A stretch of 63,798 nucleotides of DNA, counting the filler, from Rhabdomonas costata (lineage: Eukaryota), in assembly GCA_019059605.1 (NCBI GenBank). It is 47 parts of 47 records of this genome, joined end to end, with 100 filler letters (N's around TTAATTAATTAA, not from the genome) between each part and the next. Parts side by side here need not be neighbours in the genome. Positions count along the whole stretch, not along the records: positions 34,006 to 35,263 come from JAHMHO010021588.1; positions 35,364 to 36,622 come from JAHMHO010021589.1; 45 more parts are not named here. One strand, given 5' to 3'. Below, piece by piece: positions 1-63,798 of this stretch (the first letter of the stretch is position 1; each line of letters begins with the position of its first letter). The notes below the pieces were generated by a model that worked only from the letters and a program-made list of their open reading frames with translations, was not told the DNA's origin and did not search any database. A program made the translations under genes and the position numbers.

Positions 1-307
1 GGGGGTTTGGAGTACTCTTGATGCGCGCCTTCAGCGCGCCACACACAGCTCTTCGATAGGACCAACGCAAAACAAAATTCCTTCAAGGACAAGCCCTGCA
101 CCCTCCCTTCGACATCTGAACCTGCGGCCACATATACGTGTGGATGTTTTCGGATTATCCAATCGTTCGTCACCGAAACCACACCCATAAGCCAAAGCAG
201 CACCCATTTCCGCGACGCCAACATGACCACAGAGAGGGTACCCCAATGATCTCACACCAGAGGGTCTTCAGAGTTGGTACAGTGCACATCCACACGCACA
301 CTCGTGC

Positions 308-1087
308 CTGGGCCAGACTGCGCACAAAGCTCATGAGGGCCATAGCGATGTGCGGGGGCTGGTGAATCGCCAGCGTGGACAGTCGCTTCGCAAACGCACA
401 CGACCGCGCCGCAGAAACCTAATGGGCCCCAGCCACCGCAGAAAGAGAGACAGAGGTGGGTAGGAAAGGAAAGGCTAATTAGTCTCGGAAGTGCGCTATT
501 CCACTGAAAACACAGATTTAAGCTCGCGGCTCATCCTTTTACATATGAACACGTGATTCAGCCAACCTCACCGCAAAGAAGGGATAGGGATAGTTATTCC
601 TTACATAATGGTTCTGTTTCTCCTTTCCGGATTCTGGCTGGAAACTGTAACCCAACTTCTAAAAAGGCACCGTCCTTTCCTCTGTTCGTTACCTGGCGGA
701 AAATGGAAGGACCCGGTTGTTGTGATGTGTTGTGCTTTTGTGTTCTCGTGCTGAGAGGATGAGAGCACAGCGCTGCGCAGGGCCAATGCGGAGCTGCCAT
801 TCCTTCAGTGCTCGGGAGGATGTCCACCCACCACCCTCTTGTCACACACTGGCACCTCGAGGTGCCGGCTCAAAATCTCTGTGTAATCCTCGGGTCTCTG
901 GGGAATATACGCAACGCATCTCCCCGACACGCTTGGGGTGTCTGTCTGAAATGCTCGGCTGGCTAGGGCGTGAATGGCGCTGGTGTGCATGCATGGGTGT
1001 TCACGCCTGGCTGGGCTTAAGCAGCAGCTGCTCCAGGACTTTCAGCAGCAGAGCCACGCGGCGGTTCCGCTCAGCAATCAGATTAAT
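308..1087 (-). CDS. NOC3: Nucleolar complex protein 3 (CBF/Mak21 domain), two internal exons (1087-1007 and 418-308)
   Basis: Spliced translation INLIAERNRRVALLLKVLEQLLLKPSQ|VSAARSCAFAKRLSTLAIHQPPHIAMALMSFVRSLAQ resembles the NOC3 segment (L..ML.K..QVS..RA.AF.KRL.TLALH). Both exons have polypyrimidine-AG acceptors; the in-frame join needs a GC donor. Confidence 0.75.
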
Positions 1088-1260
1088 CTGTGAGAGAGCA
1101 GAGGGACGGTTTCCCGAACTGAAACCCAAACCAACACTACTGAAGGCACGAGGCAGATGCATCCATTCACTTGCTGTCACACACACATTCCTTTCACTGC
1201 CGTACTTTGATGTAGATGTACATCGGCACCAACCCATCCAATCATACCACCCACCCCCCC

Positions 1261-1360
1261 NNNNNNNNNNNNNNNNNNNNNNNNNNNNNNNNNNNNNNNN
1301 NNNNTTAATTAATTAANNNNNNNNNNNNNNNNNNNNNNNNNNNNNNNNNNNNNNNNNNNN
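1261..1360. other. Artificial scaffold spacer (N44-TTAATTAATTAA-N44); first of 46 identical spacers separating 47 contigs of ~1.26 kb
   Basis: The same 100-nt linker, with stops in all six frames, recurs every ~1.36 kb. Contig lengths are near-identical, consistent with size-sorted concatenation. Confidence 0.99.
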
Positions 1361-1613
1361 GGTGTGGCAATGGTGGGTCTCAGGCTTCCGGAGATGACCG
1401 GTGCGAATGGTATGCATCAAGGAGGCCCAACAATTTGGAACAGCCCTCTGCGGTGCGGTGCTCAGTCAGCAAAAATAGGAGTCAAGGGTCACCAGACGGG
1501 GCAGCTTGTGCTTCGCTCAACCCAGCTGTGCCGCTAGGCAGTACGGGGCAGAATCCTTATAAAACCTTGCCAGCCTTGCATTTGAGTGGGAAGAAAGGAC
1601 ACGAAGGGCACAC

Positions 1614-2409
1614 CGAGTTGAGCTCCAGCGACTTCCGGGCCTTCATTATACGAACAATGGCTGCCTCCAGGAGAAAAATCTTTTGCTCCCGAGCGGAGTC
1701 TTGAGTAGTCTGCTGTGCACCCTGTGGAACAAGATAAAACGTACAACGCACTTTGCCGCAGGTGTGTGCCGCATAGTGTCCACCAACACGGAACCAACAC
1801 GGCTACCCATTTGTTTGCATTGGTGCTGCTTTGTACCGGACACGAGACATTACTTTTGTTTTTGTTGGATTGTGATGTGGTGTCTGTTGGTGCGTGAAAA
1901 AAAAACAGGGCAATCGCGCAACCAAACGTACTGTACGGGCACACCTCAACCACAGCCCTGGGCAATGGTAGCTTTCTCATCCGGCATGAAAACGAAGGGT
2001 TAATCTGAGCGACAACCCCCCGCGTATACCCCATGTGAGCATATGGCAAGTCGTTTTTGGGTGATGCATTTTTAATGAAGATGCTCCGAGACAGTTCAAG
2101 GCAACCTGGCCTCAAGGAAGCAGTTCAGGCTTCATGCGCTCCAATTAGAACGTAAAAAAGATATCCCCGTGCCACCACAGGGATACTTGCCCTACTCCAG
2201 ACTGAGCTCTCTCCAAACACGGTGCGTCTTCAGGAGGAGGGCGGAGGCTGGAAACTCAAACACAACGCATCAAGCGGAAAACACACTGAGATGACATCCG
2301 CAGGGGTGAGCTTCCCCTTGGCCTCGTTCACTCGGCGAAGAATGTCCGAACGCATACCTGAGTTCGGCCTGCACTGATTCGAAGTCAGTGGGGTGACAGA
2401 ACTCAATAC
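1614..2409 (-). CDS. Cullin-family protein, C-terminal neddylation (WHB) domain; exons 2409-2358 and 1699-1614
   Basis: DSAREQKIFLLEAAIVRIMKARKSLELNS carries the cullin AAIVRIMKARK motif. GT-AG junctions join the two exons in phase 1. Confidence 0.8.
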
Positions 2410-2850
2410 CTGACCACCCCACCCAACACAAAATTCATTTAATACCTTGCCTGGGGATTTCGCTCGACTGCCGCATGCTCGGAAAATAAACCACCCGAAA
2501 CACGAAGAAATTTGCGTGACTCCCCCCCCCATGAGTTACAAGTTAAGATATTTTTTATTTATGCCCCCGCCTCATCCGCTCCTGCGGCGCTGCGGGCTGG
2601 CTTCCGCCCCTTTTTTCAATNNNNNNNNNNNNNNNNNNNNNNNNNNNNNNNNNNNNNNNNNNNNTTAATTAATTAANNNNNNNNNNNNNNNNNNNNNNNN
2701 NNNNNNNNNNNNNNNNNNNNTGTGGTGTGTGCATCATCCCCACAACCTGAAGATTTTTCTTTCTTTGACAGTTTTAGGCTTAATGGGAAATTTCATTGGG
2801 CTGAAGACCATGTCGTCATCTCAGGATGCCGTCCTCTTGCATCATTGCAG

Positions 2851-3051
2851 GACGTCGAGGTGGTTGCCCGAGTCATCGGGACGGCAGACGAGACGGTCGT
2901 GGGCACCGCCTCCCTGGACTTGCGTGACCTGGTTCGGGGGCTGACCCGAATCCTGGTCGTCCCTCTGACCTCCGGGGGGGCGGTGAACCTGCGCATTCGC
3001 GCTATGGACTTCGGACTGCCCCACTCCAGCAACGTCGTGCAGGGCTGGATG
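2851..3051 (+). CDS. C2-domain protein, internal exon
   Basis: CAG|...|GT exon translating DVEVVARVIGTADETVVGTASLDLRDLVRGLTRILVVPLTSGGAVNLRIRAMDFG, typical of the second half of a C2 domain. Confidence 0.65.
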
Positions 3052-5059
3052 GTGCGACTCCCTTTCTTGGATTTTTTGTGTGGACCGTTCGCTTTGTACA
3101 CGGATTCTGTCACGATGAGGAAGGATGAAAGTCTATCCTGGGGGACAGGGACGATGTGCCCAATTGTACACTTTTGACCAAAAGAGTCTCCATTGTATGC
3201 GAGGTGAGATTCCGAGATCATTAAGTTTTCCTTCACCGATTGGCTATATCAGTTTTGAACCTTTAAGAATGAGATAGTCTTTACCCAGCCCCAGTTTGAG
3301 AATACTCATAACTCATCAAGGGAACACTGGCATAGGTCGCCTAACCCCCTACATTAAAGCGAAGTCTTTTCGTACGTACTTGCATGAGCTACCTAACCTT
3401 TTGCAAGTTGAAATAAGAACAATTTTTGATGCGTGTTCTGTTTTAATGGTGACTGTCACCCCCTCACCCAACGTCAATCGGTCCCTCCACCTTTGCCTCC
3501 GGCGTTGCCACCCATTCCATAAATCTTGTGTATTCTTATTTTCTGACTCCCGTTCCCGTTCTCATTGATGATCCCTATTTCCCTCGTTGCTGAACTCACA
3601 ACATCTGCTGGTACAAAAGATTAAGGTGAAACAATCCTCCGGCTCATCACCGCCAAAGAATGGAGGGTCCCATGTTCCTGAACTGACATACACGCGTGTC
3701 CTTCCCCCGTCTCGTGTGCGCTCCTTCAGAGCACCACGGCGAAGGTAGCTCCTCCCTCCCTGGAAAGAGTTGTGGCTGCGGCCGCGGCCTCTCCCGCCCC
3801 TGCCCCTACGGCGCCGCAGGTCCACTATGCTCGGGTGACGTCAGCCTAATTGCGCGGCGAGGAAGGGGCTCACCCTGTACAGTGCTAACGATGGGGCCGC
3901 GGCCTATCTGCTCTTGTTTCTTTCTTGTCGTTTTCTTTTTTCTTTGCGTTCCTCTAGAAAAAAGAAAACGACAAGAAACCNNNNNNNNNNNNNNNNNNNN
4001 NNNNNNNNNNNNNNNNNNNNNNNNTTAATTAATTAANNNNNNNNNNNNNNNNNNNNNNNNNNNNNNNNNNNNNNNNNNNNTTGGTCCAGCAGCAATAGTT
4101 GAGGGGTGAACCAAAGGCGGGCGGGGGTAACTACGAGACCCACCACGCGGGCCAGAGATTATTGCTGATCAGGGCCAACCAAGCGCAGCGCCTAACATCG
4201 GGCGGTGTCTCAGTGAGTGTGCGCATCTCCTCCTCACGCGTGTTCCAGTGTGCGTTATTATATGGGCAACAAAGACGACCAGCTCACAGGAAAAAGCCCT
4301 CGGTACTATGCGCCTGCTCCGAAACTATGCGTGCATTTAGGGAGAACGGAGTGAAGGACTTCGAAGGAAAAACTAGAGCTTCCCTTTGATTTGGACTAGA
4401 GTAAAGAAGTCAAAGCAGGTGGGACGACTCCCTACTCGATGACATGCAAAAAGGGAATCAGGGGATCGACAAAATGACTACACTCAGCAAAGGAAAAAAT
4501 ACGCCCTGGAAGGCAGCTCGGATGTAGTAATTATGAGTTGCATGTGGTTTCACGCGGAGGCAGAATCGGGTTGTGTGCGCTGCTATGGCCTTCATGAGGG
4601 AAAGATGGGAAAATGATCGCCTAACCTGCCGCGTGCCACCTATTCATGGATGGATGCAAATAGCAACAATTCACAGCTTTTCCATCAAACATATCCATTT
4701 TCTCGCATCAATTTGCGCCAAAACAAAGGTTGGACACAACTGCTTGCCTTTTGATATCCGTATTAGTCCTACCGTGGAAATCGAGTATCACGATTGTACC
4801 AAAGGCAATCTATTTTGCAGAAACATTCCTTTGGGGAATTACCATTACCACCAATCCCCAATCAGAGGGCACAAAATGGGCCTCACATCGATCACAAAAA
4901 GAACCACGACAGGTTGGGTGCTGGCACCCACGGGCGGGGAACACTGAGCAAAGAAACCTCTAATTGACACCGAAAGGTTTATCACTCCTTTCTGCGACAG
5001 TTGTGGAGCCACAGTATGGAAGAAATGCAAACCAGTACGGGTACCAGTGCCCACACACG

Positions 5060-5340
5060 ACGCTTGCATTCCCGCTTCTTTTTTGAGTCTACGTTACGTC
5101 AAGGAGGGAAGCTTGGGGAAGAAAGAGGAAGCTGCCAATGCTTGCATTCCCGCATCCCCGATCAGATTTCCGCTCACACGCAAGGAGGAAAGGTTGGGGA
5201 AGAAAGCGGAAGCTGCCAATGCTTGCATTCCCGCATCTCCGATCTGATTGCCGATCATACCCAATGAGGTAAGCTTGGGGAAGAAAGAGGAAGCTGCCAA
5301 TGCTTGCATTCCCGCATCTCCGATCTCATTCAACCCCACA
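5060..5340 (-). CDS. Leucine-rich repeat protein fragment, 27-aa (81-bp) near-identical tandem repeats; last repeat degenerate
   Basis: N.IGDAGMQALAAS.FFP.L.SL repeats; the same DNA motif starts at 5131, 5212 and 5293. A stop at ~5094 precedes a fourth partial repeat. Confidence 0.85.
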
Positions 5341-5699
5341 NNNNNNNNNNNNNNNNNNNNNNNNNNNNNNNNNNNNNNNNNNNNTTAATTAATTAANNNN
5401 NNNNNNNNNNNNNNNNNNNNNNNNNNNNNNNNNNNNNNNNATAATTCTTCGCCAGAAAAAATCTTACAAAGTCAAATTATCTTTCACTCAATTGAGATGA
5501 CTTGACTGGCTGACATTGAATTGAACTTGAGAATTTTTGACCTCTCGGCGGGAAAAAACACGTTGAACTTGAATTGGGTAACATTGAGTTGAATTGGGTT
5601 TTTGGGGCACATTGGATTTTTAGATTTGTGCAAGTCTGGGGTGGGGTCCGGTGAGGTATCTTGAGAAGCGAAGAAAAAAATCATGGGATATTCCGGTTG

Positions 5700-5986
5700 G
5701 CGCAACTGGAATGGGACTTCGAGGGGGGGGCTTGTGCAGTCACCTGTCCGGCGACTTCTTGGGCAATTTTCCCCCCGATGGTATTTGTGGGGTACTTCAA
5801 TGACTCCGCGTGCAGCAGCCAGGTCGAGTCGATCCACCTGCCTCTCAGCTGGGGAAGCAGCGTGTGCTCCTGCGCACCAGGTGCCGGGTCGACCCCGAAC
5901 TCCAACCCGCGGGCGACCACAAATTTCAAGTGTGTGTATGTGTATGTGCATGTGCATGTGCATGTGTATGTGTATGTGTATGTGCA

Positions 5987-6059
<73 letters not shown>

Positions 6060-6477
6060 GTGTGTGTGTGCGCTCTGGAGTCTCCGGATTATCGAGCAGC
6101 CGGAGGGGTCTTTGTTGCCTGCACTACGAACGCGGAACGATATTGCGGTGCTTGTTGCACAGCTTTCCAAAGGGTTGTCCGCCGTGTGCGGACAGTGTGA
6201 ATTCGTTTCTGCCAACCTAGTGCCATATTAATTTGCCCCTTCCTCCCATCATCCTTATCTCAGGTGCAACCCATCGGCGTCAACGGTGACATACACGCAG
6301 TACTCGCCCTCCAACATTTGCAACAATTACATTACCCACAACCAGATCACGGTGGGACTGACCTGTACCTTTCTGTCCTCTCTGTACTTGTACGCCAAAG
6401 TGCTTAACTACACCGCCTGCGGTCTGGCCAGTTTCTTCACCCTCCCACCCCCCGCCCTGCAGAATTACAGCCAGTGA
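5700..6477 (+). CDS. Cys-rich uncharacterised protein, last two exons (approx. 5700-5929 and 6264-6477)
   Basis: A GT-AG intron at 5930-6263 joins ...ATTNF-K-CNPSASTVTYTQYSPSNICN... in frame to the TGA at 6477. The 5' boundary is uncertain. Confidence 0.5.
5931..6070 (+). repeat. (TGTGTA/TGTGCA)n hexanucleotide microsatellite at an intron start
   Basis: Directly visible; explains the spurious HIHIHI and CMCMCM ORFs. Confidence 0.97.
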
Positions 6478-6577
6478 TGTCCCGTTGTCCTGTCATTTCA
6501 TGTCAACTCTCGAGCCTAAGGGGAACTGCATTCCTTCTTGACTATCTCTCTATTTGAGACTGTGTCTCTGTGAGTGT

Positions 6578-6703
6578 GCCGTGTGCCAGTTGTGGTGGAT
6601 TCTTCCGAATGTTTGCTTTAATATTTCACTGGAATTCGAGCTCGAATTCCAGTGAAATATTAAAGCAAACATTCGGAAGAATCCACCACAACTGGCACAC
6701 GGC
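6578..6703. repeat. Perfect 126-bp palindrome at contig end (fold-back artefact likely)
   Basis: Centre GAG|CTC at 6640/6641; the arm runs exactly to the contig end. Confidence 0.9.
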
Positions 6704-6803
6704 NNNNNNNNNNNNNNNNNNNNNNNNNNNNNNNNNNNNNNNNNNNNTTAATTAATTAANNNNNNNNNNNNNNNNNNNNNNNNNNNNNNNNNNNNNNNNN
6801 NNN

Positions 6804-7355
6804 CGCGCCTGTTGTGAAGAACGTTTGCGAGTGGACGAGCCTGAGCGCCGTTGTGGTGGATGCGGACCCGGTACGAAACCAAGCCACAGCCTCGATGCTG
6901 CGGTATGCCGGGGTATCGGTGATCGAGCCCAGCTCAGTGCAGGCGGACTCCCCTCCGGACATGGTTTTTATCAGCGCAGCGGATGCCAGCTGGGAATCCC
7001 AGTGTGAGGCTTGGAAGGATCCCGTGAGTGTGGTTGTGGTTGTGCCGAACCATTGCAGTGTTGAGGCGGAGTCGGTTTCTCTAGTGAAGGGTGTCTGGCT
7101 TGCCTCTCCAATCGACATTGCGGAGCTACGAGGGGTGCTTGGGAAGTTTAGAAGCATGGGGATGTCGACAAGCTGCAGTTCATTGGGAAGCCTTGAAGTG
7201 GAAGTGGAGACGGAGGCTCCGGAACAAGCTCCTACGCATGACTCGTCATCTCACATTCCGTGCGGTGCCGCCGAGGTTGAGGCAGATTCTTGGACGCAGG
7301 ACAAGAGGGTTCTTCTGGTGGAGGACAACAAAAACAACCATATTCTTTTTCTGAG
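6804..7355 (+). CDS. Two-component receiver-domain protein, probably the C-terminal part of a hybrid histidine kinase; partial exon
   Basis: A degenerate receiver (AVVVDADPVRNQATASMLRYAGVSV...PDMVFI...LASPI) is followed by a canonical receiver start, RVLLVEDNKNNHIL. GT donor at 7356. Confidence 0.7.
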
Positions 7356-7539
7356 GTTCGAGCTTCAGCGAGTTTTTTTCTGCGAGTCGTGGTCGCATCT
7401 TTTCGGAATTTGGTCCGTTTTTTAAGTGTTGATGAGAATTTAGGAATGAATACCAGTTTAGGGTGAATGTCTGTTTCGCCTGCTGGGTGCTGGGAATAGT
7501 TTTTTTTTGTGATTCCACACTGGGGAGCGGGCGCGCACA

Positions 7540-8045
7540 CGCACACATACACACACGGCGACCGCATTGTACACTTGATCATCAGAGGCCGACGGCAGGA
7601 AGGGACCCCCGAGCCTCCCGGGGGGAGACATGAAAGCCGCAGCCGAAAGAAGGTGGAAGACGAGCCCGTGTGTCCCAGGAGTACGATGCTGGCACGGGAT
7701 GGCATGCAAGTTCCAACGCTGTCCCTTTGCGCACCCGAGGGAGCACCTAGAACGAACTCGCGTAGAGACGGTCCCACTGTGCAGAGGAACAAGCGGACCA
7801 TCGAGCACAGCAAGAAAAAGAGCCGTTATGCTACCACCAATGGGAATCGACAGTACTAGCAGACGCACCAGTCAGTGAGGCAACCCCGAGGAAGAGGAGA
7901 TTCAGCGGAAGAGGGCAGAAATAGCCCGCAGCGCAATTATTGAGTGATGTTCTGGCACTGCAACGCCTGTAGGTACCGGTGCTGCCCGTTCACCCATCCG
8001 AAGGAAAGCTCAAAGGGTCGTTTCCGCGAGAAAAGGCCCAACCCC
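7540..8045 (+). repeat. CCCH zinc-finger repeat family, copy A (intronic)
   Basis: Encodes CWHGMACKFQRCPFAHPREHLERTRVET and ..NACRYRCCPFTHPKE. DNA is similar to 8313-9400 (reverse strand) and 19650-20150. Confidence 0.85.
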
Positions 8046-8312
8046 CACCCAAACACACCCACANNNNNNNNNNNNNNNNNNNNNNNNNNNNNNNNNNNNN
8101 NNNNNNNTTAATTAATTAANNNNNNNNNNNNNNNNNNNNNNNNNNNNNNNNNNNNNNNNNNNNGGGGTTTTTTTTGAAGTCTCCATTGCTTCAGAAAACT
8201 TCAAAAAAAAAACTCCAAAAGAAATCGGTGGTCAGGGAGGCCTGCCTACACCAAAATTACCAGTGCGCACCATGAGTGAGTGAGTGAGTGAGTGAGTGAG
8301 TGAGTGAGTGAG

Positions 8313-9140
8313 TGTGTGTGTTGGGCATTGCGCGCTGGCTGTTGCCTGGTTGCCTGGTTAACTGGTTGTTGGTGACCACTGTGGACTGACTGGCGCACGC
8401 GCTGTTGGCCACGGGTGCTCGCGAGAGGTGCCGTTGGAGCGAACGGTGCCGTGGGGAACCGGAACCGGCTCACCGCCGAACGTTCCACACCTCCCTTCTG
8501 CCCCACGGGTCCCGGGCCATTGTCGCGCAGCGCTACCTGCATTGCTCCATTGCGGCTCAGGTCTCTGAGACTCTGCACTCCTTGGGGGGCTGGGGCCTTT
8601 CCTCGCGGGAACGCCCCTTGGGGCTTTTCTTTCGGATGGGTGAACGGGCAGCACGGGTATCTACAGGCGTCGCCGTGCACAGCACATCGCTCTCTCGTTG
8701 CGTTGTGGGCTATTCCTGCCCTCTTCCGCTGAGCCTCCGGTACCTCGAGGTTGCCTCACTGACTCTTTGCCATGGTGAGTCTGCGAGTACTTTGGCTTCC
8801 CGTGGGTGGTAACATAAGGGCTTTGATTTCTTGCGATGCTCGATGGTCCGCTTGTACCTCTGCGCAATGGGTCCGTCTCTACGCGGGTTCGTTCTAGGTG
8901 CTCCTCCATCCGGTGCACAAAGAAACATTGTTGGAACTTGCATGATGCTCGTCTTCCATTTGCTTTAGGCTGCGGCTTTCATGTCTCGCCCCTGAGAGTG
9001 TTGGGGGTCTCTTTCCTGCCGTCGGTCTCTCAAGCTCTGCGTCTCTGTGCTCCTGGATGCTCCATGCTTGACCCCCTCCACCCTCTTTCCCCGCAGCTTC
9101 TCTCATCTCGGCTCCTGGCCCTGTCTCCCTCGTTCCCTGC

Positions 9141-9172
<32 letters not shown>

Positions 9173-9426
9173 CCCGCTGCTGTTGCACTCTCTGTGGCGG
9201 TGCTTCCTTCGAATGACGACTTTGATTTTTGGCGGGTGATGTCCCCATTTTCGGCTTTTGGCCTATCCTCCTTCACCCGCGGAGGACATGTGGTTGGGAT
9301 TGGTTGCCTCGTCTTTCTGGTCATCGCCGAACTTGTGGATGGCCCCTGGTGTAAATACCCCTCCGACCTTCCTCGATGTTGCCACATCCCTCAGCCCCGA
9401 GTGTGTGTTGGGCGCATTGCGCGCTG
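8313..9426 (-). repeat. CCCH zinc-finger repeat family, copy B (~1.09-kb unit, next unit starting at ~9401)
   Basis: Encodes CKFQQCFFVH..EEHLERTRVET and HGDACRYPCCPFTHPKEK. GTGTGTGTTGGG(CG)CATTGCGCGCTG occurs at both ~8314 and 9401. Flanked by (TGAG)n and contains (CT)n. Confidence 0.85.
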
Positions 9427-9623
9427 NNNNNNNNNNNNNNNNNNNNNNNNNNNNNNNNNNNNNNNNNNNNTTAATTAATTAANNNNNNNNNNNNNNNNNN
9501 NNNNNNNNNNNNNNNNNNNNNNNNNNGTGGGGGTGGTTTACAATGGAATCCTTCCCCATAAGCAGGGGAAGGATTCCATTGTAAACCGCCACCGCCAGGC
9601 GCTGGGGAGTGAGGGACACTCAC

Positions 9624-10662
9624 TCCTTGGGCGCCTCAGGCTTCTTTAGCAGAGCCAAAGACTTCGCAATGTCATAGGTGCTGCCCAGGAACTCCACCTT
9701 CTTCTTTAGGTGCAGCTTTCGCGCGGCTTCGGGCGAAGACAAAACCAGAACCAGTCTGCCCTCGCGCAGGGTGCCCACATCAACTACTCCAGCGCTTCCC
9801 AGCGGCTCCCGAAGGGCCTGGCGAAGCACTTCACGGGCACGGATCACCACGAAGCCCGTGAAGCCCTGGGAGACCTCTGGGGCGTGGCCCCGGCGGGGCT
9901 CGATCCGGACAGGCAGACCGGCCACGGTGATCTGGCATAATGTGAAGTGTTCCGTGAAGAAAGCTTCAACGTCTTCTCAAAATTCAGAACGGGTTAGGAT
10001 GGCACATGCACCGGGAGACCACCCGAAGTTAGCACCCTGCGCTTGGGTTGTCCCTCTCAAAAATAAATTCCATATCAACAAAGGAAACTCCGCACACAGT
10101 TGCCTTGCAATCACGATAAAAGCAGTTCCGAAGACATCGAGGAAAGCACACCAATCGAGGGGAGGTGGGCTAAGGCTAATCACACCCGCCCATCTCCCCA
10201 TTGAGGAGACTTGGACAACCTCCTACTGAAGTACTGAGGGGAGGCTTTTTTTTGGGAACTACACACATGCACCACACAGAGAATCTCCAAATATAAATCT
10301 AAAGCAAAGAGAGAGACTCAAAAAGAAGGGATTTAACGAGAAATGCACGCTGAGTTTTGTTTCTGCTGAAAGACAAAGGGTACTGCGGCCATCTGTTGCC
10401 TTTTGTTCTTTTGCTGAGCGGACCGAAGTACCCACAAGATGAACCGAGCTGGATTCGCATCGAGTTTTCGATGCCCCCCCCTCCACTCTGAGATGTTGAC
10501 CTGGCCGCGGTCGAAGGCCTCCCGTGCGGCCTGTGGGGAGAAGAACCTCGCCCACCCCACGTGGAAGCTCGGGCTGAACACCAAGTCCTCCAGGGTGGGA
10601 TATGCCTGCCTCAGAACTGCCAGCAGAACCCTGCTGGGGTCCACCTTCACCGTGACACACAC
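9624..10662 (-). CDS. Putative multi-RRM-like protein, exons 10662-10432 and 9931-9624
   Basis: GC-rich exons with AG/GT boundaries join in frame (..ARFILW|ITVAGLP). GWARFFSPQAAREA and LVLSSPEAARKL resemble RRM strand-helix segments. Confidence 0.5.
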
Positions 10663-11899
10663 CTTTTTGTTGTCGATACGAAGTTATGGTCCGTGTCACA
10701 TCCGACATCATGATTTTCAAAACCGCGCACAGAGCGTTGACACCGGCAAGCGCTTGAAGGTGCTGCTATACGTACCGAGACATAGGNNNNNNNNNNNNNN
10801 NNNNNNNNNNNNNNNNNNNNNNNNNNNNNNTTAATTAATTAANNNNNNNNNNNNNNNNNNNNNNNNNNNNNNNNNNNNNNNNNNNNGGGTGGGTTTCCGT
10901 GAGGGTGTCTTGTCCTTTCTTTGTGAACTAACTCCAGTGAGCGGATATAAAACAGTGGTTTACACATTGCCGTGGCGTCGCCCATGGCCTTTCTGGAGAC
11001 GTCGCAGAACCAATCGCTGTTCTGGTATTCCCAGTGGTGAGATGCACCATCCAGGTCAGCGGTCCAAGACAGATTGAGCTGTAGTGATGGCATGGTAGTC
11101 ATGGCATGTCGCAGTGGTTGCACGTGACGCATGGAGGTCAAAGGGAAACATCGCACATATCTGAAAAGACACCCTTCAATGTTTTTCGAAGCTTTTGTCA
11201 AGAGCAGTCTATTGGACCCTGTCTCTCCGCGGTGAATAGGCTACTCAGCGGGGGAGCACAATAGTCCATGGTTCAGCATTGCAGCATGGGTGGGCGTTGA
11301 CGGCAAAGTAGCACTCTGTGGACAAGAGCGGTAAGGCATAACGTCAGCACGCCTGAAGCGCGGCATGCTACTGTGCAAGGCTTTTCCATTCATGGGGTCA
11401 CCGTGTGCTGACTGTTTTAGCTGTGCTACTCACTCAGCCCAGTGTGACCCTTGGACGGTCCATTGGGTATCTGCTTCGTTTGTCCTGCCGTGAGGAAACG
11501 TGCTCCCTGGAATACTCATTGGCATTGGCTAGGGCTTATTCCAATACAGGAGGCAGAATACGACTGGATCCCAGAAGTGCCTTCCTGCCTTTCTTTAGCT
11601 TACCACCGCGCATATATACAGTCATTTTTTCGCAACTGTTACTCGATGTAATTGCATCGCTGGGTGACCCTGCCCGAGTAGCGGTGTGGTTATGTACTCC
11701 ACTTCTCGTTTTGATCACAGCACATAATCCTCAAATGAGGGAATTGCGAGAAGGGTGGAATGTGTTGCCGTGCTTTGTGTGTTCATTTGTGCTCGTCAGT
11801 TGCAGAAATGGCCAAGATTTTCGTTCAAAAGAACCTTTTCCTCAAACCGATTCAGCATTGAATCCCTTGCTCTGTGTTCTTGTCTGTGTTTCCGCGACA

Positions 11900-12025
11900 A
11901 TGCCCGCTGTGATCTCCGGAGCACCTGCCAGCAGCAGCAGCAGCAGCACTCATGTGGGCCCCAGCCCTGCCGTAGGCCCGAGCAAGAAGCTGGCAGTGGG
12001 TCTGCCTCCCCCGCGGTTTGTGAAG
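11900..12025 (+). CDS. Probable first exon of an uncharacterised protein
   Basis: ATG follows a pyrimidine-rich tract; MPAVISGAPASSSSSS...PPPRFVK ends at AAG|GT. Confidence 0.3.
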
Positions 12026-12746
12026 GTCCGTTTGCCTCCCCGTGCTTTGAGGGCTGAGCGGTTTGGGGGAGTAACTGGTGGGTTGACCTATGCAGCCGCA
12101 GAATCCTGTTAACGGCAGATTTTGAACCCACATTGGAACCCAACAANNNNNNNNNNNNNNNNNNNNNNNNNNNNNNNNNNNNNNNNNNNNTTAATTAATT
12201 AANNNNNNNNNNNNNNNNNNNNNNNNNNNNNNNNNNNNNNNNNNNNGGTTTTTTGGGATCCCATATCCCCCCTTTATGGGATCCCAAAAAAGCCGGTTAC
12301 ACAAACTTGCATTGTATTTGGTGCGGAGGCCAGTCCGCACCGCGGCCGAAGCGGGGGGAGGGGGTGCGTCGGCGAGAAAGTGCCGGTCAGTGGACCTCGG
12401 TGACTTTGCCCCGGTAATGAACGGTTCCCAGGAGATCGCATTACAAAAGGGATTGAATTACTTGCGGTGCGGAGGCCAGCCTGCGGAGCGGCCGAAGCGA
12501 TGGGTGTGTAGGCTTCATTTCCCGCTGGACCCCTGATGCCCTGATGACGTGAACCAACTCTTTGGTTCTCCTCCGTGAACCGGGTGGTTCAGGGTCGGGG
12601 GGGGGGTCGAGTTTCAGCCCTTTCAATTTGTTTATAAACCCTTCCTCCATCATCATCGTTCATCTCTGCATTATGTCCAATGTCGCTGTAACCTTCCCAA
12701 CGTCCTATGTCGCATTCACTGTAATTGGGTTTTTGCATCCACTCAG

Positions 12747-12836
12747 AAAAATTCTGGCTGACTATCGGTGCTGTTGCGAAAGAAGAGGGAACTACAAGGA
12801 GGCCGAATTGGTACACCACGTCCTTCGTCAGCTGAG
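12747..12836 (+). CDS. Short exon of a probable coiled-coil protein
   Basis: CAG|...AG|GT exon translating KILADYRCCCERRGNYKEAELVHHVLRQLR. Confidence 0.5.
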
Positions 12837-13654
12837 GTTTCGCGAATTAATTGTGAATCTCGTGCACTTTACTCTTTTTTGTTTCGGTAGCCACTCGAAA
12901 CAAAGCCCTAAAAATTGATTTTCTAACGAGCTCTTTTGCTGTTGCATTGCCAGCTTTGCTTCGTCTCCCCCTTTCAGACCACACACAACTGCATGCATTG
13001 CTCGAACTCAACTACTGTGCTTGAAGGAAGCAGTGTGAGGGACTTGCATATTTCAGCAAAAGCAAAATGGTGGATAAGAAGTTCTCTTCGTTTGTTGTGT
13101 TCAGACTTGAAGAAGAAAACCGCCACGTAGCAGCGCTTACACAACAGCAAGAATCCGAGCGGCAAGGTTTTCTTTGTTATTCTTGTTGCTTAAAAATCTT
13201 AAAAAATTTAAGATACAGTTGAAGCTGCGAATCATTTTGGGTCAAATTCGACGGTTCAGTTTTGGAGTTCGTGAAACAGTGACCCCTGCCAACCGTAGTT
13301 TTGTCGTTTCATTACCAAACACCAAACACCGACAAACCAGCGACATGTCCCCTCCGCCAGACAGCCACCCCCCTCCGCGCGCAGCAAGATTGTTCTAAAT
13401 ACAAGAACAGGAGAAGAAAGGAAAAAGAAAAGAAAAAGAACGTATTCACTAAAAGGACGCATGGGGCCACCCGGATTTTTGTGATGTTCTCAAGCCACCA
13501 CAACACNNNNNNNNNNNNNNNNNNNNNNNNNNNNNNNNNNNNNNNNNNNNTTAATTAATTAANNNNNNNNNNNNNNNNNNNNNNNNNNNNNNNNNNNNNN
13601 NNNNNNTCTCTCTTTTTGAAAATTTGAATGGTCTTGGGGGGGGGGGGGGTGCAG

Positions 13655-13828
13655 GTCTGCGAGGGCCAGCTCAAGCCTACCAACCGCCACCGCGCCCTGA
13701 TGCAAGCCCTGGCCCGGGACGTGCTGCCGTCGTGGTGGGACCGCTTTGCATGCCTTCCCGGGACCTCCGTGGGGGCCTGGGTGCACGATTTGCTGCGCCG
13801 CGCGCAGTGCCTGCAGAAGATCAGCCAG
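13655..13828 (+). CDS. DYNC1H1: Cytoplasmic dynein-1 heavy chain, C-terminal domain exon
   Basis: VCEGQLKPTNRHRALMQALARDVLPSWW...SVGAWVHDLLRRAQCLQKISQ matches the cytoplasmic DHC pattern VCEG..K.TN..R.L...L.KG..P..W...W..D...R...LQ.IS. Clean AG/GT ends. Confidence 0.8.
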
Positions 13829-15920
13829 GTCGCCTTTTTCGCGATGGGTTTGGGTTTGGGCAACCGCTGTTTCTCTTCTGCCTTTCTGGGCTGCTACTGG
13901 ACGGTTGGTGCAGTGGTTTGAAGCCCTTGGTCCACTCTCTGTCTCTGTGGTTGGGCAGGATTCCCCAAGTTTTGGATCCCACTTGAATTGAAATTAAGGT
14001 CGTTTTCCGTTTTTTTTTATGGAATTTCTCTTCTGCGCTGACTTCTTTGGTTCAGTCTGCCAACTCTGCAGTGTGATCTTGCGGCAGTAATAATGCTCTG
14101 AGAATCGCATTCTGTTGATTTCCTTTTCTAATGAAAGCAAATTTGTTTACTTCACCTCGAACAATGCGCAGAAGGCTCTGTTCGTTGTGGTATGTCGTGC
14201 TGTACAGGCGGGAACCCGCCTGACCAAAACCGTTTATTACATACGGTGGCCATTGGGACACCAGTCGTTGTGTGTTCGGCGTTTAACCACTGAGAAAGTT
14301 ACATCAGTCAGAAGGAATGGTGGTGATGGTCTGTGTTGGTTTTGGGTCAGAGGGCTTTCTGAACCATTATCTTGTGCATACAAGTGCACAGTTTTTTTCA
14401 TGTATTTTTTTTTACCGAAATGGCGTGGCCCCTGAGCTTTTGTGTATGCCGAGCTAAGTTTTTATTGGTTTTTGCGGGGACAGGCTCATCCCAACACCTA
14501 CTCACAACTGCCGATCTCACTCGGCCTGCTGCTTTTCCCGGATGCCTTCATCACGGCGACTCGACAGGTGGCACCCCTCACCGTTTGCAGTGAGTGAAAA
14601 AACGATTGCACCCGCTCGACAATCAAAGGTAGCAGCTCCCAATGACAGAGACATGTCCCTTTCCAAACGGGTGGGACAGTTATGACTCAGACCTTTCTTT
14701 TGAATTGTTGGTCGATACCACCAGGAGATCGCTGTGTCTTGAACAACAGTCCAAGGGAAACGTTGGAAGCAGTGTCCAGCAAGTGTCCTTCGGTCTTGGA
14801 CAACCTTGAATGTGTGCTCACAATGCTCACAAGATGCCCAGAAAAAATCCCCAAAAAAAACAAAAANNNNNNNNNNNNNNNNNNNNNNNNNNNNNNNNNN
14901 NNNNNNNNNNTTAATTAATTAANNNNNNNNNNNNNNNNNNNNNNNNNNNNNNNNNNNNNNNNNNNNGGTAAAAATGGGCACGAGAGGGGGGTTGGGGAAT
15001 GGGAAGGAGTGATGTTATAGCGATATTGCACAGCAGCTTTGAAACTTGTGTGCGAGAGGCAGGGTTCAGTGGTTTTTTTCGAGCCTGCGCCTCTTGTATA
15101 TCAATATTTGCTTTGCACCGCACACACACTTTCTGTCTCGCCCCTGCCGTTTTTTTGGTGCTTTGGGTCCGCTGAAAGTTCCAAGATGAATTTTAATGAG
15201 CAGGTTATCTCGGGGAGTGTTTGTGTGGTGGGGGTGCGGTCACCACGTCAATAAAACCCCGTGGCGCTGGCTCTCACCTTTTTGAAACCATTCGATCTTT
15301 CACCAAAGCACAGCAACACATGAAGGGTCCCCTTTTTGTGTTAATCCTTTCCTCAATATTTCTATTCCGAAACATCTTGGAATTTAGCAGTTTCCTGCGT
15401 CGGTTACAGCTGACTTGGGTCCGTCCCGAAGAGTGATGGTCTGCCGTGATTGGGTTGAGAGATGCTTGTTGTTTTCGAATGCCAGCACAAATGGGTGGAT
15501 CCCCATAGGCCCCGGGTTGCCGGGACAGTGAAGCCGTTCGCTATGCTGCGGGGTTCTCTTTATTGTGCTCTGTGTTGTGGTGGCGAGATTGCTTCCGAAT
15601 GGATATTGGTGCTTCCGCGCGTGCTTTCCCTTCGATTAGTTTTGCTCTATAGACTATGCTTTACCTCGTGTACAACCTCGATTTCTATACTTGTTTTTGG
15701 CTGCACGTTAAACACACGTTGGGGAGGGTGTCCGTCAAGACCAGTGCGACTGAATTGGGAAGTGGAAAAGAGGTTAAGAGATTCGCAGTGAACACAAAAG
15801 CCGTTTTAAGGGCAAGCCCGTCTCACCTGCCCAATGAAATCCAGCCTCCAAAAACCACAAACTGCTTCTTTTTTTTTTGCTCAGTTCATCAAGTTTGGAA
15901 GACCTATCCTTTTTCCTCAG

Positions 15921-16154
15921 GTTATTGGGTTGATGAAGACCTGTCTGACGTTTGTGCTGGGGTTCCTGATGTTCCGCAACCCCGTGACCAGGCTGAACAT
16001 CCTCGGCATCTTGATTGCCACCGTGGGGTTCGCCATGTACACCTACCTCAAGCTGCCCAGTGGGCACCCGCCCAGCATTCCAGAAACGGTCAACACTCCT
16101 TCTGAGTCCGGGGTGTCTGAGGTGGTGTCTGAGGAGTCCAAGGATGACGAGTAA
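15921..16154 (+). CDS. Nucleotide-sugar/triose-phosphate translocator family (SLC35E-like), terminal exon
   Basis: Q|VIGLMKTCLTFVLGFLMFRNPVTRLNILGILIATVGFAMYTY is the typical final two TM helices, followed by an acidic tail and TAA. Confidence 0.85.
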   Translation, partial: VIGLMKTCLTFVLGFLMFRNPVTRLNILGILIATVGFAMYTYLKLPSGHPPSIPETVNTPSESGVSEVVSEESKDDE

Positions 16155-19100
16155 CCTAAAAATGTCATTTCGAGCTGCGCGTCTGCGTTCGCACACCAAC
16201 ACCCACACCCACACCCACCACCACCCNNNNNNNNNNNNNNNNNNNNNNNNNNNNNNNNNNNNNNNNNNNNTTAATTAATTAANNNNNNNNNNNNNNNNNN
16301 NNNNNNNNNNNNNNNNNNNNNNNNNNGGGGTGGGGGGGGGACGGAGAAGAGTTCCTCCAAGACGACGGCTTGTATCACCAACATACTGGTTACAAAGTCC
16401 ATCAGAGAGGCTCCTCGTCCACGGATGCAGCATCATCATCAAACAAGCGACCGCTGTCACTGTCACCTCCAGCCATAAGACCAGAAGAACAGCACATTCT
16501 TGAGCGCAAGTCACAGACCATAGCAATGTCAGCTAACCCAGTTCTTTCTGAGGTTCCACTGGCGTTCCGCCTTCCACCAGCATTTAAGAAGGGAGAAGAC
16601 GTAGAGGCTCTCCACAGCCGCCGCTCAAGACCAGAGGTCAGCGGCCCGTGTGGAGCCATCGCTATCACCGGAGCGTCAACAATTATCCACGTCGTCCCCC
16701 ACATGACCTGACGTTTTAGCTGATTCAGATCAAGCTGAGCTGCAACGTTGACAGCGAGACCGTACAGAGAGCCATGTGTGGGAGCATTCTGTGCAGCGCT
16801 CCCACGCACTAACGGACCCACTCAGTAATCAGCAATTGCATTCACCATTCCGGCAGCCTGTGAACGTGGGGGAGCAAGAAAAACTAGCAGTTTCAGTCAC
16901 CTTATCACATCCACAGCGTTATGTAGATTTAGATCAGCCGGAATTACTGGATTCTTCAACAGCACTTCCTTCCAGTCCGTCAGTTGCGGAAGACACCACA
17001 CTCAGGGACCAGAGAGCCGCTATCCAGCTCCATCTCGCCCCGCAAAGCTTTCCAGAAGGACATTTACCTCTAAGGTCTTGCCTGAAGAAATTGACGCCTC
17101 TCTCGAGACAGCTACATGGAGAACCACTAGTCAGCTTCCCAGACAGCCAGAGCCGTTATAGACCCTGTGTTCATTCAAGTGCAAAAATTGTGGAATCACT
17201 TCAACCCACATGAGTTGTACGCTCGACTTCAAGGCACAAACAATTGCATTTTGTTGGATAACCAGTGGATTGAAGACATTGATCAGCTGGACCCAAACTA
17301 CGCTGAGCTACGCCAAAAAGTCTAAGCAGAGTTTTGAACAATCCAGCAGGCAGCAAGTCACAGCGGGAAATTCCGCCTAAAGCACAGACACATTGCAATT
17401 GGGCCCCCGCCACGCTGGGAGGGAACGCAGCCAGATGCGCCCCCTTCCACACCACGCCCTTGGTCGGCGCCAAACCAACATCAACAGCAGGCCATGATTT
17501 CCATGGTCTCACACCAAATATCCAAATTTTGAGAAGATGTCCATGAGCTTCTACCTCACCACCACCAACCACCCACACCCACCACANNNNNNNNNNNNNN
17601 NNNNNNNNNNNNNNNNNNNNNNNNNNNNNNTTAATTAATTAANNNNNNNNNNNNNNNNNNNNNNNNNNNNNNNNNNNNNNNNNNNNGGGTGGGTGGCCAT
17701 CTCGCCACTTGCTGTCCAAAATGAGGAACCTCGGTTTTAACACGCTATTTGGGTGAGATAGATTTCTACCAGTACAAGTAATGCACTCGAGCCTTTCTCT
17801 TGGTGTTGGGACAGTTGAAGCTGATTGTGTTCCACTTTCGACCTGGTTTTGTGTGAGATGGTGATTCGTTTTCACGTCACGTTGTCACTGTGCTTGCCTA
17901 TTAATATTTTGTGTTCATGTACACTGGCTTCAATCGCCCCGTTTTCTAATGTGAGCTCTTGTTTTTGAAAATGCCTGATCAAACCACAACCCAGGTTTTA
18001 CGCATACCTTTTTCCAGAGAAGGCACCAAGATTTTTGTCGGTAGCGATCTGTAATTGCCTGCTAACAGCCCTACCCTACTCCAGGGAGGGGGTAGGTTTA
18101 CGACGGACGACTTTCCCACTATCGCCCCCTCATCGGACGTTCGCTTGGGGCTCTATGGTGGCCATCAGATAAACGCTAGGGCTAAACCTGTGTTTTCGGA
18201 AGACTCCGTGGATCCAGCATTTTTGGGTTCCTTCCGGCGCGGGGCCTGAAAACTACACCTGACTGATCAGTCACTTCACCGGGTCACATCTACGCGTGGG
18301 ATGGGGTGTCGCGCCCCGGCCTTCTTCCGGCCATCGAGGTTCCCATTCCCCCCACCAAAGCTGGTGTCATCGGGGTGCCCTTTGCCCCCGTCCCTGTGTG
18401 CCACGGCCATTCATGCGATTCATGCGCGATGTCGAACGTTTTGGACGGAATCAAGAAGCCCAAGCGAAACCAAACTGACAAGGGCCGTTCCCCAGGTCCC
18501 GACGGCCGCCGACGCGATTACCAGCAAGGTCCGACAAGGGAGCCGGACCACGATGCCCAAGTAGACCGAAGCCAAAGAACCCCGAGAAGGAGAAGAAAAG
18601 GCAGAAGACGAAGAACAAAAAGAACAACAACAAGAAGAAGCACCATGCAAAAGACGTCTACCCATCGGCCCATCAGCCGGACCCTGCTCCAGTAGGTCCC
18701 CTTCAACCAACAAACCGCTTCCCAGAGGGTTCCGGGCGACTCATTCCTGCGGCGGCGGGGGCGGCGATCACGAAGTTCTTTGGGAACGGTTTGTCGGTTG
18801 AAGGGGGCCTACTGGAGCAGGAATGAGTCGCCCGGAACCCTCTGGGGATCATGAACATCAGCCGCCCGCCCTGAGCGAGTACGACGCGACCAAGTGGAAA
18901 TGCCTGTAACAGGAGCTCAGTCAGTTCCAGGATTTCCACCCCCCCNNNNNNNNNNNNNNNNNNNNNNNNNNNNNNNNNNNNNNNNNNNNTTAATTAATTA
19001 ANNNNNNNNNNNNNNNNNNNNNNNNNNNNNNNNNNNNNNNNNNNNGTTTTTTTGGTGTGTGTGTGTGTGTGTGTGTATGTGTTTCTTCGCTATCGATGAT

Positions 19101-19166
19101 AACAGATCTTCCGTTTGATGCTGTCAATTCTGTACCAATTTTCACGTTCCTGGACTCTCTCCCCAG

Positions 19167-19568
19167 GCCGCTGCGGTGATCCTGTCGCACCCCGAGGCTC
19201 GGCTGTATCGGCCGCAGCTCCACCACCTGGTCAGCGAGCTCCCGCCGCTTCTGGTGGACCAGCAGTTCGACTGGCTGCTTGCCCAACGGGTGCTCATGGT
19301 GGACGCTGGAGGACAGGTGAGGATTCTCTGTCCCGTTCCCTCGCCTCTTGCGCTGCTGGGCATCATCATCGCAACCCAACGTATGCAGGAAATGCTGTGC
19401 ATTGCTAACCTTTGCTTTCTTTCGCAGCCGCTGGTGGGGCAGTGGCGTACCATGCCCCGGTACAAGTTCACCCTGGAGTGCTTCGGGAGTGTGCTGCTGT
19501 CGCTGTTGGCCCCGGACGCCGTGACGACGATGAACGCGCGCCTGGCGCAGTACGTCGTCGACCTTCAG
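19167..19568 (+). CDS. Uncharacterised protein, two internal exons (19167-19316, 19428-19568)
   Basis: High GC3. The 111-nt GTGAG...GCTAAC...CAG intron has a branch-point motif; there is a GTGAGT donor at 19569. Confidence 0.7.
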
Positions 19569-19649
19569 GTGAGTTTCCCCTACTTATTGGGATTCGCTGT
19601 GTACATGCTTGGCATTCCGGAAGGTGGAACCGCTGCTTTTGACATGCAC

Positions 19650-20150
19650 GCACGCACGCACAGGCACACGCACACACACACTCGCTCTCTCTCTCTCTCT
19701 CTCGGCAGTGATGTGCTGGCACGGCAACGCCTGTAGATACCGGTGCGTCCCATTCACTCATCCGAAAGAAAAGCTCCAAGGGTCGTTCCCACGAGAAAGG
19801 CCCCAGCCCCCCAAGGAAGGAGTGTGGAGTCAAAGACCTGAGCAGTAATGCAGCAATGCAGGCAGCCGCTGGAAAACAGCATCTGCGCAACAAAGGCCCG
19901 GGACCCGTGGGGCAGAAGAGAGGATGCCATATGTGAAACGTTCGGCTGTGAGCCGGTTCCGTTTCCCCCGGCACCGTTCGCTCCAAAGGCACCTCTCGCG
20001 AGCAAGCGTGGCCAACAGCCGCAGTGGTCACCAACAACCAAGCAACTAGGCCACCAGGCAACAACCAGCCCACAATGCGCCCAACACATGCACTCACACA
20101 CACACACGCCATTCGACACTGTTGGGCACTGCTCGTCTGCACTCCTCTTC
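19650..20150 (+). repeat. CCCH zinc-finger repeat family, copy C (intronic)
   Basis: Encodes CWHGNACRYRCVPFTHPKEKLQGSFPRE; colinear with the reverse complement of ~8313-8690; bounded by (CA)n and (CT)n tracts. Confidence 0.85.
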
Positions 20151-21366
20151 AGCGTCCTTTCGCGGCATCTCACGAGCGCCTTTCAGGAGTGTGCAGCTGC
20201 GACTTTCAGTTTGAAATTTGGCCTTTGCCATGTCAAAAGAGGCAAAGCAAATTAACACAACCACGCTCACCCTGGGTAAATTGAAGAATGATGAAACCAA
20301 CCCACNNNNNNNNNNNNNNNNNNNNNNNNNNNNNNNNNNNNNNNNNNNNTTAATTAATTAANNNNNNNNNNNNNNNNNNNNNNNNNNNNNNNNNNNNNNN
20401 NNNNNGTTTTTGCTTTTATCTTGCTTGTCACATCATTGCTCACTTCTTCTCAATCTCATCGTTACTTCTTTTCTGGAGGTCCTTGTGCTTTGCTTTGACG
20501 TGTTGGCATGTTTTTGCTTTTTGACGGATGCTTTTGGGTGGACTATGCAATAATGAGCTTTGCGACACCGCCCAATTCGGCCTGCGCCGGTTGTACTAAT
20601 GGATAGGTTTCGGTCCTGAACAGTATTTCTAGTATTTCTGGCACGGGGAGCAAGAAGATCCGACTGCTTCTTCACCTTAGCCGCTTCTGCAGCATCGCAA
20701 GCACAATGCAGCGGAAGAGCGATTTCGGTTTTCAAAAGCACCCCCCCCCCAAAAATTCCACTAAATCCCGAAAATTTTCCCAGTGTAGGAAGGAAGGAAG
20801 CACATTAAGTGGGCTATGACGTGAACCGGCAAAAGCTGCATATGAGGGGTGTTCAGGCGCCTTCTGGTTGGTGATTCTTTCTATCACAGCCTTTTTATTT
20901 TTGCGCTTTTTTTTGGCTGATTTTGCACCTCATTACACACCAAAAAAGTTAACAAGGAATGCCGCTGCTTCTCGCCACGCTGGTGGTTGCTGCCTTCTAT
21001 ACGGTGGCCGCGCAAAGTAGTATGCACATCCCCCTTTCCTGACCATTCTTGACTCCACATCCCCATATGTTTGCCCTGAAGTGTTAAGAGTTTCCGCTTG
21101 TTCACGCCATGGAGGTTTCTGCTGTTGGCTCGAAGAGTGCGCGCCTATGCTGTGCTTATTTCTGCTCCCTTTGGTTGAGTCTCAAAAACGCCCAGATGGA
21201 GTGGGTGGTGTTTTGGGACTCACCCCTTGCCCGAAGTTCCTATGCAACTCAACCAGAGTCCTCCAGCACGCGGCCAGACACGCTGGCACCAAATTAAGCA
21301 GTGGGCAGTGGGCAGCTTTTTCTTTCACGCTGACCACAGCCCAGTGCCCATCCCACACACCCTCAG

Positions 21367-21648
21367 ATTGCGACAGTATCACCTTCCAGGGCACGACCTA
21401 CCACCTGTCGGGGACTAAGTTCAATGGAAAACCTGTGTACCAGTCCGAGGTCGGGCTGTATCTCTTCTACAACGGCAAATTGGGCCACACCGGGTGGGCC
21501 TGCAACACCGCTTACGAGGACAGCTCTGAGTTGTTTGGCGAGAGCAACAGCACCGCGGCGAGCCGACCGTGGCGGGCCACGGGATGGAAGCAAGGCAGCC
21601 GCGGCCCCAATTCCGGGGAGCAGGTGTTGAACCCCGTCTGCGGCCCTG
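21367..21648 (+). CDS. Phase 1-1 exon encoding a probable extracellular beta-rich module
   Basis: CDSITFQGTTYHLSGTKFNGKPVYQSEVGLYLFYNG...W...PW..TGW, with AG/GT ends. Confidence 0.6.
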
Positions 21649-23238
21649 GTGCGCCCCCCAACCACNNNNNNNNNNNNNNNNNNNNNNNNNNNNNNNNNNN
21701 NNNNNNNNNTTAATTAATTAANNNNNNNNNNNNNNNNNNNNNNNNNNNNNNNNNNNNNNNNNNNNGGTTTTTGGAGCATTCCTGGCCTCATTAATGTAAT
21801 TGTACAATGGGTCACGAGACGCTCGGTGTTTTTTCAACTGGCGGCGAAATGGATGAGGGGCGATGCTCACCTGCGCGAGCCATTTCCTGCCTCTCCGAGC
21901 GGGCCTCCAACCACACTCCTGCCACAAGTCTCCGCAAAGCACCCACGGATGGCTCTTGAAGGGGTACCCCGAACGCACTGAGGACCCGGAGGAAGCTCTC
22001 GCGGGGCCCAAGTCCAGGCAGGCGATCCCAGAGGAGCTCAAGGTACCTGCCCGAAAAGAAGACCAGGTCTGCCCATCACGCGTTCGTCAGAAAACGAAGA
22101 AGCCACAACAACATGTACCTTGGGTTGTGGTGGGGCTACAGGTACTGTGGTACCTTTCAGAGCCAGCACAGACAAAATCCCTACTTCAGCATCCCCAATT
22201 CCAAACCAAACCAAACCTGCTCCTTTCGTCCGCCAAAAACCAAGCCCAAAACAGGAAAAACAAATAAGCCAGATTTTCGCCTCGCTTCGCATGCAACAAT
22301 TGCTACCAAAACCAAAATCTAGCGAATCTACGATGCACCGAACAACTTTCCCTCAAACCAGAGAATGCACCACTGTACCCCGCCTTTCCTCAAGGTACAT
22401 GGGTCCTTCCTTGGCCGATGAAAGATGCTGTCCGCGTATGTTTTGCGGCCTGTGCCATGTCAAAGTGAAAGGCGAAAAAACATCCAGACTCGCTCATACA
22501 TCTGAAAAACGTCGGCAAATTGAAGAAAACGGAAGCCACAATTTGACGCTTTGAACGTAAACGACTGTGCAGACTGTGCAACTGTGCAGTCAAGGTTTAC
22601 ACGGGAAGACATTCTCACTATCCCAAACCCCTCTGTATATCCAAAACCTGACTTTTTGATCCCACTTTTCTTATCTCTTTTCATCTCTTTTCTCATCTCT
22701 TTTGACGTGAACGGGAAATACCAAGCATGGTAGTGGTGTACAACACTGCCCTTTTGCATGCAGATCCGGGGTTTCAGTTGTTGACAAGCGTCCCTTATCT
22801 TTGGCCCTCCACAAATGGCGACTTTCATCTCAAAAAGAGAGAATTTTGCAAACAAACAGTTATAACTATGAGGAAATGCACATCAAAATGAACGGTTTCC
22901 TTCAATTGCCTTACAGCAACCAGAAAAAAGTATGCACTTCTCTGAAGCGCAGGTGTTTTTGTTTGGTTAACACGGCATCCAATTCGCCCATGCAAATTCG
23001 TCAAAGAATAGACCTACACACACCCNNNNNNNNNNNNNNNNNNNNNNNNNNNNNNNNNNNNNNNNNNNNTTAATTAATTAANNNNNNNNNNNNNNNNNNN
23101 NNNNNNNNNNNNNNNNNNNNNNNNNATATATAACGCTTCCTCCCCTTGAAACTCCGTGGGATAAATGTCCAAGTATTTCGTGTGCTTCTTCTTTTCTTGA
23201 TCATTCCTCTCCGTCCCCTCCCTTCCCCCTGGTGGCAG

Positions 23239-23574
23239 GACATTCCCACGGTGATTTTGGGGGAGCTTCCCTCTCGGGGGACCCTCTTCGTGGGCGACAC
23301 TGCGGTGACCGCGCTGATGCCCGCGATGCATCAGATCGCGGTGTGGGTCTCCGAGGTGCTGGAGTTCTCCACGCAGTACGAGGACCCCAGTGGCGCGTAC
23401 AGTGCTGCGCAGGTGGTGGGCCCGCAGACGATGTTCACGTACGGCGACGACGCGCGGTCGTGGTGCTCGTGGGATCTGAGCTACCAGTCCCGCGACCCGC
23501 AGTTTAGCTATACAGACTTCCTTGTGGTGAAGTTTCCGCAGAAGCTTTACCCGCAGCAGCTGATCCTGGTTGAG
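23239..23574 (+). CDS. Exon with FBXL4-N/pappalysin-like (galactose-binding-like) domain
   Basis: WVSEVLEFSTQY...YSAAQVVGP...YGDDARSW...FLVVKFPQKLY is the characteristic motif string. Confidence 0.65.
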
Positions 23575-25217
23575 GTAGCTTCCTTCCTTCGTTCCTGCAG
23601 TGAACGCGAACAAAGAGATCACGTGTCGTGAAGGCAGGGAAAATGAAAGCTCGGTCAAGTAGCTCGGAAGGGTGAAAGCTGGGAGCGCGGCAATGACCAC
23701 GAATTTGTGCGCAGGGGCAAAAAGAAAGGGCAAAGAAAGGGCTCCTGACCCTCTCTACCGTGAGGTGCGCGTTGGAATTTTCTGATTGATTTCCTTCTCA
23801 TGTGGCCGATTAGAATGGGATTTGGGTTTTTTAGGATGCGGGGGGAGGGGGTGCGTTTGGAAACGCCAAAACAGCGCATATACCGCCGTATATTCGTATT
23901 TGCGGCAACATCCCCATTCACTCGTACCTTGCTTTGCTGTGCGGTGTGTGCGCTTTTGGCTAGTCTCACATTATGAGAGCAATGGTCCGCCTTTCCCTTC
24001 CCCGTACACCCACTTCATCTGGAAGGTGAGATGTAAGAGCTCAAAAAAATCCGCACACAGCTGAAATCCACTAAAAAAAATTACCACCCCTTCTTCCTCC
24101 AGCTCCGAGAATGCCGAGAATGATTTGGAGTGCTACAATTTCTCAGGTGCTCTTGGTGTATTGACAGGAATTGCAACAAGTCAGGCCAGAAATGTCGGCC
24201 AGGCGTCTCCTGAGGTGTATTCGTCTGGGTGTTTTTAGAACGACGGGCCCAAATCTCTGGTGCGGGTGCGGGCCCGCAACTCCTTCCAAGATGAGCCCTC
24301 GTGGCTCACGCTTTGGATGGGCTCTGTGCTTCCCGCGGACCACGACGCCCCCGTGGCCCGAGCCCTGGACCTGTGCGCCCCCACANNNNNNNNNNNNNNN
24401 NNNNNNNNNNNNNNNNNNNNNNNNNNNNNTTAATTAATTAANNNNNNNNNNNNNNNNNNNNNNNNNNNNNNNNNNNNNNNNNNNNTGAAAAGGGAGGAAA
24501 TGTTTTAACCGAAAGTCACCGCATTCGTCTGCATTCGTGAAGGATCGGGTTTTCAGTGATTGGTCGAGCATTTGCACATTAGCTGAATGGCGAATTTCAG
24601 GGGGGGGGGAACTGTGTTAACAATGTATTTGTGTGGCGGGGGCAGGCCTTCGACATCGTCACCAGCCAAATTACGGGCACGCTTTCTTGTGAGCTGCCCC
24701 GCTCGGAGTATCTCACGGCCTTGCGCGACACGTTCAAGTACAAGACGGACGAGCGCTTCCTGCGGTATTGACCTCCGCAAAGATAGCATACAATCACCAA
24801 ACTAGGACTACGATTGTTCAAAATCATATGCCTGTGACTGCGCTGCTTCCTTCGCTGCTGATATACCTTGGCATGGACTTGAGTGAGTCAAGTACAAGAT
24901 GGGGAAAGACTTCGACCTCACACAAAGCCTGAAAATCGTCTCAATACCATCACAGTGCCCACCACATATCAAAAAATAAACAACGCCCACAAATCCATGC
25001 GTCAGCTGCTGGACGCGCAGGCGAGCTCACCCCTCCCACTCCTCCCCCCAGCGGACCTCCAGTTATCTTTTTCTTGAGGCATTCCTCTCCGAAAGATAGC
25101 TGAACGTTTGATCTCGTGCCTACATGCTGCTTTGCTTTCCTTGCACATCAACTTCCCTCAGATTGTGACCCATGGCAATTTATTCCTTTACCGTCCAGTG
25201 CTGGTGTTTATCTGCAG

Positions 25218-25561
25218 CCTTCTCATCGCAATGAAGTCCGCGACTTACGGCCGCTATGGGGAGGGGGGCTACGAGACGCTGCGGTACCCTCTGCTCTTCG
25301 AACTGGATGAAAACTGTGCCGACTCGGCCTTCGTCAACGAGCTGCGGAAGCAGTTCCTGGAGGCATCCCGCCTTCCCCTCTGCCCTCTGGAACTCTCTTA
25401 CTCCAGCCTAAAATTCCGTGGGGTCCAAGCGAAGCACCCCCCTCCCGTATCCTTACCAAGGCACAAGAAAGGCCCGATTGTGCCGTTCTAAATTCCCTTA
25501 TGTCCTTTTGCCCTTTTGCGTAGTGGCCAGAGTTTAATGAGCAATATTTCTGAGTGTATAG
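25218..25561 (+). CDS. Uncharacterised protein, exon 25218-25362 plus probable small exon 25531-25561
   Basis: LLIAMKSATYGRYGEGGYETLRYPLLFELDENCADSAFVNELRKQFLE|SLMSNISECI; the join uses a GC donor. Confidence 0.5.
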
Positions 25562-26316
25562 GTACGAGGGGTTTCGTTTTGCAGTACCTTTTGCATGTGA
25601 TATGGCCTGGGGAGCGTGACATGGGGAAACGCTGCTCGCGTTTCAGTTTTTAAGCGAAGTGAACCCATCACAGTTTGTAAACTGGGGATTGCAAGAGGAC
25701 TCGGCCATATCACATGCAAAAGGTACTGCAAAACGAACCCCACCCNNNNNNNNNNNNNNNNNNNNNNNNNNNNNNNNNNNNNNNNNNNNTTAATTAATTA
25801 ANNNNNNNNNNNNNNNNNNNNNNNNNNNNNNNNNNNNNNNNNNNNGTCGTGGGTAGAGGAAGGGGGTGCCGATGTATTGCTTCTTTTCTGTTCCTGTGTG
25901 TTTGCTATTTTTATGTAGAGCACAATAATGCAAGCTTCTGGATGGCTTGTATAGTTTAGATCACATTGTTGACTGGGTCGTACGTTGTTTTTGTCCCAGT
26001 GTACCTCGGGGTATGCGCGCTCGGGTTGTGGTACGGTTCAAGTAATTCCACTCTGCGACTCACCCCCCAAAGTTTGAATCCATATTTGCATAGTCATGTT
26101 TTTTTTCGAAATGTCAACAAAATGCAATCATGAGGACTAGCTCGCGGCTCTTCTATCAGGACTCGAACTTGAAGACAAACTAGAGCTCGACAGGATTTGG
26201 ACCCGCATATCAACGTGACTAACTTCATCATTTTGACGGAATCGGTGTGCTTTTGCGTTTACCGGTTAACCAATTTAATTAACTCATTCATCAGCCTCTT
26301 TCTCTCTTCCTCGACG

Positions 26317-26634
26317 ATGAGTTTCATCGTCATCGGTGAGGATCGTTGGAAGTTGTCTCCGAGGCTTCCAATGCTTTTCCCGGTTCGAGCGAACTTTGGC
26401 GAGGGATTCACCTTGGTGGACCCCGCCGACGGTGCACTGCTGGCTATGGACAGCAACGGCATGGTGGATGTAGTTTCTGGAGTACGATACGAGCTCTGTC
26501 CCATCTGCAAGTTTACCCAACCGAGGAGTCGGCAGAACCACCCCAAGGGCGGGTTGTCGCCGCCCTCCCGAGGCAAACGACCTCTTGGTATACGGCAGCG
26601 TGTTCAGATCTGCGGGGATTGTCCTCGCAAGTAG
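26317..26634 (+). CDS. Uncharacterised ORF or first exon
   Basis: ATG follows CAG plus a short pyrimidine-rich leader; MSFIVIGEDRWKLSPRL...VRYELC looks globular. The 3' end is uncertain. Confidence 0.35.
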   Translation: MSFIVIGEDRWKLSPRLPMLFPVRANFGEGFTLVDPADGALLAMDSNGMVDVVSGVRYELCPICKFTQPRSRQNHPKGGLSPPSRGKRPLGIRQRVQICGDCPRK

Positions 26635-27456
26635 CTCACATCAGCTGGTCGCATGTCAGGCCCTTGGAATCACGGCTAAACTGACTGCGGGCAGAATCGG
26701 TGTTGAAGGGTACGGAAAATACTCGAAGACTTTTTTGTAGTTTCTGATTCACTGGGTCACCTGGTCACTACTTCGGTCCAAGCTTGCACTTCGAGCGCTC
26801 GGTAACTTCCCGGAACCGGACTGAACCTTATAATTTGGACGAATAATAGTTTCTAGGTCTGTGCGATATTACTTTGTTTTAAAGGAATTGAAGGATGGGC
26901 GTTGAACGCTTTCGATTCGTTCCCTTTGGTAACCTTGATCGCACCGTTCTTGGCGTATACATTGACCGCGAGGTTCCCTTTCACTACTTATTATTGCTGC
27001 AGAGTCTGGCGTTTTCGCAGATACGGATGATGGTGAGGGCGAAGCTCCTGGTGGGGCACCGCCAGGAGCTTCGCCCTCACCATCATCCGTATCTGCCAAA
27101 ACAAANNNNNNNNNNNNNNNNNNNNNNNNNNNNNNNNNNNNNNNNNNNNTTAATTAATTAANNNNNNNNNNNNNNNNNNNNNNNNNNNNNNNNNNNNNNN
27201 NNNNNTATGGGCCGAAGGAGATGCGTCCACGGTGCCTGACGAGGTGCGGCGTACCTTTGGTGGGACTGCGTGTAGCACCATCTGACGTCAAGTGTCTACT
27301 CATTCTGAAAGCCTAAGCTCATTGCTCATAACTCCCAATTCCGAACATGATCCTGACCCCAATTCAAAGGTACAGGTGCATCTCGTTTTACGAAAGTTTT
27401 TTTTCATGTTTACCTTAGAGGACTACCTGTCCTTTTGATCCCACAAAAAATCAAAG

Positions 27457-27868
27457 CTGTGGGCGGATATGATGCGGGACTCCCCTGTGGTGGCCGTGCG
27501 AGCGTCAAAGGAGCTCAGCATGAGGCTGGCCCTGCGCAACGCGAGCTGGCCTCGGCCCGCAAGTCAGCCGGGCTCGAGCTCCGCTGCAGATGACGCGGGG
27601 ACGTTTGATGCGTGGGCGAAAATTACGGAGAACTACGCGGGCGAGCAGTGGGGCCGTGAGGTGCTCACCTACCACTTTGACAGGTGGGTCGCCCTTCAGA
27701 GTCCGCTCCTCTCTCCCTGTTTCCCGTTTTCTTCCTTTTAGCATGTGACACCAACGCATATTTCTCCCATTCTTTCCCACCCATGTTTCGTCGTTGCTCT
27801 TCGGCTGCAAACTCCTTAGTTTTTTCACTGTGCTTTGCAGATTATTTAATCAACGTAAAGCTTTTTAG
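27457..27868 (+). CDS. Uncharacterised protein, last two exons (27457-27683, 27841-27868)
   Basis: A GC-rich exon and GT-AG intron give ...EVLTYHFD-R-LFNQRKAF*. Confidence 0.55.
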
Positions 27869-28565
27869 CAGCATGTTCAGCAGCTGGTTCAACCAGTGCG
27901 ATGACAGGAAGGGCATCGAAGCACCATCAGACTGCCCAACCAATAGCATTCGAGGGACCAGAGACCAGCACAAACAACCCAGCCCAACACTGGCACCAGA
28001 AAGGCACCCCGCACACAGACGACTGAACCATGTCTCTGGGGACAGTGAAGCCAGCAAGACCAACAGCATAATGCTGGAGAGCTGCATGACAGCAAGCCAG
28101 TGAAGTCGGAACAAAACCACGTTTGGATGGGCCGACCTCGAGACAGCTACGTCAGCAAGACCAGAAGCCAAGGCGGTGGTGCACAGGAAGCCGGTGTCTC
28201 GGCTGACAGGCGCAGAGCATTACCTCGCAGCATCCCGTCGAATGCCCCATGAAAGCGCGTGTCGCGATACGAAGGAAACAGCGACCCGAATATCACTGCG
28301 GGACCTAACTCAAACGACCGCTGAAGTTCAACTTGCTGGTGAACTGGTGGTTTCCGGTTTATCGGCTTCTGAAGGTTGGAGCTGTTATGTAACATAACGT
28401 TATGTTACATAACAGCTCCAACCTTCAGAAGCCGATAAACCGGAAACCACCAGTTCACCACCAACNNNNNNNNNNNNNNNNNNNNNNNNNNNNNNNNNNN
28501 NNNNNNNNNTTAATTAATTAANNNNNNNNNNNNNNNNNNNNNNNNNNNNNNNNNNNNNNNNNNNN

Positions 28566-29825
28566 GGTTGTTTTTGTAATCTTCTGCTCTGGATGTCCAG
28601 GAAGTCCACAGGACCATCTCCAGAACACTGAAATGAATATCGGATCTTGATCGCTCGCAATACTCCTCTGCAAACCATTGTTTTTAACTTTTTCCCACCA
28701 GAACAACTCTGCAATGTCGTGGGCATTCATCTTATTGTGGCATGGTATCAGAACCACCATCTTGGTTTCCAGATCCGTGACCGTCGACACCTTGTTCACC
28801 TCCAAGCCTTTACCAGAAAATTTCCACGTACATGGCGGCATGGAAACAAAATCCATCGACATAGATTTCCATTTCCTCACTGTCACCTCCAAAACCTGGG
28901 TGTGACATCTCGGTTTGTGGTCCGCTTTGCCTCTTTGGCACAAATTACAAGTACGCACGTAAGCTCGTATCTTTCTTTTGATGTTCTTGAACGTGTACGT
29001 CAGCTTGATCAGGGCGGCCGTCCTGGCCACTACCTGATGACCTGCTGCGGGAGAATCGTGGTACCTGGAAATAATCTCTTGTTCTCTCTGGATTGGTACC
29101 ACAATCTTCCACGACTCCCAAAGTCTGCCATTCGTCGGATCCAAAAGCTCCGCTGTAGTCACGTTGAAGTACATCTTCCCCACTACTGGGTCTAACCAGT
29201 AATCTGGCCACCAATCGTCTGGCTCCACATCTGATGCTACCATCAGTGATGCACAAAGTGGTCCATCAAATCTCGGTGACGCAAAACAAAACTCCAATTC
29301 TATCGCTCCCAAGCTTGCTTCGTCTACTGGGCGCCTAGACAAAGCATCCGCAGCGACATTTTGCCTTCCGGAAATGTTGGCAATCTTCAGCGTATACCTT
29401 TGCAGTCTTTCCAACCACCGCACTTGCCTTGGCGACGGCCTAGGGTTCTTCTGCAAATAGCTCAAAGCCGAGTTGTCCATGTGAACTCTGACATCTGAAC
29501 CAAGCAAGTAATGCCTCCATTCTTCCGACGTGTCTACCAACGCTAGCATTTCTTTCTCATGCACAGGGTAATTCTTTTCCGCAGTGGATAAATTTTTCGA
29601 GCGACAAGCTACCAAATGCATCTTGCCATCTTCCCCTTGTTGTGAAAGCGTGGCTCCAATCCCCACCTCTGAAGCATCAGTGTGAAGCACCATTGGCTTC
29701 TTAAAATCTGGAACCACTAACACTGTTTGTTTCAAAAGTCTGGCTTTGAGCATCTGAAACGCCGTCTCCTGCGCTTCCCTCCACACCCACTCCTTCTTCT
29801 TCTTCATTAAATCCGTCAGTGGGGC
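28566..29825 (-). mobile_element. Ty3/gypsy LTR retrotransposon pol fragment (RT connection, RNase H, integrase)
   Basis: HTDASEVGIGATL, NYPVHEKEMLA, NVAADALSR, HHCC (HDSPAAGH...CNLCQ), SMDFV and SDQDPIF occur in gypsy domain order in one open frame. Confidence 0.97.
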
Positions 29826-30980
29826 NNNNNNNNNNNNNNNNNNNNNNNNNNNNNNNNNNNNNNNNNNNNTTAATTAATTAANNNNNNNNNNNNNNNNNNN
29901 NNNNNNNNNNNNNNNNNNNNNNNNNTGTGTTAGGTGAGTTTGGGTTGTGGGGGGCATGGCTGCTGCCGGATGATGGAGGTCCGTGTTTCGGTGAATGCCG
30001 AGGGTATTCTATAGGTGTGCGATTCACAGAAAGATCATAAATTATCGTGCGTTCAAAGACCGTCGAAACTGCTCGAAAAAGAGAACAGCTGAGCACTCAC
30101 ACCAACGTTAATCGTTTAAAGGTGTGGGTTCTGGATACAATACCTCAAATCGAATGATTTTGACCGGCAGTCCAGAATGTAGCGAGACAACGAAGCCGTC
30201 TGGATGTCTTGGATGCGTCCACGACTACAGACAGTACACAAACTTAGCTCGCAAGCAGCATGCCACAGTTAGAATTTGTTACCGAGAACGAGCAGCACCA
30301 GCTATTCAACCTCTCCTAGTCTCGCATCGGGTACGCCATCGTCGCAGAGAAATGTAAGCTGGAAGATGGGAGTTTCGCGCGGCTGCAAGCTTCCGGAAAC
30401 GACGAGAAAGGACAATAAAGCATCTTTGCGCATCGGATAAAATAACTCGACCGCCTTCGAAGGGGAGCAGCCTGCCACTTCTTCCCAACGACGGTTGGGA
30501 CAAATGCCACGCCATTCACATACATTTCCAACCTGACACTATCCGCATTAATCACTCCCCCAAAAGGCTGACAAAGCGAATGGCGCCTTGGTGGTGTCGT
30601 CATTCTTTCTGTTTGACTCAGTACCCAGTCAGGCCAGGTGACAGCTTGTTTGTCGGGTTAGTACGGGCGAGTGCGGGTATCCAATGGTCAAGTTTGAAGT
30701 GGCAGAGACAGCAAGCATTTGATCATGGAAGTGAATGAATATCGCTAGAACCAAATCAATAGCAACTTGTCAACTTTCTGTGTCTGGCACTGTGTTTCAT
30801 TCCTGAACAGGGGCAACCTGGTGCGAGGATCCGCTTCTGTCCAGATTCTGCATTTTGTGATTCTTTTGCACGAAAGCCGTGCATCTTCTTGTTGACAGCC
30901 GGGGCAGTGCTAGTGACGTCATTATTTCATTTGCCATTTAAAAACCACCAGCCACAGAGAACACACCGATGGCAGCACAC

Positions 30981-31185
30981 CTGAGGAAGATCTGACTGCG
31001 CGTCAGCTGCTCCCCACGACGCTCAGGGATGTCCGAGAAGGCCCCAAGGAGGGCCTCCCGGAAACTGCGGCGGGTCCAAAGCCTCCCGCTCACTACACTG
31101 GGCGGATGCTGCTGCTGCGGGGCAGCGGTGGCGGAAAGCAATTCGTCGCGGTCACGCTCCCAGCCTCGCATCGACTCCAAAAAAC
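30981..31185 (-). CDS. Partial exon, uncharacterised protein
   Basis: GC-rich open frame ending at CAG|GTGTGC. Confidence 0.35.
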
Positions 31186-32012
31186 NNNNNNNNNNNNNNN
31201 NNNNNNNNNNNNNNNNNNNNNNNNNNNNNTTAATTAATTAANNNNNNNNNNNNNNNNNNNNNNNNNNNNNNNNNNNNNNNNNNNNGTGGGTGAGTGGTGT
31301 GGGCGCTGGATGAGCACAGTTGCACTTTACCATTTTGTGACAGCGCCCTTCTCTGCTGATGCGTTTTCCCTCTCCCCTTGGGCGGGGTTTCAACGATGGT
31401 GGCCCCTGAGCATGAGAGCATAAGTAACGATGCTCCACGGGCAGTTAGACAGCCATTCGACAAAGCACACTGTTACATTTTTTTGTGACAGCCACTTTGC
31501 CTCTTAGAGAACACGCTCTTCGCCCCTTCATAAATTGTCCCTCTCCCTCCGGCACTGTTTCTGCACAATGCTGGCCTGCGGGAGCACAAGATGCACAGCT
31601 GGCAGGAAGGGTTTGGGGGCAGGAAGACCACCGACGTGGAGCACCACCCTTCCAGGCCAGGATGCAGGCCTTCCAAACCTCGGGGGGAAAACTAGGCGCA
31701 GCCTTGAGCCGAGGGTCTCATCAGCTGACCACCCGCCTTTCTTCGGGCAAATTTTCTCTCTGCTCCCCTTGGTATTTTCATTCTGTCTGGATGTCATTCG
31801 TTTCCTACACTTCTCAGATGGTACGTGCTGCAGTATAGATCACCGGAATCAGTAATGCCCGCCATGCCTCCTTCTTTATCAATGAAAGAATGGACGGTCC
31901 CAGATATTATGAAAGAAGATGCCTTCTGACACAAGGTTGCTTGCGGACCACCGCACCCATCCACACAACACTAAGCCACCGGCCATTTTTTCCCCCACCA
32001 ACAAGGTCCCAT

Positions 32013-32294
32013 TCAGTGTTCCCAAATCTGTGTGTCTTCACTGGCTCGAAACTCATTTGCGGAAGGATAAGCCGAAATAGATATCTGAGGGTGAATTGCC
32101 GTTCCGAGCCTTCCTCCATGGAAGATGCGGACCAACGGGAGGAAGTGGGAGGGGGGAGGAGTACCTGCTCTTGGCTCGTGCCGATGAGGAAAGCGCGCGG
32201 CGTTTTCTCTAAAGAAGAGCAGCACCGCCATCCCCACCACAGCTAGAAACACAATTATTTTTAAAACCGTGCTGTCAAGATAGGCTTTCGCCAT
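32013..32294 (-). CDS. Type II membrane protein N-terminus (possibly a degenerate glycosyltransferase gene)
   Basis: Short cytosolic N-terminus plus a signal anchor (IIVFLAVVGMAVLLFF); downstream frames are broken. Confidence 0.3.
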   Translation of the reverse strand: MAKAYLDSTVLKIIVFLAVVGMAVLLFFRENAARFPHRHEPRAGTPPPSHFLPLVRIFHGGRLGTAIHPQISISAYPSANEFRASEDTQIWEH

Positions 32295-32683
32295 TACTGT
32301 GACTTAGGTTGAAAGCGTCGGGAAAAAAGCAGCCAAAATGGCGAAATGGCAAAATGGAAACCCTGCACACACACACAATAAAAATATATGAAATGGTAGC
32401 CCCACATACAACCACTCGTCCACGAAGAGTTCGGCTTTGCGCAAGCCGGAGGCAAGACAATGAATGACGCTTAGAGTCACAAACCTTCGCTACAGCTCAC
32501 CCCACATCAGAAAACCCTACATCACAATTCTACAGCACTACACAANNNNNNNNNNNNNNNNNNNNNNNNNNNNNNNNNNNNNNNNNNNNTTAATTAATTA
32601 ANNNNNNNNNNNNNNNNNNNNNNNNNNNNNNNNNNNNNNNNNNNNGGTTTATCTCCCTGAGTCTGCTCCCCCACTTTCTCCAG

Positions 32684-33505
32684 GAGAACTTGGGCGTGCC
32701 CTCGGCCCAACTGGGGTGGTATGCTGCTCCGCCGTTTATGGGGAATATACTCGCGGGGACCTTAAGCGGAATCCTGGCGGACCGGATGCTGCAACGTGGG
32801 GTCCCTCGGGGACAAGTGCGGCGGTGGATGGTGATGCTGTCCTTGCTGGGCCCAGGGCTGTCCTTAGTCGTGCTGATTGCCGCTCAGGTGTGATGTGTTT
32901 ATGTTCTGATTTCTTGATTTCTGTGACCTTTTTTTTGCTGTATCATTTACTGCGCACACGCGCAGAAAGAAAAGCGCTGTAATGGCATTATTTGAACCTG
33001 CGAAATGGCGAACTCCCTGCAATGATCACAGTTCCGCTCATCCCCAGCGCTGCTTGCATGGTGGGTTGGGCCTTTCTTCCGGCTTTCCTCTGCGTTGCGT
33101 CGCCTGCAGGTAAGCAGTCCGGCTCTGTCTGCTTTCATATTCTTTGTGGCACTGAGCCTTCAAGGCTGCTCCTACTCCGGCGCCGTGACCAATATCATCG
33201 ACATCGCCCCGGACCACGCGGGGCAGCTCCATGGGCTCTGCAACACCTTCGCCGTCGTTGCTGGGGTGTTGGGCAACATCATTACAGGCTGGCTTTGGGA
33301 ACTGCAGCACAGCTTTGACACGGTGTTCAGCGTGTGTTTTCTGGTTTACGCTGCGGGGTCGCTGACATTCGTGGAGCTGGGAACCGGCGACGTCGTGTTT
33401 GTTAGTGGACCTGGAGGCAGTGTGGTATCGAAGTGGTCCCCTTCACTGTCAGCCCCTGCACGGGAGGGCTCGGTGAATGTACATGATGACACAGATGTGC
33501 CTTGA
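32684..33505 (+). CDS. MFS anion:cation symporter (SLC17/sialin-like), last two exons (32684-32887, 33110-33505)
   Basis: GILADRML.RG...VRRWM and NIIDIAPDHAGQLHGLCNT are ACS-family motifs; GT-AG intron in phase 0. Confidence 0.9.
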
Positions 33506-34375
33506 CGCTTGACTTTGACTCTCTCACCCAAACCCCCGGGGTGATTCGTTCATTTCTCTGCAATTCAAAAAAAATTGCAGAATAGCTGTGTTGTGCAGAA
33601 TCCGTTGTGTTGTACGTGTCCGTGTCTCTTTGGTTTACGTGACTTTCCGTGCCTTTCCATGCCTTTCCGTGACTTGCTTCCCAATGCACCTTCAGTGTTT
33701 TTGCTCAATTTTTACGCGTGCATTTTTTTCTGCAGCGTTTTTGTATCTGTGCTGTACTCTTGTGCGGCGCTGATACTTCACGTCCAGATGACAACCTCAG
33801 ATTAGAACCCAGTCGCTGCTGGAGCTGTTGGTCGCGGGTCCCCCGACTTTCAAAGGGACTACCCCACCTGCAATATACGCACCCTGCCCCACTCCCCCAC
33901 CCACANNNNNNNNNNNNNNNNNNNNNNNNNNNNNNNNNNNNNNNNNNNNTTAATTAATTAANNNNNNNNNNNNNNNNNNNNNNNNNNNNNNNNNNNNNNN
34001 NNNNNGGTTTTGGTAACCTATTCAGGCGTAAAACAAAAAGTCGACAAGCCGTCATGCAACAGACAGTGGACTGTTCACCCCTGCACACAAGGACGGTATG
34101 GAAAGCAACCCAAAGCCGACCAGGCATCTGATTTTGAAGATTTTGGATTGCTGGCTTTCTGGGGACAATTCCTTCAGAAAAGTCAGAACGCCAGAGTTGC
34201 CTGCGTTCAACAAACAGAACTCTTAGATTGGTCGAAAAGGGGTGAAATATCTGATACGTCAGCCTTTCCACTCGATACAATCAACCAGTCGCTCCGGAAT
34301 CACAGAAGAAAAATGCAACCCACAGAGTCGTTTCCACGAACGCATCGACGAATGACAGCGGAAAAGGAAATGAAC

Positions 34376-34741
34376 CTGGCTTTCAGCAAGGACCTCCTTC
34401 GACACAATCTGCACCGTGCTGAACGGAAGGTGCGCCCCCAGTAGGTCGCCCTGCGACCACCCGGCGGCCTTCGACACCAGAACCTTCCCCGCAAGGTAGC
34501 CCTCCATGGAATCCCCAGGCTTCTTCGAGTTGGGACCTCCAGTGAAGGGATTCACTGTACGAACTCCGCTGCGGAGGTAGGGGTCCGCGCTGAACACAAG
34601 GGCCTGCAGCAGGAGACCCCCTTCGGGGACCTGGGCCGGGTCCACCGTGGAGGTGGCGATCGCAAAGTTTTGCGCAGTGGGGCACCCCTCATCAATGAAG
34701 GAGGCAATGGTGACAGTTTTGGCGGTGAGCGGGGCTGCCAT
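34376..34741 (-). CDS. NADP-dependent alkenal/prostaglandin reductase-like (MDR family), first exon
   Basis: G.P...NF, VFSADPYLR, GKVLVSK...GDL motifs; CAG|GT donor at 34375. Confidence 0.88.
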
Positions 34742-35421
34742 TTTATGGGAGAGTGTGAGTAAGCAGGGAAGTCAAAGGACTAATAAGAGTCAAAATCCAT
34801 AGCAAGGCGATTCCGGGATTGTTGGAGCATTCAGCAAGATTTCGCGTTCACCTCGAAAACCTTCGGTGGGATGAAAGTGTGGAGTAGAGCAGAGAACCAT
34901 AAAAATCCAGTGAGAGGATAAGGTTGGAGCCAGTTGATGTCTAGCTGATTAGCATGAGATAAAGACCAACCTGAATGGGACAACGCCAACAGCGCAGTAG
35001 CATCCGAAATCTGGGCGCCGGGTAGTGGCTTCCAATAAGCAATAGGCGTGAAGTTCACCTCGGCAAAGAGCAGGACCGGAAAAATACGGAATGGGAGTGT
35101 ACAGGCAGCCAAGTCGCTCGATGTTCGCTGCAACGCTGTACAAAGCTAAAAATACTCGTTGCGGGGCATCCCCCCCAGCCCACTAAACCTTCTCAGGTGA
35201 AAAGGTTTCGGGGAGAACACCGTGGCCGGCAAGCCTATGTACAAGTCTCACAAACCCAAAAACNNNNNNNNNNNNNNNNNNNNNNNNNNNNNNNNNNNNN
35301 NNNNNNNTTAATTAATTAANNNNNNNNNNNNNNNNNNNNNNNNNNNNNNNNNNNNNNNNNNNNGGTGTGGTTGTAAACTTTTGTATTTCCGTTTATATTT
35401 GAATAAGATGAACTGCTGAGT

Positions 35422-35898
35422 AAACAACCATTCAGTGGTGTTTATGTCAGCAGTTCATCTTATTCAAATATAAACGGAAATACAAAAGTTTACAATCACA
35501 ATTATATAAACAACAATGGTAAAATTGAAGAAAAATACTACAAGGGCTTAAAGAAAAATGATAAAACAAGAGAAGAATTAGGAAAATCATATAACAAACA
35601 AGATTTTACTATAAAAAGAATTTCTGATCGAAATAAACCAACACAAAAAGAATATTCTCTTTCTGCACCTTATACAGCTCAATCTTTAAATCCAACTATA
35701 AATACATCCGTAAAAAATCCTTTTCGATTAGTAAATTACGATGATAAATCTAAGAATGTAAATGATAAATATATTGTTCCTACACGATCTAATAATAATT
35801 TACAATTAATAAATAAAAAAATGTTATTAGGTAATGTATTTAATACTGATATATTCGGTAAAAACGTATTTAATGATCCATTCTTTACTGATTTATAA
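35422..35898 (+). CDS. 5'-truncated AT-rich hypothetical protein (putative giant-virus ORF; absent from the supplied ORF track)
   Basis: Uninterrupted ~158-codon frame VYVSSSSYSNINGNTKVYNHNYINNNGKIEEK...VFNDPFFTDL*, N/K-rich and intronless. The 5' end is lost in a fold-back. Confidence 0.75.
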   Translation, partial: KQPFSGVYVSSSSYSNINGNTKVYNHNYINNNGKIEEKYYKGLKKNDKTREELGKSYNKQDFTIKRISDRNKPTQKEYSLSAPYTAQSLNPTINTSVKNPFRLVNYDDKSKNVNDKYIVPTRSNNNLQLINKKMLLGNVFNTDIFGKNVFNDPFFTDL

Positions 35899-35930
35899 AG
35901 ATTACTAGATATACATGTATTTAGTAGTCT
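35899..35930 (+). terminator. Hairpin immediately after the stop codon (Mimiviridae-type transcript 3'-end/polyadenylation signal candidate)
   Basis: AGATTACTAGATATACATGTATTTAGTAGTCT folds into a 13-14-bp stem, including G-U pairs, with a 4-6-nt loop. Confidence 0.55.
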
Positions 35931-35937
35931 CTTACAA

Positions 35938-35945
35938 AAAATTGA
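35938..35945 (+). promoter_or_regulatory. AAAATTGA motif, Mimiviridae-type early promoter candidate
   Basis: Exact motif in the 135-nt intergenic gap, about 90 nt upstream of the ATG at 36034. Confidence 0.55.
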
Positions 35946-36033
35946 AATTTTAACAGTATAGCTCATTAAAATAATAATTTTCGATCAAATAATACTACGA
36001 AAGAATACGTAATTACATTTTAAGTTTATTATA

Positions 36034-36622
36034 ATGGATATTACTGTTCATGATACACTTCTTGCGAAGATCGGTGATATTCGCCGTAAACAAATACTTA
36101 CAAATCAAGATAAAGATATTATTACACAGATTAATAATGAATTGATGCTTATTAAAAATATTAAAATCAATAAACTTGTAAAACAAATTAACAAAATTAA
36201 TGATCGTAAGAAAACAAAAGAAGGAGACAAGACACTTCTTAATATGAAATATGATGAAATTATTAAAATTATTCTTAAAGATGCTGATCCAAATCATGAA
36301 TCAAGCGATGAAGAACAAGAAGAAAATCAGGATGATCTTGATGTTGAAGAAGATGATGATAAGCAAAATGAAACAGAACAAGAATTTGAATCAGTTACAT
36401 CTGATTTTGAAATTGATGTTAAAGAAAAAGGGAAAAAAGTAGTTCAGGTAAAACCTGCATCAAAAGTAAAACGAGTTAAGGCTTCTTCATCATCAGCATC
36501 GACATCAACATCCGCATCCGCACCAGAAAAAGGATCTAAAAAATCACTTGAGAAAAATATTGATGATGAATTTCTAAGAAAGTACAAGAAAATTCAGCAA
36601 GAATTGGTGATTACACAACACA
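36034..36622 (+). CDS. 3'-truncated AT-rich hypothetical protein with an acidic tract (putative giant-virus ORF)
   Basis: About 196 open codons with A/T-ending codons; K/I/N-rich helical N-terminus followed by D/E and S-rich tracts; no introns. Confidence 0.8.
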
Positions 36623-38358
36623 NNNNNNNNNNNNNNNNNNNNNNNNNNNNNNNNNNNNNNNNNNNNTTAATTAATTAANNNNNNNNNNNNNNNNNNNNNN
36701 NNNNNNNNNNNNNNNNNNNNNNGGTGGTTTTCCCACCTTCTCTCGTTACATTGTGTACACGGTGGAGAGTGTGTGGTGGTAGCGTAAGAGTAGCAGTTGA
36801 GCATCATCCTACACTCTGGTTGGCATCTGGGTCTCAAGAACGCATCTTGTAACATTGGCATCAGCACGTCACCCATCCATGCCACGCTCCTCAAGTTCTC
36901 TCCTATGGTGGGTGGTGAAGCGGCATCCTTTCATTACAAGACATCACGATACCGGTAACATCCATGTGTCACCGTAATTCAGAGGTTGGGTTTACGTCAC
37001 CACAACGCATCATGCCATGACATCCAGCGTGGATTGCATCCTAACTACGGTACAAGTGAGTGCCTTAGATTGGATACAAGATCCATACTCATGTCGTAAT
37101 GAGGACACAAAGATCTACACACAAAGAACAATCACCGAAGTGACAGCAGAAATCCAGGATATAAGCTAAGATGTTACAAGCTGGACGACAGGATCGCCTC
37201 AACAGATACCTCTCCTCTCAGTTTACGAATCTCAGTGCAGGGCATCGTTGGTCACGTGGATCGGGTACTACCACCACAGACGTTATTTACCCTTACATCA
37301 CCGAGTACACACCAAAGCCACCAGTTCATCCAGATTAAGCAATGTCAAGATCACAGAGGCTGAAATTAACCATAGCGTGCGTCACCCAATAGTCACCTTC
37401 CACTTAAGAATGCCTTCCAATATGTACACGCCTCAGCTACTGACAGATGTTCCACCAATGCCTCCCACATGGCTATCCAGTTACACGTAAACTTCCCCAG
37501 AGACACACACACATCCATATATCAGGAAATGCAGATAGCATACTAGAGGCCTTTTTGAGAAAATCCCAATGTATCATCATCATCACTGTCGGAAGAGCTT
37601 ACCGAGAACCATGTAAATAACCCCGAGACACAACAACAGAGACGAAAACAAGTACATGCAACGATTGGTGGTGTAGAGGAAAAGCGAGCTACTATTTCTG
37701 GTGTAGAGAGGGCATGGTGTTTGATCGATAAAGAGACAACAAAAGAACGAAAACCAGAGAAAGAAAAACGTACGGAGATTAACCAACACAATCTCTAATG
37801 TCCCAATGTAGCATCAACATGCTTTTCTAAAGCACTAGAACCAGCAACCACTACCGCTGACAGCTAACAACCCCTAGCCCCACTACAAACCGAAGGAATA
37901 AACCGAACCCCGAGGTTTAAAATCAAAAACAAACCACGACTCCGAACCAGAAGACCAAAATCCAAACCTAGAACCAAAAAANNNNNNNNNNNNNNNNNNN
38001 NNNNNNNNNNNNNNNNNNNNNNNNNTTAATTAATTAANNNNNNNNNNNNNNNNNNNNNNNNNNNNNNNNNNNNNNNNNNNNTGTGGGGTTTCCTGAAGGA
38101 GGCAGGGGGCAGCCTTCTTACTTTTCTGTCCACCAGGTCCGTTTCTTTTCGGGACTTTTTGTTTGGCCGCATCTTCCTCTCCCTCTGTATCCTAGCTTTT
38201 ATTGCTGCCTTGCTACAATTAACAGAGCGAGGGAAATGGCAGCTCGGGCCTCTCGACGACACATGCTTTAACTATTACCCTTTTCTATCTCAGCGGCACC
38301 ATGTCCGCCTGGACTTAACGTAAAACCCGCGGCAGGTGCCAATTTGTATTCTCTCGCA

Positions 38359-38553
38359 ATGCGGATGCACCTCTCCCGAGCCTGTGGGGCGATTCCCGGG
38401 GTGGTTGTGTGCGCCCTTCTGCTGCACTCCTGGCTGACATCCACCTCGGCGCCTCCACGGTCGCTTCCCGAGCTGCGAGGCCCTTCTGAGGTGCCCCGGC
38501 CATCCGACAGGATGATAGCAGACCGTCAAGTGATCTCCTCGCTTCACTTCGAG
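38359..38553 (+). CDS. Probable first exon of a type II membrane protein
   Basis: MRMHLSRACGAIPGVVVCALLLHSWL.. signal anchor and a Pro-rich stem; GAG|GT donor. Confidence 0.35.
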
Positions 38554-39984
38554 GTTCTTCCCGCCTCGGGTCTGTTTTTTTGCATCCCGGTTGACCGTCG
38601 TCTTTGTGTGCGTGCGTATGTGGAGTTGGGTTGATGTCTAGATCACATCTTCCTTTCCGGAGCTAGGGAGTACCGGATCGATTGGGCGTGCTGCGAGGCG
38701 GAGAAAAAGAAGCGCAAAAGAGGCGCCCGTGTTCGAACACCGCTGATTTGAAGTAAAAGTCACAACTCTCAAAACGAAGCGTACACTGGAAAAAGGCCCC
38801 ACCAACCTCCGCCCTGCATGACGACAACTGCAACAAAAAAGCATATGAAAAGGGCCAGCTTTCACTGCATTGCCTCTTCGCCCGAATTTGTTGACCTCAG
38901 CGCACTCTGCGCGGCGGGTTCTTTTGGGGTCTGGCAGGCAAGCAGACCTTCCTCTTGTAAAAGCAGAGTGGGGAAGAAGCGCCATTGGTCCCTAAGAGCT
39001 CTGCAGACCTCTCTTTGTGGAAAGGGGCGAATCATACTCCGTTCACATTCTCACCATTGAAATACGTATAGAACCGCTTCAGAACTCCAACTGTTGGTGC
39101 CCCATACCCTTCCTTTTATTTGTTGGAGTCGGTACGTCAAGCCCCTCAGTAATCTACGGCACCGACTTTGAGGTTATTTCGGCGCACTGCTTTGCAGGGA
39201 GTGAGGCGGTTGCCTCGGAAGTGTGCGAGGCGAACCAAAGCCTATCCTCCTTCCCAGCGCGATGGAAGTGGCCTTCGGATGTGCCGCTGGAGCTGCCCCG
39301 GGGGTGTATTGATAGCCTCGGGGCAGCTCCAGCGGCACACNNNNNNNNNNNNNNNNNNNNNNNNNNNNNNNNNNNNNNNNNNNNTTAATTAATTAANNNN
39401 NNNNNNNNNNNNNNNNNNNNNNNNNNNNNNNNNNNNNNNNGGTTGGTGGTGCCTGCTCCATCAAAGAAAGGGCTAGGAAACAAAAAGAAAGCAACGGTCT
39501 GTTGACACGGTGCCACAGAGAGGAAAATGCTGCAGAAAGAGAACAGATTTGCCGCAAACAGTCTTACAGATCACAACAAAATGAAACGGTGACTTCCAGA
39601 AACACAGCGCAGGCGATAATGGACGAATATTGTCCGTTAGGTAAAAGAGTGTGAGACCACAAGACTGCAAGAAGCATGCATCGAAGGCAATTCCTCAATC
39701 GGGAATGGCGCGCCTGCTTTTCTGCCCTCCCTCGCATAGAATCTGGTCCGTCACTCCACCCTTTCTGGTGTTGGCAAAATCATGATAGCCTCTGCTATCA
39801 CAGTTGAAAATATGATGGGGACAGAAAAAAGACGAGAGCGTTCCGTCGCTTTGCAGGGGGTTAGGCAGGCAACACACGTGTCCCCTGGGATTCCAACAGA
39901 ACCGAAGGGGTGGTCCTAGACGGGAAAGGGCTGCACTCGTGCCCAACTCCTGACCTACCTGATCGAGCACTGGGTTACACGGAT

Positions 39985-40054
39985 GTTAGACGTCTAACGC
40001 CATTAGACGTCTAACGGTCGTCTAACGGCGTTAGAAGGGCGTTAGATGTCTAAC
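39985..40054. repeat. Cluster of GTTAGACGTCTAAC palindromes and half-sites
   Basis: Copies at 39985-39998, 40003-40014 and 40041-40054 (one mismatch), with half-sites at ~40019 and ~40030. Confidence 0.85.
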
Positions 40055-40365
40055 ACCGCCCCCCCTCCAACTTTGCATGACCCTCTTTTTTGGCTCTCGA
40101 TAAGGATTGTCGAAAGCGACAAGTTTGGGATTACAAAATGGTTGTTTTGGTCGTGTGCGGTTGATATTTTTGAGGCCATCACTGTTAAACCATAACGATA
40201 ATAATAAAATGATGAAATTTTTTTGTGTTTTTTGGAGTTAGATTAAAACCACTGTTAGCGGTTACCCATGTCCCACGCCCCTCTTTCCTCTCGGCGCACA
40301 GTCCCACTTTCATTCCCGTGCTTTGTGATGCACCACACTCTGCCTTCCAACACTACACTACACCT

Positions 40366-40700
40366 ATGACTGAAGCCTCTGACCAGGCTCAAAAGACCCG
40401 GGTGGTATCGGCAGCCGGCTCCGCACCTCCGGAATGGGCCCAAGAACTGTTCCAGAGCATTGTGGAGCTCCGGAACCAGGTCGCCGCGTTCCGCCTGGGC
40501 CCCTCCACTTCACCCAACGTCCCCGCGTACCCTGCCCAGCCGTCGACCGAAGCCCTGACTCTGTTGGAGCACGACCCCCGCCTGCCTGATTTCCTCAAGC
40601 CCCTGCTCCCTCTGCTGGCCTACAACCTCACCCTGACTGACGAACGCGCGGCTCCCCTAATTCAAGCCGTGTATGCCTCACTTGTCTCTTGGCTCCTTTC
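40366..40700 (+). CDS. 3'-truncated ORF, possibly ORF1/Gag-like protein of a mobile element
   Basis: MTEASDQAQK...PPEWAQELFQSIVELRNQV (PP.W.. followed by a short coiled coil); open to the contig end. Confidence 0.45.
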
Positions 40701-40800
40701 NNNNNNNNNNNNNNNNNNNNNNNNNNNNNNNNNNNNNNNNNNNNTTAATTAATTAANNNNNNNNNNNNNNNNNNNNNNNNNNNNNNNNNNNNNNNNNNNN

Positions 40801-41102
40801 GTTTTTGGTGGTTTCCGCAAACGCAAAGTCCAGCTGGCTGACATGCCCAATGGAGTCGCGGAAACCTGCACATAGCAGCTGAACCCCCAGGCTGGGGATG
40901 GTTGAGGACAAGGAGGTGGAGGGGTTCTCTGAGTCACAGGGCCCCGTCGTGGAACACAGGGCCTCGAGCTGCTCAGTGGAGGCCGTCGAGAACACCGCGG
41001 CCCCCGTGGCGAAGTAGAGCGAGCGCACGCGATTGTTAAGCCACGGCCGAAGCCACCATCGGTACCTGGCGTCAAACAATATTACGTCGTACAATCGGTG
41101 AA
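40801..41102 (-). CDS. Partial exon, uncharacterised protein
   Basis: GC-rich open frame HRLYDVILFDARYRWWLRPWLNNRVRSLYF... Confidence 0.5.
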
Positions 41103-41942
41103 CTTGCGTGAACGGCCTGAAGCGGTCATGGCCAATCAAATGTCTTCCCCACCGTTTCCTTCAGTCTCTGGTATCATTTTTCGGCTAAATTTTTTTTGCA
41201 AAGTCACACGAGACCCGGCGCGTGACACATTCATACCAGCTCTCAGGTCTTTCGTCAGTGCAGTTTCTTCAGTCCAACCAAGGCAAGCTTTTTATCGAAT
41301 GAGCACTGGGCAGTGTATTCAACAAAAACTAAGTTCGATAATTGCAGGCGCCTGCCTTGCGTCAGCCACAAGATACGCGGCGGAAGCGCCGTTTTCATTA
41401 CGAGAAGATCAAGCTCAAAAACTTGACCATCAACTCTCCGCTGTTAGGTAAGGTATGTTGTAGGGTAAGAGTGCTACAGCACTTTCTCGTGCTCGTGCAC
41501 GTTTGTAGAGTATGCTTATATTTTCAAATTTTGCTGAACCCTGAAGGCAAGAGCTGAACTCCTCACAGGTATGGTAAAATCTCGCACCTTACCCTAAGGT
41601 TTGACTCGCCACCTCAACGGGGTGTTGGTTTTTACTGAATTTTGCACTCCCATAATTGCTCTTACATTTCTTTTGGAACCTCCATTTTTTTTTCATCCAA
41701 ATAACGTTGCTTTTACGGTTTTTCCTTTGTGAAAGAGTGGGCACTACTCAGCAGCAAACAAATTAAATTATATCGGCATTCCCCACGACCTCCCGGGATA
41801 TTTTTATGGCGTCATGCCTCGTTCTCGGTTCAAGCTCGTTTTAATGCGTCGATGACAGGTTGAGTACATTTGCTCTCCAATGTGTCATTCCATAGAACAT
41901 CAACATGAAAAGCGACAGAGGCAAAATGCAGAAATGAAGAGA

Positions 41943-41981
<39 letters not shown>

Positions 41982-42269
41982 AGTCAGTATACGCGGCGGC
42001 CATTGCGAGCAGAATTACGTCAGCCACTCCAACGTAGAATAGACTGAACAGACCCCCAACNNNNNNNNNNNNNNNNNNNNNNNNNNNNNNNNNNNNNNNN
42101 NNNNTTAATTAATTAANNNNNNNNNNNNNNNNNNNNNNNNNNNNNNNNNNNNNNNNNNNNGTTGTTGTCCACCAAATTCATCTTGTTGATACTCCGGTAG
42201 TTTATTACAATGCGCATCTTCCAACTGGAATCCATCAGTATTATGATCAATTGTCACCAGTTACAATGG

Positions 42270-43280
42270 ATCATAATACTGATGGATTCCAGTTGGAAGA
42301 TGCGCATTGTAATAAACTACCGGAGTATCAACAAGATGAATTTGGTGGACAACTACCCACTTCATTGCATCTACTATACGAGACAATCTTTACTTCTCAT
42401 AGCATGACTTCAACTCCGAATGTACCAAATCATGGTGCATACTGACCATTTGTATCGTGCACCTTCGTTCCGTACAAAGTACAAAAAAATTGCCTCCAAG
42501 ATCACATATTAGGTTTCCGTAAAGCCACATAACCTTTCAGAAGGCTACAAAAATCATCTTGAAAACAATACACCTAAACATAAACAATACGTCTAAGACA
42601 TCCTTGTCCACACCGATACACTGGAGACTCCCTGAGACAAGTTTACGACAGGCTCTGCGAGGAGCGATTTTTTGCGGGACATTGGAAGTGCACTTGGGAC
42701 CATCATGAAATCAATTACTGCGACTTAAACCACTAGAGACCAGGAAGCACTCCGTGCTTCGTCAGAGCGTGCACAAATACTTTTTGAACGTGCAAAGTTT
42801 TCTGAGTCTGTGCGGATTCTGCCAGGCATTACGTCACCACTGTTGAACCTCTGGCGGATCTGATGCAAAATTGCTGACAGTGGACATGCTTAACCTGCTG
42901 CAGGCTTTTAATTTACAAAACTGTTTCCTGTTTCACGCTCCAGTACTCACTCACCAGGACGTAACATTTTCTACTGCACGCAGATGCATCAGACGTTGGC
43001 ATTGGTGCCACACTGTTGCATATAGAGGCTCATTGCTTTTCGGTAGTGGAAGCTCAAAGATGCAAAGAAAATTACCCGGTGGACGCGTTTGAACTGGGGG
43101 CATCACAATTTGCGCTCAGATGTCCAGATATTCACCGACGATACAGCCATTATCTATCTCATGAATTGAGCACTTCATCAGAGCTTCAGGTGCGCTGGCT
43201 GTAAGATCATTAGCTGTACATCCAGTTGAACATCTGCATTCCAGGCAAGACTAACACTGCAGGGGACAAAGATCTCACGC
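42270..43280 (+). pseudogene. Heavily decayed Ty3/gypsy pol (RT and RNase H)
   Basis: Colinear remnants across frameshifts and stops: WKMRIVINYRSINKMNLVDNYPL, YV*DILVHT (YxDD site), SFLSLCGF, HADASDVGIGATL, NYPV, QVRWL, IPGKTNTA. Confidence 0.85.
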
Positions 43281-43519
43281 TGAGTTTGGTTGTTCCAACA
43301 CATCTGGTTGCATACCACACAAAAGCACTTGCACTGCTTTCGGTAGTTCAAACGCCGGTTCCAGCGTATTCCAGTGTGCTTGTGCACTCGCAGATTTCCG
43401 CACTATCCACACCCCAACCNNNNNNNNNNNNNNNNNNNNNNNNNNNNNNNNNNNNNNNNNNNNTTAATTAATTAANNNNNNNNNNNNNNNNNNNNNNNNN
43501 NNNNNNNNNNNNNNNNNNN

Positions 43520-43648
43520 GGGTTGGGGGGGCTCTCGGGGGCTGACCTGCCCGAGGCTTTGCACACTGGAGCCACCGGAGTGGCCGCAATTGAGGCGTTT
43601 TGGGAAAAGGCACAGCACCTGAATGCAAAGGCTTCGGGAACGGGATGA
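43520..43648 (+). CDS. C-terminus of a thiamine-phosphate synthase-like (ThiE/TenI) domain protein
   Basis: LGGLSGADLPEALHTGATGVAAIEAFW..* matches the ThiE-type LGG....L......GA.GVA.I...W end. Shorter than the ORF-track cutoff. Confidence 0.65.
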   Translation, partial: GLGGLSGADLPEALHTGATGVAAIEAFWEKAQHLNAKASGTG

Positions 43649-44245
43649 CCCGTCAGGTGGGTGCCTGAAGGTGAAATGGACTGGACTTCAACGGAAAACT
43701 CTCGCCCAAAGTGGGCGGACGTGCGGACTTGCGTTTTTCGGGATAGGGTTTTTCCCATTAACACCTTCCCACCACATTTCACCTGAGCTGGGTCGGCCTC
43801 TCTGGGATAATGATTGCGTAGGTTAGAATGCGCATTTTGCTGTCAGTCTAAAAAGCCACCACTCAGTGGTCCTGATCCCTTGTGGACAGCTGACCTTGCA
43901 GAGGGTGATTCTAACCTGCTCCTGCTAGCGGACCTTTCTGCAGGTCAGTACGCATGCTCCAACCTGAGATGCTTCTCTTTTTTGCTGGGAGCTCAACTGG
44001 CGGGTACTCCCCATGCTCCTGCAGGGAAGCGCAGCAATGGTGGGTGGGGGTGTGCTGCGGTGGAAAGGCCTTTTTGACAGGCTTCTGAAATGAGGTGGTG
44101 GTGGCCCAGCCGGGGCGTTATAAGTAGACTTGGCGAAGGGGTGAGTGTGGGGCTTGTTGAACGAGAGGAGCTTGTTTTAATTGAGGATAGTGTCTCCTCC
44201 TCTCTTCGTGGCATAGCAGGATTTGTCATTTTGGTCTACTGAGAT

Positions 44246-44778
44246 ATGGATTCCACTCTTGGGGGAGGAGCTCGACCTTCCGACTCCCAAGATGATCTAG
44301 CTGCGGAGAAGGATGGGGAAGGCTTCTCTGATTCCCGGAGCAGTGTTCTTGTGGGTTTGACTGCTTTGGAGTTGGAAGCTGCCCTGAGGAAATCTGAGGA
44401 AGAGATTCAGCAACACAAAGCCGCGCGGGACTCACTTTCTGAAGAGCTGGAGGCTGCAGCTATTAAATCGGAGGTGGACGCCCAAAGGCACAAAGAGGCA
44501 CAGAACGTACTTCTGGCACAGTTGGAGACTGTATTGATGCAGGCCGAAGAGGAAGCCCAACAGTACAAAGTTGCTCGGGATTTGCTCACCGCCAAGCAGA
44601 AAGCTGCGCTGGCAAAGATCGACGAAGAGGCTCAAGAACAAAAGGCGGCTCGGGACTTACTTTCCGCAGAGTTGGAAGCCGCCCTGCTAACTGCCGAAGT
44701 GGAAGCAGAAAAGTGGCAGTGCGTTGAAGCTTTTCTTCTGGAAAAACTGAGTGATACAATGCGTGAGGCCCACAAACA
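44246..44778 (+). CDS. Coiled-coil protein with 25-aa tandem repeats, truncated
   Basis: ELEAALRKSEEEIQQHKAARDSLSE / ELEAAAIKSEVDAQRHKEAQNVLLA / QLETVLMQAEEEAQQYKVARDLLTA / KQKAALAKIDEEAQEQKAARDLLSA. Confidence 0.7.
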
Positions 44779-45349
44779 NNNNNNNNNNNNNNNNNNNNNN
44801 NNNNNNNNNNNNNNNNNNNNNNTTAATTAATTAANNNNNNNNNNNNNNNNNNNNNNNNNNNNNNNNNNNNNNNNNNNNCAGTACGCCCGGAGGTGTCTTC
44901 AGAAAAGGAAAGCACGGTGGGCCTAAGATGATAAATGCCATGGCCTGGTCCTTCGGGTGAAAACCAACCCCTATGTGGTTGTGGTGGGCTACTTGCGGGA
45001 AAGATTGCCGTTTGGACTGAGGCGTGTGGCTTGCGTCGCTGCGTTTGCCGCCATCACGGCGGCTGCGTTTTAGTGGTTTGGCATGTTTCTTATCAGTGTT
45101 GTCCTGGTTGGTCGTTTTTGCGCTGTTGTTTCGGTTATTCCCACCGGATTGGCCGCGGTTCCATTGTTAATAAAAACCGTCAATGTCGCGAATCCTGTCA
45201 AGAGAAACCTCATTCGGCTTGCTCAGATAAAAAGGGACATTGTTGAGGATGCCTGGCACTGTGTGTAACCTTCTTTGCCTTTCGTTCAGTGCAGGTCTTT
45301 CGCCGTTTGTCGGCAGTTGGTGTTGGTCGGGTGCGTCGGTGGTGTGCAG

Positions 45350-45578
45350 GCAGGGCATCCCGGCTGCCGTGGCGACCTCCTCGATGCGCGACGCTCTGGT
45401 GCGGAAGACCAGCCACCTGGGGGCGCACTTCGCGCAGTTCCAGGCCATCGTGTGTGGGGACGATCCTGGGGTCTCCCGGGGCAAGCCCAGCCCGGACCTC
45501 TTCCTCGCCGCCGCGGCCAAGCTGGGCGCGCCCCCAGAGGCCTGCCTGGTGTTCGAGGATGCCCCCAACGGGATCGAG
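45350..45578 (+). CDS. HAD-family phosphatase (pseudouridine-5'-phosphatase/HDHD1-like), internal exon
   Basis: AVATSS, IVCGDD..V..GKPSPDLFL.AA and CLVFEDAPNG are HAD motifs II-IV. Confidence 0.9.
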
Positions 45579-46237
45579 GCATCTGACTCTTCTTTTCCAT
45601 AAAGTGTCGTCCGCGTTTCATTCGTGTGTGAAAAACCGACGGCGTATGGGCATTTATGGGACCCCTCGCCGGTTACGGTGAGATTTTCTATCTTGTCGCT
45701 GGAGACGCGTGCTCCCTAACCCCCTGCAAGGTCAGTCACGTTCTAATGGTAGGACGAGATTTGCACCCTGTAGGGTCCATAAAATGTACCCAAAATGGGG
45801 GGGGTCCCACAGTGCCCCAGCGCCAAAACGTCTTATTTGCTCTAAATGCTTTTTCCCTCGCTCTTGCGCTGAGCTCAGGCCAGGCGATGCATCTGCCCTC
45901 TCCCCAGCCTCTTCGTGCATCAGCGGCCTATTATATTGCCTTCATCTTTTGCTCGAATTCTGCCCCCAGAGCCTTCCGTGCAGCGACGTTAGTTTTTCCA
46001 CAACCCAAGGATTAAGGTGGGGGTTCCAGCTCATTGTGTCGTAGGATTCCAGGCAATGGCGCCAATTGTGCAAAGGCAACGCCACTTTGCTTTCATTCCT
46101 GCTTTCATTCACTCCTTCGTTGACTTTTGGAGGGGGCNNNNNNNNNNNNNNNNNNNNNNNNNNNNNNNNNNNNNNNNNNNNTTAATTAATTAANNNNNNN
46201 NNNNNNNNNNNNNNNNNNNNNNNNNNNNNNNNNNNNN

Positions 46238-46447
46238 GGGTGTGTGGAGGCCTTTTTCCCACACCACCACAGGGACGGCGCATTTTTGTGTGTCGAAGGG
46301 GAAGTGGTGGAAGTCCATCGCGCACGAGGTTGTACCAATGACGTGACGGTACAAAGTGAAAACATGGTCTGCCGGCTCCAGCGCAGAGGGAAGAAATATA
46401 GTGAGCCGAACGAAATCGTTCACTCCGGCTGTGGTCTCGTCCACATA
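46238..46447 (-). CDS. Pentameric ligand-gated ion channel (Cys-loop) extracellular domain fragment
   Basis: SCAMDFHHFPFDTQKC is C-x13-C with FPFD.Q. The upstream exon boundary is not resolved. Confidence 0.8.
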
Positions 46448-47899
46448 AGGCGTTGCAGCAAGAGAAGAAAGGGTACGTGTGTTTCTTTCCCGGGGCCATG
46501 GTGGAAGAGGCGGAAGAGCAAGTGGAACGGGTTTACAATTTCGAGCCTCGGGGTGTTTTCATGGACCTTCCATTTGTTTATGTATCACGTCCAATCAACA
46601 TGCATGCGTGTAGTACGGTGCAGGATCACCTTGATGTGATCGAGGGCTCTAGACCGAGTTCACCCCGTTCCGTGTACCACCTGGGTAGCTTCGCTCCCCC
46701 ACACACCGTCATGTTACCCTCCATACCCGGTTGGTCCACACATGGCATTTCGCCCTCGACGTGCTCCACTTAAGAGTCTCTCACATTTGGACTTTGGTAC
46801 CACTCATTTGGCTCAGAATACGGTCTTTGTGGTGCCAAAGCCGTGATCGTAAGTCGAAATTCACTCACTGGAGTGATCTGGTTTCTGCTTGCCTTGAAGT
46901 CGCACTACTGTCACTCTGTGGTAATGTCTCCATTTATTAAAGCGTTTCGCTGGTTGCAGCAATTCTGACGCTGTGTAGCCGAACAAGCTTAGCCTCATAG
47001 AGCAAGATAAGGCCACGATCGTGCAAGTGTTAGCCGTGGTGTCGCCAATTACGGTTGGGGCAGGACCTGCTGGAGTGCGGATAGTGGCTTTTCTCTCTCT
47101 CCGGTGAACCGAGCGGGGACTCAACGAAATACCAGACCCACGCTGGTGGTATATGCAATTTCGTACGCATAACACCACAGGTCTTGTGATCGGTGATGGG
47201 ATTAACGTGGTGTATCCTACTGAGGCACTACGTCATGCCCACAAGCGCGTACACTGGTTACCAAAACAAGTTTAACCAAAGACCGTCTACTGCTATGTCT
47301 GGAACGTGAGATGGCCACCTACTTGTGTACTCGCAAGCCACACAATAGTATGACAGGTACGCAACTGCGGCTCATTGTGGGTGTGGAAAGGCGCAGCGGA
47401 AGTGCTGTCAGCTGGACACTGGGAAACGTCACTTAGCGGTGACAACGTTATGTGTGGCGACCTAAAACACAGTCGTAGTGTATACGGCCTCGACAANNNN
47501 NNNNNNNNNNNNNNNNNNNNNNNNNNNNNNNNNNNNNNNNTTAATTAATTAANNNNNNNNNNNNNNNNNNNNNNNNNNNNNNNNNNNNNNNNNNNNCCAT
47601 CCCCCCCCCCCCCGTGATTGCTCGCATTGCTCCTTCTGCACTGGTAAGGATGTCGACCACCGCAGCGTTTGCTACCTTAGCGACCCAAAACGAAAATCAT
47701 AGCAATTGTTTCATGAAGTTAGGGCAAATAGCAGAGCACCCAGTCCTATAACACACACCAAAAAAAAGGAAACCATTCTAAGAAAAGTCTCTCAATGTAC
47801 CCCATCCTGAAAGCTCTTCAAAAATGGCCCGGCACTTCCACCCAGGGCTCTTTCATATCTTTAATGCAGCAGAGGGATGATGCTTTGCCCTCGCCTGAC

Positions 47900-48632
47900 C
47901 TGGCTGGATTTGAGTCCACACAAGTGTGTGCAGGTCCAGTGTGTATAGGTCGTTGAAAAGGTCTTCACTGGAGCGGCCCCCGAAGACCCACATCCGGTGC
48001 CGGTGCTGTACAGCGGAGTGCCGCCGGCGGGCGCTGGGCGGGGTACCCGTGGTGCACAAGGGCTCCCACCCCGAGGTCACGGAGAACTTCATCTGTGAGG
48101 TTTTGCACACCAGCCACCAGCGGAGCAAGGTACCTCCTTGGAAGCCACATCACTCCTCTCCCAGGCCTGATTAGCACGAGTGGCCAAGAGTGGTTTGTGA
48201 GGTTGCGAGCGAGACGGGAGCAGCGTCTATCGTACCGACATTTTTAAGCCGGTTCAACGCACACCAGCGCTTTCATTCATTTTGAAAAGATAAACCCAAA
48301 TGCTTCAACATAACTTCAATAGTTCTTCAAGGAAAACTGTGCACTGCGGCTTTTTCATCACACTCCTTCATTCCCCCAAAAACTTGTCCATCTTCTCCGT
48401 TGCAATCCCTTTCTCTCCTCTCCATTTTAAAGGCATGTGCAGCAGTGATGCATGCGGGGGTGGGGGCATGTGAGGAAGGTTGGAAAAAAAAACAAAGAAG
48501 CGGTCTGCTCCCTTCTCCCGCAAAATGCGAGCAGAGCGCACCGTGTCGTCCAGCACAGGAAAGGAGGGGTGAAGGGTGGAGCCCCCGAAGACAATCATCT
48601 CCCCACCAAAGCTGACCGCGGAGTGGCCCCAC
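47900..48632 (-). CDS. Kelch-repeat protein, exons 48632-48542 and 48092-47900
   Basis: RWGHSAVSFGGEMIVFGG and PSARRRHSAV....MWVFGG....FNDLYTLDL....W; in-frame GT-AG join. Confidence 0.9.
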
Positions 48633-49103
48633 CTGAAAGAGGGATGGGGGAGGTTCTTACACAGAGGGCACCCCACCAACCCACCATTTCCTTGAGAATC
48701 AGGACAGCCATGAACCGCCCGTACAAGGCTGCAGGACAACCGTGTACCAGCACGATTTGTATTACTTGCTTATATATCCGCAGCAACAGTAAGGGCAAGC
48801 GAACCCCCCCCACACACACTTCTACTTGTAGCCGTAGGAAGCACAAAAACCAAAANNNNNNNNNNNNNNNNNNNNNNNNNNNNNNNNNNNNNNNNNNNNT
48901 TAATTAATTAANNNNNNNNNNNNNNNNNNNNNNNNNNNNNNNNNNNNNNNNNNNNGTGGGTTGGGTCAGGCCCTGTTGTGCTTAGAGTTTCAGAAACAAT
49001 CACGCACGTACTCAGAAAATGTATGTGCGTGTGAGCAGGTGTGAGAGGGCGAGTGAGTCCAGCAGTGAGTGTGATAGGGTTTTTTTGGGGGGGGCAGTTA
49101 TGC

Positions 49104-49241
49104 CTCGCTCTCGAGGACACGGATGTGGCACTCGGGGTCCGCGGGGTCACCGCCCTGCTTCAGCAGAGGCACCGCGGGGCCCACAAAGTGGGCCTCCGGG
49201 GCCAACTCCTCCCCCAGGAACTCCTTCACCACTGCCGCGAA
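49104..49241 (-). CDS. 138-nt internal exon, uncharacterised protein (not in ORF track)
   Basis: Polypyrimidine-TAG acceptor; FAAVVKEFLGEELAPEAHFVGPAVPLLKQGGDPADPECHIRVLESE; ends at GAG|GCATAA. Confidence 0.55.
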
Positions 49242-51050
49242 CTAGGAGGGGAGAGGAGGTTTTCTTTTCATTGCAAACAAAACCAAACAAACTAAACAAC
49301 CTCTCAAACAAGGGTCCCTGCATAAAAAAGCTCTGCCCAGGTCACATGCACACACACCTAATGTGTCCTCTCAGCGGCAGCCCCAAGCTGCCAAAAAGCC
49401 CCAGACATCACACCCAGGGTCACGCCCCAACAGCCACCTCTAACGAGACCAACAGCTGTTTTCTTTTCGGGGAGGCGGAGAAGGGAGAAATTATTAACAA
49501 AACGTTGTGGCAAAAAAATCAGCGTTCTAAAAAAGAACAACTATGTCTTGGCGGATCGGGGACCGAAACCTGCCGCACCTGATTGTATATTGTTGAATTG
49601 GTGTGATGCGCAGGTTTTGTTTACATTTTCCTCCTTTTTCTCGTCTCGCATGCGCTTGGGGATGACCAAATCGCAACCACCACAGAAAAAATGGATCACA
49701 TTTCGTTCAACTGCAAAAAACCTGTGAAGAAAAAACCTCGTGGCCGGCACCATGACTCCTGTGTCTACATTCCATCGGAAAACACTCAGCCATTCCGGTA
49801 AGCAATGACCCCCACCCCCACACTCCGGCGAGCAGTGGGCACACATTACAACCCTAACTTTTATCCATTTTTCTTTGATGTCATAATTATGGTTCCAATA
49901 ATACCCTCGCGGTAACGTAGAAGCTCCCGGCCCTTCCTAAGTGCAACTGGATCTTGGAAAGCTTGTGTGCTGCCCACTATCGACTCGTGTGTAGTGTTGG
50001 GACTATACAAACAACCACGGCGTATAGTGCCCACTGCGAGGACTTATAATAATCTGTTTGCCGGGGGCCTATTATGGGTTTTTTGAAGTGGTTCACCGCA
50101 CGCGTCGCCAATGTTCAGTGAAAGACCCACGTGCAAACGGCAATTAGCAAATCGCAAATAACACTCAAGGAACAAGAGAGAAATGAAAAGCCGGAAGGTG
50201 GTAAGGGAGACGTANNNNNNNNNNNNNNNNNNNNNNNNNNNNNNNNNNNNNNNNNNNNTTAATTAATTAANNNNNNNNNNNNNNNNNNNNNNNNNNNNNN
50301 NNNNNNNNNNNNNNTGTGGTTGGTGTTTTCTCAATCCATATGGATTTGAGGGAATGTATACCTCACCAGAGACCTTGTTCAACAAGCTTGTTGGCGGTGC
50401 CCCCGCTTTATGGATCCTCCCAGATATCTGCGATTCCCAGTTTTCAGAATTGGTTTAGGAGCTGGTGAGTGTATGCAATTAAAGGAAGTGACAAAACTCA
50501 CTCAATAGACGAGGATTTGAAAAGGAAACTAATTCTGCCTTTTTGTCCCCTCTTCCCCTCGTGGGTCACGAAAACTGCGAAGTACCGTACATCTTTCTCA
50601 ACCTGGGACGTGGGACTTTTCGGGGGGACAGGGGACGAAAATTGACGACACGGATGTTATTTTATGAGCAGATTTTGCCTATGTTTGCCTGTTTGGGTCT
50701 ATTCTTACTTAATTTTGGCTAATTTTGAGCACTTTATCGTGGTTTCACTTCAGATTTGACTCTTTTGGGGGCCTCCTGGAGATTTCGCAAGCGAGCAAGG
50801 GAATGCCATCGTGCAGGAATTTCAGGGGTAGGACTGTGGGTTCGGGTCAAAAAGAGCCCTCGGGCAAGGAGTGCCAAAAAGTTTCTGAATTATTGTTATT
50901 TTTATTTTAATTGACTTTTATCAGGTGTTGTATTACGGGGAAATTGCGTGGAAGGGGGTGGGTTGGTTCCGCGAAGTTTCTTTCTCACATATTTGGGTGA
51001 AGAGCTCTGTGGGTGCTTTCTGTCAATGCGTGTTCTTCCTGCTGCCTCAG

Positions 51051-51161
51051 CGGTGATCACATGGGCGACCTTGAGCAGCTCCAGCATGTACACGCCTCGC
51101 GTTCACCATTGCGCAGTGGTGTACGATGGCAAGCTTCTTGTGATAGCTGGGCAGGGCCAAG
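51051..51161 (+). CDS. Kelch-repeat exon
   Basis: W.......YTPRVHHCAVVYDGKLLVIAG with CAG| and |GTAAG ends. Confidence 0.75.
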
Positions 51162-51673
51162 GTAAGCTCCCGAACCGCAAATGCCTTGTTCCCTTTTATC
51201 GGGAAGCTTTGTTGTCTGTTCGTTCATAAGCACGACCGACCGTACGCGTTTATGATTGCGCTGTACACTATGGGTTCTCATACCACGCACGCGCCTTTGA
51301 ATCTCATTGACGCTGCTCTGAAAGCTTCCATTCCCGGACCTTGTCCCTTCGCTGAAAAGGACCAGATATGCTGTTTTCTCCTGCGTATACCCGCACATCA
51401 ATCGTCGACCTTTTTCCAATGCTCACCTCCAAAGAAATAGCAACCTGTGGAAACAACACCAACCCCTTTAACTGTTCTTGAATTGCTGGCAAACTTCGAC
51501 TCCTCGGATTGTCCATTGAAATCAGTGAGTACTTGAATCGCAACCTCCCCTCCCCCACAACACCGATTTTCTTNNNNNNNNNNNNNNNNNNNNNNNNNNN
51601 NNNNNNNNNNNNNNNNNTTAATTAATTAANNNNNNNNNNNNNNNNNNNNNNNNNNNNNNNNNNNNNNNNNNNN

Positions 51674-52823
51674 GGGTGTTGGGTGTGGTGGTGCCGGCGC
51701 GGTCGCAGCTGAAGGTTGTGGTGGGGTTCTGCCCGATGAGGGTGCTGCGGGCGGACAGTAACGTGGAGCTGAGGTTCTGGGCCGCCCCGGCCCCGGGCTC
51801 GCAGCGGAAGGAGCGCAGCGAGGTTGCCACCACAGTGGTGTTCTTGGACGGCCAGGTCTGCTCGGGCTTCTGCTGTGGCCCCCTCCCCCTTAACTCGGAC
51901 ACACGAACATCACCGCTCGCCAGTGGCGATCGATTCCAGTCCATTTCAAACCAACCGCGCGCGAGTTGTGGAGACGGGAGCCTCATGGAAACCCGCAACC
52001 CCCATTACAGTGCGGCTCACGCTGGTGTGAGCCTGGAATAAGGGCAGCATAAGGGAAGCAGAGACCTCCTGACCTCCGTGTGTGGGCTCTGGTGCGTTTC
52101 GTTTCGGTATGTTCAGCCGCTGGTTCTGCTTTTAGGGCGCGGATGTGCCGATTGTCGTGGCGGACCCCGCGCGGCGGGTGCTGGACTTCCACTGCTGCTG
52201 CTTTGGGGTGCTCCACCGTGACACCGCGGTGTTTCACAGCCGGGGGCGGTCCTCGATGCGGTGCCAGCCCGTGGCCCCGCCCGAGCTCCGCAAGTACCTC
52301 AAGTTCATCCCCAAAGTTGGTGTGCCTGAGGGATAGGAGCAAGAGCTATACAGTCCTCCAGATTGAGAACGTGCGCACCCGCCCGCGGCGGAAACATCAG
52401 TGGATATGTTTGACACCCAGCAAGCAGACACAGTAAAGGAGTGATTTTGGGTGCTTTTTCCGTGAGGCGATGTGACATATGAATATCTCTGTCCTCAACT
52501 CTTTCATTTTTTTGTTTTTTTGCTTTCCCCTGAGTTGTGGGTTCCCCCGTCAAACCCTCCGGCTGCAGCGGGCAAGAAGCGGCACAAGATTGCACAGTAT
52601 ACATGAGCCGCCAAAAATAGAAGTGACTGGCCTGGGGTGCATGGACCAGCGCGCAGCCGTTTCCTGTGCTTGGATTACAATCTCTCTGTCTCAGGGTTTA
52701 TCCAACCTGGGAAGGATCTGGGCTTTCTGATCGAGTTCCGCCCCGAGGCCGCGATCCTGACTGAGGCAGCGCGGTTCATCAACCCGGAGACATCCCAGGT
52801 GGACATTCCTCTGCTCATCTCTG
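51674..52823 (+). CDS. CFAP74: Cilia- and flagella-associated protein 74-like; exons 51674-51855, 52136-52319, 52695-52823
   Basis: G.DVPI......LDFHCC.FG.LHRD.....R...MR.....P.EL..YL.FIPK.GFIQ.......EF.P resembles the CFAP74 ASH-domain region. The three exons join in frame. Confidence 0.7.
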
Positions 52824-53381
52824 GTCGTTCCCCCTCTACCGACACATACATGCGGCAAAGGGATGGCAGGTCTCTTCACACCATTCACACCAAAAGCAAC
52901 GCATTGCGATTAGTGCGACTTCGCTCACTCGCNNNNNNNNNNNNNNNNNNNNNNNNNNNNNNNNNNNNNNNNNNNNTTAATTAATTAANNNNNNNNNNNN
53001 NNNNNNNNNNNNNNNNNNNNNNNNNNNNNNNNGGTGTGTGTGCACGACTGGCAAGTAAATTAGATTTGTACAGCCACAAGCCAACGATAAACCAAGGCGA
53101 TCGGAGTTCAAGCTTCCACAACAGACCTCAACAGAAAAACACGAACTTTCCCTACCCCCGTCTGAGACACACTGGTTCTCCCTCCCGACATCCCCTGGTC
53201 CGATTGACAATCGTGTCAAAAGTTCAACTTTGTGGCACTGTCCATTTGTGCAGGGGACAACCGTACCATGTACAGTGACATGGGACAACCTGTCATTATC
53301 CAACAAAAATAACAAAAATTATCCGAAATTTTCGTCTCAACATCCAAACTTTCAAAAAGAAGTACAAACACACACACAAAC

Positions 53382-54283
53382 CGATAAGAATGGAGTTGAC
53401 CCTGTAGTATACGTCCTGCCCAGCCAGCCGATAGCACGCACTGTACAGCCCAGCCACTAGCGTGCCCACCGCGCTGAGATTCATGGCCTGGGCCTGCGCC
53501 GCCGTGACGGGCCCCACTGCCGCCCCATCAGAGACGTTGCCGCATCCCGAGGCACCAGTAAACAGCGCCACCGTGTCCAGAGCGGGCTGAAGCGACGCAC
53601 CCCCGCCGAAGCTGAGGTTCAGGTTGGCGGTGAATAGCGTGGGAAAGGCCGGAGAATGCGTCACAGCGGTCGGAGGAGACGCTGCCACAGAAGCACCCCA
53701 CAGTTCGGAAGGTTACCAAAGATGGAACGGAAAATCACACAGGTGTGCGGCCCCACTGGAAGACACGAGGGGTGAGGCAATGCGTGAGTATGCAAGAGAT
53801 GTGTGCGTGTCTGTGTCAAGCATTGGGGAGCAGATAGGGGGAGAAGGGGAAGGATGAGGGAGGTGGGCACGAATCTCTCTCCAAAGGGAACATACACTCA
53901 GAGGAAGGTGTGCGACCACAGTGAACAGTAAACGTTTAAAATATTTAAATATAAATATTTTAAAAAATAGATAGATTGGGGGGGGGGGCGCCAAAGATTA
54001 TGTAGCTCGCGAGAAACAAAGGTCCTGATGGGAAAGTCAGGCGCTATAAAAATGACAACACTTGCAAACAGAGATATTCCCGCCCCTCACCAAAAAACTC
54101 CGTGTCACACAAATAGAATCACGTGAAGCAACTCAGCTTACCAAGGCACCCGCTGAAGCTGAAGCTCTCTCTAGTGGCCCCGCAGCTCAGCGTGACCGTG
54201 CCTGAGCAACCTGTGCAGCACCGCACCCCAGTGCACTGCGCCACGGCCACCAACCCAGCGCAGTCCGCGTCACCCACCAACAC
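53382..54283 (-). CDS. Cys-containing surface/secreted-type protein, exons 54283-54142 and 53681-53382
   Basis: Phase-1 GTAAG/CAG join; DTVALF....C...GLYSACYRLAG beta-rich module. Confidence 0.55.
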
Positions 54284-55742
54284 NNNNNNNNNNNNNNNNN
54301 NNNNNNNNNNNNNNNNNNNNNNNNNNNTTAATTAATTAANNNNNNNNNNNNNNNNNNNNNNNNNNNNNNNNNNNNNNNNNNNNGTTGTGGGGGGAATAAT
54401 ACCATATGTTGTGGTCTTGCTCCGCACGTACCGGCCGTGGCTAATACGCACGGGCACCGCGGGTACTGAACAATCTGAGTGACCATGTTAACATGCGAAG
54501 TCAACAGCTGCTTTTGCGAGAATTTGGACGTTGATGGCACTGAAGTGGATGGATTCGAAGCTTCTAAAACGAATCGTCTGTATGTGCTCTAGTATCCGCT
54601 TTCCAAACACTCCGTTATTAAAAATGTCGCTCTCAGCAAATAACGCTTTTTATCAACAAATACATCACAAAAAGGTGACTTTCGTGAAATATGATGATCG
54701 GTCAATGAAGGCTACTTCAAAGATTCAACGAACGCACACTTTTACCGATGGCATGTAAAAAGACGACCTAAAATGTAGTGTGGCCTCTTCTCATCTGTCA
54801 CTCCAGTCATTAGCACGCTTTGCCAAGCAGTCAGCCTTCCGATAAACATCATATACGCAGTAAAAACAGGCTTTGAGGCTGCTTTTTGCATCACAAGAGG
54901 AGTGAAGCCGCACGTCCGTCCATCCGCAAACGCCCATGTTTATCCGCAATCACAAGTGCGGTGGGTTATGGGCATGGAATCATCCCGGCATCCCAAACGG
55001 CCAAATGTATGCGCCCAACCCCACCCCACCAAACACAGTGGCAACGGTTAGAGTGGAACGCAGTCTGTCAAAATTTCCGCGCATAAACATCCCCATCCCC
55101 GAATGCCCCGAATGGACAGACAAGACGAATGGAGGAACGGTCTGGCACATGGGACTTTCACACTCACAGGTGTTCAGTCACCCCCCGCCACCGAGATCCC
55201 ATGGCGGGCCCCGGAGGCCCCGGAGGCCGGGACTGTGCAACTCCGGCCAGAGAACCAACTCCGGGCCCAGCAGTGGCTACAACCCCTGAAACCGAAGCGG
55301 ACATGGTCCACACTCTCAACCCCACACAACCCCCACCACACGGACACACTTCGAGGTGGCACCAATCGGCAAAGATAGTCAGGCAACTAATGGACACCTC
55401 AGTCAGCTCGCAAGCAACCCCGGCGGATACCCAGAAATCGGCCCCTGGGGCACAGGGGAACCCACGGACCAGTTCGGAGCAGGCTTCCACGGCACCCCGG
55501 CTTTGGACCCCTTCCGGGCCCACTACCACCTTCAGCTACCCACTACCCCTTCCGCTGCGCGGGCGCATCTGGATCTACACTCACGCCCACTTATGCGCCT
55601 TTCGCAGCTATCTGTGCCGGCTCCACTGTCCCGCCACCACCCNNNNNNNNNNNNNNNNNNNNNNNNNNNNNNNNNNNNNNNNNNNNTTAATTAATTAANN
55701 NNNNNNNNNNNNNNNNNNNNNNNNNNNNNNNNNNNNNNNNNN

Positions 55743-55895
55743 GGGGGGTTGTTCACGGACAACCGCGGCCGCTCCTCGCACCGCTGCAGTACCCCCGGGC
55801 CGGCGGCGTACTGCCCCGAGAGCTGTTTCACCTCCAGGGTCCGCGGGGGAGTGATCACCCGCGAGCCAGGAGAAGCCGCAGCGCCGCCTCCACCC
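55743..55895 (+). CDS. SHIPPO/ODF3-like PGP-repeat protein, partial exon
   Basis: TPGPAAYCP motif in a GC-rich frame ending at |GTACG. Confidence 0.5.
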
Positions 55896-57101
55896 GTACG
55901 TTTGCATTTGCTTCCGCACCCGCATTTGGCCCGAGTGTTGGGTGTTGGGAGTGGGGAACCTCATGGGGAATGGGGGTGGTCAGCGGTGTTGACGGTTTTT
56001 GGTGGGCTGTATGGGAAAGGCACACGTCGGAGAGTAGGGCATGAAGATAGGCAACATTTCGGGTTTCCAGGGTAGCTTTACAACAGGGCGGATTTGTATA
56101 GCTTCTCACTTTTCACAGGCCAGCTCTCTTTCCTACTTAGAGAGCAAGGCTGCCTGGAGACAATGAGACTCAACCGCCTCACCAGCGAGTTTGCAAGAAG
56201 CAATTGTGCAGGAAAAATATCGGTTTTGGGTTGGTGCACAGCAATCAGCACACTCACATGCACGAAAGGAAAGCCGACGTCAGCCAATACGGCGGGGAAA
56301 GTAACCGCAGCATTCAGTTCTTCTCAGGGCTGGCCCTTCACGCGTGAGCCAGGGTCCCGCGGGGCGCGCACCCCTTGGTAGGAGGTCGCCACAGACCCCC
56401 TACCACACACAACCTGGAGACACCAGGAAGGGCAACCCACAGCTCACGATCTACGAGCTGAGAGCATGCCGGCACAGGCGTGGTTCCAAATGTCTGCTGC
56501 GTTGGGCTGTACTGCCTCCATATCATCGCCCCTTCCAGGCAAACAGGAACTTTTTTTTACAGTTGAAAGAAAATTTTGAAACGGGGGGGGGGTCACCCAC
56601 TCCTTGACGCTCTGGCACTCGCGGATATGTGGTGTGTGGTACGGTGTGGGGCGTTTCTCCCTCATTCTCTCCAATTCCTGAATGTCTGCCTCTGGCGTGC
56701 TGGTACAGCCCAGTGGTCTGACAGGCGGGGACGTTTGCCTTTGCCGAATTTCCCGGTGGGACCTTGCCTCGCCTTCTCGCTATCTTTCAAGTGTGTGGCG
56801 CATGTCGCCGTTCTCCACATGGGAGGCTTTCATGAGAAGAGTGTTTTGTACGGGGTCCATGAAAAGCTCACGGGGACGACCGCCTCCTAGGTGTGCCTTG
56901 CACTCCGCAGAATGGTCAAATGGCGCACGACTGTGGTTCGACCTCGCATCAGCCGGAGAGTAGTACGCTGAACGTACAAAAATCATATGCACCACCACCC
57001 CNNNNNNNNNNNNNNNNNNNNNNNNNNNNNNNNNNNNNNNNNNNNTTAATTAATTAANNNNNNNNNNNNNNNNNNNNNNNNNNNNNNNNNNNNNNNNNNN
57101 N

Positions 57102-57204
57102 TCTGTGGGTGATACGGCGACGATCTCCTGAGCTGAACATCCAGAAACTTCATCAGCTCTTTCCAAAACAACGAGATGAACACCGAGTCCCGATCACTCA
57201 CAAT
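57102..57204 (-). mobile_element. Ty3/gypsy integrase core remnant, probably within a CDKL intron
   Basis: IVSDRDSVFISLFWKELMKFLDVQLRRSSPYHPQ. Confidence 0.85.
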
Positions 57205-57719
57205 GGACCATGACTTCTTCCAACGCGGCTTGAAACCGGAACCTCCTTCCTTTTTTGTGGAGCGCTTGCAGGTATGTCCACTTTAACGCGCTCAGCTGCG
57301 ACGTGCAGAGATGTCCGTCTTGGCAGTGGTTCTCCACGTCTACTTCTTGTCTTAGTGCTTTCCTCAGGTTTCCCCGTTACCTGCTGCCGGCACCTCTTGC
57401 AGGCTCCTCGACACGGGTGTATAATTGAAGAGTTTTTGTGACAGGGGCTGAGGATTTTGGAAGAGATGGACAAGGCGGGGAGAGAAATCAACATCACTTT
57501 GCGGAAGACCATTTTCACCACAGCATGTGAGAAAATGAGAAGAGAGTCGGGGAAAAAAGCAAAAAGAAATAGAGCTGGCCATGTGATGTTGTCGAGAGTC
57601 AGAGAGGAAGGGAGGGAGGCAGGGAGGGAGGGGAAATTGTGCATGTCAATTTGGTGTTGTGTAGAGTAGGTTAAAAGCTGAGAGCAGACCATTTCCACGA
57701 AAACACAAAAGGTTCACAC

Positions 57720-58256
57720 GTTGTTGTCGTGGCAATACTCGACGCCCTTCAGCAGCTGGTAAGCACATTTCTTCACCTCAAGCTCTGAAAACCCATAGGG
57801 ATGCTTCTCCAGCTCCTCCAGTATGGTTTTCTCGACATACTCGAAGACCAGGTACAACTTTCCTGAGAAAGTTGCACGCACACTCACACGCAAACGGCAC
57901 ATGCGCAGAATGACACGTACCTTAAACAAGCGAACACACAGAGATGGCTTTTGAGATGAAGCTTTGATATGGTTTTGTGATGAAATGAACCCCTAACGCT
58001 GATGTTGCTTTGCGTGCCCTTGATGTGAATCTCTCATTTGTTTTCGTGTGGTAGCCTCGACCCGCCACGCCGCAAGCGAATCCACTCGGCAGGCAAGGCT
58101 TAAATGGAGAGGGTCAAACAGTGTGTTCAAACTGTTTGTTCTCTGAGACTCACGAACACCCAAGGACACTTGTACAAGTACACCTGTGCACGTACAGAGC
58201 GCACCTTTTCTTCTGAACACCTCCACGAGATTAACAATGTTGTCGTGTTTCAGTTG
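57720..58256 (-). CDS. CDKL-family (CMGC) protein kinase, exons 58256-58205 and 57862-57720
   Basis: QLKHDNIVNLVEVFRRKG|KLYLVFEYVEKTILEELE is diagnostic of CDKL kinases; GT-AG join in phase 1. Confidence 0.9.
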
Positions 58257-59869
58257 CTGCGAGGAAAAGAAAAAGTTGTCAAACCGGCGTGCAAAAGAAT
58301 TTCCAAGGAGCAAACAAAGGAAGGTGCACGCCTTGAGAATTCGGACTTCACACAACCACCNNNNNNNNNNNNNNNNNNNNNNNNNNNNNNNNNNNNNNNN
58401 NNNNTTAATTAATTAANNNNNNNNNNNNNNNNNNNNNNNNNNNNNNNNNNNNNNNNNNNNTGTTGTGGGGTTATCATCTCATCATTTCCTTCCATCAACT
58501 CTTCGAGAGGTTTGCGGGCGGATTGTCTACCGCAGCATTGTGCGTGCAGAGTGCAGCACGGTGCACACTACGCACGCGACCACACCTGAAACAGAATGTA
58601 CGACCGAAATGTGAGGTGTTCCACAATTTGCACAGGGACCTCGAGAATTCTAAAGGAAGTGCTCAAATACTAGTGGCATCACTCCTATTTCAAGAGACGG
58701 GGTTTTCGGTGCGAGATTGCAATTCATCGTGATGAGTACGGAGGGCAGAAACATACAGTTTCAGGGTGCAATCCGACACAGTGACCTCCCTGTGGATCTG
58801 TGTGGGTGGAAGCTCCTCGTCTACAGAAACCGTGTTGCCAGCAACCCGAGCCTCACTTGACGAAGGAAACTGGAAGGCAAGCTCACTAAAGAGATAGAGA
58901 GATAGGTGTGGGCAGGCGGGAGGGTGAGTGCTAATGTGCGAACCTCAACCGTCTCAACCGTCATCCACAACGGGCTGACGACAACCGTTCGAAATCGTTG
59001 GGAGCGATGTTGAGGCATAAGAATGCTGCACACTCCTCAATCGACAGTATTGCTTCATTGCATCAACCCCCACCACCACCAGCGCGGATCCACTGTTCCG
59101 TTGGCTTGGGTTGGTTTGGCAGTGATGTGCTGCTGGCTGTGCGGCTGCTGACGAACAGTGCGCTTGTTATCCAACGTTCGGGTAAAAGGAGGAAGGGAAG
59201 GTTGTGAAGATTCGCAGTGGTTAAATCTTTGCCTGGGAATTCGCAGGAGAACGACGCCAGGACTAAAAGCCGGTCAGTATTTTCTCGAATTAAGAAAGGT
59301 GGAAGCACAGGAGCGGGGGAAGGGGAACCAAACAAAACGTACCAGCGGTAGGGAAAATCGGATGCATCTGAATTCATGCTGCCGTGCAAGCCCACGCGCA
59401 AATACACGAGAATACGAAAGGGCAAATGTTGCACACGCCAAACAAGAAGTGGAACTGTTCGAAGAAAGCAGAAAAGCAGAAGAGCAGTCAGAAATTCCAA
59501 GGACAACAGAAAACGGGGATCTGCTCAGGACTGAATGGACTGACATGGACATGACAATTCAAAAATGAAAAAATGCTGGAGTGAGAAAGCCTGAACTTTT
59601 TCCATGTCAATCTCTGGATGAGCATCACTGCTCCAGACCTGTTTGCCTTGTAACCAAAAAGGGAGGGTGCTCAGTTCCATAATAGAAGTGCTGCTACTCT
59701 ACCAAACCGAAGCCACAACNNNNNNNNNNNNNNNNNNNNNNNNNNNNNNNNNNNNNNNNNNNNTTAATTAATTAANNNNNNNNNNNNNNNNNNNNNNNNN
59801 NNNNNNNNNNNNNNNNNNNTGTTCGGTTTCTCTTCCATTTGTTTTTTAAACCCTAAAATAGGCGGAAAA

Positions 59870-60830
59870 AAATGTGGAGGCGTGCGGCCCAATGCGCCAT
59901 ACTTCGGAGAACAGCGTCAAAGTGCGTGCTGGAGAGGGTGCTTCCAGTGGCTATTTTCTCCCCATTCAGGTCGGGATGCAAGTGCCAGATGCTGCTAAAC
60001 TCGTCGCCCGCAAAGCTCGTCGATGGCTTCAAGATGCCTCGAAGACCCACACTGTCCTTCTGTTGGACATCAAAAAAGGCGTTCAACAGCATACGCGAAA
60101 TGCTCAGAGAGGTCCGAGCTCGACTTCCGGCGGTTCTCCCGTTCGTGTTAGCCTACCCTGTTCCAACAGCAGTCTTTTGCGACGGGTTCAGGTTTGTCCA
60201 CTTGATGTGTTCAACAACTGAAGCTTGAAGAATTGGGTCTGGACTTTCAGCATTGGTTTCTGGATGACGCGCATTTGGCCGGTGAATGTTCGGCTCTTGG
60301 CAAAACAGCTTTCTACCAAGTCCCAGCTTCAGCCTCTCGGACTCATCCTCAACGCAAGCAAGTGCAGACTGTTCCAACAACGCGGCACCTGCGAAGAACC
60401 TGGCAAATATTCCTAAGGTGCAGCCGCAGGATGGCCTGGTGGTTTTGGGAGTCCCCGTGGGTGCGGACGAGTTCGTCACCCGCGAAATTGAGCGAAAAGC
60501 AGATGAGGTTGCGCTGATGATGGAGCGTCTTGAGTGGCTCGGCTCCAGCCTTTCGGAGTTTCTCATCCTGAGATCGTGCTTGGGTTCCTGCCGGGTCAAT
60601 TTCTTTCTCAGATCACTTGAGTTTCGCCATGGAGAGCATTTGGCTCGGCGTATCTCAGGTAGTTTGAAGAACTCGTTAAGCTCGATGCTGGGAATTTCCC
60701 TGGATGACTCTCAGGACCGCCTCGCCTGCCTCAGATGCCTTCTCGGGGGCTTGACCTTCAGGACCCGGTCGTGGCACATGGACCGTCAAAACCTGAGTGC
60801 GTGTCTCACTTTCGCTGCCAGCTCCGTTTC
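59870..60830 (+). mobile_element. Frameshifted non-LTR retrotransposon reverse transcriptase, CRE-clade-like
   Basis: GGVRP, LRRTASK, PIQVGM, LLDIK.AFNSI, WFLDD, GLILNASKC, VLGVPVG..EFV, ILRSC...RVNFFLRS and LGGL occur in order across frames. Confidence 0.85.
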
Positions 60831-62189
60831 GATCCCGGAGTCTCTGTGCATGGGGACGGCTCCGTGATGATTTCTCTCTGCCTTTTGAGCTGCTGCCTGA
60901 CCCGTCTCCGCTCACCCCCCTTGACAGTACAGCCGATCGAAAAAGCAAAGCTGGTGGTCTACTCTGGTTTGCACGAAAGTTGACCTGGCATGGGAACGCG
61001 GGGGCCCTCTTCGAATGCGGAAGGTGAAGGAGTTGGCTGCTGCGCGGAATTGTTTAGCTTCGAAGAGGGCCCCCACACCCNNNNNNNNNNNNNNNNNNNN
61101 NNNNNNNNNNNNNNNNNNNNNNNNTTAATTAATTAANNNNNNNNNNNNNNNNNNNNNNNNNNNNNNNNNNNNNNNNNNNNTGCGCAGAAGGGACTGCACC
61201 CCATTCCCCGCTTCCATTCAACGCCATACTTCACAGAACGAATCAAAAATAAAGAAAGAGCAACACACCCCGCATATTTCACAAGGAATCAAGTCCCATG
61301 ATGAAGGAATACCCTCGCCAGTTCTTTGAGGCACTTTCTCTTCAGTGGAGGGCTGCCAACAGGAAAGACGATGTAATAAGACACTTGGCAAACAAGCATG
61401 CAGTGCCCCGACAACACAGTGACGGTCTGGTCCATTTCGCTGGTGATGGGGGTTTAATTTTAATAGGCGCTCCTGACATGCATCCCCTGGTGAGGTTATT
61501 TGGTCTCGCAAGGGGTTAGGGGGCAACGCATGGCACACATGACATGCAAAGATGAAGCTAGAGAAAAATGTTACACGTCTGTCCTTTTAAAGGCTCCGTT
61601 CGCACCAATTGACATCAAAGACATACTACCGCACACTGCGATCTGTCTTGCCACTTCCCTGCCTTTTGTTCCACACGCCATCACCAAAAGTACCTTTGAC
61701 GACCCATTATCACAGTATTTATACAGTATTTATGTAAATTCCAGCTAGGTCGATGGACGTGTCACTTATTCGATACACGTTTGGCGGAGTCGATTTGGCA
61801 AGTCCGGTTATCTGAAATAAATCACAGGCACCGTTCGCGATCGTATGCTGCATTGATGACTCAAGTAGTTTTCATTGGGAACGATATGTCGCTAAACAAA
61901 ATCACATTCTCCCTTTGTTGGTAAACTCAGAGGATAAATTTTTTTTGTTAAAAATTAAACGAACGTGTGCCGTCATCGTACTCAACAATACTGTACCAAT
62001 GTTAGTAAAAGACAGCGCCGCAAGGCAAGTTCAAGCGGCCTTACTGCACACGAGAAAACCCTGTCAACAGAGGATAGCTTTCATGTCTCAACGGCAGCGC
62101 AACAAGAGCAACCGAAACGTCCCTTTTTATTTTAACCTTCCACTTTTCTCTGAAATCCGTGCCTTCTTTAAAGAACACGTCCAGTTTTG

Positions 62190-62362
62190 AAATTTGTCCT
62201 CCGAAGCTTGCCCTTCTTGATTTAGTCCTTTTTGATTTTTGTCCTTTTTCAAATTTTGTCCTTTTTTGATTTTTGTCCTTTCTTGAATTTTGTACTTTTT
62301 ATGAATTTTGTCCCTTTTTTTTTAAAAAATAAAGCTTGTCCTTTTTTGAACTTTGTCCTTTA
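62190..62362 (+). repeat. Degenerate ~17-18-bp tandem repeat (TTTTGTCCTTTTTTGA-like)
   Basis: About nine TTGTCC-cored units separated by T-tracts. Confidence 0.75.
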
Positions 62363-63798
62363 ATTTTGCATTTGGTAATTTTTCAAACGTGTTTTATTTT
62401 CAAAATCTGAAAATTGAACCCTTTTCTTTCCCCAAAACANNNNNNNNNNNNNNNNNNNNNNNNNNNNNNNNNNNNNNNNNNNNTTAATTAATTAANNNNN
62501 NNNNNNNNNNNNNNNNNNNNNNNNNNNNNNNNNNNNNNNTGTTGTTCGTTTGCAAAAAGAAAAGAAAAGAAAAGAAAAGAAAGAGTTTGCGTCCGACCTT
62601 TTGAAGGTACCCAAGCAAGTGTTGAAGCATGCAACAACTTTATGCACAAGCATTCCAGGTTGTAAAATAAGCATATCAGAACGACTTCCTTCAGCCCCTG
62701 TGGCTGCGTCAACTTCCCGAGAAAACCCCCCTCCGAACCACGCGCGTTGCTGTTGTGGCGTCTTTAACCGGGGTTCTGCTGTTCGCCGGACGGACCACAC
62801 GTTCCCATTTAGGGCGGCCATGAACCGAAGAGCACCGCCTGAGCTCAGCAAGGGCTCCCACCCACTCACCTCTGGGCGCAGTGATGGCGCCCGGGTGGCC
62901 ATTCCTCAGAGGCCCGGCCCCTTCGCACCCGATTCCGTCTCTGCCCCTCCGCGTAGCCTTTCGATTCTCGCGGTGTTTGGTGACATGGGGGCTACCCATG
63001 CGGCCGCCCACACCAGCATCCGTGCCGGTGCCTCTATGGTGCACTCCCCATACACCTGCGAAGGTGTGTAATGCAGCAGGGGGAATGTGGCAGGGGGGTG
63101 AAGTGGGTTTGCACTGCCGAAGCTGTGCACTGTGCACTGTGCACTGTGGTGTACAAATTAATGAGGGGAAGATGCTGGGTGACGTTGGCCGGTTTTTGGG
63201 CTTCCAGGTGGGCCGTTCCTGTGCTCTGTCGGTGGCTGCTTGACGGCGTCAAACTTTTAACGCCCTCCAAAAGCCAATTTTAATAGGTACAAGCTCATCT
63301 GTTGTGCAAAGGTTTTTTGTGGTGTAGTTGATGGTAGCGAGGCCCCCAAAACCATCGCGTAGTTTTTTTTTCGGTGTCCCTCCTTCTCTCTCCCAGGAAT
63401 GGTGAAGGCTGGGGAGCCGCAGTTTCCTCTTCGCCCTACTCCCCCTGCTCCTCCCTGCAACCCCAGGTGTTATCTGTGGCTTCGTGACTTGGAGTGGGCA
63501 GTTTCGTGCGTTCTGCTTTCCTCTCTGCGCCGTTTTCCTTTCATTGACTCGCGGATGGAGATGTCGCGGTGCAAGCAATCCCAAAAGGACAGCTGTTGGT
63601 CCCCCATAAACAGGAGCTGTCTTGAGCGGGATTTCTTCTGGCGCGCAGCCAGTGCAAGATGTGCCAAAAACCTCTGCCTTGGACTTCACTGCGACCATTT
63701 TCAGGCCCTTGACTGGATGATGTGTCCCAAACGGCATCCATATCCATCGTAAGAGGAAAGTTAATTTCAGCCTGCCCGCGTCTGCCACCCACCAAACC

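Follow-up and report, generated by a model that had tools for sequence, protein, structure and literature searches.

An AT-rich contig from a Rhabdomonas costata assembly combines a post-stop hairpin with an early-promoter-like motif: a candidate fragment of a mimivirus-like giant virus or of one of its dependent elements

According to the available portions of the respective reports, the octamer AAAATTGA occurs within 150 nt upstream of 45% of the genes in Mimivirus, 37.7% in moumouvirus and 35% in CroV, hairpins follow 78% of moumouvirus genes, and the mean spacer between Mimivirus genes is 157 nt (PMC5294985, PMC3542560). The early motif and the hairpin are listed among the marks by which even partial sequences can be assigned to Mimiviridae (PMC6163669). 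The octamer extends beyond Imitervirales, being found upstream of 44% of Pacmanvirus genes and reported in ASFV and some iridoviruses (PMC11788076), and the hairpin rule (a palindrome at the mRNA 3' end) is also described as valid in Pithovirus and Marseilleviridae in the accessible text of two further reports (PMC4402537; PMC5413956). In metagenomic NCLDV bins, the motif lies 20-40 nt from the ATG, nearer than the 88 nt observed at the locus described here (PMC6401483).

For Euglenozoa and for Discoba as a whole, the sole giant virus isolate named in the accessible part of its description is Bodo saltans virus (Imitervirales), which has 25.3% GC vs. about 50% in its host, a coding share of 85%, the 9-mer AAAAATTGA and palindromes after its ORFs; its ORFan content is 40%, so that ORFans are normal for such viruses (PMC5871332). 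As far as the available text of the literature goes, Asfuvirales are the only giant viruses tied to a euglenid so far, in the form of eroded endogenous elements of Euglena gracilis (PMC12455990, PMC8061765).

We analyzed a stretch of 63,798 nucleotides from the R. costata assembly GCA_019059605.1 (the window), which consists of 47 contigs of 1251-1263 bp with N/TTAATTAATTAA spacers in between. The contig under study (35364-36622, about 1.2 kb) is AT-rich and stands among amplified protist contigs. A preliminary description had put its GC content at about 25%, in good agreement with the measured 26.4% (0.264), and that of the rest at roughly 50% or more, which proved too high, the other 46 contigs ranging from 0.418 to 0.592 (41.8-59.2%). 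All 200-nt segments of the contig have a GC content of 0.18-0.35 (maximum 35%), so that no host-like flank is present. The coding share is 88.5%, and one reading frame contains 5 stops, compared with 16-71 in the remaining five (29-71 in four of these). Among the other contigs, a Pfam domain was recognised in 1 of 21 long open frames (a retrotransposon pol).

These features bear on the possibility that the contig is viral DNA endogenised in the protist genome, i.e. part of a giant endogenous viral element as opposed to a free or replicating virus. Such elements are known in E. gracilis, judging from the available text (PMC12455990), and the other contigs represent genomic DNA of a eukaryote, including a retrotransposon. 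However, there is no host-like flank, although a contig of 1.2 kb could not show a junction anyway; both ORFs and both expression signals are intact, whereas the E. gracilis elements, as described in the same partially available source, belong to Asfuvirales and are eroded. We regard endogenisation as having a slim chance of being correct.

In most of the 47 contigs, the sequence opens with a G/T-rich run and closes with a C/A-rich one. Here, the runs comprise about 10 nt at each end (G/T only at 35364-35373 and C/A only at 36613-36622, no strand assigned), and, given this shared end composition, we take them to derive from degenerate G/T amplification primers. Adjacent to the first run is a terminal fold-back, or snap-back, inverted repeat (35366-35500, no strand assigned), in which 35366-35430 is the reverse complement of 35436-35500 (arms of 65 nt, 91% complementary, 5-nt loop). 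Because 11 of the 47 contigs have a fold-back repeat no more than 3 nt from one of their ends, we attribute this structure to amplification or assembly, the left arm being an artefactual copy of 35436-35500; the genuine sequence of the contig begins at about 35434, the first ~70 nt being fold-back. A viral hairpin telomere was considered for this structure and rejected, the same feature being present at an end of 10 other contigs. Similarly, the AT-rich tail of the contig at 61181-62439 was considered as a host-virus junction and rejected, being a T-rich tandem repeat.

Two ORFs in the same orientation occupy the contig. ORF1 (35434-35898, + strand) is an open frame of 154 codons followed by TAA; since the sequence that precedes it is fold-back, the ORF is truncated 5' and without a start codon, and alignment with its relatives indicates that about 3-45 N-terminal residues are missing. 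ORF2 (36034-36612, + strand) starts with ATG at 36034 and comprises 193 codons, its frame running off the contig. The preliminary description had the start of ORF2 and the intervening 135 nt right but placed the start of ORF1 at 35422, where there is no ATG and the sequence belongs to the fold-back. Its observation that both proteins are rich in K, N and I holds as well (K+N+I = 34% in ORF1 and 32% in ORF2). ORF1 and ORF2 share a frame, so that a ciliate code would turn the contig into a single frame, and yet in-frame TAA or TAG codons are confined to the gap (3 of 3, in 46 gap codons vs. 0 in 350 ORF codons), whereas Gln inside the ORFs is encoded by 16 CAA/CAG and 0 TAA/TAG codons; a ciliate code with TAA/TAG read as Gln is therefore rejected.

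ORF1 belongs to a family with seven other N/K-rich proteins of about 160 aa (P0001, P0002 and P0004-P0008; 153-167 aa), which show 36-40% identity to ORF1. The alignment contains 21 invariant columns; the N-terminal half is beta-rich, and the C-terminus carries a conserved NIFNDPFF motif with an invariant F-x-D-x-F-F. All seven relatives were recovered from environmental or run assemblies, P0005 being located on a 490-kb contig. Among 1.84 billion representatives, no relative of ORF1 from NCBI or UniRef sources was detected apart from the spurious P0003, an Ig-like repeat protein of Enterococcus (E = 1.4e-6, spread over 7 repeats) that was dropped after profile comparison (probability 0.03). 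The AlphaFold2 model of the family is poor (pLDDT 45), and a Foldseek comparison of this model with BFVD yielded no match with E <= 0.001. As an observation against a viral origin, the 490-kb contig of the ORF1 family could equally be cellular.

ORF2 has no detected relatives in Pfam, the ESM Atlas, PDB, the word-index protein search, IMG/VR, GTDB genomes, phages or plasmids. Its AlphaFold2 model (single sequence, pLDDT 62.9) predicts a helical region at residues 1-84, followed by an acidic, Ser-rich disordered stretch and a helix from residue 170.

Apart from the seven ORF1 relatives, searches with the two ORFs were negative. Neither scored above threshold in any Pfam family (NOA36, E = 0.085), consistent with the earlier caveat that no hallmark viral gene is present; NCBIfam matches fell below the cut-off (MCP_Sipho, 14.9 bits vs. 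the required 75), PDB sequences gave only low-complexity or designed-coil matches, and the ESM Atlas gave no usable match. No relative of ORF1 or ORF2 was found in the 2.9 million contigs of IMG/VR, among named giant-virus proteins, among NCBI- or UniRef-sourced proteins in word-index searches, or in the 185,579 prokaryote species genomes of GTDB, and no credible one in JGI metagenomes, where the single match (L001) is limited to a K/S-rich segment (129-182) around VKEKGKKV and was discounted as fortuitous. Matches to cellular genes, the outcome named in advance as speaking against a viral source, did not occur. Of the NCLDV hallmark genes (major capsid protein, PolB, A32 ATPase, VLTF3 and RNA polymerase subunits), none is present on the 1.2-kb contig, and a viral reading is accordingly unproven; a piece of this size could hardly carry such a gene, so that its lack does not exclude membership in Mimiviridae or Imitervirales.

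AT richness and compactness are common to organelle genomes and to many phage genomes; this contig might then come from an organelle of the protist (mitochondrion or plastid) or from an AT-rich phage. Against this, the 47-contig window contains no tRNA, rRNA or any other Rfam match, no significant PHROGs family was detected for either ORF (best phrog_3857, E = 0.0046, 18 bits), tblastn against 50,697 phage records and against plasmids gave no match, and one ORF1 relative is located on the 490-kb contig; we consider an organelle or phage source very improbable.

The gap between the ORFs (35899-36033, 135 nt) shows the order stop, hairpin, motif, ATG. The hairpin (35899-35930, + strand) begins at the base after the TAA of ORF1 and comprises 14 bp (9 A-U, 2 G-C and 3 G.U pairs) and a 4-nt loop, in line with the 13-14 bp reported in the preliminary description. 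As sense RNA, it has a predicted energy of -13.3 kcal/mol, equalled by 0 of 200 shuffles, compared with -4.2 kcal/mol for the antisense RNA (31 of 200 shuffles as good) and -3.2 for DNA; the 3 G.U pairs restrict its stability to the sense RNA. Among all 36-nt segments of the contig, this site gives the best fold (-14.0; next best, -9.1), and 120 dinucleotide shuffles covering 1.1 kb of the contig yielded no fold that reached -14 (0/120), i.e. the hairpin is non-random by this measure. A palindrome is thus found at the putative mRNA 3' end in the one complete 3' region on the contig (1/1).

The hairpin is followed, after 7 nt, by AAAAATTGA (35937-35945, + strand), a complete 9-mer that contains the octamer AAAATTGA (35938-35945) and ends 88 nt before the ATG of ORF2, where the preliminary description had located it at about 90 nt. 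The probability of encountering AAAATTGA in the gap by chance is between 0.007 (20,000 dinucleotide shuffles) and 0.026 (independent bases), and the octamer is found within ~150 nt upstream of a start codon in the one complete upstream region (1/1); the test of both expression signals covers one 3' end and one upstream region. A second copy of AAAATTGA (35521-35528, + strand) lies inside ORF1, in the codons for G-K-I-E-E, and probably arose by chance; the two copies on the contig compare with 0.24-0.43 expected (P(>=2) = 0.067). Four further copies are present in other, GC-normal contigs (12911, 50638 and 62410 on the + strand, 33705 on the - strand), and the warning that the motif also occurs elsewhere was therefore justified.

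When single protist cells are amplified, the foreign DNA is usually bacterial. The co-oriented gene pair, the 135-nt spacer and the post-stop hairpin are all compatible with a bacterial layout, and an AT-rich bacterium (prey, endosymbiont or contaminant) would account for the hairpin as a terminator or repeat element and for AAAATTGA as an A-tract with a -35-like box. The resemblance to an intrinsic terminator followed by a sigma-70 promoter consists in a hairpin past the stop and then a TTGA-containing element before the next gene; TTGAAA and, 19 nt on, TAAAAT can be read in the sequence, and the ORF1 relative on the 490-kb contig is compatible with a bacterium as well. However, the stem is AU-rich (G-C pairs, 2 of 14), no T-tract follows it (the downstream tail is CTCTTACAAAAAATTG), and the terminator scan did not call the site. 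Likewise, sigma-70-like sites show no excess on the contig (8 vs. 8.7 expected), none of them uses the TTGA of AAAATTGA, from which no -10 box is found at 16-18 nt, and there is no Shine-Dalgarno-like purine run upstream of the ORF2 ATG (...AAGTTTATTATAATG). In addition, GTDB, NCBIfam, plasmids and phages contain no relative, and ORF2 is predicted to include a long acidic, Ser-rich disordered stretch, of a kind that is unusual in bacteria. Taken with these points, a bacterial origin appears unlikely. As a further observation against a viral origin, the octamer shares bases with a TTGA that resembles a bacterial -35 box and has an A-tract in front of it.

The same disordered region of ORF2, together with N/K-rich proteins containing low-complexity stretches and an ORF1 family that is confined to run and environmental assemblies, with one member on a 490-kb contig, would fit nuclear DNA of another compact, AT-rich eukaryote (prey, parasite or co-sorted cell). 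In that case, however, a 3' UTR, a promoter and a 5' UTR would all be needed within 135 nt, no relative was found among NCBI- or UniRef-sourced proteins, and, to our knowledge, neither a strong hairpin at the stop codon nor AAAAATTGA is a eukaryotic signal. We find this explanation improbable.

The locus resembles Mimiviridae (Mimivirus, Megavirus, moumouvirus, CroV and Tupanvirus) in being AT-rich and densely coding with a palindromic hairpin right after the stop, as described in the available portions of the pertinent reports (PMC5294985, PMC3542560, PMC4402537), and in carrying the exact octamer within 150 nt before an ATG, in a spacer of 135 nt vs. a mean of 157 nt (PMC5294985, PMC3542560, likewise in part). 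It differs in that its ORFs have no relatives there, and in being a fragment with one spacer only and without a hallmark gene, RNase III or poly(A) polymerase. Compared to Bodo saltans virus, the contig shows the same 9-mer, a hairpin, a similar composition (26% GC vs. ~50%) and a similar coding share (88.5%); given that neither ORF is similar to any NCBI-sourced protein, it is neither that virus nor a close relative. Pacmanvirus, one of the extended Asfarviridae, shares the octamer, but the 3' ends of pacmanvirus genes are marked by a T-rich linear motif (WWTTTATTTTTTAWW) and not by hairpins (PMC11788076), and no motif of the WWTTTATTTTTTAWW type is found after ORF1. Virophages and transpovirons of Mimiviridae are also small and AT-rich, with compact ORFan genes, and use the promoters of the giant virus (PMC6401483; PMC11788076), although virophages are described with late promoters (PMC6401483); no virophage or transpoviron gene was recognised on the contig (Pfam, PHROGs).

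We consider it reasonably probable that the contig stems from a mimivirus-like giant virus or from one of its dependent elements, because the stop-hairpin-promoter signals are typical of such viruses; at 1.2 kb, the contig is too short for proof. The Imitervirales-like assignment made in the preliminary description gains from the non-random occurrence and correct placement of both signals and from the fitting composition, but not from gene content, with no hallmark gene and no relatives in named giant viruses or IMG/VR, and the motif is not exclusive to this group. If the assignment is correct, the contig would be Nucleocytoviricota DNA with mimivirus-type gene expression, co-amplified with the protist cell and originating either from an Imitervirales-like giant virus or from a virophage or transpoviron that borrows the signals of such a virus. 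ORF1 would be transcribed rightward, and its mRNA would fold into the AU-rich hairpin directly past the stop codon. The hairpin might then serve as the signal for 3'-end formation and polyadenylation, with a viral RNase III-type enzyme cleaving at this site and a viral poly(A) polymerase tailing the ORF1 mRNA. AAAAATTGA, the putative early promoter of ORF2, would draw the viral early transcription machinery, resulting in transcription of ORF2.

Whatever the origin of the contig, ORF1 represents a small conserved protein family that is named in no database. If the contig is cellular, it is an ordinary contaminant. If it is viral, a fragment without hallmark genes can be flagged as giant-virus DNA by its expression signals alone, and the contig would be a lead to a virus linked to a protist group with no known mimivirus-type virus. 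It is doubtful, albeit conceivable, that it comes from an undescribed Imitervirales-like giant virus replicating in the amplified protist. Were this the case, ORF1 would stand for a conserved gene family, so far without a name, within that lineage; the seven environmental relatives of ORF1, including the one on the 490-kb contig, would offer the first glimpse of related genomes; and, provided that the protist is a euglenid, euglenids would have their first mimivirus-type virus.

The window (63,798 bases) consists of 47 separate, size-sorted contigs of 1251–1263 bp each, with N/TTAATTAATTAA/N spacers between them, and is not one locus. One contig (35364–36622) has a GC content of 0.264, compared with 0.418–0.592 in the other 46, and does not exceed 0.35 in any 200-nt window, in agreement with the preliminary description of an AT-rich contig among GC-richer ones. 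One of its plus-strand frames contains 5 stops in 419 codons, compared to 16–71 in the other five frames (29–71 in four of these), and is therefore truly coding. The two co-oriented ORFs proposed earlier were recovered, namely, ORF1 (~35434–35898, plus strand; 154 residues seen, 5′ end cut, no ATG) and ORF2 (ATG at 36034, extending to 36612, plus strand; 193 residues, 3′ end running off the contig), which together account for 88.5% of the genuine sequence. Both ORFs lie in the same frame (35434–36612, plus strand), from which TGA is absent. A code in which TAA and TAG specify glutamine, making the contig one open frame, was rejected given that all three TAA/TAG codons cluster in the 135-nt spacer.

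The start of ORF1 previously placed at 35422 was not retained: there is no ATG, and the site lies in a fold-back, whereby 35366–35430 is the reverse complement of 35436–35500 (65 nt, 91% complementary, 5-nt loop). Fold-back inverted repeats, with arms of 16–88 nt, lie no more than 3 nt from a contig end in 11 of the 47 contigs (for example, 6578–6703 in contig 5441–6703, 28333–28464 in contig 27206–28465 and 42161–42356 in contig 42161–43419), and internally in two more. Given this recurrence, the fold-back is a dataset-wide amplification or assembly artefact (snap-back chimeras), and its interpretation as a viral telomere was rejected. Such chimeras can produce false ORF starts and false palindromes; the genuine sequence of the AT-rich contig begins at ~35434. 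In most of the 47 contigs, moreover, the first bases are G/T only and the last ones C/A only, which suggests primer-derived ends, probably left over from degenerate amplification primers.

Among the other 46 contigs, a Pfam domain was found in only 1 of 21 open frames of at least 180 aa, and an Rfam search of the whole window produced no match; thus, most of the background is genomic DNA of a eukaryote that does not code for protein. The one frame with Pfam domains is an LTR-retrotransposon pol fragment (28566–29825, minus strand) that spans its whole contig (RT_RNaseH, E = 3.5e-35; integrase zinc-binding, E = 1.6e-15). One contig, of 42% GC over the rest of its length, falls to 0.21–0.24 at its end because of a T-rich tandem repeat (~62200–62370, units like TTTTGATTTTTGTCC), with a chance copy of the octamer AAAATTGA at 62410; this AT-rich end was considered as a host-virus junction and rejected, being such a repeat.

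The spacer between ORF1 and ORF2 (35899–36033; 135 nt, 20% GC) opens, as described earlier, with a hairpin directly 3′ of the ORF1 TAA, comprising 14 bp (9 A-U, 2 G-C and 3 G.U) and a 4-nt loop. Its folding energy is −13.3 kcal/mol (0 of 200 shuffles as stable), and it is the best 36-nt fold anywhere in the contig (−14.0; runner-up, −9.1); among dinucleotide shuffles of the 1.1-kb genuine sequence, −14 was reached in 0 of 120 and −12 in 1 of 120. Because of the G.U pairs, the hairpin is stable solely as sense RNA (antisense RNA, −4.2, with 31 of 200 shuffles as good; DNA, −3.2), which suggests that it acts within the ORF1 mRNA. There is no T-tract 3′ of the hairpin, the terminator scan of the contig did not call it, and sigma-70-like sites in the contig show no excess (8 observed vs. 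8.7 expected).

Seven nucleotides after the hairpin is AAAAATTGA (35937–35945, plus strand), which contains AAAATTGA, the Mimiviridae-type early promoter motif, and ends 88 nt before the ORF2 ATG. The chance of the octamer occurring in the spacer is 0.007 (20,000 dinucleotide shuffles) or 0.026 (independent bases), consistent with the earlier placement of the motif upstream of ORF2. The accompanying caveat that copies occur elsewhere was also borne out: a second copy lies inside ORF1 (contig total 2 vs. 0.24–0.43 expected, p = 0.067), and the remaining window has four, both strands combined.

Published descriptions give the share of genes with AAAATTGA in the upstream 150 nt as 45% for Mimivirus and 35% for CroV, with a mean Mimivirus spacer of 157 nt (PMC5294985); in moumouvirus, this share is 37.7%, and hairpins lie within 150 nt 3′ of the stop in 78% (PMC3542560). 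A review names both signals as strengthening Mimiviridae assignment, even of partly sequenced candidates (PMC6163669). Bodo saltans virus is described as the sole giant-virus isolate from Euglenozoa; its GC content is 25.3%, compared with ~50% for the host, its coding density is 85%, 40% of its genes are ORFans, and it has the early motif AAAAATTGA and palindromes after ORFs (PMC5871332). The AT-rich contig closely matches this description in low GC, dense coding, AAAAATTGA and the post-stop palindrome. Nevertheless, these signals are not exclusive to Mimiviridae. Pacmanvirus has AAAATTGA before 44% of its genes, and the motif has also been reported in ASFV and some iridoviruses (PMC11788076); the hairpin rule is also valid in Pithovirus (PMC4402537) and partly in Marseilleviridae (PMC5413956), and dependent elements share their helper's promoters (PMC6401483, PMC11788076). 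In metagenomic NCLDV bins, a related motif lies 20–40 nt before the ATG (PMC6401483), nearer than the 88 nt observed here.

Searches of ORF1 against Pfam, PHROGs and NCBIfam found no family. An index-free HMMER search of 1.84 billion representatives yielded 3 matches, of which an Enterococcus Ig-repeat protein (P0003) was judged a spurious relative. A profile search yielded 7 proteins of 153–167 aa (E = 1.9e-68 to 6.1e-23), including P0001 and P0002, from which the query profile was partly built. Only ENA or Logan assemblies supplied these seven proteins, one of which lies on a 490,192-bp contig; none is named or has a Pfam domain. Their identity is 36–40% to ORF1 and 31–91% among themselves; 21 alignment columns are invariant, and the C-terminal NIFNDPFF is conserved. 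The family model, which is poor (pLDDT 45), has six predicted beta-strands in residues 1–76 and no match in BFVD at E ≤ 0.001. The ending F-N-D-P-F-F, found at the ORF1 C-terminus (35860–35895) and in P0001, P0002 and P0004–P0008, matches two short motifs, F-x-D-x-F and D-P-F, which bind clathrin-adaptor appendages in eukaryotes; this may hint at a host-interaction role of the family.

For ORF2, modelled as helical in residues 1–84, disordered and acidic/Ser-rich at ~85–169 and helical thereafter, no relatives were found in any database searched; a match in a JGI metagenome contig (L001, 73–237) covers only a lysine/serine-rich low-complexity stretch (peptide VKEKGKKV) and was dismissed as chance. 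Short-peptide-pattern or BLAST scans, which can miss distant relatives, detected neither family in IMG/VR, JGI metagenomes, phages, plasmids or 185,579 GTDB species genomes. The hits to cellular genes that would have refuted the earlier proposal did not occur, and these searches produced no viral relative or hallmark gene either.

Several features taken together make it moderately probable that the AT-rich contig derives from a mimivirus-type virus or its mobilome: a base composition foreign to the other contigs, a high coding density, the lack of cellular relatives for both neighbouring genes, a strand-specific AU-rich hairpin at the stop that no T-tract follows, and the exact early-promoter word, correctly placed. 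Such an origin explains this combination far better than would a bacterial, organellar or phage source or an AT-rich eukaryote. We rate it no higher because the signals come from a single spacer, with no hallmark gene or viral relative and nothing similar in IMG/VR, and because the 490-kb contig of the ORF1 family might equally be cellular; of the proposed Imitervirales-like fragment, the spacer signals and composition fit, whereas hallmark gene and viral relatives were not found. No sign of infection of the amplified cell, of integration or of a euglenid host was seen. For euglenids and Discoba, the cited sources report only Asfuvirales relics in Euglena gracilis (PMC12455990) and Bodo saltans virus (PMC8061765), respectively. 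The literature searched on giant viruses of euglenids and Euglenozoa, Mimiviridae and single-cell work yielded no mimivirus-type virus tied to euglenids; a link to a euglenid host, if true, would be new.
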